Assembly: GCA_965214095.1 (NCBI GenBank) | Contig: OZ243938.1 | Span: 2,720,001 to 2,784,000, forward strand | Origin: Candidatus Poribacteria bacterium | Lineage (GTDB): Bacteria > Poribacteria > WGA-4E > WGA-3G | Length of the DNA stretch: 64,000 nt | Direction of reading: 5' to 3' | In this document: one piece after another, positions 1 to 64,000 of the stretch | Position numbering within the stretch: the first letter of the stretch is position 1 | Layout: each line of letters opens with the position of its first letter | Program-made: the position numbers and the translations under genes | The notes under the pieces: generated by a model | What the model saw: only the letters and a program-made list of their open reading frames with translations | The model's database searches: none | Told to the model about the DNA's origin: nothing

Positions 1-32
1 AGTTTCATTCAGTGTTTTGCTCCTATGTTAAA

Positions 33-1133
33 TTATTTGATAAGTGGATGACTCCGTTCTTTCAAAGGTAGTCGCACCTTTGAGGCGGAGAAATGTGACA
101 CATAAGTAGCACTTACACACTCAAGAGAAGTAAGGGCATTGTGTCCACCGAGTTCTGGTTGATTTCCATTAAGTATTGCGTCTCTCATATTTTGAGCACT
201 CCAGATCGTATGTCGAGACTTCCACGTTTTTCCAGAGATGATAAAAGCTGTTGCGTCAAGTTCTATCTGTTCCCAAACGGGTGTATGTGCTGCAAATGAA
301 ACATCAAAAGGACAATACCACATCTCATCTATACCTGTCTGTGGGTTCGGTTTAATCATCAGTTGTCCTTCGGAACCGAGAAGATGTGGTCCCATCATCC
401 ATCCGTGCCGTAGTTCGCGTTGATAAAGTTCCATGATGCCATAAGCACCGTTTGTACTACCGATATGTACAAGCATTGTATCACCTGCAACAATGCCGTT
501 GTCACGCCTATCAGTTTTGCACAATTCACTGCTGTGCATGATATCAGCATCCGTTACATCGTGTCCTTGATAGGTAATATGTGCTTGAACCCACGAGATG
601 CCGTCAAGGAAGAAATCCATTTCGTCAAAGTAGTGGACACCCATCTCCATCAGTTCAAATCCTGCTTCGCGTCCTTTGCCGACTTCACGGATTGATCGTA
701 ATTCACCTATTTTCCCTGTATCAACTAACGACTTTGCGTGCCGAAACAGCGGCGTAAAACGAAATTGATGACTAACTGCTAAATGGACATCCGCTTCATT
801 GCATGCAGCGAGCATCTGGTCTGCTGTCTCTAAATCAACTGAAAGTGGCTTTTCACATAAAACATGGATACCCGCTTTTGCCGCTGCAATTGTAATCGGC
901 GCGTGTAATGGGGCATGCGTACATACGCTGACAATATCAAGCGTTTCATTCGCAAACATTTCATGATAGTCAGTGTATCGGTTTGAAACAACGTATTCAT
1001 CAGCGCGGCTGTTCAGGACATCACGATTGATGTCACACATTGCGACAAGTGCAACACCTCCTAAACCGTCATAAGCTGCAGCGTGGCTACGACTAATCCC
1101 ACCACAACCGACTATCCCTGCGCGTAATGTCAC
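33..1133 (-). CDS. Gfo/Idh/MocA family oxidoreductase
   Basis: GxGGI Rossmann start, 'LCEKPL' motif, MGVH; GTG start with upstream GGAG. Confidence 0.9.
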   Translation of the reverse strand: MTLRAGIVGCGGISRSHAAAYDGLGGVALVAMCDINRDVLNSRADEYVVSNRYTDYHEMFANETLDIVSVCTHAPLHAPITIAAAKAGIHVLCEKPLSVDLETADQMLAACNEADVHLAVSHQFRFTPLFRHAKSLVDTGKIGELRSIREVGKGREAGFELMEMGVHYFDEMDFFLDGISWVQAHITYQGHDVTDADIMHSSELCKTDRRDNGIVAGDTMLVHIGSTNGAYGIMELYQRELRHGWMMGPHLLGSEGQLMIKPNPQTGIDEMWYCPFDVSFAAHTPVWEQIELDATAFIISGKTWKSRHTIWSAQNMRDAILNGNQPELGGHNALTSLECVSATYVSHFSASKVRLPLKERSHPLIK

Positions 1134-1163
1134 AATAAGCTCCGAATAAAATTTGTAGTTGTG

Positions 1164-2183
1164 TCAGTGTGCCTTGTTCTTATTCGTTTCCAACAATGCC
1201 TGCCACTGCTTTTCGTCAACAAGCACACCCTTTTCTAAACTCTCCTGCCGTGTGTGTAACATACCTTCTCCCGGGTACCGCACCTTTTCGTTTTCATCCA
1301 ACGGAACAGCGGTATGAAAGTCATTGATAATTGCTTCCACGGTTTCGTCTAATGCTGTCTGTCCCATCATACCAGAGGCATTGATAGCAATATAGACCTG
1401 AGAAACAGCATATTCTGATTTCTGTTTCCCAATCTGATGTGTCGCTTGTCCACCTGAAATAAGCGCAGCCATTGTGTCAAGCACCAATGCCAATCCAGAA
1501 CCTTTCCAATAGCCGATTGGGAGTGCTCTTTGGGAATTGAGAATCTCTGCAGGTTCAATCGTTAGTACACCCTGAGTATCATACCCACCCGGTAAGGGCA
1601 ACTGCTTGCCTTGTATTTTAAGCACCTCTAATTTCCCGTTTGAATACTGACTCATCGCCATATCAAGTAGAATATGTCCATCATCACGAGGTATAGCAAT
1701 CGCTAATGGATTGTTCCCAATCTTCTTCTCAGCAGAACCCCACGGCGGCATGAGTTTAGTCGTATTTGTCCAACACATTCCGATAAATCCAGACTCTGCT
1801 GCTTGTAGGGCATAAGCTCCACCACGCATCCAATGGTTTGTATTGGAAAGTCCCACACAACCGATACTGTGTGTTTCCGCAAGTTCCATTGCGCGTTGCA
1901 TACATGAGTGCGCGTTCACAAGACCTACACCCATCTTTCCATCCCAACGTTCTATCGCACCGAAACTCTCTATTTTTTCCGGTTGTGCCCGGAAATCAAT
2001 CTGTTTGCTTTTTAGTCCTGCCACAAATCCCGGAAACCGATTGAGACCGTGTGAATAAACACCATCACGTTGGTTTTCTGCGAACAAACGCGCGCATAAT
2101 CGCGCACGTTCATCTGCAAATCCAACAGACGAAAGCACACGATAGAATTCATCACATAAAGTTTGGAAAGGTACATGTATCAT
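1164..2183 (-). CDS. dlgD: 3-dehydro-L-gulonate 2-dehydrogenase (Ldh_2 family, YiaK/DlgD-like)
   Basis: DGVYSHG, NTNHWMRGG, GNNP, DMAMSQYS and GYWKGSGL motifs; start moved to ATG 2183, just after the upstream stop. Confidence 0.85.
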   Translation of the reverse strand: MIHVPFQTLCDEFYRVLSSVGFADERARLCARLFAENQRDGVYSHGLNRFPGFVAGLKSKQIDFRAQPEKIESFGAIERWDGKMGVGLVNAHSCMQRAMELAETHSIGCVGLSNTNHWMRGGAYALQAAESGFIGMCWTNTTKLMPPWGSAEKKIGNNPLAIAIPRDDGHILLDMAMSQYSNGKLEVLKIQGKQLPLPGGYDTQGVLTIEPAEILNSQRALPIGYWKGSGLALVLDTMAALISGGQATHQIGKQKSEYAVSQVYIAINASGMMGQTALDETVEAIINDFHTAVPLDENEKVRYPGEGMLHTRQESLEKGVLVDEKQWQALLETNKNKAH

Positions 2184-2187
2184 TACA

Positions 2188-3045
2188 CTACCACATTTCA
2201 AGCCAATCCATAAGGGTTGTTATAGGTTGTGTTTGGCTGCGGATTACCCATTTGAAATCAGGATCTTTCCAATAGATTGAACCCGGATGGTCTCCGTCAC
2301 GGAGATAACGGATGTCAATTGCCCAACGAATAATCTGGCTTGTGGTGTGTGGTATGGATCTATGGAGTGTGAGATTATGGAACACCAAGGCATCTCCCAT
2401 TTCCATCGGACAGGTCACAATACGATCATCATCCACAAGTTCATCCATGACCTCAAGGAATTTACCTTCGCGCTCTTCAGTATGATGATTAACAACGCCT
2501 AATTGATGTGAACCTGCAACCACCTGCAAACAACCGTTGGTTTCATCTACTGGAACGAGAGGAATCCATGTTGTTGGGATAAGTGATTCTTCACTGACTT
2601 TACCGAAATAACCACTGTCTTGGTGCCACGGAACAACGGTCAATTGCTGCCCGGGAAGTTTTGGACGCGCATTGAAGACCGGATGTCCGATGACATCTGT
2701 TCCTGTGAGCTGACCGATAGCATCTACGAGTGGACCGGCATAATGCAGATCAAATATTTCTGAAGTTGCGATCTGTCCACGCCAAGAACGACCGAAGCGG
2801 TTGGCATGATTTCCAGCGACTTTCAGTAATCGGGTTTCAAATGGAAGTTCTGTGCCTTCATCTTCCACGGTTCCCTGTTCTTTCAGTTGCCGAATTATGT
2901 CCTCTACGACACAAGCGAACCTGTGGCGTACACCATTTATAACGGGTTCGGGGATGACGTTTTTCAGCAATAAATATCCATCGTTTTCCCATTGATGCAT
3001 CTGTTCTGTAGTAAGGGGATGTATTTGTATCTGATTTGATTCCAT
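2188..3045 (-). CDS. phytanoyl-CoA dioxygenase (PhyH) family protein
   Basis: PWHQD, NGCL, HRS and R motifs of Fe/2OG dioxygenases. Confidence 0.9.
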   Translation of the reverse strand: MESNQIQIHPLTTEQMHQWENDGYLLLKNVIPEPVINGVRHRFACVVEDIIRQLKEQGTVEDEGTELPFETRLLKVAGNHANRFGRSWRGQIATSEIFDLHYAGPLVDAIGQLTGTDVIGHPVFNARPKLPGQQLTVVPWHQDSGYFGKVSEESLIPTTWIPLVPVDETNGCLQVVAGSHQLGVVNHHTEEREGKFLEVMDELVDDDRIVTCPMEMGDALVFHNLTLHRSIPHTTSQIIRWAIDIRYLRDGDHPGSIYWKDPDFKWVIRSQTQPITTLMDWLEMW

Positions 3046-3086
3046 ATTTCTCTCACTTCCGTATCAACATTTTCTATTCTGGTGAT

Positions 3087-3324
3087 TTACCGATGTGTTT
3101 CTATATATGCTCGGAGTACTGTATTTATACGCGTGTGGTAATGTTTTCCTCATTCTTTGAACCATTCTAAGATTTCATGGTCAATTTGAAGATAATTTTC
3201 AGGTACAATACGATTGGCATTTTCCCAGAAGTCATTTTCAAGTTCGGGATCTCTGATGTGTCAATCGCTTCCTCTGGAAGGTTCTCAATTTCAGATAACC
3301 GTGTCTTTGAAAGACGCTATCCAT
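3087..3324 (-). pseudogene. BrnA-like antitoxin pseudogene
   Basis: Manual translation gives IDTSEIP/ELENDFWENA...QIDHEILEWFKE*GKHYHTRINTVLRAY, with frameshifts and an internal TGA; no toxin upstream. Confidence 0.75.
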
Positions 3325-3375
3325 AATAGTATATCACTTATTCGTAAAATTGACGAGTCTTTTCAATTCTACAGT

Positions 3376-3664
3376 AGGGTTATTTTGTTTTAGGATTTTT
3401 GTTCAACAATATTCACAAACGTTAGATTAATCATAGGTTTGTCCTCCCATTTGTCTGAACCAGGATTTGCAGGATTAGTAGATTTTCAGGATTATGAGTT
3501 TGGTACTCCACAGTGCCTATTCACAGTTTGACTTTTATTTTCTGACTGGCACTTTGATGTTTCAGACCTCTTATCCTGGAAATCCGTCAATCCTGCAAAT
3601 CCTGGTTCAGACAAGGAAGAACTCCACTAAATTGATGTCTATGATGCCAAAAACTTTACACACC
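3376..3664. mobile_element. MITE-like element with AGGGTTATTT left end and internal 26-bp perfect inverted repeat
   Basis: Flanked by the 12-bp direct repeat CAATTCTACAGT (3364-3375, 3665-3676); internal IR 3451-3476/3589-3614; related copies at 25883-26120 and about 10372-10443. Confidence 0.6.
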
Positions 3665-3756
3665 CAATTCTACAGTTTGATGCTCTGAAAAATTGTCTTG
3701 ATGTCGTTGACATTTTATACTGAAACTGATACGTTACACACCAAGGAGGAAACAGT

Positions 3757-5130
3757 ATGTCAACTTTGACCCAAACAGAAAACCTTATCAGACCACTCTA
3801 TATTGACGGATATACCAACCAACTTAGTTACGCGCCTGGAGAAGAAATTGCGTTCAACGTGTCAACCAGTGCTGGCAGCTACGCTATGGAAATAGCACGT
3901 ATTGGTGCAGAGCGCGAAGTCGTTTTCAACGAATCTGGACTACCGGGAGAAGCACAGCCAATTCCTGTGAACGCATCATCACACGGATGCGGATGGAACG
4001 CTACTTTTACCTTTGAAGTGCCAGATACATGGCAAAGTGGATATTATGAAGCCATTATCCGCGCTGCTGATGGAGGCGGTGATCCCATCTATAGAAACCA
4101 TCGTACTGCTGAAAGTTCACTGTTCTTTATCATTCGTCCCGCACAACCGGGAGCAAACACCTCAATACTGTTTCAACTTTCCACTAATACATATAACGCC
4201 TACACCAACTGGGGTGGTTTCAGTCTTTACGGGTATCACGGTCAGAATGGCATGCAAGGACGACGGGTTTCGTTTGATCGACCCCTTGGAAGCCAATATA
4301 GGACTTGGGAGTTGCCATTTGTTGCGTGGGCAGAGCAGAATGGATATACCCTTGATTATGCAGCGAATAGTGACCTGGAATTCCGTCCTGAAATGTTGGA
4401 ACATTACAAGCTTGTCCTGAGCCTCGGACACGATGAATACTGGTCTGCACCGATGCGCGATAATCTTGAAGCATTCATTGCGAAAGGTGGGAATGTAGCG
4501 TTTTTCAGTGGGAATGCAGTATGTTGGCAGGTGCGTTCTGAAGACGAAGGACGCGCGCTCGTTTGTTGGAAGCAAAGCTACAACCAAGATCCTATCTATA
4601 AAACCGATGATTACAGCACACTCAGCACTTTGTGGAGCCACTATTTAGTAGAACGTCCTGAAAACCATTTGACTGGTGTCGGTTTCCTTCAAGGTGGCTA
4701 TCACTTGAGCCACGGGCAATTTATGGATGGAGATGGTGCATATACGGCACACCGTCCAGAACATTGGGTGTTTGAAGGCACAGACTTAGCAAGGGATGAC
4801 AAGTTTGGTGGGCAAAATACCGTTGTCGGCTACGAATGCGATGGCTGTGAATTTACGCTTGAAGATGGTTTACCTGTTCCGACTTATCAAGATGACACAC
4901 CTGAAGGATTTACCATCCTCGCCACTGCTCCTGTCCGATGGCATCCTGATGATTGCGAATGGTATGAACGTTGGGAACAAGGTCATACCGGTGCTGCAAC
5001 GATGGGTATTTATACAAAAGGTGGCACTGTCTTTACTGCTGCGACAACAGATTGGTCTCACGGATTGTCAGGTGGCGATGCAGTTGTTGAACAGATGACG
5101 CATAATGTTTTGAAGCAGCTTTCAAAATAA
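3757..5130 (+). CDS. N,N-dimethylformamidase beta-subunit-like domain protein (DUF6605)
   Basis: TYNAYTNWGG, VSFDRP, GHDEYWS, FFSGN and GYECD motifs; RBS AGGAGG. Confidence 0.8.
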   Translation: MSTLTQTENLIRPLYIDGYTNQLSYAPGEEIAFNVSTSAGSYAMEIARIGAEREVVFNESGLPGEAQPIPVNASSHGCGWNATFTFEVPDTWQSGYYEAIIRAADGGGDPIYRNHRTAESSLFFIIRPAQPGANTSILFQLSTNTYNAYTNWGGFSLYGYHGQNGMQGRRVSFDRPLGSQYRTWELPFVAWAEQNGYTLDYAANSDLEFRPEMLEHYKLVLSLGHDEYWSAPMRDNLEAFIAKGGNVAFFSGNAVCWQVRSEDEGRALVCWKQSYNQDPIYKTDDYSTLSTLWSHYLVERPENHLTGVGFLQGGYHLSHGQFMDGDGAYTAHRPEHWVFEGTDLARDDKFGGQNTVVGYECDGCEFTLEDGLPVPTYQDDTPEGFTILATAPVRWHPDDCEWYERWEQGHTGAATMGIYTKGGTVFTAATTDWSHGLSGGDAVVEQMTHNVLKQLSK

Positions 5131-5162
5131 TGAGATAAAATCATATAGAAATGGAGTTCCAA

Positions 5163-6611
5163 ATGCCTAACGACCAACCAAACGTCATCTTAATCACAAC
5201 TGATCAACAACGCGGTGACTGTCTCGGCATTGATCCAGACGGTCCCACTTGCCTACAAACACCCAACTTAGACTGGATCGGACACAGTGGCACCCACTTC
5301 CGCCGTGGATACGCCGAATGTCCGAGTTGTATCCCCGCACGACGCGGTCTAATGACAGGCACTGCCCCAGCAGCCAACGGAATGGTTGGATATATAGGCG
5401 CACAATGGAATCCACCACATACGCTCGCAGGCGAATTATCCGCAGCCGGTTATCAAACCGAGATGATTGGCAAACTACATCTATCACCACCACGCAAGCG
5501 ATACGGTTTTGATCACATACAGTTGTCCGATGCAACACATGGCACTGCTAACAACGACTATGTAGAATGGTTGCAACAATACCATCGTCGTAATGACTTT
5601 GAACCGGGTATGGCACACGGTGTTTCTGCCAACGGATGGGTCGGTCGTCCGCATCACCTTCCCGAAGAACAGATGCACACCTTCTGGTGTATTGACCGCG
5701 CCCTCAACTTCCTCAAAAAACGCGATCCATCGTCACCATTTTTTCTCAACATCTCCTTTATAGACCCGCATCCACCGTTGACTCCACCAGCACACTATTA
5801 TCAACGGTACATAGAGCGGGATCTTCCACCTCCTGTTAACGGCAGATGGTCTCTAGACCTTGACATTGAGGAGAAAGGTCAGAATCCAAATGCTTGGGAG
5901 ATTAACCTTGACAAGTACGACATGCAATGTGCACGTGCTGCCTATTATGGGATGATTAATTTTATTGACGATCAGATCGGTCGACTATTGCAAAACGCAG
6001 GTAATCTGAATGACTGTCTCGTTATCTTCACCTCCGACCACGGTGAGATGCTGGGGGATCACAACATGTTCCGTAAAACCTTTCCCTACGAAGCCAGTGC
6101 AAGAGTGCCTTTCCTCATGCGAGCACCTGCAAAATGGAGATATCCGAAAGAAACCGTTTGCAACAGTCCAGTTGGACTGCAGGACATCATGCCTACTATT
6201 CTTGATGCTGCAAACATTGATATTCCGGATACCTGTACCGGTAAAAGCTTATTACCCATCATGCAAGGAGATACTGACCGAGTGCGGGAATGCCTTCACG
6301 GGGAGCATTCAGGTTGCTACAATTACAATCACGGCAGCCACTATATAACTGATGGGAACTACAAGTACATCTGGTATTCTCAAACAGGTCGCGAACATCT
6401 CTTCAATCTGCACGAGGACCCGCATGAAACAATAGATTTATCACTTGAGGACGATGCGGAAACGCGTTTAACTCCTTGGCGAAATCGTCTGATTGAGTTT
6501 CTCCGCGACCGTCCCGAAGGTTTTACAGATGGGGATAGACTCATAGCAGGACAACGTCATAACGCGCTATTGCCAGACTATGATCCCGATGCTACCTATC
6601 CTTATTTGTAA
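5163..6611 (+). CDS. arylsulfatase (formylglycine-dependent)
   Basis: TDQQR, CIPAR (CxPxR), GKLH, SDHGE. Confidence 0.92.
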   Translation: MPNDQPNVILITTDQQRGDCLGIDPDGPTCLQTPNLDWIGHSGTHFRRGYAECPSCIPARRGLMTGTAPAANGMVGYIGAQWNPPHTLAGELSAAGYQTEMIGKLHLSPPRKRYGFDHIQLSDATHGTANNDYVEWLQQYHRRNDFEPGMAHGVSANGWVGRPHHLPEEQMHTFWCIDRALNFLKKRDPSSPFFLNISFIDPHPPLTPPAHYYQRYIERDLPPPVNGRWSLDLDIEEKGQNPNAWEINLDKYDMQCARAAYYGMINFIDDQIGRLLQNAGNLNDCLVIFTSDHGEMLGDHNMFRKTFPYEASARVPFLMRAPAKWRYPKETVCNSPVGLQDIMPTILDAANIDIPDTCTGKSLLPIMQGDTDRVRECLHGEHSGCYNYNHGSHYITDGNYKYIWYSQTGREHLFNLHEDPHETIDLSLEDDAETRLTPWRNRLIEFLRDRPEGFTDGDRLIAGQRHNALLPDYDPDATYPYL

Positions 6612-6742
6612 GACGCGACAGTGCTTGATCCGTTACTGTTGTATGTAGGTCAAGGTTTCTGTACCCTGACATACTTGTGCCGTAATAGAAAACAAAGACA
6701 ACAGTCAGCACCGAGAATTACAGAAGTATGATTCTGCTGATA

Positions 6743-6852
6743 AGGATTAAGAAATAAATCCGGTAATTTCCTTGAGAAGTCCGGAGCGGTTAGGAAACCG
6801 CTCCTACCGGGTTTGGGAAAATGAGAATTACCCGTTTAATAAATTAATCTTC
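6743..6852. repeat. 110-bp shell with imperfect terminal IRs carrying one GTAG-REP hairpin (uninterrupted paralog of the IS4 insertion site)
   Basis: Near-identical to 22820-22880 joined to 24389-24437; REP GAGCGGTTAGGAAACCGCTC-CTAC at 6784-6807. Confidence 0.85.
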
Positions 6853-6895
6853 GTGAGCAGAACCCACCGAAGGGCAGTTTGTCACTATTCCGGTT

Positions 6896-7032
6896 TATAG
6901 TAAAATCTACAATTAATGAAACATATTGTCCCAATTGCCTATTCATAGAATGTCCGAGGCGCAATGAATTGCGCGACTACAAACGCGTTTTTCTAAATGT
7001 AAAGTGTATTGTTAATTTCAAATTTCACTATA
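6896..7032. mobile_element. putative MITE with TATAGT...ACTATA ends carrying a family-3 REP
   Basis: Imperfect TIR TATAGTAAAATCTACAATTAA / TTAATTTCAAATTTCACTATA; REP GCGCAATGAATTGCGCGACTAC inside. Confidence 0.5.
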
Positions 7033-7071
7033 GTTTGTTAGGACAAGAGGCAGAATAAGGAGACAGAAACG

Positions 7072-9306
7072 ATGAAGAAGTTACTTTTGTTGTTAGTGCT
7101 ATTTACCTTTACTGTTTTATGTGTATCACCTACCTTCGCGCAATACGAACCATCTATGCAATTTGGTCTACCCGAAGGTGCAATAGCACGTTTCGGTAAA
7201 GGTGAAATACAGAATATGACGTATTCACCAGATGGCACGCGGTTTGCTGTCACTACGTCCATCGGTGTTTGGATTTATAATGCACAAACAGGTGAAGAAC
7301 TTGATCTAATAACAAGGGGACATAAGGGAAGAGTCTATGCCGCAGCATATTCACCTGATAGTAAAACAATTACGACTGTGGGTGAGGACAAAACAGTCAG
7401 ATTATGGGATGCATACACAGGACAACTCCAAAAAACGCTCAAAGGACATAAGGGCAGAGTTTATGCTGCCGCACATTCACCTGATGGTAATATACTTGCA
7501 ACTGGAAGCGCAGACAAAACAGTGAGACTTTGGAATGCTCATACTGGCAAAAAAATAAAAACACTCAAAGGACATACGGAAAGTGTTTTATCAATCGCGT
7601 TTTCTCCTGATGGTGCTATGTTCGCAACTGCCAGTGATAACAGTCCAGTAAGAATTTGGAATGTGCACAGTAGAAAACTAATCCATAAAATTACTGGATA
7701 TAGAAACATGATTGCCTATTCTCCAGATGGAAGGACGCTCTTGGTAGCACACGATCCAAATTATAATCCACATCGCCGACCAAACGCTGTGGGCGTAGTG
7801 GTATTAGATACAATATATGAAGTGCACATGTTAGATACATTTACAGGACAAGTGGTTAAAACACTTCCATCTTTGAATTATGTTAATTGTTCTGCGTATT
7901 CCCCAGATGGAAAAACGATCGCTATCAGTGATGGACAAAGGTTTGGACTGTGGGATGCGACTACTGGAAAACACCTAAAGACCTTGAGCGAGGGAACGCC
8001 TGAAGTCAAATCTATTGCGTATTCCCCAGATGGAAAAACGATCGCTACTGCAAGTTGGGAAGGTACAATGCGATGGTGGAATGCTCAAACAGGAGAAAAC
8101 ATAAAAACGTTTGCACGGTTTGAAAAGAATTACGGGCCTATAGGATACTCACCCGATGGAAAAACTATAGCAATTACTGATGGACGTGATATAAGTCTAT
8201 GGCATGCAATATCTGGAATGTATCTAACTACACTTGAAGGACATAAGGATTATATTTCTGGTTTCACGTTTTCATCAGACAGCAAGACTATCGCATCTGG
8301 CAGCAATGACGGGACAGCGCGGTTATGGAATGCAAATACTGGTGAAAACATAAAAACACTTGTTGGACATAAGAATCATGCCAGTGCTCCTATTCATATT
8401 GATACTCTTGTGTTTTCTCCAGATGGTAATATGCTCGCCGCTCGCAGTAAGGATACGGCATGGTTGTGGAACGCACACACAGGAGAAATCATAATGACAC
8501 TCAATGTAAAGACATTTTTTTCTAATAACATTGCGTTTTCTCCAGATAGCAAAATACTGGCAACTAGGTTTAAGTCCAATTCAGTCCAATTGTGGGATAT
8601 AAACACGGGAAAAAACATAAACACACTCATAGGGCATGTATATTCCTTCAGGTTTTCTCCAGATGGCAAATCAATCGCTACTTGTACCTACAATATGGTG
8701 AAGTTGTGGGATACAATTACCGGAGAAAACATCAATACACTTTTGTCACCGAATGCATTACACACCGCTGTTTTACATCTACATGGTAAACCATTCGCAA
8801 TTACTACCTACGAGGATAAAACATCGTCACTATGGGATGTTACCTCGGGGCAACTCATAAAAAAATATAAAAGACCTGGTGATAGTTTTTATAAATTCTT
8901 TAGATGGCTGCCTCGTGAAAAAATATCACGTTTATACTACGAAATCCAGTATTCACCGATCAGTAATACATTTGTGACTATTGCAGACCACACACCTGTC
9001 CGGTTGTGGAATATTACTACAGGGAAACTAATAGGAAAACCGTTAAAACATCTCAAAGGTGAGAATGGGTACATCCGCGTTATGTATTCACCAGATGGTA
9101 AAACAATCGCAACCATTCCAGTTGGTGATAATAATCAAGGTGGCACGGTGCGATTATGGGACGTTGCGACAGGTGAACACATAAAAACACTCAAGGGACA
9201 TTCTAACTGCAATTTTGAGTCAGTTGCGTATTCCCCCGATAGTAAAACAATCGCTACAGGACATCGAGATGGCACAGTGCTACTCTGGGACATCCCGCAC
9301 CGATAA
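7072..9306 (+). CDS. secreted WD40-repeat protein
   Basis: Signal peptide, GLPEGAIARFGKG N-terminal motif, about 15 YSPDG...VRLWD repeats. Confidence 0.92.
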   Translation: MKKLLLLLVLFTFTVLCVSPTFAQYEPSMQFGLPEGAIARFGKGEIQNMTYSPDGTRFAVTTSIGVWIYNAQTGEELDLITRGHKGRVYAAAYSPDSKTITTVGEDKTVRLWDAYTGQLQKTLKGHKGRVYAAAHSPDGNILATGSADKTVRLWNAHTGKKIKTLKGHTESVLSIAFSPDGAMFATASDNSPVRIWNVHSRKLIHKITGYRNMIAYSPDGRTLLVAHDPNYNPHRRPNAVGVVVLDTIYEVHMLDTFTGQVVKTLPSLNYVNCSAYSPDGKTIAISDGQRFGLWDATTGKHLKTLSEGTPEVKSIAYSPDGKTIATASWEGTMRWWNAQTGENIKTFARFEKNYGPIGYSPDGKTIAITDGRDISLWHAISGMYLTTLEGHKDYISGFTFSSDSKTIASGSNDGTARLWNANTGENIKTLVGHKNHASAPIHIDTLVFSPDGNMLAARSKDTAWLWNAHTGEIIMTLNVKTFFSNNIAFSPDSKILATRFKSNSVQLWDINTGKNINTLIGHVYSFRFSPDGKSIATCTYNMVKLWDTITGENINTLLSPNALHTAVLHLHGKPFAITTYEDKTSSLWDVTSGQLIKKYKRPGDSFYKFFRWLPREKISRLYYEIQYSPISNTFVTIADHTPVRLWNITTGKLIGKPLKHLKGENGYIRVMYSPDGKTIATIPVGDNNQGGTVRLWDVATGEHIKTLKGHSNCNFESVAYSPDSKTIATGHRDGTVLLWDIPHR

Positions 9307-9336
9307 ACTTCACACATCCAACAACAAAGGAGAAAT

Positions 9337-9453
9337 ATGCCAGAACAATTACATGAACTGTTCGGTTTAGAAACTGATCCCATTGCAGTAAAGTTCCACG
9401 ACACCAGAGGAAGCACAACGCGTGCAAAAACTGAGAAATCAGGTTGTACCTAA
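9337..9453 (+). pseudogene. truncated remnant, possibly DUF169-family N-terminus
   Basis: RBS AGGAG + 38 aa MPEQLHELFGLETDPIAVKFHD...SGCT*; resembles DUF169 N-terminus (from memory). Confidence 0.45.
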
Positions 9454-9463
9454 AGGAGATTGA

Positions 9464-10255
9464 ATGAAACAGGTGGCAGTAATTACCGGGGCAGCAAGTG
9501 GCATCGGACGCGGTATGGTAGAACGATTTGTTACAGAGGGAATGGCTGTTGTCCTCGCAGATATTGAAGAAGCACCTTTAGCTAAACTGGAAACTGATCT
9601 ACGTGCTAAAGGTGCGAACGTTCTTGCTGTCAGAACAGATGTATCAAACGCTAATGATGTTGAAAACCTTGCAGTGCAAACATATAACGCTTATGGTGCG
9701 GTGCATATCCTCTGCAACAATGCCGGTGTTGTCTGTAGTCGTCCTATTTGGGAACATACCATCGCTGATTGGGAGTGGGTATTGGGTGTAAACCTTTGGG
9801 GTGTTATCCACGGCATTCGAGCATTTGTTCCACGTATGCTTGCACAAGAAACCGAATGTCATATTGTCAATACTGCATCGATCCTCGGTTTAATACGTGC
9901 TCCAGGTGAAGGTATCTATAAGGTGAGTAAACATGGTGTAGTCGCTCTTTCAGAAACCCTCGCTGATGAATTGGCACAAAAAGGTTCTCAAATTCAGGTG
10001 CATGTGTTATGTCCCGGTTGGGTGCGGACAGGGATTTTAGACTCATCCCGAAACCGGACAGATAGTGAATCTCACCACCATAATCGCAATATGACAGATA
10101 ACCGCAATGTGCATGCTGAGATGGAAGCCGGCATGTCTCCTGCGGAAGTCGCAGATCTTGTCTACAATGCTATCCAGAACGACATATTCTATATACACAC
10201 ACATCCAGAACACAAAGCATGGGTGCAGGCGCGTATGGAAGACATCCTCAAATAA
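9464..10255 (+). CDS. SDR family oxidoreductase
   Basis: TGAASGIG, NNAG, YxxSK. Confidence 0.92.
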   Translation: MKQVAVITGAASGIGRGMVERFVTEGMAVVLADIEEAPLAKLETDLRAKGANVLAVRTDVSNANDVENLAVQTYNAYGAVHILCNNAGVVCSRPIWEHTIADWEWVLGVNLWGVIHGIRAFVPRMLAQETECHIVNTASILGLIRAPGEGIYKVSKHGVVALSETLADELAQKGSQIQVHVLCPGWVRTGILDSSRNRTDSESHHHNRNMTDNRNVHAEMEAGMSPAEVADLVYNAIQNDIFYIHTHPEHKAWVQARMEDILK

Positions 10256-10521
10256 TCCGTATGTTGACTTCTAGTGGAGTGTCCATTCGGACAAGATTAG
10301 TGTAGACAGAACACTATGCACACAATATTCACACAAAATATTCGGTCATTAGATAAAGGTCATCTTTTAGATAGGGACTTCGGAGTGGCAAACTCTAATC
10401 CTGAGAATCTACTAATCTTGTAAATCCTGGTTCAGACAAATAGAAATCAAACCGTGAGAACTCAGAACAACTTCAATGTAACAATCACACAAAAGGAACA
10501 AGCATGAAGGGACTTCATTAA

Positions 10522-11528
10522 CAATTCCAAGTCTTTAGACTTGGGTCAAAAAAGTTTGTATATTAATCTATTTTTTTATGGTATACTATTTAGACTGTTT
10601 CGGTGGTAGATGCTACTAACATCTACCACACCTTTAGGGTGAAACAGAATCTGCATAGAAGCAGTGATGCCATGTATAAGACACATGAAATAACATTAGA
10701 TCCTACATTTAGACAAAGGCATTGGTTTTCACAGCAATGCGGTTATGTCCGATTGGCATATAATCATGCCTTATCTGATTTTAAGGTTGGTTTATGTAAA
10801 GACAATTTTCAATCTTGGCAAACGTGTCCGATTACCCAAGATTGGATGGGTAAAGATGTTTCAAGAGTTGCGTTTTATTGGTAAGATTATTAGTGTGACA
10901 ATTTCAAAAACGGTACATCGTTGGTTTATATCTATTACTGTAGAAACAGAGGACACCGAAGCAGTTGACAACTCAACGCGCCCTGTTATAGGTATAGATG
11001 TAGGTATCAACACACTTGCTACTTTGAGTGATGGCACTAAATATGAAAACCCAAGACCATTGAGACGTGATGAAAAAAAGTTGAAGCGTCAAAATCGTGC
11101 CTTGAGTAGAAAAGTGTATAAATCAAAAAACTGGTATAAAGCCAAAGAAAGCGTAGCACGTTTACATTACAAGATTGCCTGTATTAGAAATGACGCACAC
11201 CACAAAGCTACTACTTATTATTGTCCTGCAAGTGCTATCGGCATAGAAACCTTAAAAGTTGCTAATATGCTAAAGAATAAAAAGTTGGCAAAAGCATTAT
11301 CAGATAGAACATATCACTGTCCTAAATGTGATATAACTATAGATAGAGATGTTAACGCAGCTATAAATCTAAAACCAACTGCCGTCGGATAGACGGGAAG
11401 TTACGCTTGTGGAGTCCAAATAAGACCTAACACCGTTCAGGAAAAGGCATGAGAGACGGAAACAAGAATCACATAGGGAGTTGTGTGCCAAAGAAGCACA
11501 CGGCTTTAGTCTCCGTAGTGAGTATCAC
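10522..11528 (+). mobile_element. degenerate IS200/IS605-family (tnpB-only) element
   Basis: Left hairpin CCAAGTC-TTTA-GACTTGG (10527-10544) after TTAA; right-end hairpin ending in TCAC (11525-11528); tnpB remnants inside. Confidence 0.7.
10672..11392 (+). pseudogene. tnpB: tnpB pseudogene with internal deletions and frameshift
   Basis: N-terminal HTH fragment in one frame; GIDVG, IETL, CPKC and DRDVNAAINL in another; REC region and region before the zinc finger are missing. Confidence 0.85.
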
Positions 11529-12420
11529 ACGAACACTACTAATTCATCCAGATATGCCCGATATTGAGAGAGAACACGGTTTCTCAAATATCAACGGTCC
11601 ATCGCTAATTCGCGTGCCAGATTGGGTAGAAAACCCTTTGGGTAAATACTACCTCTATTTCGCACACCATCGTGGATCCTATATCCGTTTAGCTTACGCT
11701 GATGAGATTGAGGGACCTTATACCGTTCATCGTCCCGGCACATTGCATCGTGACAACACTGTCTTTAAGGGTTGCGACCACATCGCATCACCCGATGTCC
11801 ACATTGACGAAGACAACCAACGTATCATAATGTATTTTCACGGCAATTATCGTGGTGGACAGGCAACTTGTTGGGCAACATCTGAAAATGGCATTGATTT
11901 CACAGCAACAGAGACATTAGAAAAACAGCAAGGACCTTATTTTAAAGTGTTTTGGTGGAATGGTTTGCCTTATGCAACAAATCACAACATGCTGAACCGC
12001 GGCAAAACAGCGGAATGGACGACTGTATTTGAAAGACGAGACGCGCCGCTCTTTCCCGGTGAACAGGGTAAAGGAAGAGACGGCACACCGCGCCATACAG
12101 CAAATCATCTTATCGGAGATACACTGACGGTCTATTATTCACTGTATGGGGATACACCTGAACGGATTTTGAAAAGCACGGTGGAACTGACGGAGGACTG
12201 GAATGATTGGCATGCCTCCCCACCGATGGAGGTTATCGCGCCAAAGTACGATTATGAAGGTGTGAATATACCGATTATTCCTTCAACAAACGGACTTGAC
12301 CGGGAAATGGTGCATCAACTTCGCGATCCGGATATCTATTGTGAAGGTGAAGATACATGGCTGCTCTATTCCGTGGCGGGTGAACAAGGAATTGGGATTA
12401 CAAAACTTCCATCTGAATAA
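11449..12420 (+). CDS. five-bladed beta-propeller glycoside hydrolase-like protein; 5' end formed by the IS right end
   Basis: NINGPSLIRVPDW, YYLYFAHH, HIASPDV and LRDP motifs. Confidence 0.65.
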   Translation: MRDGNKNHIGSCVPKKHTALVSVVSITRTLLIHPDMPDIEREHGFSNINGPSLIRVPDWVENPLGKYYLYFAHHRGSYIRLAYADEIEGPYTVHRPGTLHRDNTVFKGCDHIASPDVHIDEDNQRIIMYFHGNYRGGQATCWATSENGIDFTATETLEKQQGPYFKVFWWNGLPYATNHNMLNRGKTAEWTTVFERRDAPLFPGEQGKGRDGTPRHTANHLIGDTLTVYYSLYGDTPERILKSTVELTEDWNDWHASPPMEVIAPKYDYEGVNIPIIPSTNGLDREMVHQLRDPDIYCEGEDTWLLYSVAGEQGIGITKLPSE

Positions 12421-12424
12421 GAAA

Positions 12425-13585
12425 TTAGTCTATTTCACTTGACAAGGCACGCAACCGATTGATTGTCTTTACAACTTCATCTGCGACAATATCAACTTCA
12501 TCCATCGTATTGAAACGTCCCAAGCCGAAACGAACAGCCGTCACTGCCAATTCATTCGGAATACCCATTGCAACTAACACATGCGATGCAGTTACGGATT
12601 CAGAATCGCATGCGGAACCTGTGGATACAGCAACATGCTTAAGTCCTGCCAAGAGGGCGTGACTTTGCACACCAGCAAAACATAGGTTTAGGTTTCCCAA
12701 CAACCGATTTTCAGGATGACCGTTGAGATGGATATCTGCCAACTGCGATGCTAATCTTTGGTGGAGGACATCACGTAATGGTCCAACCGATTTTTCTTCA
12801 GTTTTGAGTTCCATTGCAGCTTGACATGCCTCACATGCTGCACCCAAACCAACGATCCCCGCGACGTTCAGTGTTCCCGGTCGAATACCTTCTTCTTGTC
12901 CACCGCCATAGAATAGTGGATCCAAACGTGTACCTTCACGAACATAAAGTGCACCGATACCTTTAGGACCATAAATCTTATGAGCAGTGATGGATGCCAT
13001 ATCAAGACCCAACACATCCATACTTGACTCAAGTTTGCCAACACCTTGCACCGCATCTGAATGAAACACCACACCGTGCTTTGCAGCAATATCGGCTATG
13101 TCACGAATTGGGTTGATTGTGCCTACTTCATTATTGGCATACATGAAACTCATCAGGATGGTTTTCGGTGTAATAGCAGCTTCCACATCATTGGGGTTGA
13201 CCATACCGTATCTGTCAACAGGTAGATATGTGGTCTCAAAATCTTCCTTATCCAAGGCATGGCATGTATCAAGTACCGCGTGATGCTCTGCCGTGCTTGT
13301 GATGATGTGATTTCCTTTATCTTTGTAAGCGTAGGCAACACCTCTAATGGCAAGATTGTCTGATTCGGTCGCGCCACTTGTAAAGATAATTTCATCTGAG
13401 GAACAACCCAGCAGCTTTGCGACTTGATAACGTGCCTTGTCCACCGCATCTTTAGCGGTAACACCGAATGGATGTGTACTGGCAGCATTGCCGAAGTGTG
13501 TTGTTAAATAGGGCAGCATAGCATCAAACACTTCAGGGGCAATTGGTGTTGTTGCATGGTTATCCATGTAGATAATGTCATTCAT
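12425..13585 (-). CDS. iscS: cysteine desulfurase (IscS/NifS)
   Basis: DNHATTP, AHKIYGPKG (PLP lysine), STGSAC. Confidence 0.9.
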   Translation of the reverse strand: MNDIIYMDNHATTPIAPEVFDAMLPYLTTHFGNAASTHPFGVTAKDAVDKARYQVAKLLGCSSDEIIFTSGATESDNLAIRGVAYAYKDKGNHIITSTAEHHAVLDTCHALDKEDFETTYLPVDRYGMVNPNDVEAAITPKTILMSFMYANNEVGTINPIRDIADIAAKHGVVFHSDAVQGVGKLESSMDVLGLDMASITAHKIYGPKGIGALYVREGTRLDPLFYGGGQEEGIRPGTLNVAGIVGLGAACEACQAAMELKTEEKSVGPLRDVLHQRLASQLADIHLNGHPENRLLGNLNLCFAGVQSHALLAGLKHVAVSTGSACDSESVTASHVLVAMGIPNELAVTAVRFGLGRFNTMDEVDIVADEVVKTINRLRALSSEID

Positions 13586-13662
13586 ACGGGTTGTCCCTTT
13601 ATTTATAGGCACACGCAGTCAATCTTTTTCAAGCACTACATATCTAAGCATATCTATATTCT

Positions 13663-14700
13663 CTATAGTCGTTCTCTAAACATGTCCATCATTCCATCTG
13701 GCGGATCGAACGGTAATTCAATGACTGTGTTGCTTATGCCGCTATAGTAGATACCAAGCAGCAAATTGAATTCCGCAAGGGATTGAGATAGGTTTGTAGG
13801 ATGCACCTTACTTTCATCGTCTAACCAATCAAATACTGCTTCAGTCAAATTTGTTTGGGCGACTGCATTTTGGTCACCATAACTTAGATTGCCACCTTCA
13901 TAACCACCCTCTGGTGTATAACGTTCCCAACTCTCAAACCGCCAGTGGACAAATCCTGTTTCACCAAAGACACAGACCCGTTTATGACGATTGTTACCTG
14001 TTCCAGGATTCACACGCGGTGCCATCTCTGGACCGAAAGCAACAGATGCCTGTACACCATTTTCATAGGTTACTAAACCGGTAGCATTCGCGGGTGAGGG
14101 TTGTGCTCCATCCAGATTACCTGCTCCAACTATTTGTCCCATTACCTTCACTGGTTGAGAGTTGTCAATATAGGAAGAGACTAATTGAAGAACGTGCGGT
14201 GCTTGGTCTACGGGAGGGTTGCGTGCACTTGCTTCAATGAACTTGATCGCACCAATTTTACCATCTGAGACATCACGTTTCAACTCAAGATTTTTGGGAT
14301 GAAAGTTGAGTTGTGTGTTGATACAGATCTTTGTCTTGGTACGTTTAGAGAGTTCATAGATTTGCCGCCAGTCTTCGCTTTCAACAGCAATCGGTTTTTC
14401 AATAATCACCGCAGGAACACCGTGTTCTGAAGCCTGATTCAGCAGCGAATACCGAATCCGTTCATTGCTACCACGCAAGACAGGGGCAGTCACAATGTGT
14501 AAGAGATCCGGTTTCTCTTTAGACAGCATTTCATCAAGATCTGTGTAGCGTGAATCTATATTGAATTCCTCACCGAAACCTTCAAGTAGGTCTTCCTTCA
14601 TATCACAAATAGCGGCAAGTTTTCCACCTTTGACATTATCGTAAGCACGTGCATGAGCACGGGCACGACCACGACACCCAAGAATCGCACATTTATACAT
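13663..14700 (-). CDS. Gfo/Idh/MocA family oxidoreductase
   Basis: Rossmann start, IEKP motif; RBS AGGAG before ATG 14700. Confidence 0.85.
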   Translation of the reverse strand: MYKCAILGCRGRARAHARAYDNVKGGKLAAICDMKEDLLEGFGEEFNIDSRYTDLDEMLSKEKPDLLHIVTAPVLRGSNERIRYSLLNQASEHGVPAVIIEKPIAVESEDWRQIYELSKRTKTKICINTQLNFHPKNLELKRDVSDGKIGAIKFIEASARNPPVDQAPHVLQLVSSYIDNSQPVKVMGQIVGAGNLDGAQPSPANATGLVTYENGVQASVAFGPEMAPRVNPGTGNNRHKRVCVFGETGFVHWRFESWERYTPEGGYEGGNLSYGDQNAVAQTNLTEAVFDWLDDESKVHPTNLSQSLAEFNLLLGIYYSGISNTVIELPFDPPDGMMDMFRERL

Positions 14701-14904
14701 CTTGTTCTCCTTCAGCAAAATTGTTCTATTTATCCGTATGTATGTATGATGGAATTACCAATCTCATACATCCGATATTATATGTGGATTGCACATTAAA
14801 AGCAAATTATATCCCTGGTAAATTAAAGTTTGTAATGCTATAGTATTTACTTGTCCTGCCATAACAGAACCATACAACTCTTTCTGATACCATGGACAAA
14901 ACAT

Positions 14905-14943
14905 GCGTTCGTAGTCGCGCAATTCATTACGCCTCGGACATTC
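14905..14943. repeat. family-3 GTAG-REP (GTAGTCGCGCAATTCATTRCGC)
   Basis: Reverse-complement match to 6948-6986 and 41324-41361; degenerate copy near 27672-27708. Confidence 0.75.
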
Positions 14944-15114
14944 TTCACCTCAGTGTGAACCTATCATCTCAGAATAAGCACAATATTTGAGTCATCCTTA
15001 GACAAACCGTTTCCATAATTTTTGTCTTGATTAATAGTCATGTTAGGCAGTATAATGTTATATAAATTATTATTAATATTAATTATACTTTATATGATGA
15101 AAGGATAACCAAAA

Positions 15115-17220
15115 TTGAAAAAATTATTCATTCTTATTTCACTTTCTTTATTCTCCGGAATACATCTATCTTTATTTAATGTATCTGCACAGAATTGCAC
15201 ACAATTAAGCTTACCAGAAAATGCAATAGCGCGTTTATGTACGCAAGATAATCAACCTTTTGTAGATTTAGATTTTTCTCCAGATGGTAAGACTTTAGCA
15301 AGTGTAGTCAATTGGGTACGGAAGGTAGTTCTATGGGATATTGAAAATAAGACAGCAAAAATGACTATTAATGACGTTAATGGGAAATATGTTAGGTATT
15401 CCCCAGATGGTAGGACACTTGTATGTGGTGATGTAATATATGACACAACAACTGGAGAACCTAAGCTGCTACTATTAGATGGTGAAGGATATAGAGATTA
15501 TGTCCTCTTTTCTCCGGACGGTAAAACCTTAGCGGGAGCAGGACCAAAGGGAATTCGTTTTTGGAAATCAAATGTAGACGAACCAAATACAGATGCGTTG
15601 CCTGTAGGTGAAAGACCTATAAATGTCCTACCTACAGATGCATCGGTTATAGAAATGCCTGAAGCGAGTCCCACATCAGTTCCCTTTGCCACATCATCAA
15701 CAACAGTGACTGGGATTAAAGGATTAAGTTATTCTCCTGATGGGAAAGAATTAGCCGTAGCTTGTAGACTTGGTATTTGGGTATATAATACAGAACAAAA
15801 TACCGAAGTCGTATTACTTAAAAATCGAGATGATCAGGTTTTCTCTGTATCATATTCTCCAGATGGGAATATTTTAGCAGCGGGTGATCATCATAACATT
15901 TATTTACATGATACCAAAACAAAGAATTTGAAATTTAAATTTGACCGTAATTTCTGGATTATTTCATCACTTATCTTTCAAGACAATAATACACTTATAA
16001 GCAGTGATGCTCATGGCATAAATTTTCTTGATACTACAACTTTTGAATATAAACGGATATTATCCACAGAAGGCTTTCACTTTCACATGGCAATTTCTCC
16101 TGACGGTAATATATTAGCTGCTTCAGGTCGTGATGACACAGTTTTACTATACGATTTAATATCCTATCCAATTGTTAGCATTACACCAGATTCGGTTACA
16201 TCTTTAGCTGTCGGAGAAGAATTAGCATTTGATGTCAAAATTACGAACGGCAAAAACCTATCAGGTTATCAAGCAACAATAGAGTACGATCTAGACTCAC
16301 TTGAATATGTAGAAACAAAATATGGAGATTATTTATCTGGTGGAGTACCCGTTCAACCGATTGTTAGTACACGCAATGGCACAATACAACTCGCAGCACT
16401 CTCCTTAACGGGTGTTGAAAGCAATGGTGATGGAGTTATCGCAACGATTAAATTCAAAGTCAAAGCAATTAGGACTTCAAAATTAGGTTTACGAGATGTT
16501 ATCTTAACTAACAGTGAAGGGAAAGAATCTTATGCCTGGATTGATGGTGCACAATTACTAAAAACCGTGATTACAGAGGATGGAGAAAGTGTAACTTGCT
16601 CAACAAATATCAGCGAAGACGTGAATAAGGATTGTATTGTCAATATCCAAGATTTAGTGCTTGTTGCCACTAAGTTCGGAGATAGAGGCGGCATTCCAGC
16701 AGATGTTAATGGTGACGGAACGGTCAATATCGTAGATCTTGTCTTAGTCGCTGGTGCTTTTGGAAATACAGCGGACGCACCCGCAATCTATGCGGAGGGA
16801 CAAGAGATGCTCTCTGCGTTCAATGTGCAGCAATGGTTGCGTGAAGCGCGGACAGTTAACTCAATGGATCCTACTTTTCAACGAGGGATTCTCGTGCTTG
16901 AACAACTTCTGATGGCAGTACTTCCGCAAGAAACAGCACTTTTGTCTAACTATCCAAATCCATTCAATCCAGAGACGTGGATACCGTATCAGTTAGCAAC
17001 ACCTACCCCTGTCTTCATATCTATCTATTCTGCGGGTGGTAAGTTGGTTCGGACGCTGGCAATGGGTAATCAACCTGCGGGACTTTATCAGCATCGGAAC
17101 CGTGCGGCATATTGGGATGGGAAGAACAATGTTGGTGAGGCTGTATCAAGCGGAGTTTATTTCTATACCTTAACCGCAGGTGAATTCTCTGCAACGCGTA
17201 AGATGTTGATTTTGAAATAA
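15115..17220 (+). CDS. secreted WD40 + cohesin-like + dockerin/EF-hand + C-terminal FlgD-Ig/T9SS-like sorting domain protein
   Basis: SPDG repeats; cohesin-like GDGVIATIKF; DVNxDGxVNIxDLVLVA twice; NYPNPFNPETWIPY...WDG...RKMLILK. Confidence 0.85.
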   Translation: MKKLFILISLSLFSGIHLSLFNVSAQNCTQLSLPENAIARLCTQDNQPFVDLDFSPDGKTLASVVNWVRKVVLWDIENKTAKMTINDVNGKYVRYSPDGRTLVCGDVIYDTTTGEPKLLLLDGEGYRDYVLFSPDGKTLAGAGPKGIRFWKSNVDEPNTDALPVGERPINVLPTDASVIEMPEASPTSVPFATSSTTVTGIKGLSYSPDGKELAVACRLGIWVYNTEQNTEVVLLKNRDDQVFSVSYSPDGNILAAGDHHNIYLHDTKTKNLKFKFDRNFWIISSLIFQDNNTLISSDAHGINFLDTTTFEYKRILSTEGFHFHMAISPDGNILAASGRDDTVLLYDLISYPIVSITPDSVTSLAVGEELAFDVKITNGKNLSGYQATIEYDLDSLEYVETKYGDYLSGGVPVQPIVSTRNGTIQLAALSLTGVESNGDGVIATIKFKVKAIRTSKLGLRDVILTNSEGKESYAWIDGAQLLKTVITEDGESVTCSTNISEDVNKDCIVNIQDLVLVATKFGDRGGIPADVNGDGTVNIVDLVLVAGAFGNTADAPAIYAEGQEMLSAFNVQQWLREARTVNSMDPTFQRGILVLEQLLMAVLPQETALLSNYPNPFNPETWIPYQLATPTPVFISIYSAGGKLVRTLAMGNQPAGLYQHRNRAAYWDGKNNVGEAVSSGVYFYTLTAGEFSATRKMLILK

Positions 17221-17260
17221 ATGATAATGTATGGTATAATGATATAAGGAGAATAATACA

Positions 17261-17500
17261 ATGCATATCTCACCCATCTATAAGGAAATCATAGATTTCA
17301 TCGCTGCAGGCACGACACCTCAAAATTTGGTAGAGTTTCGTCCTTCAAAAGAAGCAAAAGAACGGGTAGCAGATCTGATTCATCGTGAAAAGACAACTGG
17401 GTTGACATCTGAAGAAACAGCAGAACTCAACCACTGTTTGCAACTTGAGCATCTGATGCGTCTTGCAAAATCCAGCGCACGGCACTATCTGAAAGAATGA
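17261..17500 (+). CDS. small hypothetical protein (putative antitoxin partner of HNH)
   Basis: RBS AGGAG; ATGA overlap with the HNH gene. Confidence 0.7.
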   Translation: MHISPIYKEIIDFIAAGTTPQNLVEFRPSKEAKERVADLIHREKTTGLTSEETAELNHCLQLEHLMRLAKSSARHYLKE

Positions 17501-17940
17501 GTCGAACATACGTTTCTACTGCACTAAGACAGTTAGTCAAGACACGTGCAAATGGGTTATGTGAGTATTGTCTTATCCACGAAGAGGATACTTACTTTGG
17601 CTGTCAAGTAGACCATATTATCAGCGAAAAGCATGGTGGGTCAACTGAAGAAAATAACCTTGCTTACGCGTGCTCGTATTGTAACCGCAGCAAAGGTAGT
17701 GATATAGGTTCTATTGTGTTTCAGACCGAACAATTTAGTCGTTTCTTTAATCCGAGAATTGATCTATGGACAAACCACTTTAGGTTAGAAGGCGTAGAAA
17801 TAGTTACTCTCACACCTATTGGAGAAGTCACCGCCCGTATTTTGGATTTTAACCATGTTGATCGGTTGATTGAACGGCAGGAATTGGCAGGTCTTGGTCA
17901 ATATCCTTCACCAGATGCTCTCATGTTGATTGCAAAATAA
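17497..17940 (+). CDS. HNH endonuclease
   Basis: CEYC...DHII...HGG...NL...CSYCNRSK. Confidence 0.9.
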   Translation: MSRTYVSTALRQLVKTRANGLCEYCLIHEEDTYFGCQVDHIISEKHGGSTEENNLAYACSYCNRSKGSDIGSIVFQTEQFSRFFNPRIDLWTNHFRLEGVEIVTLTPIGEVTARILDFNHVDRLIERQELAGLGQYPSPDALMLIAK

Positions 17941-17955
17941 CTCAACGATTCTATC

Positions 17956-18957
17956 CTACCGTGCACCCACTACACCAACAGCCTTACGAACCTTTCTCAT
18001 AATTGGCACAGCGATATCACGCGCTTTTTTGGCACCGCTCTCAAGCACTTTGTCCAATTCTCCGCGATTTTCCATCAACAGATTATATTGATTACGTTGT
18101 GCAGAAAACGTAGTCTCTAACAATTCAAATAGATCTTTTTTCATGTCACCATACGCGAGTCCACCGTCAACATAGAGTTGCCGTTTTGCTTCAACTGCAT
18201 CCGCATCCGCAAAGTGACGATAGATAGCAAAGACATTACATTCATCCGGATCCTTCGGTTCTTCAGGACGTTTGGAATCTGTAACAATACGCATCACCTG
18301 TTTTCTGACTTGGTTTGATGGTGCAAAAATCGGGATAACATTGTTATAACTTTTGCTCATTTTCCTGCCATCAAGTCCAGTGATTGTCATCACCTCTTTC
18401 CGAATAACTGCTTCTGGCACAACCAACACTTCACGATAATTATTATTAAACATCATAGCGACATCACGCGTGATTTCAAGGTGTTGTTGTTGGTCAAGTC
18501 CTACAGGAACGACGTGAGACCCGTATAGCAGTATATCTGCCGCCATCAGAACTGGATACGTATACAGACCCGTGTTGATACCTTTGTCCTCTTCGCGTCC
18601 CGCCGCCACATTATCATCCACAATAGTCTTGTATGCATGTGCTCGGTTAAGCAATCCTTTTGAAGTCCAGCAGGCTAACACCCATGCCAACTCGAATACC
18701 TCTGGTATATCAGATTGGCGAAAGAAAATCACATTGTCTGGGTTCAATCCTAATGCCAACCAAGTCGCTGTCACCTGATATGTCAAATCTTCCAATTCTT
18801 TCTTGTTCTTCACAGTGGTAAGTGCGTGGTAATCTGCAATGAAATAGAGTGCCTGATAATCCTGTGCAAGTTCAAGCGCAGGTTTGATCATACCGAGATA
18901 ATTACCGATATGGGGTTGTCCTGTCGGTTTTATACCCGTTAATGCTATCTGTTTCAA
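17956..18957 (-). CDS. trpS: tryptophan--tRNA ligase
   Basis: HIGN, KMSKS, DQQQHLE. Confidence 0.97.
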   Translation of the reverse strand: MKQIALTGIKPTGQPHIGNYLGMIKPALELAQDYQALYFIADYHALTTVKNKKELEDLTYQVTATWLALGLNPDNVIFFRQSDIPEVFELAWVLACWTSKGLLNRAHAYKTIVDDNVAAGREEDKGINTGLYTYPVLMAADILLYGSHVVPVGLDQQQHLEITRDVAMMFNNNYREVLVVPEAVIRKEVMTITGLDGRKMSKSYNNVIPIFAPSNQVRKQVMRIVTDSKRPEEPKDPDECNVFAIYRHFADADAVEAKRQLYVDGGLAYGDMKKDLFELLETTFSAQRNQYNLLMENRGELDKVLESGAKKARDIAVPIMRKVRKAVGVVGAR

Positions 18958-19011
18958 TTCTGTTCTCCTATATTTATTCTAACCATATTATAGCCTACAG
19001 ATTCTGAGATG

Positions 19012-19878
19012 TCAATTCAACCTATGCACAAGCACCTTATCACCAGATTCTAATCCTAAATGTGCTTCTGCATTGCCTAAATTTATCGCAATTTCTAACA
19101 ACCCAAAACTGCCTATAATTGCCAACGGTTTACCTGCTTCAGATTCAGTATAAGTGCCATTCAATTTCTTAAGACTTGTATTACCCGCTATTATCTCAAA
19201 TTGAGCAGACACTATGTATTTATCAAGTTCTTTAACTGTATCTTCATTCGATTCAGATGATAACAAAAAATCAGCGAGCATATTTTCAGTGATATTCGTA
19301 ATTAGATTACCAAAGCTATCAATATTGACAATTTGTCCTGTTAATGTATCATGTGTAGTGTGGATCGCCGGGAAAGGAAATCGGATGAGTTCTCGGATCG
19401 GAGTACCGATATCTACAAGTGAAACACCGAGTGATAAATGCGCAGCAACAGGTGCGAATATATCTCTGCCGTGGAAAGTATTGCAAACTCTCGGTAGAAT
19501 GTAAGTTGGATTTTCAATGGATACTGCCTTTACCGTCTCAGTTTCTTCGGTTTCAATGTGCTGAAGCAGATAACTTAACACCCCGTTGTTAGGACAAACA
19601 AAGAAACCGTCATCCGTTTTGCAAACCATCGCTTGCCGATCACTGCCAACGCCAGGATCTACGATGACGACATGTATCGTTCCTTTTGGAAAAAAGCGAT
19701 ATGCTGAGTTGATTGTAAAGGCAGCCTCATGGATGTTTTGTGGGGTGATGGCATGTGTGATGTCTACAATCTGCACATTCGGATTGATGTTTAGGATGAC
19801 CCCTTTCATCACACCAACGTATACATCGCTTGTGCCAAAATCGGTTGTTAATGTGATGAAAGGAGTAGGTCTGTTCAT
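19012..19878 (-). CDS. SAM hydrolase/SAM-dependent halogenase family (DUF62)
   Basis: TTDFG, VDPGVG, TFHGRDIFAP, DSFGN. Confidence 0.9.
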   Translation of the reverse strand: MNRPTPFITLTTDFGTSDVYVGVMKGVILNINPNVQIVDITHAITPQNIHEAAFTINSAYRFFPKGTIHVVIVDPGVGSDRQAMVCKTDDGFFVCPNNGVLSYLLQHIETEETETVKAVSIENPTYILPRVCNTFHGRDIFAPVAAHLSLGVSLVDIGTPIRELIRFPFPAIHTTHDTLTGQIVNIDSFGNLITNITENMLADFLLSSESNEDTVKELDKYIVSAQFEIIAGNTSLKKLNGTYTESEAGKPLAIIGSFGLLEIAINLGNAEAHLGLESGDKVLVHRLN

Positions 19879-19906
19879 TATTTGAAGGACTCAGGTTGAG
19901 TCGAAA

Positions 19907-20707
19907 TTACAAATTTTCCTGCATCCAGGCAAAACTCTTCCGTTGGCCAGTGCCATCATTTTCTCTACCTTCATATTCACAACACCAGACACCGTCATAA
20001 CCTGCTTCTTTCAAACAACTGATTGCTTTTGCCAGATCGATCTCACCTTCACCGAGTGCTTCACCACGATAATTTCCGCGTGAACCTGTACCGTCTTTCA
20101 GGTGCGTGTGTAGTGTCCAAGGTGCAATGATCTCATAGTATCTGCCCACTGTCTCTAAATCATGTCCCGCCCAACGGTAATTCATCGTATCCATATTTGC
20201 ACCAACGTGCTTAGAACCTACCTGTTCAAACAGCTCAACTTGCAAATCACCATCATTGGTAACCAATCCGTGGTTGTCTACAGCCAAGTAGACATCATCA
20301 CGTTCAGCAAATTCAAGGCATCGCTTCAAGCATCCAGCCATTGCTTCTACCCAACGACTTTCAGGTACAGAATCTTTCATAGACCCGCCTTCTGTACGTA
20401 AAACCGAAGTTCCTACAAGTTTTGCCAGTCCAGCAATCCGTTCCATCCGCTCAACTTGTGTCTGAATAGTTTCCTCATCTAACACAACAAAGTCATTTCC
20501 TGCTCCGAGTGCTGAGACCTGCAAACCGTAAGATTCAACTTGTTCTCTAACAGATTCCGCGTTCTTTTCCGGTTCAGCGGTATCCGATTTCCAAACATCA
20601 CCGATGGAAAGTTCAACGTACCCGAATCCTGTTTCGCTTGTAAATTTAAGGAAATCGTCAAGTGAATTGCCTGCGTAGTTATAATGGATTAATCCAAGTT
20701 TTGACAT
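19907..20707 (-). CDS. sugar phosphate isomerase/epimerase (AP_endonuc_2 TIM barrel)
   Basis: DNH, DTMN, HTHLKD, EYEG. Confidence 0.85.
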   Translation of the reverse strand: MSKLGLIHYNYAGNSLDDFLKFTSETGFGYVELSIGDVWKSDTAEPEKNAESVREQVESYGLQVSALGAGNDFVVLDEETIQTQVERMERIAGLAKLVGTSVLRTEGGSMKDSVPESRWVEAMAGCLKRCLEFAERDDVYLAVDNHGLVTNDGDLQVELFEQVGSKHVGANMDTMNYRWAGHDLETVGRYYEIIAPWTLHTHLKDGTGSRGNYRGEALGEGEIDLAKAISCLKEAGYDGVWCCEYEGRENDGTGQRKSFAWMQENL

Positions 20708-20833
20708 GATTGTATTCGTTCCTTCCAATAAAGAATTCTTGCATATATTTATGTGTTATGCTATAATACCTTTATAGTAGGATTGCTGTCAAGGAGAATC
20801 TTGAATACTGATTATGAATAGGTATAGACAATA

Positions 20834-21970
20834 ATGGAGAAATATAAAACTTTTACAGACCCGAAATTACATGATATTTACGAAAAAGTCATAGCAGAAG
20901 AACGTCTCTCTTTTCAAGAAGGGGTTACACTTTACGAAAGTTCTGATATTAATGGGGTTGGATTCATAGCGAACCATGTTCGTGAACGTCTAAACGGAAA
21001 CGTCACATACTACAATATCAACCAACACATAGACTATTCCAATGTGTGTATACTCCATGCGCGATGCCATTTTTGTGCTTTTGCACGGAAAAACATGCAA
21101 ACTGAAGGTGCATGGGAGATGAGTGTTGACGAATTTTTGGATAAAGCGATGTATTCTATCCAACACGGATGTACGGAAATACATAGTGTCGGAGGTCTGC
21201 ACCCGAAACTCCCGTTTGACTACTATCTACAGATTATCCGTGGTCTCAAAGAACGTATGCCCGATGTTCACCTAAAATTCTTTACTGCGGTTGAGATACA
21301 CCATTTTTCACGTATATTTAAAATGTCTATAGAGGAAGTATTAACGCAGCTAAGTGAAGCGGGTTTAGATTCAATTCCTGGAGGTGGTGCGGAAATATTT
21401 GCAGAAGAGACGCGTGAGAAAATCTGTCCCGGTAAACTAAGTGCCGAAGGTTGGCTTGAAATACACGGTATTGCTCATAGACTCGGTATTCCAACAAACG
21501 CAACGATGTTGTATGGACATCTTGAAACAGTTGAGGACAGAGTTGACCATCTCATCAGATTACGCGAACAGCAGGATAAATCCGATGGGTTCGTAACGTT
21601 CATTCCGCTTGCGTTTCATCCAGCGAACACCCGCATGGCTTATCTTCCCTCAACGTCAGGCTTGACCGATCTGCGAAACATCGCTGTATCACGACTAATC
21701 TTGGACAATATACCCCATATAAAAGTATATTGGATCATGACTGGGTTGAAAACGGCACAAATAGCACTCAGTTTTGGTTCTGACGACATCGATGGGACAG
21801 TGACAGAGGAAAAGATTACACACATGGCGGGGGCAGATACGCCAGAAGCTGTTTCAGTAGAGGCACTCACACGGCTCATTGAAGAAGCAGGTTATATTCC
21901 AGTAGAACGCGATACGTTGTATAATGAGATAATTCGAGAGGGAAATCAGTGGCACAGAAAAGCTGCTTGA
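20834..21970 (+). CDS. mqnE: aminofutalosine synthase MqnE (radical SAM)
   Basis: PGGGAEIF, NATMLYGHLE, FIPLAFHP, HIKVYW; adjacent to mqnA. Confidence 0.88.
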   Translation: MEKYKTFTDPKLHDIYEKVIAEERLSFQEGVTLYESSDINGVGFIANHVRERLNGNVTYYNINQHIDYSNVCILHARCHFCAFARKNMQTEGAWEMSVDEFLDKAMYSIQHGCTEIHSVGGLHPKLPFDYYLQIIRGLKERMPDVHLKFFTAVEIHHFSRIFKMSIEEVLTQLSEAGLDSIPGGGAEIFAEETREKICPGKLSAEGWLEIHGIAHRLGIPTNATMLYGHLETVEDRVDHLIRLREQQDKSDGFVTFIPLAFHPANTRMAYLPSTSGLTDLRNIAVSRLILDNIPHIKVYWIMTGLKTAQIALSFGSDDIDGTVTEEKITHMAGADTPEAVSVEALTRLIEEAGYIPVERDTLYNEIIREGNQWHRKAA

Positions 21971-22776
21971 GGATAGGTGCAGTATCGTTCTTGAATACGA
22001 AACCACTCATCTATCCGCTCTTGAACGGACAACTTCAAACAGAACAAATATCGCTTAGCGTTAGAGTTCCGAGTAGCCTTGCATCTCAATTAAGTATTGG
22101 TGAGTTAGATATCGGTTTAATTCCGATAATAGAATACTTTCGTGCAAATGCTACGGGAGTAGGTTACCGTATTCTTCCAAACATTGCGATTGGCTCGCGT
22201 GGAAGTGTCTTAAGTATCCAATTGTTCAGTCGTGTCCCAATCCAGGATATTCAACATATCTCATTAGATACAAGTTCGCGTTCATCTGTTGCACTACTAA
22301 AAATCTTACTCGCTGAAAAATATCAAATAAACCCAACGTTTAGGTCTTGTACCCCATCAATTGATCCCGTTACTGCAGATACAGATGCAGTGTTGCTCAT
22401 TGGAGATGCAGCACTCAAAAACATCGGAGCAACAGAATATAGCATTGATCTGGGGGAAGAATGGCAAAGATTAACAGGATTACCTTTCGTATACGCTTGT
22501 TGGGTAGCGAGGAAAGAGGTTAATCTTCAAAACGTGCCACAACTGCTAATAGAATCAAAAATACTTGGAATTAAACAGATTCCTGAAATTGCACAGATTG
22601 AAGCAACAAAACTCGGTTTCCCCGAAACCCTCTGTAGAGACTACCTGCAACACCACATCAATTATGATTTAGACCAGACGGCAATTGCGGGACTTGAGCT
22701 TTATTACAAACTTGCTGTAAAACACAAACTTGTTGAATCTGAAAAAACATTACCATTAAAAATTGTAGACTTATAA
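21949..22776 (+). CDS. mqnA: chorismate dehydratase MqnA
   Basis: VSFLNTKPL, SRSS, LIGDAAL, DLGEEW..TGLPFVYA. Confidence 0.9.
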   Translation: MAQKSCLRIGAVSFLNTKPLIYPLLNGQLQTEQISLSVRVPSSLASQLSIGELDIGLIPIIEYFRANATGVGYRILPNIAIGSRGSVLSIQLFSRVPIQDIQHISLDTSSRSSVALLKILLAEKYQINPTFRSCTPSIDPVTADTDAVLLIGDAALKNIGATEYSIDLGEEWQRLTGLPFVYACWVARKEVNLQNVPQLLIESKILGIKQIPEIAQIEATKLGFPETLCRDYLQHHINYDLDQTAIAGLELYYKLAVKHKLVESEKTLPLKIVDL

Positions 22777-22880
22777 CGTGAGTTCGGTATAAGCAATTCT
22801 TTATAGTGCAAACTTTATGAGGATTAAGAAATAAATTGGGTAATTTCCTTGAGAAGTCCGGTGCGGTTAGGAAACCGCAC

Positions 22881-24368
22881 CATAGGCGTCAATTTAAGGA
22901 TGCACCAAGACCGATAAGTGTCAACTTTTAATCAGAGGAAGTATAAATTATGAAATAAAACTTCTGTAAAAATGAAAACACCTCATATATAATGTAGATA
23001 TAGATTTATTATGGTCTACAAAGAGGTGTTTCCTAATGAATACATTATCACAAGTTCCCAAAGAAATGCAACATATTCTTACAACTATAGCCAATGATGC
23101 AGCTCTCAATACAGGTTTTGTCAAAAGAAGTTGTAAACTCAACGGTAGTCGTTTTGCTCAAATACTCATTTGGACTTGGTTAGAAAACCCAGATGCCACC
23201 TATACACAACTTGCGCAAACCGCTGGTGTGCTGGGGATTTCAATCTCACGACAAGCCATTGAACAACGATTTACATCTGAAGCAGCAGAGACCCTGAAAG
23301 TTATCCTTGATGCTACTGCGTCCAAGGTTATTTCTGCCGACCCGCAAACGCTTCCGCTCCTTGAAAAGTTCACTGGTGTCTATTTACAAGATAGTTCTTG
23401 GATTACACTCCCTGATGTGCTCCACGAAACTTGGGAAGGTGGAAGCAAAAAGAATAAACCGAACACAGCTGCCGTGAAACTCCACCTGCGTTTTGATAGT
23501 GCCACAGGCACTTTTGAACACTTTGAACTGACCAATGGTATCACCGCTGATAGTGCTATTGAAAAGCAGATTGACATGCTACCCGCCGGCAGTTTGCGCC
23601 TCGCAGACCTCGGCTATTATTCACTTGATACCTTCAAAAGACTTTCCGATGCAAACGTCTTTTGGATATCACGCTACAAAGTCCAGTGTTTTCTCTATGA
23701 TGAAACAGGTGCCCCTTTTTGCTTGCTAAAATGGCTCAAGAAGGGTTCTAATAACTTCAAGGACAAACAAATCTTTATAGGTAAAAACAAGCGTCTCAAA
23801 GCACGATTAGTTGTTCAAAGACTTTCAGAAACAGAAACCCAACAGCGTATTAAGGAGATAAAACATCGTGCAAAGCGGAAGTATACGAAACCTTCACCCA
23901 AACGACTTCAGCTCGCAAGATGGAATATCTACATTACTAATATAAAAGTAGACCATCTGACTGCTGAACAGATTTGTGCTGTCGCACGCATCCGATGGCA
24001 GGTTGAGTTGATGTTCAAGTGCTTCAAAAGCATTGGAAAAGTTGATACCTCCCGTAGCGACAAGCCATATAGAATCTTATGTGAGTTATATGCAAAACTC
24101 ATCGTCGCAATTATGCGGCACTGGATCATGTTAAGGGTCGGTTGGCGATGTCTAAAACATAGTCTAACAAAAACAGCAGAACTTATTAGCACCTTCGCAC
24201 GCACACTTGCAATAGGTTTCCGCAAGTCTATAATGTCTTTTCGGCAAACTTTTGATGAAATAAAACACGCTTTCCAAAATGGGTGCTACATTGAGAGACG
24301 TGCTAATAGAGACACAACATTAGAACACCTTGAAAATGCAGCAAAAAATCACTAAATTGACGCTTATG
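22881..24368 (+). mobile_element. IS4-family insertion sequence (1488 bp) with 20-bp target duplication
   Basis: TIR CATAGGCGTCAATTTAA / CTAAATTGACGCTTATG (15/17); flanked by identical GTGCGGTTAGGAAACCGCAC at 22861-22880 and 24369-24388. Confidence 0.93.
23036..24355 (+). CDS. IS4-family DDE transposase
   Basis: LQDSS (D), ADLGY (D), RWQVELMFK (E); stop codon lies inside the right TIR. Confidence 0.92.
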   Translation: MNTLSQVPKEMQHILTTIANDAALNTGFVKRSCKLNGSRFAQILIWTWLENPDATYTQLAQTAGVLGISISRQAIEQRFTSEAAETLKVILDATASKVISADPQTLPLLEKFTGVYLQDSSWITLPDVLHETWEGGSKKNKPNTAAVKLHLRFDSATGTFEHFELTNGITADSAIEKQIDMLPAGSLRLADLGYYSLDTFKRLSDANVFWISRYKVQCFLYDETGAPFCLLKWLKKGSNNFKDKQIFIGKNKRLKARLVVQRLSETETQQRIKEIKHRAKRKYTKPSPKRLQLARWNIYITNIKVDHLTAEQICAVARIRWQVELMFKCFKSIGKVDTSRSDKPYRILCELYAKLIVAIMRHWIMLRVGWRCLKHSLTKTAELISTFARTLAIGFRKSIMSFRQTFDEIKHAFQNGCYIERRANRDTTLEHLENAAKNH

Positions 24369-24458
24369 GTGCGGTTAGGAAACCGCACCTACCGGGTTTG
24401 GGTAAATGAGAATTACCCGTTTAATAAATTAATCTTCATTTAGTTTGCGTACACGAAT

Positions 24459-24482
24459 GCATAGACTAAAAGTCTGTGCTAC
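24459..24482. repeat. GTAG-REP-like hairpin (family 4)
   Basis: GCATAGAC-TAAAA-GTCTGTGC-TAC. Confidence 0.5.
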
Positions 24483-24556
24483 CTAAGAAATCTAATACAA
24501 ACGTCAACGAAGTCAGAAAATACTTGTAATAAATACAACACAAAATAGGTTAAAAA

Positions 24557-25066
24557 ATGAACGCTGATGAAGAAATTACCACTGCTGATGACTTTACACA
24601 ACAGTTCGAAGATTTTCTTAAAAGTTCTGGACTTCGTCTAACACAGAAGCGTATGGATGTTTTGAACCAAGTCTTCGCCTACCCTGGACACTTTCAGACA
24701 GAAGATCTTTTGGTACAGATGCGTCAAAACGGGTACAACGTTTCTCGTCCGACTATCTATCGCACTCTCCCGCTTCTTGTAAGAAGCGGTTTACTGACAG
24801 AATTTATTGATGCACAGAAAAACACGCGTTACGAGAGCATTCATTCTCTTAAGGAGCATGCCCACCTCATCTGCCTCCGATGTGGACAGATTGTTGAATT
24901 CAAAGAACCGCAGATTGATGCATTGCAAAAAGCAGTGTGTGAAGCACACCAATTTAAACCGGTGCGCTTCCGAAATGAGATAATCGGACACTGTTCTGAA
25001 TGTCAGGCTGAATTAGAGGCAACTGCTTCACCAGAAGCAGAACCGTCAGAAGTTAACGATTCTTGA
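24557..25066 (+). CDS. Fur family transcriptional regulator
   Basis: LRLT..R, TIYRTL, HAHLICLRC, CSEC. Confidence 0.92.
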   Translation: MNADEEITTADDFTQQFEDFLKSSGLRLTQKRMDVLNQVFAYPGHFQTEDLLVQMRQNGYNVSRPTIYRTLPLLVRSGLLTEFIDAQKNTRYESIHSLKEHAHLICLRCGQIVEFKEPQIDALQKAVCEAHQFKPVRFRNEIIGHCSECQAELEATASPEAEPSEVNDS

Positions 25067-25751
25067 GATTACCCCAAGTTGTCGTTAACAATCCTTTCGG
25101 ATTAACAGGCAAAGTTCCGACTTTAGCGTTTTCATAGTCCTCATCTGTAGCATCATAATCTAAATCGCTTGACCAACAAAAGACATCATATTCAAGAAGG
25201 TTTGAACTCTGACGATAATATATAATCATGACGTTTTCACCTTCCTGCAATTCATTGACGGTACCGCCATCCGCCCCAAAAATGCCGGTTCGCACCCAAT
25301 CCCAAGTAGGTGTATTTTCTTCAAAAATGATATCCACATCTTTTAAGAAGTGTCCGGGTTTTTGTTTAGGAATTTCATCTCCATCAGCACCCAGAACCCA
25401 TAACCAATCTGAGTGATTGTTTGGATTTATAACGCGTCCGATAAACCGCCAATCTCCGGCTTCTCCACCAGCATGACTAATATCAAAATTATAACGCAAC
25501 CATCCATCTCCACCTATGTTCGTGACGATATCGCCATAGGCACCATCAGTGGGAACTTTTGCATCTTCTGCCTTACCCAATTTGTAAGCCTCATTTGCAT
25601 CACGTTCATCAAAGTGTTCCGCCTCAAACCAAATTTGTTTGCCATTTCCATATTCAGAAATCTTGAACATTTCAACGGCAAAACTCATAGTTATACTCAA
25701 AAATAAAAAGCAGAGACATAACGTTAGTATCAATTGGAATTTGGTAATCAT
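25053..25751 (-). CDS. secreted hypothetical protein with Poribacteria-type C-terminal motif
   Basis: Signal peptide, WFEAE, C-terminal LPVNPKGLLTTTWGNLK. Confidence 0.8.
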   Translation of the reverse strand: MITKFQLILTLCLCFLFLSITMSFAVEMFKISEYGNGKQIWFEAEHFDERDANEAYKLGKAEDAKVPTDGAYGDIVTNIGGDGWLRYNFDISHAGGEAGDWRFIGRVINPNNHSDWLWVLGADGDEIPKQKPGHFLKDVDIIFEENTPTWDWVRTGIFGADGGTVNELQEGENVMIIYYRQSSNLLEYDVFCWSSDLDYDATDEDYENAKVGTLPVNPKGLLTTTWGNLKNR

Positions 25752-25882
25752 GAGATTCCCTCCTTGGAATCCTTATATTTGTTTGCAGATAACCGTATTG
25801 ATTAATATGGTTTAGCTTAAATTAAAAGTTTCGGCAAGTTTAGCAAAATTGTATATTTGTTGCAACATTTTAAGTAATAGAT

Positions 25883-26120
25883 AGGGTTCTTTAGTTTTAG
25901 GGTTTTTGTTCAATATAATTCACTAACGTTAAATTCATTATGGGTTTGTATTCCTATTTGTCTGAACCAGGATTATCAGGATTAGTAGATTTGGAAATCA
26001 AGAAATCAACGGTATGAACGCCTGTAAGCGTTCCCCGGGTATGAATGCCTTTTGGCATTCCCCGGGATTATGAGTTTGGCTCTCCAAAGTTCCTATTTCC
26101 AGGTTGACGTTTATTTTCTT
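25883..26120. repeat. truncated second copy of the 3376 element, with two inserted 27-bp tandem hairpin units
   Basis: Colinear with 3376-3540; extra tandem units at 26011-26037 and 26038-26064. Confidence 0.7.
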
Positions 26121-26148
26121 GACAAATATTATCATAATCTGATATTAT
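26119..26148 (+). promoter_or_regulatory. putative sigma70 promoter
   Basis: TTGACA-N18-TATTAT with extended TG, upstream of the RBS at 26209. Confidence 0.4.
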
Positions 26149-26220
26149 AGTATTTAACATTTTGAGAGAAAAATAAAAAAGTAAATATCAATAATGCAAA
26201 CCAGTAATAGGAGTACTAAA

Positions 26221-26919
26221 ATGTTTTATAAATTCACTCTTATACTTACACTATTATCTTTTGTAGTGATTATGGCAGGTTGTGCTGCTTTACTGTCACC
26301 ACAAGAGTGGAGTGACAATTACGCCTTACTTGATGGCGCACAAGCAACCAGTATAGAGATGATTGATGGGGACATCAATACCGTAGGGGTGACAAGTACG
26401 CCCAAAAGTTCAGATTCTCGTACAGGAAGAAGTCCTGCTCCAGAAATTATCGTAAGTTTACCCGATAAAAAGGTTGTACGCAAAATAGTAATTCATTCAG
26501 ATAATATCAAAAATTTTGTCCTCTACGCAGACAAAGGTGGCAGTGCATTATCAGGGACAGACTGGCAAATGATAAAGACTGTCCAACGCGTTAAATCAAA
26601 CCCCATTGTAATACCCGTATTGTACTCTTTTCCAACAGACCGCATTCGTCTCACTGTTTTAGGAACGACAGACGATGCTGCACTGACGCGGAAGGAAAAT
26701 GCAAACGGAATTCGAAATCTTACGAGTGCAGCGGATTGTGCTACTGGCAGCACGTGAGGGTCGGGAGCATCTTTGGCGGCAGTTCGCCGTCGCGCACCTG
26801 CAAAAATTAGTGAAATTGAAATCTACGGATACAAGACTTCTGATGAAACTTTAGTTGAAAATGGAGATGACACAGTTGATGCTCCAACTGTAACAGAAAC
26901 CGAGTTGTTGTTGTATTAG
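26221..26919 (+). CDS. lipoprotein with discoidin/galactose-binding-like fold, interrupted by an in-frame TGA at 26755 (Sec candidate or pseudogene)
   Basis: Lipobox MAGC; frame continues past TGA for 53 codons including the ISEIEIYG terminal strand. Confidence 0.65.
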
Positions 26920-26931
26920 TGCACACACTAT

Positions 26932-26998
26932 TCAGTTATCAGTTATCAGTTAGTCAGATTCCGCATTTTTGTTTCATAAATAACTAACTGATAACTGA
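26932..26998. repeat. heptamer tandem repeats (TCAGTTA)n with inverted (TAACTGA)n
   Basis: TCAGTTATCAGTTATCAGTTAG ... TAACTAACTGATAACTGA. Confidence 0.7.
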
Positions 26999-27060
26999 TT
27001 AATCCAATTCAAAATATGCAGTTTTGACCATTCTTCAGTTCGAGCAATCAATACTATACC

Positions 27061-27555
27061 ATGAAATATTTTGCTTACGGATCAAATCTCAATGTGGATC
27101 AGATGCAGTGGCGGTGTAAGAATGCTGTCCCGCTTGGTCCATATACACTTCAAGGGTATCGTCTTGTTTTTCGATTCTACGCAGATATTACACCTGCCCC
27201 TGGTAAGTCTGTTAAAGGCGGTTTATGGGAAATTACCGATGAACATGAGGAATTACTTGATAGATATGAGGGATATCCGGATCTCTATGGCAAATATTAC
27301 GAAGATGATATTATGTTTTATCGTATGCGTGAGGATGCTTACGACTTGAGATTGCCGACCCTTGGATATCTTGGGGACATGCTTGAAGGTATGGAAAACT
27401 TCGGCTTTTCCGCACTGGAAGATTTGAATAAAAACCTTGGAAATCCACCCTCCCAAGACATAGAAGAGGAAGGTGACCTACTCCAGAATGCAATGCGTCT
27501 GATCGCAGAGTCAATGGGTATTGATCTTGTTCAAGAAGTATCAATGGCAATTTGA
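27061..27555 (+). CDS. gamma-glutamylcyclotransferase family protein
   Basis: YFAYGSNL, LDRYEGYP. Confidence 0.88.
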   Translation: MKYFAYGSNLNVDQMQWRCKNAVPLGPYTLQGYRLVFRFYADITPAPGKSVKGGLWEITDEHEELLDRYEGYPDLYGKYYEDDIMFYRMREDAYDLRLPTLGYLGDMLEGMENFGFSALEDLNKNLGNPPSQDIEEEGDLLQNAMRLIAESMGIDLVQEVSMAI

Positions 27556-27562
27556 TTACTAC

Positions 27563-27634
27563 GGTAGGTTCGGTTTCCTAACCGAACCGGTGTTTGTTCA
27601 GTCTCATAGATGCGGTTAGTAAACCGTATCTACC
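27563..27634. repeat. REP doublet (REPIN-like), family 1; uninterrupted paralog of the 56011 MITE site
   Basis: GGTAG-GTTCGGTTTCCTAACCGAAC ... ATGCGGTTAGTAAACCGTAT-CTACC; reverse complement matches 55944-56010 joined to 56202-56209. Confidence 0.85.
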
Positions 27635-27717
27635 GGGGAGCGTGAACGTATTTTACATTTCACTATAACTGGGATGTAAGAGGCGTATGAGTTGCGCTAT
27701 TGCGAACCAGTTTTGCT

Positions 27718-28671
27718 TTATAGAATAGTCAATTCGTCTTCTTCCCCACTCTCCTGTAATACATTATCCAATTCCGCAGCCACTGCTCCGAAGGCAGCCG
27801 CTTGTGGAGAATCTGGATGTCCGGCGACGATAGGCACACCAATATCCCCTGCTGTGCATACTTCAGCATCAAGTGGAATCTCACCCAGAAAAGAAACACT
27901 GAACTGTTCACTTGTTTTTCTTCCACCATCCGAACTGAAAATCTCTGTCTTTTCATTGCAGTGTGGACATAGGAAATAACTCATATTCTCAATAATCCCC
28001 AGAATCGGCACGCCGAGACGTTCAAACATAGCGACACCGCGCCGCACATCTGCCAAAGCAACATCCTGTGGTGTAGTCACAATCACCGCGCCTGTGAGTG
28101 GGATTGCTTGTGATAGGGTAAGGGCAACATCGCCCGTGCCGGGTGGTAGGTCAATGATGAGATAATCCAGTTCATCCCATTCCACATCAGTCAAAAATTG
28201 TCTGATAGCAGAATGCAACATCGGTCCGCGCCATATCATCGCTTGTTCTTCTGGCACCATAAACCCGATAGACATCAGTTTAATGTCATGACGTTCAAGC
28301 GGAATCAGTTTTCGTTTCGGACTAGTGCGTGGTTTTTCCTGTATACCCATCATCGTAGGGATACTGGGACCGTAAGCATCCGCGTCCATTAATCCCACAG
28401 CTGCACCGTTTTTGGCAAGAGAAATTGCTAAATTGGTAGCAACGGTGGACTTGCCGACTCCACCTTTACCACTTGCCACTGCAATTTTATACTTGATATT
28501 TGGTAATGTAATATTCTGTTGTGGTTGTTGTGGTGCTTGTTGCTGTTGTGGTGGTTGTTGCGTGCGTTTACCTGAGATTTCCTCGCCACTAATCACTTTT
28601 AGTTCAGGATGTGGTTTTGCTTCGGGATTCGCCTTCTCTACATCTTTGTCACCTTTTTTAAAGAATTTCAA
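27718..28671 (-). CDS. mrp: Mrp/NBP35 (ApbC) Fe-S carrier ATPase
   Basis: [21 protein letters not shown]; probable TTG start after AGGAG. Confidence 0.9.
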
Positions 28672-28781
28672 TGTTTGTCTCCTTCTCCATAATCTCTTTG
28701 TATAATAATGCCATGAAATTTTCAGAATTGCCAATCTATTTTCAAGGGTGTTATTTTAGCAATTGATTTCGGACCAAGTTG

Positions 28782-29987
28782 CTATGTCCGATAGTCTGCA
28801 TTTATACGGATGTAATCGTAGGAATAATCGCAGGTCCACATGGTTATCTCAGCATCGCCGGCGCGTAGGTCAATGGTAATCCGAACAGGATCGTTGTCAA
28901 ACAACTGCGTTGCTTTTTCTTCATCGTAGCCAGAGTCCATTCCGTTTTTGACAAGCGGATAATCTCCGAGTAGGACATCTACTTGATAAGGGTCAAATTC
29001 TGCACCAGATTTGCCGATAGCCATCATTATTCTTCCCCAATTGGCATCGTTCGCGAAAACTGCAGTTTTGACGAGAGGTGATTCTGCGACTGCACGTGCA
29101 GCTTTTTCTGCATCCTCTCTATTCTTCGCTTGTTTGATAATAACCTCCACAAGTTTGGTTGCGCCTTCCCCATCACGTGCTAACATTTTTACCAATTCTG
29201 TGCAGACGAACATCAACCCATCACAGAAGGCTTCATAATCCTGTCCACTTGTGTTAACTATTTCAGTATTTTCTACGTTCCCTGTGGCAAGAATGAGCAC
29301 GGTGTCGTTTGTGCTGCGGTCAGTGTCTACGGTAAGGAGGTTATAGGTGTTATCCACAACACGGGTTAGAGCAGATTGGAGCGTTTGACTATTGATATTC
29401 GCATCGGTTGTTAGGAATGAGAGCATTGTCGCCATATTCGGAGCGATCATCCCCGCGCCTTTGGCTATCCCACCGATCCGCACGGTTTTCCCACTGACCT
29501 CTATTTCAACGGCGGCTGACTTCGGAAATGTGTCGGTTGTCATAATCGCTTCCGCTGCGTCGTCCCCACCTTCGCTACTGAGTGCTTTTGCTGCCATCTG
29601 TATACCGTTTTCAATAGTCTCCATGGGCAATTGTTGTCCAATCACACCTGTGGACGCTACGAGGACCTGTTCCTCTTTGATGTTGAGTTGCTCTGCAGTC
29701 GCTGCCGCCATTCGATGCGCGTTTGTCATACCGAGGTTGCCAGTGCAGGCATTTGCGTTCCCACTGTTGACTATAATTGCTTGTACTGTTGGGTCGGTGA
29801 GGTGCTCACGGCAAACTAAAACAGGGGCAGCGGTGACGCTATTTGTGGTAAAGACACCCGCTGCTGTCGCAGGTGTATCCGTGTAAATAAGTGCTATATC
29901 TTTTGTTTCTGCCTTTTTTATTCCAGCGCGTATTCCTGCTGCTTGCACACCTTGAATTGCTGTAATTCCACCTTCAATCTGTTTCAT
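28782..29987 (-). CDS. argJ: bifunctional ornithine acetyltransferase/N-acetylglutamate synthase
   Basis: SGNANACTG, KGAGMIAPNMATML, DGEGATK, NADYRT. Confidence 0.97.
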   Translation of the reverse strand: MKQIEGGITAIQGVQAAGIRAGIKKAETKDIALIYTDTPATAAGVFTTNSVTAAPVLVCREHLTDPTVQAIIVNSGNANACTGNLGMTNAHRMAAATAEQLNIKEEQVLVASTGVIGQQLPMETIENGIQMAAKALSSEGGDDAAEAIMTTDTFPKSAAVEIEVSGKTVRIGGIAKGAGMIAPNMATMLSFLTTDANINSQTLQSALTRVVDNTYNLLTVDTDRSTNDTVLILATGNVENTEIVNTSGQDYEAFCDGLMFVCTELVKMLARDGEGATKLVEVIIKQAKNREDAEKAARAVAESPLVKTAVFANDANWGRIMMAIGKSGAEFDPYQVDVLLGDYPLVKNGMDSGYDEEKATQLFDNDPVRITIDLRAGDAEITMWTCDYSYDYIRINADYRT

Positions 29988-30136
29988 AAATCGCTCCTTA
30001 CGGATAAAGTAAGTGAAATTCTAATACATGATAGAGGAATTGTCAAATGGAAAACACAGACAGGTGTGGATGGTTCTTGGTAATATCTATAAGTGTCAAT
30101 TGAATGTCTCTGTCAATCCGAATTACACAACTATTC

Positions 30137-30164
30137 TTGACATACTGTGATAGGTACGTAAAAT
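30137..30164 (+). promoter_or_regulatory. putative sigma70 promoter
   Basis: TTGACA-N16-TAAAAT upstream of the GGAGGAG RBS. Confidence 0.4.
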
Positions 30165-30199
30165 AGACTTATGATATTTCCGACAATGGAGGAGAGAAT

Positions 30200-31201
30200 A
30201 TGGCGAAAATACGGATGGCACAATATGGGACGAAACACGGACATGCACGCGGTAAACTTCAGGCGATGCTTGGAAATCCTGATGTAGAGGTCGCTGGCGT
30301 TTATGAACCCGATGAAGAACGACGTGCTAAACATCAGGCAAATGGAAGTTGGTCTTACGATGTTTACTGGTATAAAGATGCAGCGGAGATGTTAGAAGAC
30401 GACACGATTGTTGCAATCGCTTCCGAGGGGAACAACGCAGAGAGTTTGGATCAGACAGAAGAGATAGTGAATGCTGGTAAACACGTGTGGTACGATAAAC
30501 CTGCTGGAGAAAACTGGGAACAGTGGCAACGCGTCATTGCTACTGCTCAGGAAAAGTCGCTATTAGTACAGATGGGGTATATGTTGCGGTATCATTCCAG
30601 TTTTAGACAGGTGACAGATTGGGCGCGATCTGGATTTTTGGGGAATGTGTTTTCAGTTCGGGCACACATGTCAACCAATATATCAAAGGAAGCGCGGACA
30701 CGAATTAGTCAACATATCGGTGGAATATTCTTTGATTTAGGTGGACATGTGTTGGATCAAATCGTCTGGATGTTAGGTAGACCAGAGAAGGTCACCAGTT
30801 TTCTACGCAACGATGGTGGTTCGGTGGAACCTTTCAAAGACAATACGCTCACGGTCTATGAGTATGAGGAGGGAATGGCATTTATCACAATTTCTGCATT
30901 GGAACCGCGTCCAGTAGCGCGACGGTTTGAGGTGTATGGCACCGAAGGGAGTGCTATTATCGTTGAACCTTTTGAACCGGGACACACTATTCGACTCTGT
31001 CTACAAGATGCTAAAGATGGGTATTCACAAGGTGAACAGATAGTCCAGATAGATGGTGAAAGCCGTCAGCGTACGTATGAGTTGGAGTTGGTTTCGTTTT
31101 TGGCAACTATCAAAGGGGAACAACCACCTGACAGACCGGTATCTCATGAGTTGTTAGTGCAAGAGACGTTATTGCGTGCGACTGGAGTGATAGCACAGTA
31201 A
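30200..31201 (+). CDS. Gfo/Idh/MocA family oxidoreductase
   Basis: YDKP, GGIFFDLGGH. Confidence 0.88.
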   Translation: MAKIRMAQYGTKHGHARGKLQAMLGNPDVEVAGVYEPDEERRAKHQANGSWSYDVYWYKDAAEMLEDDTIVAIASEGNNAESLDQTEEIVNAGKHVWYDKPAGENWEQWQRVIATAQEKSLLVQMGYMLRYHSSFRQVTDWARSGFLGNVFSVRAHMSTNISKEARTRISQHIGGIFFDLGGHVLDQIVWMLGRPEKVTSFLRNDGGSVEPFKDNTLTVYEYEEGMAFITISALEPRPVARRFEVYGTEGSAIIVEPFEPGHTIRLCLQDAKDGYSQGEQIVQIDGESRQRTYELELVSFLATIKGEQPPDRPVSHELLVQETLLRATGVIAQ

Positions 31202-31203
31202 GG

Positions 31204-31280
31204 TATTGTTGGAGAGGTTTCCAATCCCGAGTTTATAGGTTTAGATTCAAAATATCGGGTTAGAAACCCCTCCAACAATA
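31204..31280. repeat. inverted doublet palindrome between convergent genes
   Basis: TATTGTTGGAGAGGTTTCCAATCCCGA ... TCGGGTTAGAAACCCCTCCAACAATA. Confidence 0.7.
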
Positions 31281-31287
31281 TGAGCAA

Positions 31288-31953
31288 CTAATCTTCTAAT
31301 CCACCTGCCCATTTTAGGCATCCGGTGATGTGTTCGTGGAACCACGGTTGACTCCAAAGTGCATCCGGGTGTCCAAATGCAGTATACATCACGCGTCCTT
31401 CCCCGTATTTATGACACCACCCAAGAGCATAATCGTTGTCATCACGATTACCGCGAGAGACATCAATGGAATCGTTATCCAAACGCATCAATACATGCGT
31501 ATTTTCACGCGACCAGTTTTTGAATGTGTAGATTTCATCTACAACTTTGAAACTCTCTCCGAGCATACGCGTTGAGGGATGATCTGTATCCTCAACGATG
31601 ACGTTGACTTCTTCATGCCATGGATGTCCGTTGAAATAACCCCCGATCATTTCTCCGAATTCTTCCCAATCGTAACAAGTGTCGGTAGCATTGTGGATTC
31701 CAAAGAAACCCTTGCCATTTCGGACAAAGTTGAGCAACGCCTCTTTTTGTGCATCGTTGAACGGCAAGTTACCTGTTGTTGCGAATGCGACGACATCGTG
31801 TTTAGCTAAATTGTCTTCTGAGATGCGATCGCAACGGTGTGTTGTTGTGACTCGCCATCCGTTTGCTGCACCGATCTCTTTGAGGGCAACTTCGGCATTC
31901 GGCAAATAACTATGTTCAAAACCAGCAGAATGACGTAACATCAGTATGTTCAT
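31288..31953 (-). CDS. ThuA-like domain protein
   Basis: GFEH, GIHNATD, GHPW, GRVMYTAFGH. Confidence 0.88.
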   Translation of the reverse strand: MNILMLRHSAGFEHSYLPNAEVALKEIGAANGWRVTTTHRCDRISEDNLAKHDVVAFATTGNLPFNDAQKEALLNFVRNGKGFFGIHNATDTCYDWEEFGEMIGGYFNGHPWHEEVNVIVEDTDHPSTRMLGESFKVVDEIYTFKNWSRENTHVLMRLDNDSIDVSRGNRDDNDYALGWCHKYGEGRVMYTAFGHPDALWSQPWFHEHITGCLKWAGGLED

Positions 31954-32027
31954 ATTTATATCCTTTCGGTGTTTGCAGTTTTGCTGGATATTATACAGGA
32001 TATTGCAAACTTATGGTGATATAATCT

Positions 32028-32052
32028 GGTGCGGTTGTGAACCGCACCTACC
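32028..32052. repeat. family-1 REP variant
   Basis: GGTGCGGTTGTGAACCGCACCTACC. Confidence 0.7.
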
Positions 32053-32061
32053 ATAAAGATT

Positions 32062-32832
32062 TTATATATTTGATCGGGATTGGCACCCGTCAACGTTAAT
32101 ACATGCTCCTGTAATAAGACTGGCGCGTTCTGATGCAAGGAAGACAGCGACATTGGCGATCTCTTCCGGTTTGCCAAAACGTCCCAACGGCATCTCACTT
32201 TCAACGAATGCTTTCATCTTTTCTGGGTCTGCTTTGATACGACGATCCCAACCGCCACCCGGAAATAGGATAGACCCAGGTGCAATGCTATTGACACGGA
32301 TGTTTTGTGGTGCAAGTTCCTTCGCCAACGATTTGGTCATACTGATTTCTGCGGATTTTGCTGCGTTATAGGTGATATGTCCGCCACCCTCTCTGCCGTA
32401 AATAGAGGTAATCATGATTATCGCGCCACCACCTTGTTTCTGCATTGCAGGGATAGCGTGTCGGTTAATACGTGCTGCTGAAACCAGATTTAGATCCAAG
32501 ATTTCATGCCATTCTTCATCTGAAATCTCGTCTAATGGTGTCCACCGACTCCCACCCACATTGTTGACAACCACATCTATTCTGGTGAAACGATTCAACG
32601 TCTCTGACATAAATGCCTCAACTTGATCAGGATCAGTTACATCGGTGGGTTTTGAAAACACTTTGATACCGTGTGCAGTGAGTTCCTCAGTTACATCTTG
32701 TAAGGTATCCGGGTCTCTCCCACAGACGCTAAGTCGTACACCTTCTTCTGCAAATCCGTTTGCGATGGCTCTACCGATTCCACGGCTTGCCCCTGTCACA
32801 ACGACGACTTTGTCTCTTAGTCTTAAGTTCAT
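32062..32832 (-). CDS. SDR family oxidoreductase
   Basis: TGASRGIG, NNVG, YNAAK. Confidence 0.92.
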   Translation of the reverse strand: MNLRLRDKVVVVTGASRGIGRAIANGFAEEGVRLSVCGRDPDTLQDVTEELTAHGIKVFSKPTDVTDPDQVEAFMSETLNRFTRIDVVVNNVGGSRWTPLDEISDEEWHEILDLNLVSAARINRHAIPAMQKQGGGAIIMITSIYGREGGGHITYNAAKSAEISMTKSLAKELAPQNIRVNSIAPGSILFPGGGWDRRIKADPEKMKAFVESEMPLGRFGKPEEIANVAVFLASERASLITGACINVDGCQSRSNI

Positions 32833-32887
32833 TTAGTTGGCTCCATTCCTTTCATGCAAAGGTAATCGTTTGAATGTACATAAGTGG

Positions 32888-33601
32888 TCATTTCTTTTTC
32901 TTTTTCGGTACTTTTTCTTCCTTAAGCCGATACCCTACGCCGTACACCGTTTCAATATGTGCTCCTAAATCACCGATTTTTCGTCTGAGTCGGCTGACGT
33001 GTGTATCCACTGTTCTATCAACACCGTAATATTCCTGTCCCCAGATGATATCCATAAGCACATCACGATTGAAAACGCGACCGGGTGAACGTGCAAACAT
33101 TGTAATAAGTTTGAATTCGGTTGCGGTGAGATCAATCGCGCCGTCTTCTGTTAACACTTGATGTCTATCCAAGTCAATTGTCACACCGTGTGTTTGTATC
33201 TGATTTTCCTCATCCGCCTCATTGCCTGCTTTGAGTCTTCGAAGGACAGCATTGATGCGTAAGACAACCTCGCGTGGACTAAAAGGTTTGGTGATATAAT
33301 CATCAGCACCTAATTCAAGTCCAGTTACGCGGTCACTTTCTTCAGATTTTGCGGTCAGCATGACGATGGGGATTTTTTTGGTGCGGGGGTCGTTCTTTAG
33401 GAGACGACAGACGATTAAGCCGTCAACCTCTGGTAGCATGAGATCTAATAGAATCAGGTCGGGTGGGTTATCTACTGCACGTTGCAGTGCGTCCGCCCCG
33501 TTACGTACAGCGTCAACTTTAAAATCCGCTTCCCGCAGATTATATCTTAGCAACTCTACGATGTCACGTTCATCCTCTACAATTAGTATTTTTGCTTCCA
33601 T
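32888..33601 (-). CDS. OmpR/PhoB-family response regulator (no adjacent kinase)
   Basis: ED, DLMLP, GADDYITKPF, RTVDTHVSRLR. Confidence 0.92.
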   Translation of the reverse strand: MEAKILIVEDERDIVELLRYNLREADFKVDAVRNGADALQRAVDNPPDLILLDLMLPEVDGLIVCRLLKNDPRTKKIPIVMLTAKSEESDRVTGLELGADDYITKPFSPREVVLRINAVLRRLKAGNEADEENQIQTHGVTIDLDRHQVLTEDGAIDLTATEFKLITMFARSPGRVFNRDVLMDIIWGQEYYGVDRTVDTHVSRLRRKIGDLGAHIETVYGVGYRLKEEKVPKKKKK

Positions 33602-33857
33602 CAGAATATCCTTGTTGTTCGCAGTTAATTAAAATAGGTTTCGTAAAGGTATGTGTCTAATACTAAATTATTTTAACACATTTAGGAGCAAAATTGTAGT
33701 GAAAAAACAGGCATATAACCTTGCGGTTACCTGCCTATTTTTTGTCAATGATTAACATAAATTATACAAGATTGCAAAAAAAGCAAGCAAATTACTGTTT
33801 TTTCAAAATTTCTTCAAATATCAGCAAAAAATCTGATAATTTTCATTAAAACCAAAA

Positions 33858-34901
33858 TTAATCTGAATTCCGAATAACAACCACTTCAACGGGTTTCAAT
33901 GTAACCACATCTCCCACCTCAAAGTACTGTTGATAGTCGGTTTGGACGAAATACTGTTTACTATCCACCTCAACGCGATAGGTAAAGTCATGCCCTTTGA
34001 ATTCACGGGCTACGATATGTCCTTGTTTTCTATCACGAGAATTGGTACTATGCTTTTCTATGTGGAGATGTTCCGGACGGATTGAAATGAGTGTGTGTGT
34101 TGTGTCTGGTGAATCTACTTCTAAAGTTCCAACGGGTGTATCTGCGATGCCATTTTTGATATCCGTTTCAATGATGTTCGTAGTGCCTAAAAATCTGGCG
34201 ACATATACTGTATTTGGGTGTTGGTATACTTCTGTAGGTGTGCCGATCTGTTCAATAGAACCGCTGTTCATGACTGCGACCCGTTCAGCGAAACTCAATG
34301 CTTCTTCTTGGTCGTGGGTTACCAGAACCACAGTGATCCCTGAGGCCTTTAGCAATTCGCGCACCTCTTCACGTGTGGTTTGTCGGAGCCCCGCATCAAG
34401 ACTTGAAAAAGGTTCGTCTAAGAGCAGGAGTTTCGGTTGTGTTGCAAGTGAACGTGCCAATGCGACCCTTTGCTGTTCTCCACCAGAGAGGTGGTGTGGC
34501 ATCCGTGCGTGTAGGTGTGCAATGCCGACTCGCTCAAGCGTATCCAAAGCATTTGCGTGCCGTTCCATTTTCGATATCTTCCGACTCAGACCGAAGGCAG
34601 CATTTTCAAGTACGTTTTTGTCAGGGAAAAGGGCATAATCTTGAAAGACAAACCCGATACCACGCGATTCAGGCGGAATGTATGTGTTTTGGTCATCAAG
34701 GACACGGTCTTCCATTGTTATCGTCCCTACGTCTGCCTTTTCAAATCCTGCAATGAGGCGTAAGGTTGTCGTTTTGCCACATCCGCTTGCACCTAATAAT
34801 GCGAAGATTTCCCCTGGATACACCTCAAAACTAACGTCTGTTACGATAGGTGTTGCTGCGAGCTGTTTTGTTGCTGAATTGACTGTGAGTAGTGGTTTCA
34901 T
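33858..34901 (-). CDS. ABC transporter ATP-binding protein (Fe3+/polyamine type)
   Basis: GASGCGKTT, LSGGEQQR, LLLDEP, TOBE-like tail. Confidence 0.9.
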   Translation of the reverse strand: MKPLLTVNSATKQLAATPIVTDVSFEVYPGEIFALLGASGCGKTTTLRLIAGFEKADVGTITMEDRVLDDQNTYIPPESRGIGFVFQDYALFPDKNVLENAAFGLSRKISKMERHANALDTLERVGIAHLHARMPHHLSGGEQQRVALARSLATQPKLLLLDEPFSSLDAGLRQTTREEVRELLKASGITVVLVTHDQEEALSFAERVAVMNSGSIEQIGTPTEVYQHPNTVYVARFLGTTNIIETDIKNGIADTPVGTLEVDSPDTTHTLISIRPEHLHIEKHSTNSRDRKQGHIVAREFKGHDFTYRVEVDSKQYFVQTDYQQYFEVGDVVTLKPVEVVVIRNSD

Positions 34902-34927
34902 AATTTAATTATAACATACTTATTGTG

Positions 34928-36859
34928 CTAAAGCGAATGTCCTGCCCCTGAAGATGGCATATAGAGATTCATTACAAAACTGATGATACTCAATACGCTT
35001 CGTGGCACGAAATCTCCTAACACCAATCCGAGAAAAAACGGAATAGCCTTGCGATAGGTTTGCCAACCCGAGAACCGTAGGATCATAAACTTAATCAACC
35101 AACTCACCATGACAGGAAACCAAAAGTAGATGAGTCCACCCCAAGAAGCACCGGACAGCACGTAACCTGATGGATGCAGAGTCCACCATAGCAGACGTGT
35201 TCGCAAGAAATTGAGCAGGAACACAAATGCGAATCCAGCACCCATAAATCCTATTGAACTGACATTTGCCTCCTTCGGATGTTGCAACCAACTTTGCAGG
35301 GGATTGAAACTTTCCCACCCGAAGTGTCCAACATGTCCCTGACATCTTGCGAGCACGCCGTATTGATAAGCGACCTGTAGATATGTCCAAAATGTGGCAA
35401 ATGCACCGATTCCGATAGCAAGTGCCATGCATAAGACTAATGTTTTTCCGGGTATACGTGCTTGATTGCCGATTCGGAGCGATTCAATCTGGTTCGGCAT
35501 CGGATGTGAGCGGTTGCATCTGTTGAACGCATACAGAAAAGTCATGATAGTCAGGTTCGGTGCACCTAAAGCGCGCGTGCCGAAAGCATTGACCATAATT
35601 TGGCGCGGATTTATCCCGATAACTTCATGATAAGGAGGTCCTAATTCCGCACGGACTCGTCCGATTGCGAGTGCAAATGCAATAAATAGCGCGTAAAAAG
35701 CAGCGATCACCCATAGCGACATACCCGCCATATAACAGAAAAGAAACACTGCACCAACACTGAGTATCGCGAGGATTGCAGTTGTTCTATAGGATAGCGG
35801 TTCATTGCTATCGTCACCTTGTTCAAGTCCCACCACATGTCTGAAAAACCGCACGATATGTCTACGTCCCATCCATAACGTTAGCACTGCGATGCCTATC
35901 CATGCCCCTGACGCGCGGTCATTGAGATGGAGTGTGCCGATATTCGTTATACCGACTGCACTTGCGATCACTCGTTCTGCGCGTGTTAGCCAGAAGAAAA
36001 ACCACGTGGAAAACGCAAGGTCAAGGGGCATGAAATAGGTCAAACCGACTATTGCAAGATTGAACGACATAGAGACATAACCGACTGCGTTCCACGGTCT
36101 GTCTGTGAGGAATCTATCTAACCGATAACTTGATGGGAATGCGGGGAATACAGGAAACAGGTCGTGCAATCCTGCAATGATGCGGACCAGAGCAGCGATT
36201 CCAAAGCCTATCCAAAGTGATCGTAACCTGAAGAAACTGCGATTCGTTGTCATCTGCAACGGCAACTGCGTCAATGGGAAACTTAATTTTTCGCGTTCCA
36301 TCCACTGTTTTCGGAGTAGCAATCCTAAACAGAGCAACGATCCGTAGAGAATGAAGATAAAACCTGTCCAGATAAGTACTGGTTTTGCCCAGATGCGAAG
36401 GTGTTCAGTCAGATACAGACTTGATTCACCTTCGTAATAACCTACTAACCATTCAGGGTCGTGTGCTGTTAGCCATTGTGGAATGTGATGTAAAAAGAGT
36501 TGAGCCCACTCATTTTCGGGAGTAGCGAACCAGAATGGGTGTGCTAATGTCCCCATCAGGATTGCCATCATGGCATGTCCAGAGATGGTGGAGACCATCG
36601 TCACCATGATATAAATCAGTAGCAATTCTGCTGGCGTGAATGCGATACGTGGTGTGAATTTGCGAAGGACAACGTTGAGAACAAGCAGTGCTGCCAGTGT
36701 AAAGACCGCATTAGAAAACGGGGAGACAAGTGTATAGACTGCATACCAGAGTTCACTGGCTATTCCAACCCAGTATGCGTTTACGATGACGAGGATTAAA
36801 CCAACAATTATCGCTTTTTTGGAGATAACCTCGTTAGTTTGCGAGGTTTGGTGATTCAT
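34928..36859 (-). CDS. polytopic membrane protein (DUF6785/DUF6784-like putative transporter)
   Basis: Many TM segments; E.LSFPL, R.RAELG, W.LHP.G, PFFLGL.LGD. Confidence 0.7.
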   Translation of the reverse strand: MNHQTSQTNEVISKKAIIVGLILVIVNAYWVGIASELWYAVYTLVSPFSNAVFTLAALLVLNVVLRKFTPRIAFTPAELLLIYIMVTMVSTISGHAMMAILMGTLAHPFWFATPENEWAQLFLHHIPQWLTAHDPEWLVGYYEGESSLYLTEHLRIWAKPVLIWTGFIFILYGSLLCLGLLLRKQWMEREKLSFPLTQLPLQMTTNRSFFRLRSLWIGFGIAALVRIIAGLHDLFPVFPAFPSSYRLDRFLTDRPWNAVGYVSMSFNLAIVGLTYFMPLDLAFSTWFFFWLTRAERVIASAVGITNIGTLHLNDRASGAWIGIAVLTLWMGRRHIVRFFRHVVGLEQGDDSNEPLSYRTTAILAILSVGAVFLFCYMAGMSLWVIAAFYALFIAFALAIGRVRAELGPPYHEVIGINPRQIMVNAFGTRALGAPNLTIMTFLYAFNRCNRSHPMPNQIESLRIGNQARIPGKTLVLCMALAIGIGAFATFWTYLQVAYQYGVLARCQGHVGHFGWESFNPLQSWLQHPKEANVSSIGFMGAGFAFVFLLNFLRTRLLWWTLHPSGYVLSGASWGGLIYFWFPVMVSWLIKFMILRFSGWQTYRKAIPFFLGLVLGDFVPRSVLSIISFVMNLYMPSSGAGHSL

Positions 36860-36908
36860 TAATTTTGTGGTTAGGGATTTGCTTTGCTCAATGAGAACTG
36901 CGGTACTT

Positions 36909-38432
36909 CTACAACTGTGCCATGGTTTGCATTTCTTTTCCCATTAATTCCAATATCTGGTCAAGCGTTTGGTACAACTTTATAGTATTCCCGACTTCAT
37001 CTGTCTTAATGAGACGGATTGCTTCTTGCAGTTGTGTATCATGCCTTAAGTTGACAGTCCTTTCAATACCGACATTAATGTTGAACAGTTGTTCAGTACG
37101 TATTGTCAACCATCTTAGACTGACTCGGTATCCATCATCAGCAAGTTTTTGCCTGAATTGTGGAAGTTCTGCCTCAAGTTTTCCAAAATCAGTAGGGGTA
37201 TTCCCTATACGTTTGGATTCTTCCTCAATCCATTCAGTGACAAAATTCTCCAGTGCATTTTTCTCTGCGACGATCCGCTGCATTATTTGTTCGATTCTTT
37301 CGGGTTGCGGTTCAGTAACGTGGACGTGTGGTGCAATCCCCGTATTATCTATTGATATGCCGTTAGGTGTATAATAGGATGATATTGTGAGTGAAATGGC
37401 ACCGAGGTCAGTTAGAGGGTATCGTTTTTGGACAACACCTTTGCCGTAAGTTTTTGTGCCGACAAGGATTCCCCGACCTGTATCTTTGATTGCACCTGCA
37501 ACAATTTCGGATGCACTGGCACTATATTCATCTACGAGGACAACAATGGGGATATCAGAGTCACACCTGGTTTTAGGACGGGCGAGATATTGATCATCAA
37601 ACTCGCTTTTTCTTCCCTTTGTTGAAACGATTATCCCCTGACTGATAAATGCGTCAGCGATGTGGTATGCTGCATCAAGCAAACCGCCTTGATTATTTCG
37701 TAAGTCTAAGATGAGTGCCTGCATACCTGCTTCTTTATGTTCTGCAAGTGCTTTGTTGAATTCTTCTACTGTGCCACCTACCCGGTTTGTTCCAATAAAT
37801 TTGGTTATTCTTATATATGCGATGTTATCGTCCAACATAGTTGTTGTTACACTTGGTACAGCGATTTTAGCGCGTTTAAGTTTTACATCAAAAGGTTCAA
37901 GGAACTTGCGTTGTACGGTAATGGTGACATTTGTATTAACTGCCCCTCTGAGTAGATCGACAACATCGTCAACGGTCATACCTGTTCTTTCATTTAAGAA
38001 GATTTGTTTTCCATTAACTTTGGTAATGTAATCGCCGGCTTGAAGATGTGCGGAATCTGCGGGAGTTCCTGGTATTGGTTTAGATATTTTGATAAATCCA
38101 CGATCAGGGTATATGCCTACTCCAATCCCACCGAAATTTGCATTATATAGATTTTCAACAGAACGTTGATGATCTCGTTCCGATAATAGATAAGTATATG
38201 GGTCATTTATTGCACCGAGTGCGCCTTTTATTGCACCACGATACATTGCATTTGTGTCTACCGGTTTATAATGATTTTCTTTTGCGGTATCAATAGCAGA
38301 TCTAAGTGCTATGATCAATCGGTTTATTTGCTCGGTTTCACTGGCTGCATCTTTCTCATTGGAGTGAATGATGAACAATGGTATTCCTATCGCTACGACT
38401 AATACGATGAACGACAATGTGTATCTTTTCAT
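36909..38432 (-). CDS. S41 carboxyl-terminal processing protease (CtpA-like)
   Basis: PDZ GIG, DLRNNQGG, SASASEI, TYGKG. Confidence 0.92.
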   Translation of the reverse strand: MKRYTLSFIVLVVAIGIPLFIIHSNEKDAASETEQINRLIIALRSAIDTAKENHYKPVDTNAMYRGAIKGALGAINDPYTYLLSERDHQRSVENLYNANFGGIGVGIYPDRGFIKISKPIPGTPADSAHLQAGDYITKVNGKQIFLNERTGMTVDDVVDLLRGAVNTNVTITVQRKFLEPFDVKLKRAKIAVPSVTTTMLDDNIAYIRITKFIGTNRVGGTVEEFNKALAEHKEAGMQALILDLRNNQGGLLDAAYHIADAFISQGIIVSTKGRKSEFDDQYLARPKTRCDSDIPIVVLVDEYSASASEIVAGAIKDTGRGILVGTKTYGKGVVQKRYPLTDLGAISLTISSYYTPNGISIDNTGIAPHVHVTEPQPERIEQIMQRIVAEKNALENFVTEWIEEESKRIGNTPTDFGKLEAELPQFRQKLADDGYRVSLRWLTIRTEQLFNINVGIERTVNLRHDTQLQEAIRLIKTDEVGNTIKLYQTLDQILELMGKEMQTMAQL

Positions 38433-38581
38433 ACGGGTACCCTGCTGCTGTTATTATAGCTCAATGTTCATTTGATGTGTTTTGTTTATATTCTAGTATG
38501 TTAGCATATTTTCTGTGTTTAAGCAATGGTATAATCAATAAACTGTCTGCTGTTTCCAATAGTCACAGTTAATTTCACAAG

Positions 38582-39484
38582 TCAATCCTGTTTCGGTTGT
38601 GTTTTCCACCGATTGTGAAGCCAAAGCCACTGATCCGGATATTTCTGTATGTATTTTTCCAACTCTTTAACAAGAAACGTTGTATATTCTATAACATCGG
38701 TTTCTGTATCACCAGATGAATCCAAATAGATTGGTGGAGAGATGTAGACATGATGTTGGTCATTTGGTTGCCGTATATCTAATGTAAATAGGATCGGCGT
38801 ATCGGTTTTCAATGCTATTGTTACGGGTGCTCTGGATGTGGATGCGGGTTTGCCAAAGAACTCAATGAATATTCCTTGCTCTCCTGCATTCTGATCAGCA
38901 AAAAACCCGACAGCTTCATTATTTTTTAGGGCACGTAGTGTTGCGCGAATAGCGTTTTTTCTCGGTATAAGTTTTAGACTCAGACGTTCTCTATTACGGC
39001 AAATATAAGCATTCAGTTTCTCATTTTTTAAAGGAAATGCGATGGCTGTTGCCCGGTTTGGAATGAGTACTCCCCAAACGAGTGAGAGAAGTTCCCAATT
39101 CCCAAAATGTGTTAAAACTACGATGACTCCTTTGCCTTTTTCAAATGCTGCATCAAGATGCTCTCTGCCTTCAACTGAAACTTCCTCCCAGATATTGTCA
39201 GGATTCAGTTTGGTGAAACGCATGAATTCAATGATTGTTTTACTGAGATTTATAAAACTTGCTTTACACATATCACGCCGCCTGTCTTCGTCCATGTCGT
39301 TTCCGAAGGCAATCTGTAAGTTATTGAGTGCGATCTGTTTGCGTTTTTTGAGGGTGCGATAGAGAAGTTTACCAATTCCTGTGCCGAGGGACATTGCCCA
39401 TTTCTTGGGTAGGAGACGGCAAACCCAACCAAAGATCATAACGAACTGATATACTGCACTGTCCTTCAATTTGTTTCGCGTCAT
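38582..39484 (-). CDS. lipid A biosynthesis/lysophospholipid acyltransferase (LpxL family)
   Basis: HFGNWE, ADQ, FFG, PDQWLWLHNRWK. Confidence 0.9.
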   Translation of the reverse strand: MTRNKLKDSAVYQFVMIFGWVCRLLPKKWAMSLGTGIGKLLYRTLKKRKQIALNNLQIAFGNDMDEDRRRDMCKASFINLSKTIIEFMRFTKLNPDNIWEEVSVEGREHLDAAFEKGKGVIVVLTHFGNWELLSLVWGVLIPNRATAIAFPLKNEKLNAYICRNRERLSLKLIPRKNAIRATLRALKNNEAVGFFADQNAGEQGIFIEFFGKPASTSRAPVTIALKTDTPILFTLDIRQPNDQHHVYISPPIYLDSSGDTETDVIEYTTFLVKELEKYIQKYPDQWLWLHNRWKTQPKQD

Positions 39485-39588
39485 TGTATATGTATTTTTC
39501 CTGAATGTCTGATAATATCTAATTCTATTGATAGTTCTCCGATGATATTAACCTGTATATATCCGTGCGATACTATGTATTTCACATC

Positions 39589-41172
39589 TTATACGGTTTG
39601 CAAGTTACTCATAGAGAGTAACCAGGGTTCATCTACCAAAGCACGCAGGAATATCCCACGTGCGCCATTCAAGTCTCTGTTCATCTTGCGTCCTGTGCTA
39701 TCTTTGATTATCTTGCGTCCACCGAGTGATTTTCTCATCTCACCATTCCAAGAAACTGTTTTTGATGTGTATGCTTCACAGACATCAACGATGATAGATC
39801 CAGTTTCTTTCGCTTTATGTTTTAGGAACTGTTTGAATCTGTAGTGAGAGAGTGTCAACATTTGTCGGACAGACCTCTTGCGTAGTTTGCGTTTTCCACG
39901 CATTACCATATCTGAAGTCTCAAATGTTGGGAGTAAGATAATATCAAAGGTATCTACAAGGTATCGTGCGACTTTATGATGCAATTCATCTACAAGATTT
40001 CTTATACGTGTGCGTATTCTGTTTGCAGCACGTCTCATATTCTTGCGTGATTGTCTATTTGCTTTAGCTGCACGAGATAATAGGTCATCGAGATATGAAC
40101 AGAGTCTTTGAATCCGATTGATAGCATGGTGTCCAAGCCATCCGAAACCACGCTCATGAAAATATGTGAGGAATGTTCTCACGCCAGGGTCTAAAGCAAC
40201 AACACGTCCGTTTGGCTTTCGCTTCGGAGTTGTCACAGTATAGGAAACACAGAGATAGTATTTATCATTCTCTTTCACGAGGCGTGAGTCACAGATATTA
40301 TCAGGTAACATCTCTGACATTTTGAGGTGTCCCAGCAAGGTGTGGTAAACACCTTGTTTTTTTATGGAAGACTTTGGAATGAAAATACTAGCTGAAGGGT
40401 GCCGTTTAGATTTGAAAGACACAGATTGAAACGCACCTGTTTTCTGACATTTTTGCTTTGCTGCTCTAACAGCAATACAAGCATCACGGATAGCAATAGA
40501 CTTTATCTGATACGGCGTTTCTTTGCTCCAATCAGGTAGATCGTGAAGAATACCTGTTTTTATCGCTTTCCAATTCGCTTTTGTGTCTGTTTCGTTCAAC
40601 AAAGCAACCGTTTTGTTGTAGGTAAAACGTGCTGTGCCAAACCACTGCCGAAGCGTTTCACGTTGTTCTGTTGTTGGATAAACTCTTATCTTCTTTGATT
40701 TTGTCACGGTAACTTCTGAGTCCGTGCATCCGGCTACTGAAGACATGCAGGATTGCGAGAAGATCCTGCGTGAGTTCTTCTTGTGGACTGTGCTCTGTTT
40801 GATCGAGAACCACGAGTTCGCCACCGTTTTGTTCAATGAGGTATCGTACAAGGTCGATATCGAATCGGGCGAGCCTATCCCGATGGGCAATAACAACTTG
40901 GAGCTTATCACCTTGCATAAGCCGTTCCAATAAGGTTCTAAGCCCTTTCCTTTTGAAGTTGATACCGCTTCCGATGTCTTTGATAACTTCTGCTTCGGGG
41001 TATATGCTTCGTATATACTCAACTTGTCGTTCGAGGTCATCTCTTTGCTTTGTGCTGGATACTCTGCAGTAGCAAACAGTTGCAATTGATTTGGATTTGC
41101 TTTTGATGTATCCTTCAACATCATAGCGTCTGTGTCCGCCTCCTGTGCGGATATATTCAATCTTTCCTTCAT
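39589..41172 (-). CDS. tnpB: IS607 TnpB, pro-Fanzor-type RuvC; true start uncertain (core begins about 40750-40700)
   Basis: ALDPGVRTF, IILLPTFE, VCEAYTSKT, RDLNGARGI. Confidence 0.85.
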   Translation of the reverse strand: MKERLNISAQEADTDAMMLKDTSKANPNQLQLFATAEYPAQSKEMTSNDKLSIYEAYTPKQKLSKTSEAVSTSKGKGLEPYWNGLCKVISSKLLLPIGIGSPDSISTLYDTSLNKTVANSWFSIKQSTVHKKNSRRIFSQSCMSSVAGCTDSEVTVTKSKKIRVYPTTEQRETLRQWFGTARFTYNKTVALLNETDTKANWKAIKTGILHDLPDWSKETPYQIKSIAIRDACIAVRAAKQKCQKTGAFQSVSFKSKRHPSASIFIPKSSIKKQGVYHTLLGHLKMSEMLPDNICDSRLVKENDKYYLCVSYTVTTPKRKPNGRVVALDPGVRTFLTYFHERGFGWLGHHAINRIQRLCSYLDDLLSRAAKANRQSRKNMRRAANRIRTRIRNLVDELHHKVARYLVDTFDIILLPTFETSDMVMRGKRKLRKRSVRQMLTLSHYRFKQFLKHKAKETGSIIVDVCEAYTSKTVSWNGEMRKSLGGRKIIKDSTGRKMNRDLNGARGIFLRALVDEPWLLSMSNLQTV

Positions 41173-41244
41173 TTGCTAACTTCCTCAAATGGTCGGGGTA
41201 TAATCCAGCAGTTCACTTGCTTTACGTGCTGATACATAAGCCAT
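40658..41244 (-). pseudogene. tnpA: IS607 TnpA serine recombinase, frameshifted in the N-terminal HTH
   Basis: GGHRRY, YCRVSS, DIGSG, DRLARF; the ATG at 41244 (MAYVSARKASEL) is one base out of frame with the rest. Confidence 0.8.
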
Positions 41245-41539
41245 ATAATAGCGGACTACAAATCCAGATAAATATCAAGAAAAATATAGATATTTAGATA
41301 CTGTTACTCAACCCTTTGAAGTAGAATGTAAGAGGCGCAATGAATTGCGCGACTACAAACCGACTATTTCTTAAAGGGTATGTTGTTTTTTAGAAATGGT
41401 ATAATATCTTGTTTGTCAATGATTAGAGTATATCATACATAGTTGTTGAAGACAACTGGTAGGATAGGACAAATTATTTTCAACTTGATAGGTTTCTATA
41501 TGCGTGGTAGAATTAACCTAAAGATAAGGAGGCATTAAA

Positions 41540-51404: not shown

Positions 51405-53864
51405 TTATCCTTTTGTGCCGCGTCGCAAGCGAAACGGTTCGCTTTTGACTATTTCTGTAATCAAGACCGAAAATTTATAATCATTTGTCTCCAATGCGGT
51501 GACAATGCGGTCAATTGTGGGTCTGTCATAATATTCCAAGCCTCTCCCTAAGGCATAGATCAACATCTTTTCTGTTAGACATCGTGTAAATTGTGTTTTT
51601 CTGCCTATTAGAATCTGCTTTAAATCTGAAATGTTTTCAAATGATGTACCGTCAGGAAGTTGTCCGGCAGTATCAATATCTTGTTCTCCATCTTTCTTCC
51701 GATACTTTCCGATTGCATCATAATTTTCCATTGCAAACCCGATAGGATCCATTTTTGCATGGCAGTTTGCACAACCAGGGTCGTCTCGGTGTTGTTCAAG
51801 TCGTTCTCTGAGTGTAGTTCCGGTAATAGCATCGTGTTCTTCTTCCAATTCGGGGACATCGGGTGGTGGTGGAGGCGGTGGCGTGCCGAGTATCTGTTCT
51901 AAGACCCATCGTCCTCGCTTCACAGGGGATGTGCGTTTTGGATTTGATGTTACTGTTAGTATGCTGGCTTGTGTTAGGATACCACCGCGTTTAAAATAGT
52001 TATTTTCATTATTCAAAGCAACACGACGGAATGTGTTCCCTTTTATTGGTTCTCCTTTTTCATCTTTCCAAATCTCATAATGTCCAGACAAACGTTGGTT
52101 GAGAAAGGTGTAGTCAGCACTTAAGAGTTCAAGGATACTCTTGTCTTCACGAAAAATTGATTCCAAAAACAGTTCTGTTTCCTTCAGCATATCTGCTTGC
52201 AATTTGGAATTGAATGTCGGAAAACGTTCAATATCAGGTGTAGCGGTTTCCAGACGTTGAATTTGCAACCACTGAGAACCGAAGTTCGTAGCCAATTCCG
52301 TTGCCTTTGGATCGGCAAGCATTCGTTTGACTTGTTCCTCAAGTGATGCAGTGAGTTGGTTTTTCTCTGCAAGATTGAGAAGTTCATCATCTGGAATGCT
52401 GCTCCATAAGAAATAAGATAGTCGCGAAGCGAGATGGAATTCATCAATCGGTTGTGGTTCTTCGGTTTGAGGTTGGTCATCTAACTCCAATCTGAAAAGG
52501 AATTTGGGAGAACAGAGAATAACTTTAATCGCTTGTTGAATTCCTTCTTCCCACTTTGCACCACCTGCTTGAGTGGATTCCACAAACTGCACGAGTTGTT
52601 CTATTTCCCGATCACTCGGTGGACGACGATACGCTTTGCGGAGCAATCTTGTTAACACTTCGCGTGTCTGTTCCGTTTGTGAAATATCTGGTGTGCAGGC
52701 TAATATCTCAAGGTGTGATTTAGGTCTTGTTTCCAACGGTCCTAACGATGTTATGGCTCGGATTTGGAGTTTTGCTTGTGGTGTCCCATTTTCAGGTTTT
52801 ATCATGGCAATACCGGCATTGTCAATATTTTCAATTCCGCTAACCAGATACCTAATTGTTTGCAGTTTCTTAGGATCCCGTGAAGTAATTTCAAAAATCT
52901 TGAGAATCTTGATTTTGTTATTCGTAGAAGTATCATAACCGACCAACCTTGCGAGTTCATCTTGTGGGGTTACGTCTTCAAGATCCTTGCCTTGAATGTA
53001 GAGTGCGACTTGAACTGGTGTGTCGCTTTCTGTTTCGGCATAGAGTGTTGCGCGGAAGTATGTTTCTACATCGGGTAAAAGTTTGAGAGGTCTTGCTGGC
53101 GTAAAAAATGGTCCGGATTTCCACTGTTCCGTAGCATTTGGATCAAGCATGCGGAAACGTGCATCACGGACATCATTGTGTCGTGGATTAAGATACTTTG
53201 TATTAATATAGTTTGTGGAAGGTTTCGGAGGCTCCAAAACGATGACTCGTGTAGCGATTGCTTCCGCTGCATCAAGATACCTTTCCATAAGTAACGGTGA
53301 CATCGTCAACACATCACCGATATTGTCAAATCCGTGTCCAACATCATCTGCTGGAAAATTGGCAGTCGGGTCAAAATCAGCACCGAGTAAATCACGAACA
53401 CTGTTTCGGTATTCAACCTTGTTGAGTCTGCGGACAGTTATCTTACCGGGATCAGGTTTCGCAGTACGACTTGCTTCTTCAAAAATTGCCTTAACGTGTT
53501 GTACAAAAGCATCTGATTCCTCTATGGCAGGTTGGTCGTTACCTTCTGGTGGCATCTGGCTTGTTTCTATCATGTCAAGCACTCTCTCCCAAACATCGTA
53601 ATCTTTGATTACGGATAGATTGTCTTCATAAGAGTCAAGTGCAAGACCTGCTTCAGGTTGATCGCCGCCATGACAGCCGAAGCAGTACTGCTCTAAGAAT
53701 GTGATTCCGTGTTCTTCAAAACTGTACGTGGTTTTTTCACCGATGCCTTGTTTCAATGAAAAAAATACCAGAGACACAATTAGCAATAGTGATAGTGATA
53801 TGTATCTGTAAAGGGTAGATGCTTTTTTGGATAATATAATGGATTGCAATTTTTGGTACATCAT
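51405..53864 (-). CDS. cytochrome c + DUF1587/1595/1592/1588/1585 multidomain protein
   Basis: CFGCH, RRLNKVEY, LASRLSYFLWSS, TSPVKRG, CANCH, YALGR. Confidence 0.88.
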   Translation of the reverse strand: MMYQKLQSIILSKKASTLYRYISLSLLLIVSLVFFSLKQGIGEKTTYSFEEHGITFLEQYCFGCHGGDQPEAGLALDSYEDNLSVIKDYDVWERVLDMIETSQMPPEGNDQPAIEESDAFVQHVKAIFEEASRTAKPDPGKITVRRLNKVEYRNSVRDLLGADFDPTANFPADDVGHGFDNIGDVLTMSPLLMERYLDAAEAIATRVIVLEPPKPSTNYINTKYLNPRHNDVRDARFRMLDPNATEQWKSGPFFTPARPLKLLPDVETYFRATLYAETESDTPVQVALYIQGKDLEDVTPQDELARLVGYDTSTNNKIKILKIFEITSRDPKKLQTIRYLVSGIENIDNAGIAMIKPENGTPQAKLQIRAITSLGPLETRPKSHLEILACTPDISQTEQTREVLTRLLRKAYRRPPSDREIEQLVQFVESTQAGGAKWEEGIQQAIKVILCSPKFLFRLELDDQPQTEEPQPIDEFHLASRLSYFLWSSIPDDELLNLAEKNQLTASLEEQVKRMLADPKATELATNFGSQWLQIQRLETATPDIERFPTFNSKLQADMLKETELFLESIFREDKSILELLSADYTFLNQRLSGHYEIWKDEKGEPIKGNTFRRVALNNENNYFKRGGILTQASILTVTSNPKRTSPVKRGRWVLEQILGTPPPPPPPDVPELEEEHDAITGTTLRERLEQHRDDPGCANCHAKMDPIGFAMENYDAIGKYRKKDGEQDIDTAGQLPDGTSFENISDLKQILIGRKTQFTRCLTEKMLIYALGRGLEYYDRPTIDRIVTALETNDYKFSVLITEIVKSEPFRLRRGTKG

Positions 53865-53945
53865 AGTTGATAGTTATGTCTTATTTCAAATGTTTTATAG
53901 TTACAATATGATACATTAAGATTGTATAGAATTTCAAAGATATTC

Positions 53946-54941
53946 TTAGGCATTTTTTACAATCAGTAGTTCGTGAGACTTCTTTACGTGTCCTGTTCCA
54001 TTTTCAATCCGATTCTTGCCTATTCGGGTTTCGCCTTGTCCTAATGTGTATTGCCATTGGACTTCAAGAATCTGAAAGTCAGCATACCACTGCCTGATAG
54101 TTTGGCAATCGTTATAAGAAAGAACGAAGCCGTTGTTGTGTTCATGTAACAGGTCTCGTAACAATTCGTGGTTAAACCCTTTGTGATGAACAGGGAAATT
54201 GCGTTGAGGATATATACCTCGGAACATTTCTCCTTCATCAAGATAGTAAGGTGGATCACAATATAGAAAGTCATCTGAATGCATTTGTAGGGTTGCCTCA
54301 AAACTCCCAGTATTAACAGACAAGTTTGGACATCTGAAATTCTGTACAGTTTGCACTGATCGAGTAAATTTTTCTGGAGATTCATAGATCTTTGACATCC
54401 ATCCGAGAAAACCAGGTCCATAAGAGAGATTGTGATTAAACCAATAGTGTGATGCTAACTCCAACGGATTAGAAATGAGTTCCTCATCATTCCAATGTGC
54501 TTTGAGTCGATTCTTTATCTCAACATATTGCGTTTTTGTAGGTTTCCATTTTTTGAGGCGTTCTGCAAGTTCATTTGCGGATGAAAGTTGCACTTGCCAA
54601 TAATTTACGAGAATATCAAAGATATCATAAGCACAAACCTGCATACCGAGTTCTTTTGCACATGCGACTTCAACAGCTCCACCACCAATAAAAGGTGACA
54701 CAAGTTTTTTCACTCCATCAGGAATATGTTCTACTATATGTCCAACCCCAAGGCTCTTTCCACCAGCATATCGTATCGGTAGACCTCTGTACCGCGTATA
54801 TTTATATTTGCCTTTACTTTTGAGGGAATCCAAAAACAAAACTCTTTGAGATGTTCCAAAGAGATTTGACTGAGTTTGTTGTCCGTCTATTTCTTGGTTT
54901 TGGATATGTGTGCCAAGTAGGACAGAATCGGGATTAGACAT
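53946..54941 (-). CDS. DNA adenine methyltransferase (Dam/D12 class), orphan
   Basis: YAGGKS, SPFIGGG, DPPY, LSYND. Confidence 0.88.
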   Translation of the reverse strand: MSNPDSVLLGTHIQNQEIDGQQTQSNLFGTSQRVLFLDSLKSKGKYKYTRYRGLPIRYAGGKSLGVGHIVEHIPDGVKKLVSPFIGGGAVEVACAKELGMQVCAYDIFDILVNYWQVQLSSANELAERLKKWKPTKTQYVEIKNRLKAHWNDEELISNPLELASHYWFNHNLSYGPGFLGWMSKIYESPEKFTRSVQTVQNFRCPNLSVNTGSFEATLQMHSDDFLYCDPPYYLDEGEMFRGIYPQRNFPVHHKGFNHELLRDLLHEHNNGFVLSYNDCQTIRQWYADFQILEVQWQYTLGQGETRIGKNRIENGTGHVKKSHELLIVKNA

Positions 54942-55002
54942 TGAATGGTGTCCATTGAATTTGTTAGATCAAGTAATTGTAGTATGTTTCTTATAGAAAT
55001 GC

Positions 55003-55344
55003 TTGAGTTGAGAATAAGCCGGATTCTGTATATGATGATCATTCATCTGGGATCGATGTTTCCATTGACCTCAAGCGGTTACCCGGGGACAAAGCGGGCA
55101 CACCTTTAAATGTCCCCCATTTTACCTTGCTCCAGATGGGGTTTACCGAGCACCATAAGTCACCTTATGGACTGGTGCGCTTTTACCGCACCGTTTCACC
55201 TGTACACCGTCTTTAAACGTTGTAGTCTGCTTTCTGTTGCACTTTCCATAGCGTTGCCGCTCCTGGGGGTTACCCAGCATCCTGCCCTGTGGAGTCCGGA
55301 CTTTCCTCATTCCATATTGGAACGCGACCATCTACTCAACTCAA
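55003..55344 (-). ncRNA. rnpB: RNase P RNA (type A)
   Basis: GAGGAAAGTCCGGACTC, GGTAAAC, ACAGAATCCGGCTTA, and terminal P1 pairing. Confidence 0.95.
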
Positions 55345-55448
55345 ACGTCTCTTAAGAGTAACATATTTTATGGGTTATTGGCAATATCAATTTTGGATTT
55401 GTGATTTGGAGAGGATTTTGAATTTATGCCGATTCTACCATTCGGACA

Positions 55449-55533
55449 TTGTAGGTCGGGTAGAGGTACGACACCCGACTTTATTGATGATAAATGGCTG
55501 CATGTCGGGTTTCGTTCCTCTACCCGACCTACA
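55449..55533. repeat. family-2 GTAG-REP doublet
   Basis: TTGTAGGTCGGGTAGAGGTACGACACCCGAC ... GTCGGGTTTCGTTCCTCTACCCGACCTACA. Confidence 0.8.
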
Positions 55534-55553
55534 AGATTAGTGTAGACAGAACG

Positions 55554-55898
55554 CTATGTTGTCTGACTCATAGGTTCTTCTTTTATAACGCGTTGTTCAC
55601 CGATCTGATTTTCAGTCGGAACAATACGAATTTCTATATCATATTTCAGGCGAGTCAGAAACGTAAGTAATCGCTCAACACTGTAATGATTAAACTTTCC
55701 ATTCTTAAGCCGAGAGATTTCAGGTTGTTTCACCCCTAACATATCTGCAGCCTCAGTCTGAGTCCACTTCCGATCTTCTATAATCTGAAACACTTCATAT
55801 CCAAGTGTAGCTTTGAGAAATAATTCCTCAGCATCTGGTAGATTGAGATCTGCAAATACATTGCCTGAACTCTTTTCAAATTTAACTTTTTTGCTCAT
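55554..55898 (-). CDS. XRE/HigA-like HTH antitoxin (orphan)
   Basis: SSGNVFADL, TQTEAA.MLGV.QPEISRL, SVERL. Confidence 0.85.
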   Translation of the reverse strand: MSKKVKFEKSSGNVFADLNLPDAEELFLKATLGYEVFQIIEDRKWTQTEAADMLGVKQPEISRLKNGKFNHYSVERLLTFLTRLKYDIEIRIVPTENQIGEQRVIKEEPMSQTT

Positions 55899-56010
55899 AA
55901 TTTTTCTCCTGTTCTTGTGCCATTTTCATCAGTCACACTCCCCGGTAGATGCGGTTTCCTAAACGCATCTATGACACTGAACAAACACTGGTTCGGTTAG
56001 GATACCGAAC

Positions 56011-56181
56011 CATAGGCATCAATTTAGCGTCCTTCCAAGTACCGGTAGGTTCGGTTTCCTAACCGAACTGGCTTTGTGTCAAATACCTTCATAGAGGTTC
56101 TCGCGTAGGATCCGGTTCGGTTAGGAAACCGAACCTACCAGCCTGGAATTATAGCGTAATTCCCTTAAATTGACACCTATG
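56011..56181. mobile_element. 171-bp MITE sharing the IS4 element ends, with 20-bp REP target duplication and internal REP doublet
   Basis: TIR CATAGGCATCAATTTAG / CTTAAATTGACACCTATG; flanks GTTCGGTTAGGA(T/A)ACCGAAC at 55991-56010 and 56182-56201. Confidence 0.9.
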
Positions 56182-56333
56182 GTTCGGTTAGGAAACCGAA
56201 CCCACCGTAGCGTGTAAATAATTATGGTTTTACTATAATGGTATGTTCTCAAATAGGAATGGTATTATATATGATATTGGATTTTCGGACGCACTATTCA
56301 ATCTACAGACTGTACAAATTTGAGAAGAAATGA

Positions 56334-56372
56334 AAGGGACTTACGCTAACCTGCGCGGTTTGCGTAAGCCCT
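56334..56372 (-). terminator. palindrome downstream of nrdJ (possible terminator)
   Basis: AGGGACTTACGC...GCGTAAGCCCT. Confidence 0.45.
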
Positions 56373-56393
56373 AAAATAGAATATTGGAAGGTT

Positions 56394-59300
56394 TTACGAA
56401 CATCCGCTTGTTGCACCGCAATTGGTACATCTATAGCAGATACCGCTTCGGATCATAATTGTGCCGCAATCATGACAAGGTGGCGCGTCGCCATGTCGGA
56501 GTGAGATGAGTTTCTCACGGTCTGCCCACGGGTCTGATTCACCGTTATTCCCGTGTGCGTGTGTCTTTTCAGGGAGTGCCATCTGGTCATCTAATTCAAC
56601 AACATCCGTAGTCCCTTCCTGCGCGTTTGTCGGGAGGAATTCTTTGCCGAGATAACGGAAAACATAGTCAACAATTGATTGTGCCATCGGAATATCCGGG
56701 TTTTGCGTGAAACCTGACGGTTCAAATCGGACATGACTGAACTTATTGACAAGCGATTCTAACGGCACACCGTATTGCAATGCGACAGATATGAGAATCG
56801 CAATAGAGTCCATAAGTCCTGCGATAGTAGAACCCTGTTTGCTCATGGTAAGGAACACCTCACCCGGAGTGTCATCTTCAAAGAAACCGACGCTCATGTA
56901 ACCCTCATGTCCACCTACACTGAACTTATGTATAATACCTTGGCGGGTATCTGATAATCGTCTTCTGATAGGACGTTCACTTGCTTCATCTTGTGTGTTC
57001 TGCTGTGTGCTGGTTGAAAGTGGTTGACTACCTTTGCTTCCATCCCGATAGATAGCAAGGCATTTCACACCGAGTCGCCACGCTTCTACATAGAGTTCTT
57101 TAATATCGTCGACAGTGGCTTCACGCGGCACGTTGACTGTTTTTGAGATTGCCCCTGAGATAAACGGCTGCACTGCTGCCATCAATTTCAAAGGTCCCAT
57201 GTGATAAATAAAACGAGTGCCGTGCTTACCGGATTGAACTGCACAATCAAAAACAGGATAATGTTTAGAAGACAGATGTGGTGCACCTTCAACGGTTCCT
57301 GTTCCACAGATGATCTCCTCTGCTCCTGCTATTTCACTCGCGTTGAAACCGAGATAGGTAAGTAGATTAAATTCTGGGTCGGCTGCTTTCTCTGTGGAGA
57401 TTCCTAACCTGTTAAGGCATTCTTCACCAAGGAAACCAGGTGCGAAAGCGAGGTTGAGATCAAACGCACTTGGTAACATCTCCTCAACATGTGCGATATC
57501 TTCCTCTGTGAAACCTTTGTATTTAAGTGCTTCAGGATTGATAAAAGGAGTGCCTTCGAGCGTCCCTGTGCCAACGATATGTGTAACAATTGCCTCAATG
57601 TGTTGTGGGATGTAGCCAAGTTTTTGCAAAGCATCACGGACGCTTTGGTTGACAATTTTGATGTAACCACCACCAGCCAACTTTTTGAATTTGACGAGAG
57701 CAAATTCGGGTTCTATACCGGTTGTGTCACAATCCATAAGAAGGGCGATAGTTCCTGTTGGTGCGAGCACACTAATCTGTGAATTGCGATACCCCCACAT
57801 CTCTCCATTTTGCTGGCAAATGTCCCAGTCTTCTCGTGCTGCTTCTAAGAGATCAGAGGGACAAGTTGTTGCATCAATTTTATATGCAGCATCGCGATGC
57901 ATATTGATAACCCCTAACATTGAATCGCTATTTTTCGGATATCCAGCAAAAGTGCCGACACTTTTAGCAATTTCTGCACTTGTTGCATACCCGCGTCCAC
58001 TCAGTATAGCGGTAATAGCACCAGCATAACTGCAGGCTTCAGCACTATCATAAGGGATGCCTAAACGCATCAAAAGTGCTCCTAAGTTAGCGTAGCCAAG
58101 TCCGAGCGGACGGTATTCGTGTGAACGTCTTGCGATTTTTGGTGTTGGATAGGAAGACAAGCTAACGATGATCTCCATCGCAGTAATAAAGACACGCGCT
58201 GCTGCTCTGAAACCACCAATGTCAAAGGTGTCATCGTCATTTAGAAACTTGACGAGATTTATGCTTGCAAGGTTGCATGCGGAGTCATCTAAGAAAAGAT
58301 ATTCGCTGCATGGATTACTTGCGTTGATTCTATCAGTATTTTTGCAAGTATGCCATTTCTGAATAGTATCATCAAATTGAACACCCGGATCGGCGCATGC
58401 CCATGCTGCCTCAGCGATCTTATCAACGAGCATTTTTGCATCGTATTCCGCAGCAACTTCACCTGATGTCCGATAGGTTGTTTGCCATTTTTTATCCTGC
58501 AGGTATGTATCCATGAATACATCTGGAATCCGAACCGAGTTGTTACTGTTTTGTCCACTGACTGTGCTGTATGCTTCACCATTGAAGTCAGCGGGATAAC
58601 CTGCTGCGATAAGTGCTTTTGCTTTTTCTTCTTCCTTCATCTTCCAGTCGATGTAATCAACGATTTCGGGATGGTCCATATCTAAAATGACCATCTTCGC
58701 GGCGCGGCGTGTTGTGCCGCCAGACTTAATGCTACCTGCCCATCGGTCAAATCCTTCAAGAAAAGATAACACACCAGAACTTTCCCCACCACTGGAGAGA
58801 TGTTCACCTTTTGCACGAACTTTACTGAAATTAGATCCTGTCCCACTACCATATTTAAAGAGTCGAACTTCAGCCTTTTGAAGTTCCAACATAGAATCAA
58901 GTGAATCATCTACACTTTGGATAAAACATGCTGAGTTTTGTGGGTATTGATATGCGTTTTCTGAAATACTAACTTTCTGTGCTTCTCTGTCCCAGTGATA
59001 ATTTCCGCCACCACCTTTGATCCCATATTCATGAAATAGACCACAGTTAAACCAAACAGGAGAGTTGAAAGCACCACGTTGTGTGACGAGTATATGTGTC
59101 AACTCCATTTCAAAGGTTTCTGCGTCATCAGATGTGGCAAAATAACCACCGATTTCTTCACCAGCACGACGAAGTGTGCGAGCGACACGTGTAACTAATT
59201 GACGAACACTGGTCTCTGATTCAATCTCAGGGATTCCAGCCTTTCTGAAATATTTTGAGGCAGCGATATCCGTGGCGAGTTGGGTCCAAAAAACAGGCAC

Positions 59301-59495
59301 TTCCACTTGGTCCTGTTTGAAGATCACATCACCTTTTTCATTGTAAATGGCAGAGTCCCGATGTTCCCACTCAATCTCATCAAACGGGTGTACGTCTGAT
59401 TTCGTGAAGTGTCGGTCGAAGGCAAGTCCCGTTCCATCGCCTTCTGTCTGATCTGTCACTGCTTCATCAATTTCATTGATATTTTTAGCAGCCAT
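56394..59495 (-). CDS. nrdJ: vitamin B12-dependent (class II) ribonucleotide reductase
   Basis: FNSP, SACFI, NPCSE, ACNL, APTGT, GAISKT, TSCPD-like region, C-terminal CxxC...CxxCG..SGCS. Confidence 0.95.
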   Translation of the reverse strand: MAAKNINEIDEAVTDQTEGDGTGLAFDRHFTKSDVHPFDEIEWEHRDSAIYNEKGDVIFKQDQVEVPVFWTQLATDIAASKYFRKAGIPEIESETSVRQLVTRVARTLRRAGEEIGGYFATSDDAETFEMELTHILVTQRGAFNSPVWFNCGLFHEYGIKGGGGNYHWDREAQKVSISENAYQYPQNSACFIQSVDDSLDSMLELQKAEVRLFKYGSGTGSNFSKVRAKGEHLSSGGESSGVLSFLEGFDRWAGSIKSGGTTRRAAKMVILDMDHPEIVDYIDWKMKEEEKAKALIAAGYPADFNGEAYSTVSGQNSNNSVRIPDVFMDTYLQDKKWQTTYRTSGEVAAEYDAKMLVDKIAEAAWACADPGVQFDDTIQKWHTCKNTDRINASNPCSEYLFLDDSACNLASINLVKFLNDDDTFDIGGFRAAARVFITAMEIIVSLSSYPTPKIARRSHEYRPLGLGYANLGALLMRLGIPYDSAEACSYAGAITAILSGRGYATSAEIAKSVGTFAGYPKNSDSMLGVINMHRDAAYKIDATTCPSDLLEAAREDWDICQQNGEMWGYRNSQISVLAPTGTIALLMDCDTTGIEPEFALVKFKKLAGGGYIKIVNQSVRDALQKLGYIPQHIEAIVTHIVGTGTLEGTPFINPEALKYKGFTEEDIAHVEEMLPSAFDLNLAFAPGFLGEECLNRLGISTEKAADPEFNLLTYLGFNASEIAGAEEIICGTGTVEGAPHLSSKHYPVFDCAVQSGKHGTRFIYHMGPLKLMAAVQPFISGAISKTVNVPREATVDDIKELYVEAWRLGVKCLAIYRDGSKGSQPLSTSTQQNTQDEASERPIRRRLSDTRQGIIHKFSVGGHEGYMSVGFFEDDTPGEVFLTMSKQGSTIAGLMDSIAILISVALQYGVPLESLVNKFSHVRFEPSGFTQNPDIPMAQSIVDYVFRYLGKEFLPTNAQEGTTDVVELDDQMALPEKTHAHGNNGESDPWADREKLISLRHGDAPPCHDCGTIMIRSGICYRCTNCGATSGCS

Positions 59496-59828
59496 AATTT
59501 ATCCTCCTTATGTCAAAATTGTAACAGAATCGTGAGATAGTTGCAAGGAAAAAAATGAAATATTCTGACTATAAGTTATCTAAAAATTTCTGAATTGCAT
59601 AATGAATTCAATAGCAGCATAACTTTACACAATTTTAGTAAATATAAAAATAATGTATAGAAAAAAGTCAGCATAATTTCTGTGCACTCAAGTTCAAGAT
59701 ATAACGTTAAATATGGGATATTTGGAACAGATTTGATTGGGGAAAATGAATTAATATGGTAACTGATAGGTGGATTTATTGTGTCGGAGTGATTGCGGTA
59801 AAGCAACTGAATGTGCGCGAGGTGACAA

Positions 59829-62800
59829 TCAACGTAAGATAGCAAGTTTTCCAATCTTTTCCACAGATCCTTTATTTGTATTGGCAATTACGCGATAAAG
59901 ATAGACACCGTTAGCACAACGTATTCCTATTTCATCTCTTCCATCCCAGAATGTTTCATTCGCACCGCGTTCTGCACTTGCCTCTGTAATAGTCTTGATA
60001 AGTCTACCGTTCACAGTGTAGATTTTTATTGTAACTTTATCTGGAGGTTGTAACAACTGATAAGTGAAATGCGTTTTCCCATCTTCTGTTGGATTCGGGA
60101 CGTTGAATACTTCACTAAGGTTGACTGCCTCATCAAGTGTGAAAGTTGTTTCGTATTCAGTGGTGTTTTCACTGGTATCCGTTGCCGTTACTTGTAGTCG
60201 ATAGATGCCGTTTTCCAGATTCGGTGCAAAACTGATGCTTGCGGTCCCAGGATCATCTTCATCAAAATCCCATTTAGCCTCATCAAATTCGCGATACCTA
60301 ATCGTTGTTTCACTCTCTGTCCCATCAGCGGATATCTGATTGAATGTTATGTTGAGAAGAGAATTGTCAAGTGCTGTTTCATCCGTAACACGAACTTCAC
60401 AGTACGGTTGCTCAATAATACGGTTCTTGTCTATATCTGTGGACGAGGCATCTGAGGCTTCAAGCAATTCATCATTTACAAGAATCTCAATAACAGGCGG
60501 CGAAACGTCGGGCATATCAACGACTGTGAATCGTGTTTTGAATATGCGTTCTTTGCCACCAATTGCATTATCATTAAAATCGATCGCTTCAATCTCAAAG
60601 GCGTATTCACCTGGAAATAAGATTGGTTTGTAGTCAATTGGAACAGTATTGACATCTTTTGGATTCCGAAGTGTGTAATCAGAGATAGGTTTTAGTGGTT
60701 TGCTGTTATCTCCCCTCCGAATGACCAACGTATCCAGATTAACACCGTTAACATCCTCAAGTAGAATAGAAATATGTGGACGAGGTGCAATGACGCTCCC
60801 CGCTTGTGGTTGAACACCGTCTACCCATAGATTAAATTCTGGTGGTTTATCATCATCACTACTAAGAAGTGTGAAAGGGGTCAGTTCAGTTGCTTCTGCT
60901 GTAATTGCTGCGACTTGTGCCGTACTAAATTTAATCTTGTCACCAAATTGGAATTCTTCCGAACTTGGTGAAACGAGTATCTCAAAGCCGAGTTGGCTAA
61001 CGTAGAACTCTTCATTGACTCTTTCTCCAGCGAGAGTTTCATTCGTTAAATAAATCTGGGACCCAGTACTGTCACGGAGTTCATAATACTGTTTGGATGT
61101 GAAAAAGAGGAACCAATCCCCGATGGCGAACTCTTGCCTGGGACCGATCCTTGCCTTGATTGTTGCCGTACCGTTGCCGACATTCTGATTTCTACTTTCT
61201 TTTAACACTGCAAGTTGATTTGAATAATCGGTCTCAAAGGCAAGGATATCTCCAAATTCAAATGGAACAGGAGGTGTGCCATTATCAAGCTCTGAGGGCG
61301 GCTCCCATTTGGAGGGGATAGTGAATTCAATACCGATATTTTCTTCGCGAAATGGGTGGTCAAGTTCTCCGCGTTTCTCAAATTTCTCATACAGGGTACC
61401 ATGTTTCTTCTTTAAATATACGTCATATTGAGTTGGATCTAAGAATAGGATTACCCAAGTGCCAGCTGGTGTCCGCAGTGGGTCAATTTTTATGTCGTCA
61501 ATCGGAAGTGTTTGTTTATTTGCGTTTTCTGTCTGAATAGGTGTAACGTAGTTTTCAAGTTTAAAAATTGGACCTTCTTCCTCAGGATTCGGCGTGCCGT
61601 TTTCAGCAATATAACTGACCTGTGAAGGCAGACGTCTCCATTTTTCATAAGTTGGATGCCATTGGTAAATCGCAAGTTTCTCTGCTTCTTCAATAATAGA
61701 AGCTCTAAAATCTTTACTACCCTCTCTCCACGGTGTGTTCTGTCTGACTATATCCTCTAAACTGGTATTATCAAATTTCAACTTAAGGGTAACCGGTTTT
61801 TTCAAGGTGACATCTGCCGCGCGAAAAGACACTTCATACTGTTGTGCATATTCATCACCCGTCCGGAGGAGACCTCTACGCACTGCAGCGACGCGTGGAA
61901 TTGTGGCAAAACTTAAGGATGGTTGTGTCAGAGCATACGGGGCACTTGATGATACAGTGAGCGGTACTCGATTCCCTTCTACCTCTGCAGAGGATGTCGG
62001 AAAATCAATGTCAAAGACTCTATCCAAACTAAATGCTGACAAAGGTTTTGACTGTTCATAGTAGAACTCATTTACAACAAAAGTGATGTGAAGTTTATTG
62101 TCATATTCGCTCGGTTCAGCAACATTTCCTGTGATGTCATCTTCGGTATCTACTTCTGGGTCAACCAATACATATATATCATGCACACCGGTTTCAAGAC
62201 TCTTGTCTAACTGTAATTTCACAGTAGTACGCTGCAGGACAGTATCACCATCCTCCCATTCATCAGGTTCAACAGTTACAGTCCCTAATATTTCTGCATC
62301 ATCGGCAACAATTAGAACGTTTGATTTATCAGGATTACCCTCTGTAAAAAGCACCTCAAAACCATCTTTGACTGTCCGACCACCATTGTTAATGAGTTCC
62401 GCTGTCAGAACGTATTTTTCAGTTTTTTCATCAAAAGTATAACGAATTGGTACTGTACTGGACCCATCAGCACCTATGGTGATGTTTGGTCCCTTGGGAA
62501 CATCAACATGAATTCGTCCAGTTGATGATGGATAATATACTTTTATGCCTTCAGTATCTGTAATGATGATTCGATATTTTATTTTGAAACTACCACGTGG
62601 TAATGGAATAGGTGTTTGGATTTCATACCACTGTCCACCGGGAAGTATTTCGTTGGTGCCTGGCGGTGGTGAGATTTTAACCATAGGTACAAATTTGTCC
62701 GCAGGGTTAACCGTATCAGACCACAGTACTTCAATTGAATTAATCCCTTTTGCCCCGCCTTGATCGTCATAGACAAGAGCTTGGATATTGAGAGTATGGG

Positions 62801-64000
62801 TGTTTATGGCATCCAATTCGTCCTGAACATCCCCAATAATTGGCGTATCCACCCAGAATTCACCACCACCAATAGCAGCCCGTTTATCATCATAAGCGAA
62901 CAACCTAACGACCCCTCTGCCGGGTAAGGCTTTAGGTGGAATATCCAACCGAATAGTTCCATATTCACCTTTCCAAATCTTGCTTTGAGTTCTTTGAGGC
63001 ACTTCATTTCCAAGCACGCTATCAAAGTGATTCTGGAATACTGCAGTAGCAAAGAAATGTCCCGTGTCAAACCCATCTGCTTTCCACCATGTCCCTTTAT
63101 TGTCGTAGACACCGACATCGTTGTTTAGAATGACAACCTGATTGTCAGAATTAAGTGCAAATGCTTCCAATTTGGTACGTATATCAAGGTTTGGGATTGC
63201 CAATCGTGTTGCTGGATCACCAAATAATATATATTGTTCGGTTCCAAGTGTATACCGAGAATTGTTGACGCGAGAGATGAAACTGATTTTGGCATCGTTG
63301 ACAATTTTACCGATAGTTGGAGAAATTGATGCAATCTCAGTTACTCCTTGCTTTGCTTCAAAAGGTTCCCGCACAAACATAGCAAGAAAAAGGTCATCAT
63401 CAAAATCTGCGTTTGCCTGTGCATAAGTTAATCGTGAGGCAGAAAGTGAAGCGATTGCCCCATATTTTCCAAGCAAAAATTGCTCACTAAGACAGTGTTT
63501 ACCAAATTCTTGAGGTTTATCAAATTGACCATTTAAGCAGGTCGTTGTAATAACAAATGGTAGATATCTATTGCGTAAAGCGACTGCATCCTGTAGTCGA
63601 AAAATACCTTCATCTGCCCATGTGCTGATTCCACCATGCCCAGCATATTCTACAATAAGTGCCCCATCGTTAAATCCTTTTTTGATGAGGGCACGAGTTT
63701 TTTCGGTTTTGTTAACACTATCTACCAATCGCAGATAGATAGGTATTGTGTTGTATCCTACAGGTATGATTTCTTGTATGAGTTTATTCCGTGTTTTCTC
63801 AAAAATATCATCGGAGGGATTGTCCAAATTGTCGTCCGCAACCTGGACTATAGTACCTTGCCACGGACCAATTTTAGGATTCTGTTCGTAGTCTATGATT
63901 TTCTTTACCATACTATCAAGATCAGACTCGGTTTGAGCTGCTAACCTGCCGATGAACATATCTGGCAGAGAATCATCGCCACTTATGTTGACAAATCTAT
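59829..64000 (-). CDS. peptidase C25 (gingipain/PorU-like) protein with C-terminal FlgD-Ig sorting domain; 5' end outside window
   Basis: IGRL, YAGHG, TCLNG, LFGDP; C-terminal NVPNP...WDGRD...NGVYLY. Confidence 0.85.
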   Translation of the reverse strand, partial: RFVNISGDDSLPDMFIGRLAAQTESDLDSMVKKIIDYEQNPKIGPWQGTIVQVADDNLDNPSDDIFEKTRNKLIQEIIPVGYNTIPIYLRLVDSVNKTEKTRALIKKGFNDGALIVEYAGHGGISTWADEGIFRLQDAVALRNRYLPFVITTTCLNGQFDKPQEFGKHCLSEQFLLGKYGAIASLSASRLTYAQANADFDDDLFLAMFVREPFEAKQGVTEIASISPTIGKIVNDAKISFISRVNNSRYTLGTEQYILFGDPATRLAIPNLDIRTKLEAFALNSDNQVVILNNDVGVYDNKGTWWKADGFDTGHFFATAVFQNHFDSVLGNEVPQRTQSKIWKGEYGTIRLDIPPKALPGRGVVRLFAYDDKRAAIGGGEFWVDTPIIGDVQDELDAINTHTLNIQALVYDDQGGAKGINSIEVLWSDTVNPADKFVPMVKISPPPGTNEILPGGQWYEIQTPIPLPRGSFKIKYRIIITDTEGIKVYYPSSTGRIHVDVPKGPNITIGADGSSTVPIRYTFDEKTEKYVLTAELINNGGRTVKDGFEVLFTEGNPDKSNVLIVADDAEILGTVTVEPDEWEDGDTVLQRTTVKLQLDKSLETGVHDIYVLVDPEVDTEDDITGNVAEPSEYDNKLHITFVVNEFYYEQSKPLSAFSLDRVFDIDFPTSSAEVEGNRVPLTVSSSAPYALTQPSLSFATIPRVAAVRRGLLRTGDEYAQQYEVSFRAADVTLKKPVTLKLKFDNTSLEDIVRQNTPWREGSKDFRASIIEEAEKLAIYQWHPTYEKWRRLPSQVSYIAENGTPNPEEEGPIFKLENYVTPIQTENANKQTLPIDDIKIDPLRTPAGTWVILFLDPTQYDVYLKKKHGTLYEKFEKRGELDHPFREENIGIEFTIPSKWEPPSELDNGTPPVPFEFGDILAFETDYSNQLAVLKESRNQNVGNGTATIKARIGPRQEFAIGDWFLFFTSKQYYELRDSTGSQIYLTNETLAGERVNEEFYVSQLGFEILVSPSSEEFQFGDKIKFSTAQVAAITAEATELTPFTLLSSDDDKPPEFNLWVDGVQPQAGSVIAPRPHISILLEDVNGVNLDTLVIRRGDNSKPLKPISDYTLRNPKDVNTVPIDYKPILFPGEYAFEIEAIDFNDNAIGGKERIFKTRFTVVDMPDVSPPVIEILVNDELLEASDASSTDIDKNRIIEQPYCEVRVTDETALDNSLLNITFNQISADGTESETTIRYREFDEAKWDFDEDDPGTASISFAPNLENGIYRLQVTATDTSENTTEYETTFTLDEAVNLSEVFNVPNPTEDGKTHFTYQLLQPPDKVTIKIYTVNGRLIKTITEASAERGANETFWDGRDEIGIRCANGVYLYRVIANTNKGSVEKIGKLAILR

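Follow-up and report, generated by a model that had tools for sequence, protein, structure and literature searches.

An insertion sequence (IS) lying between two identical copies of a palindrome raises the question of what determines the length of its target duplication, the hairpin into which it inserted or the transposase that cut the target. Such a site is present in the 64,000-nucleotide stretch of Candidatus Poribacteria DNA analysed here (the window), which is part of a 5.2-Mb genome with 41% G+C. A first-pass annotation of the window had proposed that the transposase cuts at the two bases of an extruded cruciform, so that the duplication would be as long as the hairpin. We examined the element, its genomic copies, their empty target sites and relatives in other genomes.

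The IS4-family element and its insertion site

The IS occupies positions 22881-24368 on the plus strand (1488 bp) and is flanked, as annotated, by two identical 20-bp copies of a REP-like hairpin, GTGCGGTTAGGAAACCGCAC, at 22861-22880 and 24369-24388 (both plus strand). The hairpin consists of an 8-bp stem and a 4-nt loop with a folding energy of -8.7 kcal/mol as DNA. Allowing up to 3 mismatches, the 20-mer occurs 12 times in the window, compared with 0.01 occurrences expected from shuffled sequences. The element begins with CAT and ends with ATG, and its terminal inverted repeats (left, CATAGGCGTCAATTTA, 22881-22896, plus strand; right, 24353-24368, minus strand) agree at 15 of the first 16 bases. 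The left end, CATAGGCGTCAATTTAAGGA, fits the end consensus CAT-------AA--TAA--- given for the IS231 subgroup in Table 1 of the IS4-family review (De Palmenaer et al. 2008; PMC2266710).

A single, unframeshifted transposase gene (23036-24355, plus strand, 439 aa), the stop codon of which lies within the right inverted repeat, fills most of the element, and this reading frame is intact at a fixed offset in 11 of the 13 IS copies in the genome. Both this organization and the short terminal inverted repeats starting with 5'-CA are characteristic of the IS4 family. The protein scored 80.4 bits against Pfam DDE_Tnp_1 (cut-off 23) and 195.4 bits against NCBIfam transpos_IS4_1 (cut-off 115), whereas the NCBIfam IS1634 model returned only 28.7 bits (cut-off 100). 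An alignment with relatives shows no variation at D119, D191 and E324, and the spacers of 71 and 132 residues lie within the D(60-110)D(100-150)E pattern by which the review defines the catalytic triad of the family (PMC2266710). The Y(2)R(3)E(6)K signature is incomplete: R320, E324 and K331 are present, while the tyrosine position is taken by Ala317. This tyrosine is retained in five of five relatives with 11-bp duplications versus 5 of 17 relatives with long duplications.

Searches of PDB sequences with the transposase and with a 13-sequence profile returned nothing meaningful, and Tn5 transposase was reached by fold search only. A predicted structure of moderate quality (mean pLDDT 71) gave Tn5 transposase as the best Foldseek match (1MUH, E 1.2e-10, 414 columns); the best matches 1MUH, 4DM0 and 1MM8, all Tn5 transposase, had E values from 1e-10 to 6e-9. 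The model thus points to the Tn5-like fold expected of an IS4-family enzyme, but sequence identity to the Tn5/IS50 protein is 13%, and Tn5/IS50 duplicates 8-9 bp (PMC2266710). The nearest named relatives by tblastn are IS231B and IS231C, with 27-28% identity, and 692 of 777 matching plasmid records are from Bacillus. The element itself is an intact IS4-family member of the DDE type and has IS231 as a relative. Like IS231A, B and C of the Bacillus cereus group, it combines a single-frame DDE transposase with IS231-type ends and symmetric target ends, G-rich on one side and C-rich on the other. Transposases of the IS231 subgroup are typically more than 50% identical and the subgroup duplicates 10-12 bp (PMC2266710). 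The element of the window differs from this subgroup in its low identity and in its 20-bp duplication, compared with 11 bp for IS231C.

The IS was inserted into another element. Its hairpin is the centre of a small REP-bearing element of about 115 bp, here called MITE-B, the arms of which lie at 22817-22860 and 24389-24438. When the IS and one 20-mer were removed by script, 105 of 110 aligned positions of the restored unit were identical to an uninterrupted paralog with a single hairpin at 6743-6852 (plus strand), and two of the five differences form a compensatory pair in the stem. In the closest related genome, with flanks 92% identical, the site contains neither the IS nor the host unit (22817-24438 is absent). 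The small element therefore came first, and the IS then entered its central hairpin. A further small element in the window, a 171-bp MITE at 56011-56181 (plus strand), has terminal repeats of the IS type and two internal hairpins, and itself lies between two 20-bp copies of a duplicated hairpin (55991-56010 and 56182-56201), with one mismatch between them.

Duplications with and without a hairpin

Exact direct repeats of 20 bp border all 13 genomic copies of the IS (98.3-100% identity). In ten of them the hairpin GTKCGGTTTCCTAACCGMAC is the exact insertion site. The remaining three (C1:4200153, 4265783 and 4400707) are located in coding DNA, where the duplicated 20-mers are unrelated and have folding energies of 0 to -0.6 kcal/mol versus -8.7 kcal/mol for the hairpin. 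The genes they interrupt encode a ResIII/helicase protein, a product with no Pfam match and a WD40-repeat protein, and removal of the IS and one 20-mer by script restored stop-free frames of 606, 269 and 315 aa at the three coding sites. Orthologous uninterrupted genes from other genomes of the genus carried the respective 20-mer once at eight of eight loci covering the three sites, with left and right flank alignments overlapping by exactly 20 bp; two of the eight loci needed an extrapolation of 1-5 nt at the alignment ends.

The 20 bp are thus a true target duplication, as the first-pass annotation had concluded from the paralog, and the 20-mer does not belong to the element. That the 20-mers are element ends, or that the IS landed between pre-existing tandem hairpins, might be suggested by the palindromic 20-mer extending the apparent inverted repeats, but is refuted and has practically no chance of being correct, with flanking 20-mers that vary between copies and are unrelated in three, empty paralogs and orthologs that carry one copy, and hairpin starts that are nowhere in the genome less than 31 bp apart. 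Excision footprints, which would appear as tandem hairpins below this spacing, were likewise not found.

The coding sites also decide where the length comes from. The same 20 bp were duplicated at sites without a hairpin, as confirmed by the empty orthologous sites, and the stagger of about 20 bp therefore belongs to the transposase and is not set by the hairpin. Ordinary duplications of 8-13 bp at non-REP sites were looked for among the 13 copies, and the three non-REP copies have 20 bp as well. The duplication of about one helical turn (7-13 bp) typical of the IS4 family is replaced by 20 bp in 13 of 13 copies.

The small elements gave the same picture. The 16-nt end motif of the IS occurs 163 times in the genome with up to 2 mismatches; 26 occurrences are the ends of the 13 IS copies and the others mostly belong to MITEs of about 171 bp, which have only the terminal 17-20 bp in common with the IS and contain a hairpin on each side, about 37 bp from the end. 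Among 60 candidate IS or MITE end pairs, some of which are redundant owing to nested arrays, 40 had matching flanks (up to 2 mismatches), namely 36 of 20 bp, three of 19 bp and one of 21 bp. Eighteen of these 40 pairs are off the canonical hairpin, and the MITE insertions outside hairpins also produced 19-21 bp.

Where a hairpin is used, it is used precisely: 78 of the 163 ends lie directly against a hairpin with exact register, and one is out of register. Together with the ten of 13 IS copies, always in register, this bears out the proposed targeting of REP-like hairpins. The hairpin family comprises 802 cores, 677 of them preceded by GTAG and 579 with a fully complementary outer stem, and shares with REPs the high-copy palindrome of 20-40 nt, the 5' GTAG tag and the compensatory stem variants. 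These variants fall into four stem classes linked by compensatory changes and equal in loop and stem length. Each insertion leaves two hairpin copies. The suggested self-amplification of the target is real while the elements persist, as 176 of the 802 hairpins (22%) are duplication copies (76) or MITE cargo (109). The idea of a safe harbour is borne out only in part, since three of 13 copies interrupt genes.

A RAYT partner of the hairpin was not found in the window genome. Its Y1 genes are four inside a 1.8-kb repeated IS200/IS605-like unit and one truncated match without nearby hairpins. In a related genome, one of 31 Y1 loci scanned has a 161-aa Y1 frame between five such hairpins (G012, L097).

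Long duplications in relatives of the element

Related IS with transposases 46-90% identical were present in 45 of 176 Poribacteria genomes searched. A cyanobacterial source and a connection with small dispersed repeats, suggested at first by base composition, were rejected once the relatives turned out to be Candidatus Poribacteria MAGs. Their ends were anchored on CAT...ATG, because palindromic duplications extend the apparent inverted repeats and mis-anchor automatic end-finding. Sixty further copies yielded exact duplications of 20 bp (14), 19 bp (15), 18 bp (1) and 17 bp (4), while 23 were without matching flanks (three of these from mis-detected ends) and three without an end pair; duplications of 7-13 bp were not found among these 60 copies. 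An additional 29 loci gave 20 bp (3), 19 bp (10), 18 bp (1), no match (11) or no end pair (4). We tentatively attribute the missing flank matches (23 of 60, 11 of 29 and, in the metagenomes described below, 33 of 42) to recombination between copies, decay or chimeric assembly.

Long duplications at sites without a hairpin were found in these genomes too: 20 bp at G023 L154 and at L003, 19 bp at four sites in G001 (L197 being unambiguous) and at G173 L168, and 18 bp at a site in G007. At sites without a hairpin the default is 20 bp if the hairpins of the genome measure 20 nt, and 18-19 bp if its REPs are shorter. Many relatives target a second, longer palindrome (GTCGGGTAGAGCG..GAAACCCGAC), in which 17-20 bp are duplicated inside the stem and not at its base. 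In G173 and G148, the duplication produced by a single IS species was 19 bp where the hairpin had 19 nt and 20 bp where it had 20 nt. The exact match between duplication and hairpin, together with this one-base tracking, would also fit recognition of a structure.

The long duplication extends beyond Poribacteria. Copies on two Chloroflexota plasmids are flanked by 20 bp (Chlorohelix, 34% identity) and 20-21 bp (Herpetosiphon). Metagenomic relatives (80 loci with 29-54% identity, 42 of them usable) showed 20 bp at six loci, 21 bp at two that are probably one site, 11 bp at one and none at 33; the loci with duplications belong to relatives at 30-38% identity. By comparison, the duplication is 11 bp for true IS231C in B. 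thuringiensis and for distant relatives from Clostridium and Prolixibacteraceae whose ends are IS231-like, with GGGTTAGACCC and GGGTCAGACCC as examples of such 11-bp duplications. In a phylogenetic tree, from which one row (L127, a wrong ORF with a branch length of 9.4) is to be disregarded, IS231C groups with these 11-bp elements in a well-supported clade that is separate from the rows with long duplications. One further 11-bp element, L285, is placed in a polytomy, and the tree leaves a single origin of the long duplication undecided. The region after the catalytic glutamate comprises 111-119 aa in elements with long duplications (with two exceptions) versus 128-143 aa in elements with 11-bp duplications. 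The long duplication is clade-wide, being present in other Poribacteria, on the two Chloroflexota plasmids and in metagenomic relatives.

This distinguishes the clade from known systems. In the IS4-family review, the duplications of the family are 7-13 bp and a length of one helix turn is a hallmark (PMC2266710). The IS4-related elements IS1634 and IS1549, the only ones for which that review mentions long repeats, also have unusually long direct repeats, but these vary between copies, from 8 to 514 bp, and are not covered by any model (PMC2266710), whereas the clade described here has a fixed length of 19-21 bp. REP-targeting IS, among them ISRm22 of IS4, are recorded from five families, and all or most copies of such an IS share a fixed insertion point within the REP (Tobes and Pareja 2006; PMC1525189). 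The element of the window resembles ISRm22 as well as ISPsy8, ISPpu9/10, ISPa11, IS1397 and IS621 in this fixed-point insertion. In that survey, however, direct repeats are 0-6 bp and the REP is split at or near its dyad (PMC1525189), whereas the present IS copies the hairpin in full, so that two intact hairpins remain.

Target choice and consequences for REP multiplication

The hairpins that abut an IS or MITE end are not a random sample of the family: 58 belong to the GTK type, 17 are mixed, one is of the ATGC type and none of the GCGA type. Hairpins with GCGA..TCGC outer stems were used in 0 of 123 cases and those with ATGC..GCAT in 1 of 76, even though both have the same loop and stem length as the class in use (conservative binomial P 1.5e-5 for the class preference). 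Genomic context does not explain this preference, because the unused ATGC type and the used GTTC type are partners, 22 bp apart, in common convergent doublets of 42 bp. Duplications outside hairpins, read by eye at about a dozen sites, mostly begin with G(G/T)(G/T) and end with (A/C)(A/C)C; the consensus is loose, and two of the non-hairpin sites begin with A. Structure alone is therefore neither needed nor sufficient, and the outer bases of the duplicated interval matter. Nine of the ten IS copies on hairpins face the same way with respect to the GTAG side (binomial p 0.02), a bias that a purely symmetric model does not predict. MITEs displayed no orientation bias relative to the hairpin, with a tiny n.

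These observations leave cruciform cutting, the mechanism favoured in the first-pass annotation, as a very unlikely one. Cutting at both bases of an extruded hairpin, with a duplication as long as the hairpin, agrees with the exact register of ten of 13 IS copies and of 78 of 79 hairpin-adjacent ends, and with the 19 and 20 bp found in G173 and G148 for the same IS. If it operated, insertion and duplication length should depend on the hairpin potential of the target. This is not the case: three IS copies and several MITEs duplicated 19-21 bp without hairpin potential, empty sites confirming the three IS cases, isostructural hairpin variants are avoided, and in the GTCGGGTAGAGCG..GAAACCCGAC palindrome the duplicated bases lie within the stem. 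Of the proposed equality of lengths, the one-base tracking within one IS species stands; otherwise the length is independent of hairpin potential.

A second mechanism, which we consider improbable although less so than cruciform cutting, combines an intrinsic stagger of about 20 bp with a REP preference that would be aided, on top of half-sites, by transient hairpin extrusion, intrinsic bending or a host protein bound to the REP. The enrichment of REPs far above what the loose GKK...MMC consensus predicts would be accounted for in this way, as would the one-base tracking of hairpin length and the orientation bias. It leaves the neglect of hairpin classes with the same structure and context unaccounted for, as with the ATGC partner 22 bp from a used GTTC-type hairpin, and any cofactor would be hypothetical.

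Taken as a whole, the data are in our judgement probably best explained by an intrinsic stagger of about two helical turns together with symmetric sequence half-sites, which the REP stem supplies perfectly. We infer the half-sites and the geometry of the complex from sequence. By analogy with the IS4 family, the element would move by cut-and-paste. Its transpososome would attack the two target strands at points about 19-21 bp from each other, a distance of some two helical turns where the family usually has one, and this might reflect more widely spaced active sites or a bent target. The target would be chosen by symmetric, sequence-dependent recognition of half-sites at the ends of the interval, with the loose consensus 5'-G(G/T)(G/T)...(A/C)(A/C)C-3'. 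These putative half-sites may be analogous to the 11-bp sites of the IS231 type, G-rich at one end and C-rich at the other, with one helical turn added; work by Hallet and co-workers in 1994 reportedly arrived at a GGG(N)5CCC target consensus for IS231A. GTAG-tagged hairpins with outer stems GTKCGG...CCGMAC would offer two perfect half-sites exactly 20 bp apart, which would explain why the IS and the 171-bp MITEs land in register and why gap repair copies the whole hairpin. The spacing is likely to tolerate about one base in either direction. In relatives, the duplication would follow the hairpin length by one base because the cuts lock onto the half-sites at the stem ends. The duplication of CRISPR repeats by Cas1-Cas2, in which a partly palindromic repeat is attacked at its two ends in staggered fashion and is thereby copied entirely, offers an analogy only, since enzyme and substrate are unrelated to those of the present IS.

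A long fixed duplication in a clade related to IS231 is new with respect to the reviewed IS4 range of 7-13 bp, and may already be catalogued. Literature searches on 20-bp target duplications, two helical turns and IS of Poribacteria yielded nothing relevant, and an IS catalogue or supplementary lists may record an exception. The length of the duplication is taken to be constant within a family and to report transpososome geometry, and a sister clade of IS231 has a fixed length of about two turns in at least two phyla. Related enzymes with 11-bp and 20-bp duplications, which differ in the C-terminal region after the glutamate, offer a workable comparison for finding out how the stagger is determined. 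For annotation, the clade is a warning that palindromic duplications extend the apparent inverted repeats, and that long duplications are easily misread as short ones.

For the biology of REPs, the results mean that REP-like hairpins can multiply without their tyrosine transposase. More speculatively, and we regard this as a tentative reading with the balance against it, the clade could be a REP-copying machine, in which the protomers lock onto the arms of the REP stem and the stagger (17-21 bp) is tuned in each lineage to the REP length of the host. If this were true, IS and MITE insertion, and not RAYT alone, would drive REP multiplication, as in the 176 of 802 hairpins of this genome, and the 11-bp IS231 and the 20-bp clade would be a pair in which the geometry of the transpososome has switched naturally by one helical turn.

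MITE-B and a second MITE in the window

The IS of the window resides in MITE-B, a REP-bearing small element of about 115 bp, the two parts of which are located at window positions 22817-22860 and 24389-24438; a paralog is present at 6743-6852. MITE-B is composed of a central REP hairpin between imperfect terminal repeats, and at least 19 near-full copies were found in the genome. The orthologous site in the closest related genome, G021, exhibits a terminator-like sequence (GCAAAC-TTTT-AGTTTGC) and is devoid of MITE-B. The host of the IS is a mobile small element in its own right. Another MITE of 171 bp (window 56011-56181) carries the terminal repeats of the IS and two internal hairpins, and is bordered on both sides by 20-bp hairpin duplications that differ from each other by one mismatch.

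IS copies outside hairpins and in relatives

Three IS copies on C1, the main contig of the genome, are inserted at non-hairpin sites, where they break a ResIII/DEAD helicase gene inside Helicase_C (C1:4400707), a WD40-repeat gene (C1:4265783) and an ORF without Pfam match (C1:4200153). The second contig, C2 (32,066 bp), has a G+C content of 64% compared with 41% on the main contig, and is possibly a foreign contig within the assembly. When IS copies were read at a fixed offset, leaving out two copies of 1487 bp, residue 226 of the transposase was polymorphic, being Ala in four copies including that of the window and Asp in seven. The IS of some relatives (loci L144, L129, L140, L228 and L264) are flanked by two hairpins that are not direct repeats but mutually reverse-complementary, with flipped loop. 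Loop inversion could account for such flanks, as could an inversion in which IS copies lying in opposite hairpins recombined with each other.

Y1 transposase genes

An IS200/IS605-like element of 1.8 kb encoding a 141-aa Y1 transposase occurs in four copies (C1:81623, 2170036, 2385609 and 4230081), two of which have a hairpin immediately outside the repeated unit. A truncated Y1 frame of 115 aa is also present (L065), with no hairpins close by. A RAYT-like Y1 frame amid five hairpins was found only in another related genome, G012 (L097).

Nested arrays

Two regions of the main contig display nested arrangements. Units consisting of a half-MITE and a hairpin are repeated with a 58-bp period at C1:2057070-2057414, and a 45-kb region (C1:3639000-3684200) is crowded with IS, MITE and hairpin copies. 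Both arrays are probably the outcome of successive insertions, each into a hairpin belonging to a duplication or to cargo, after which hairpins recombined with one another.
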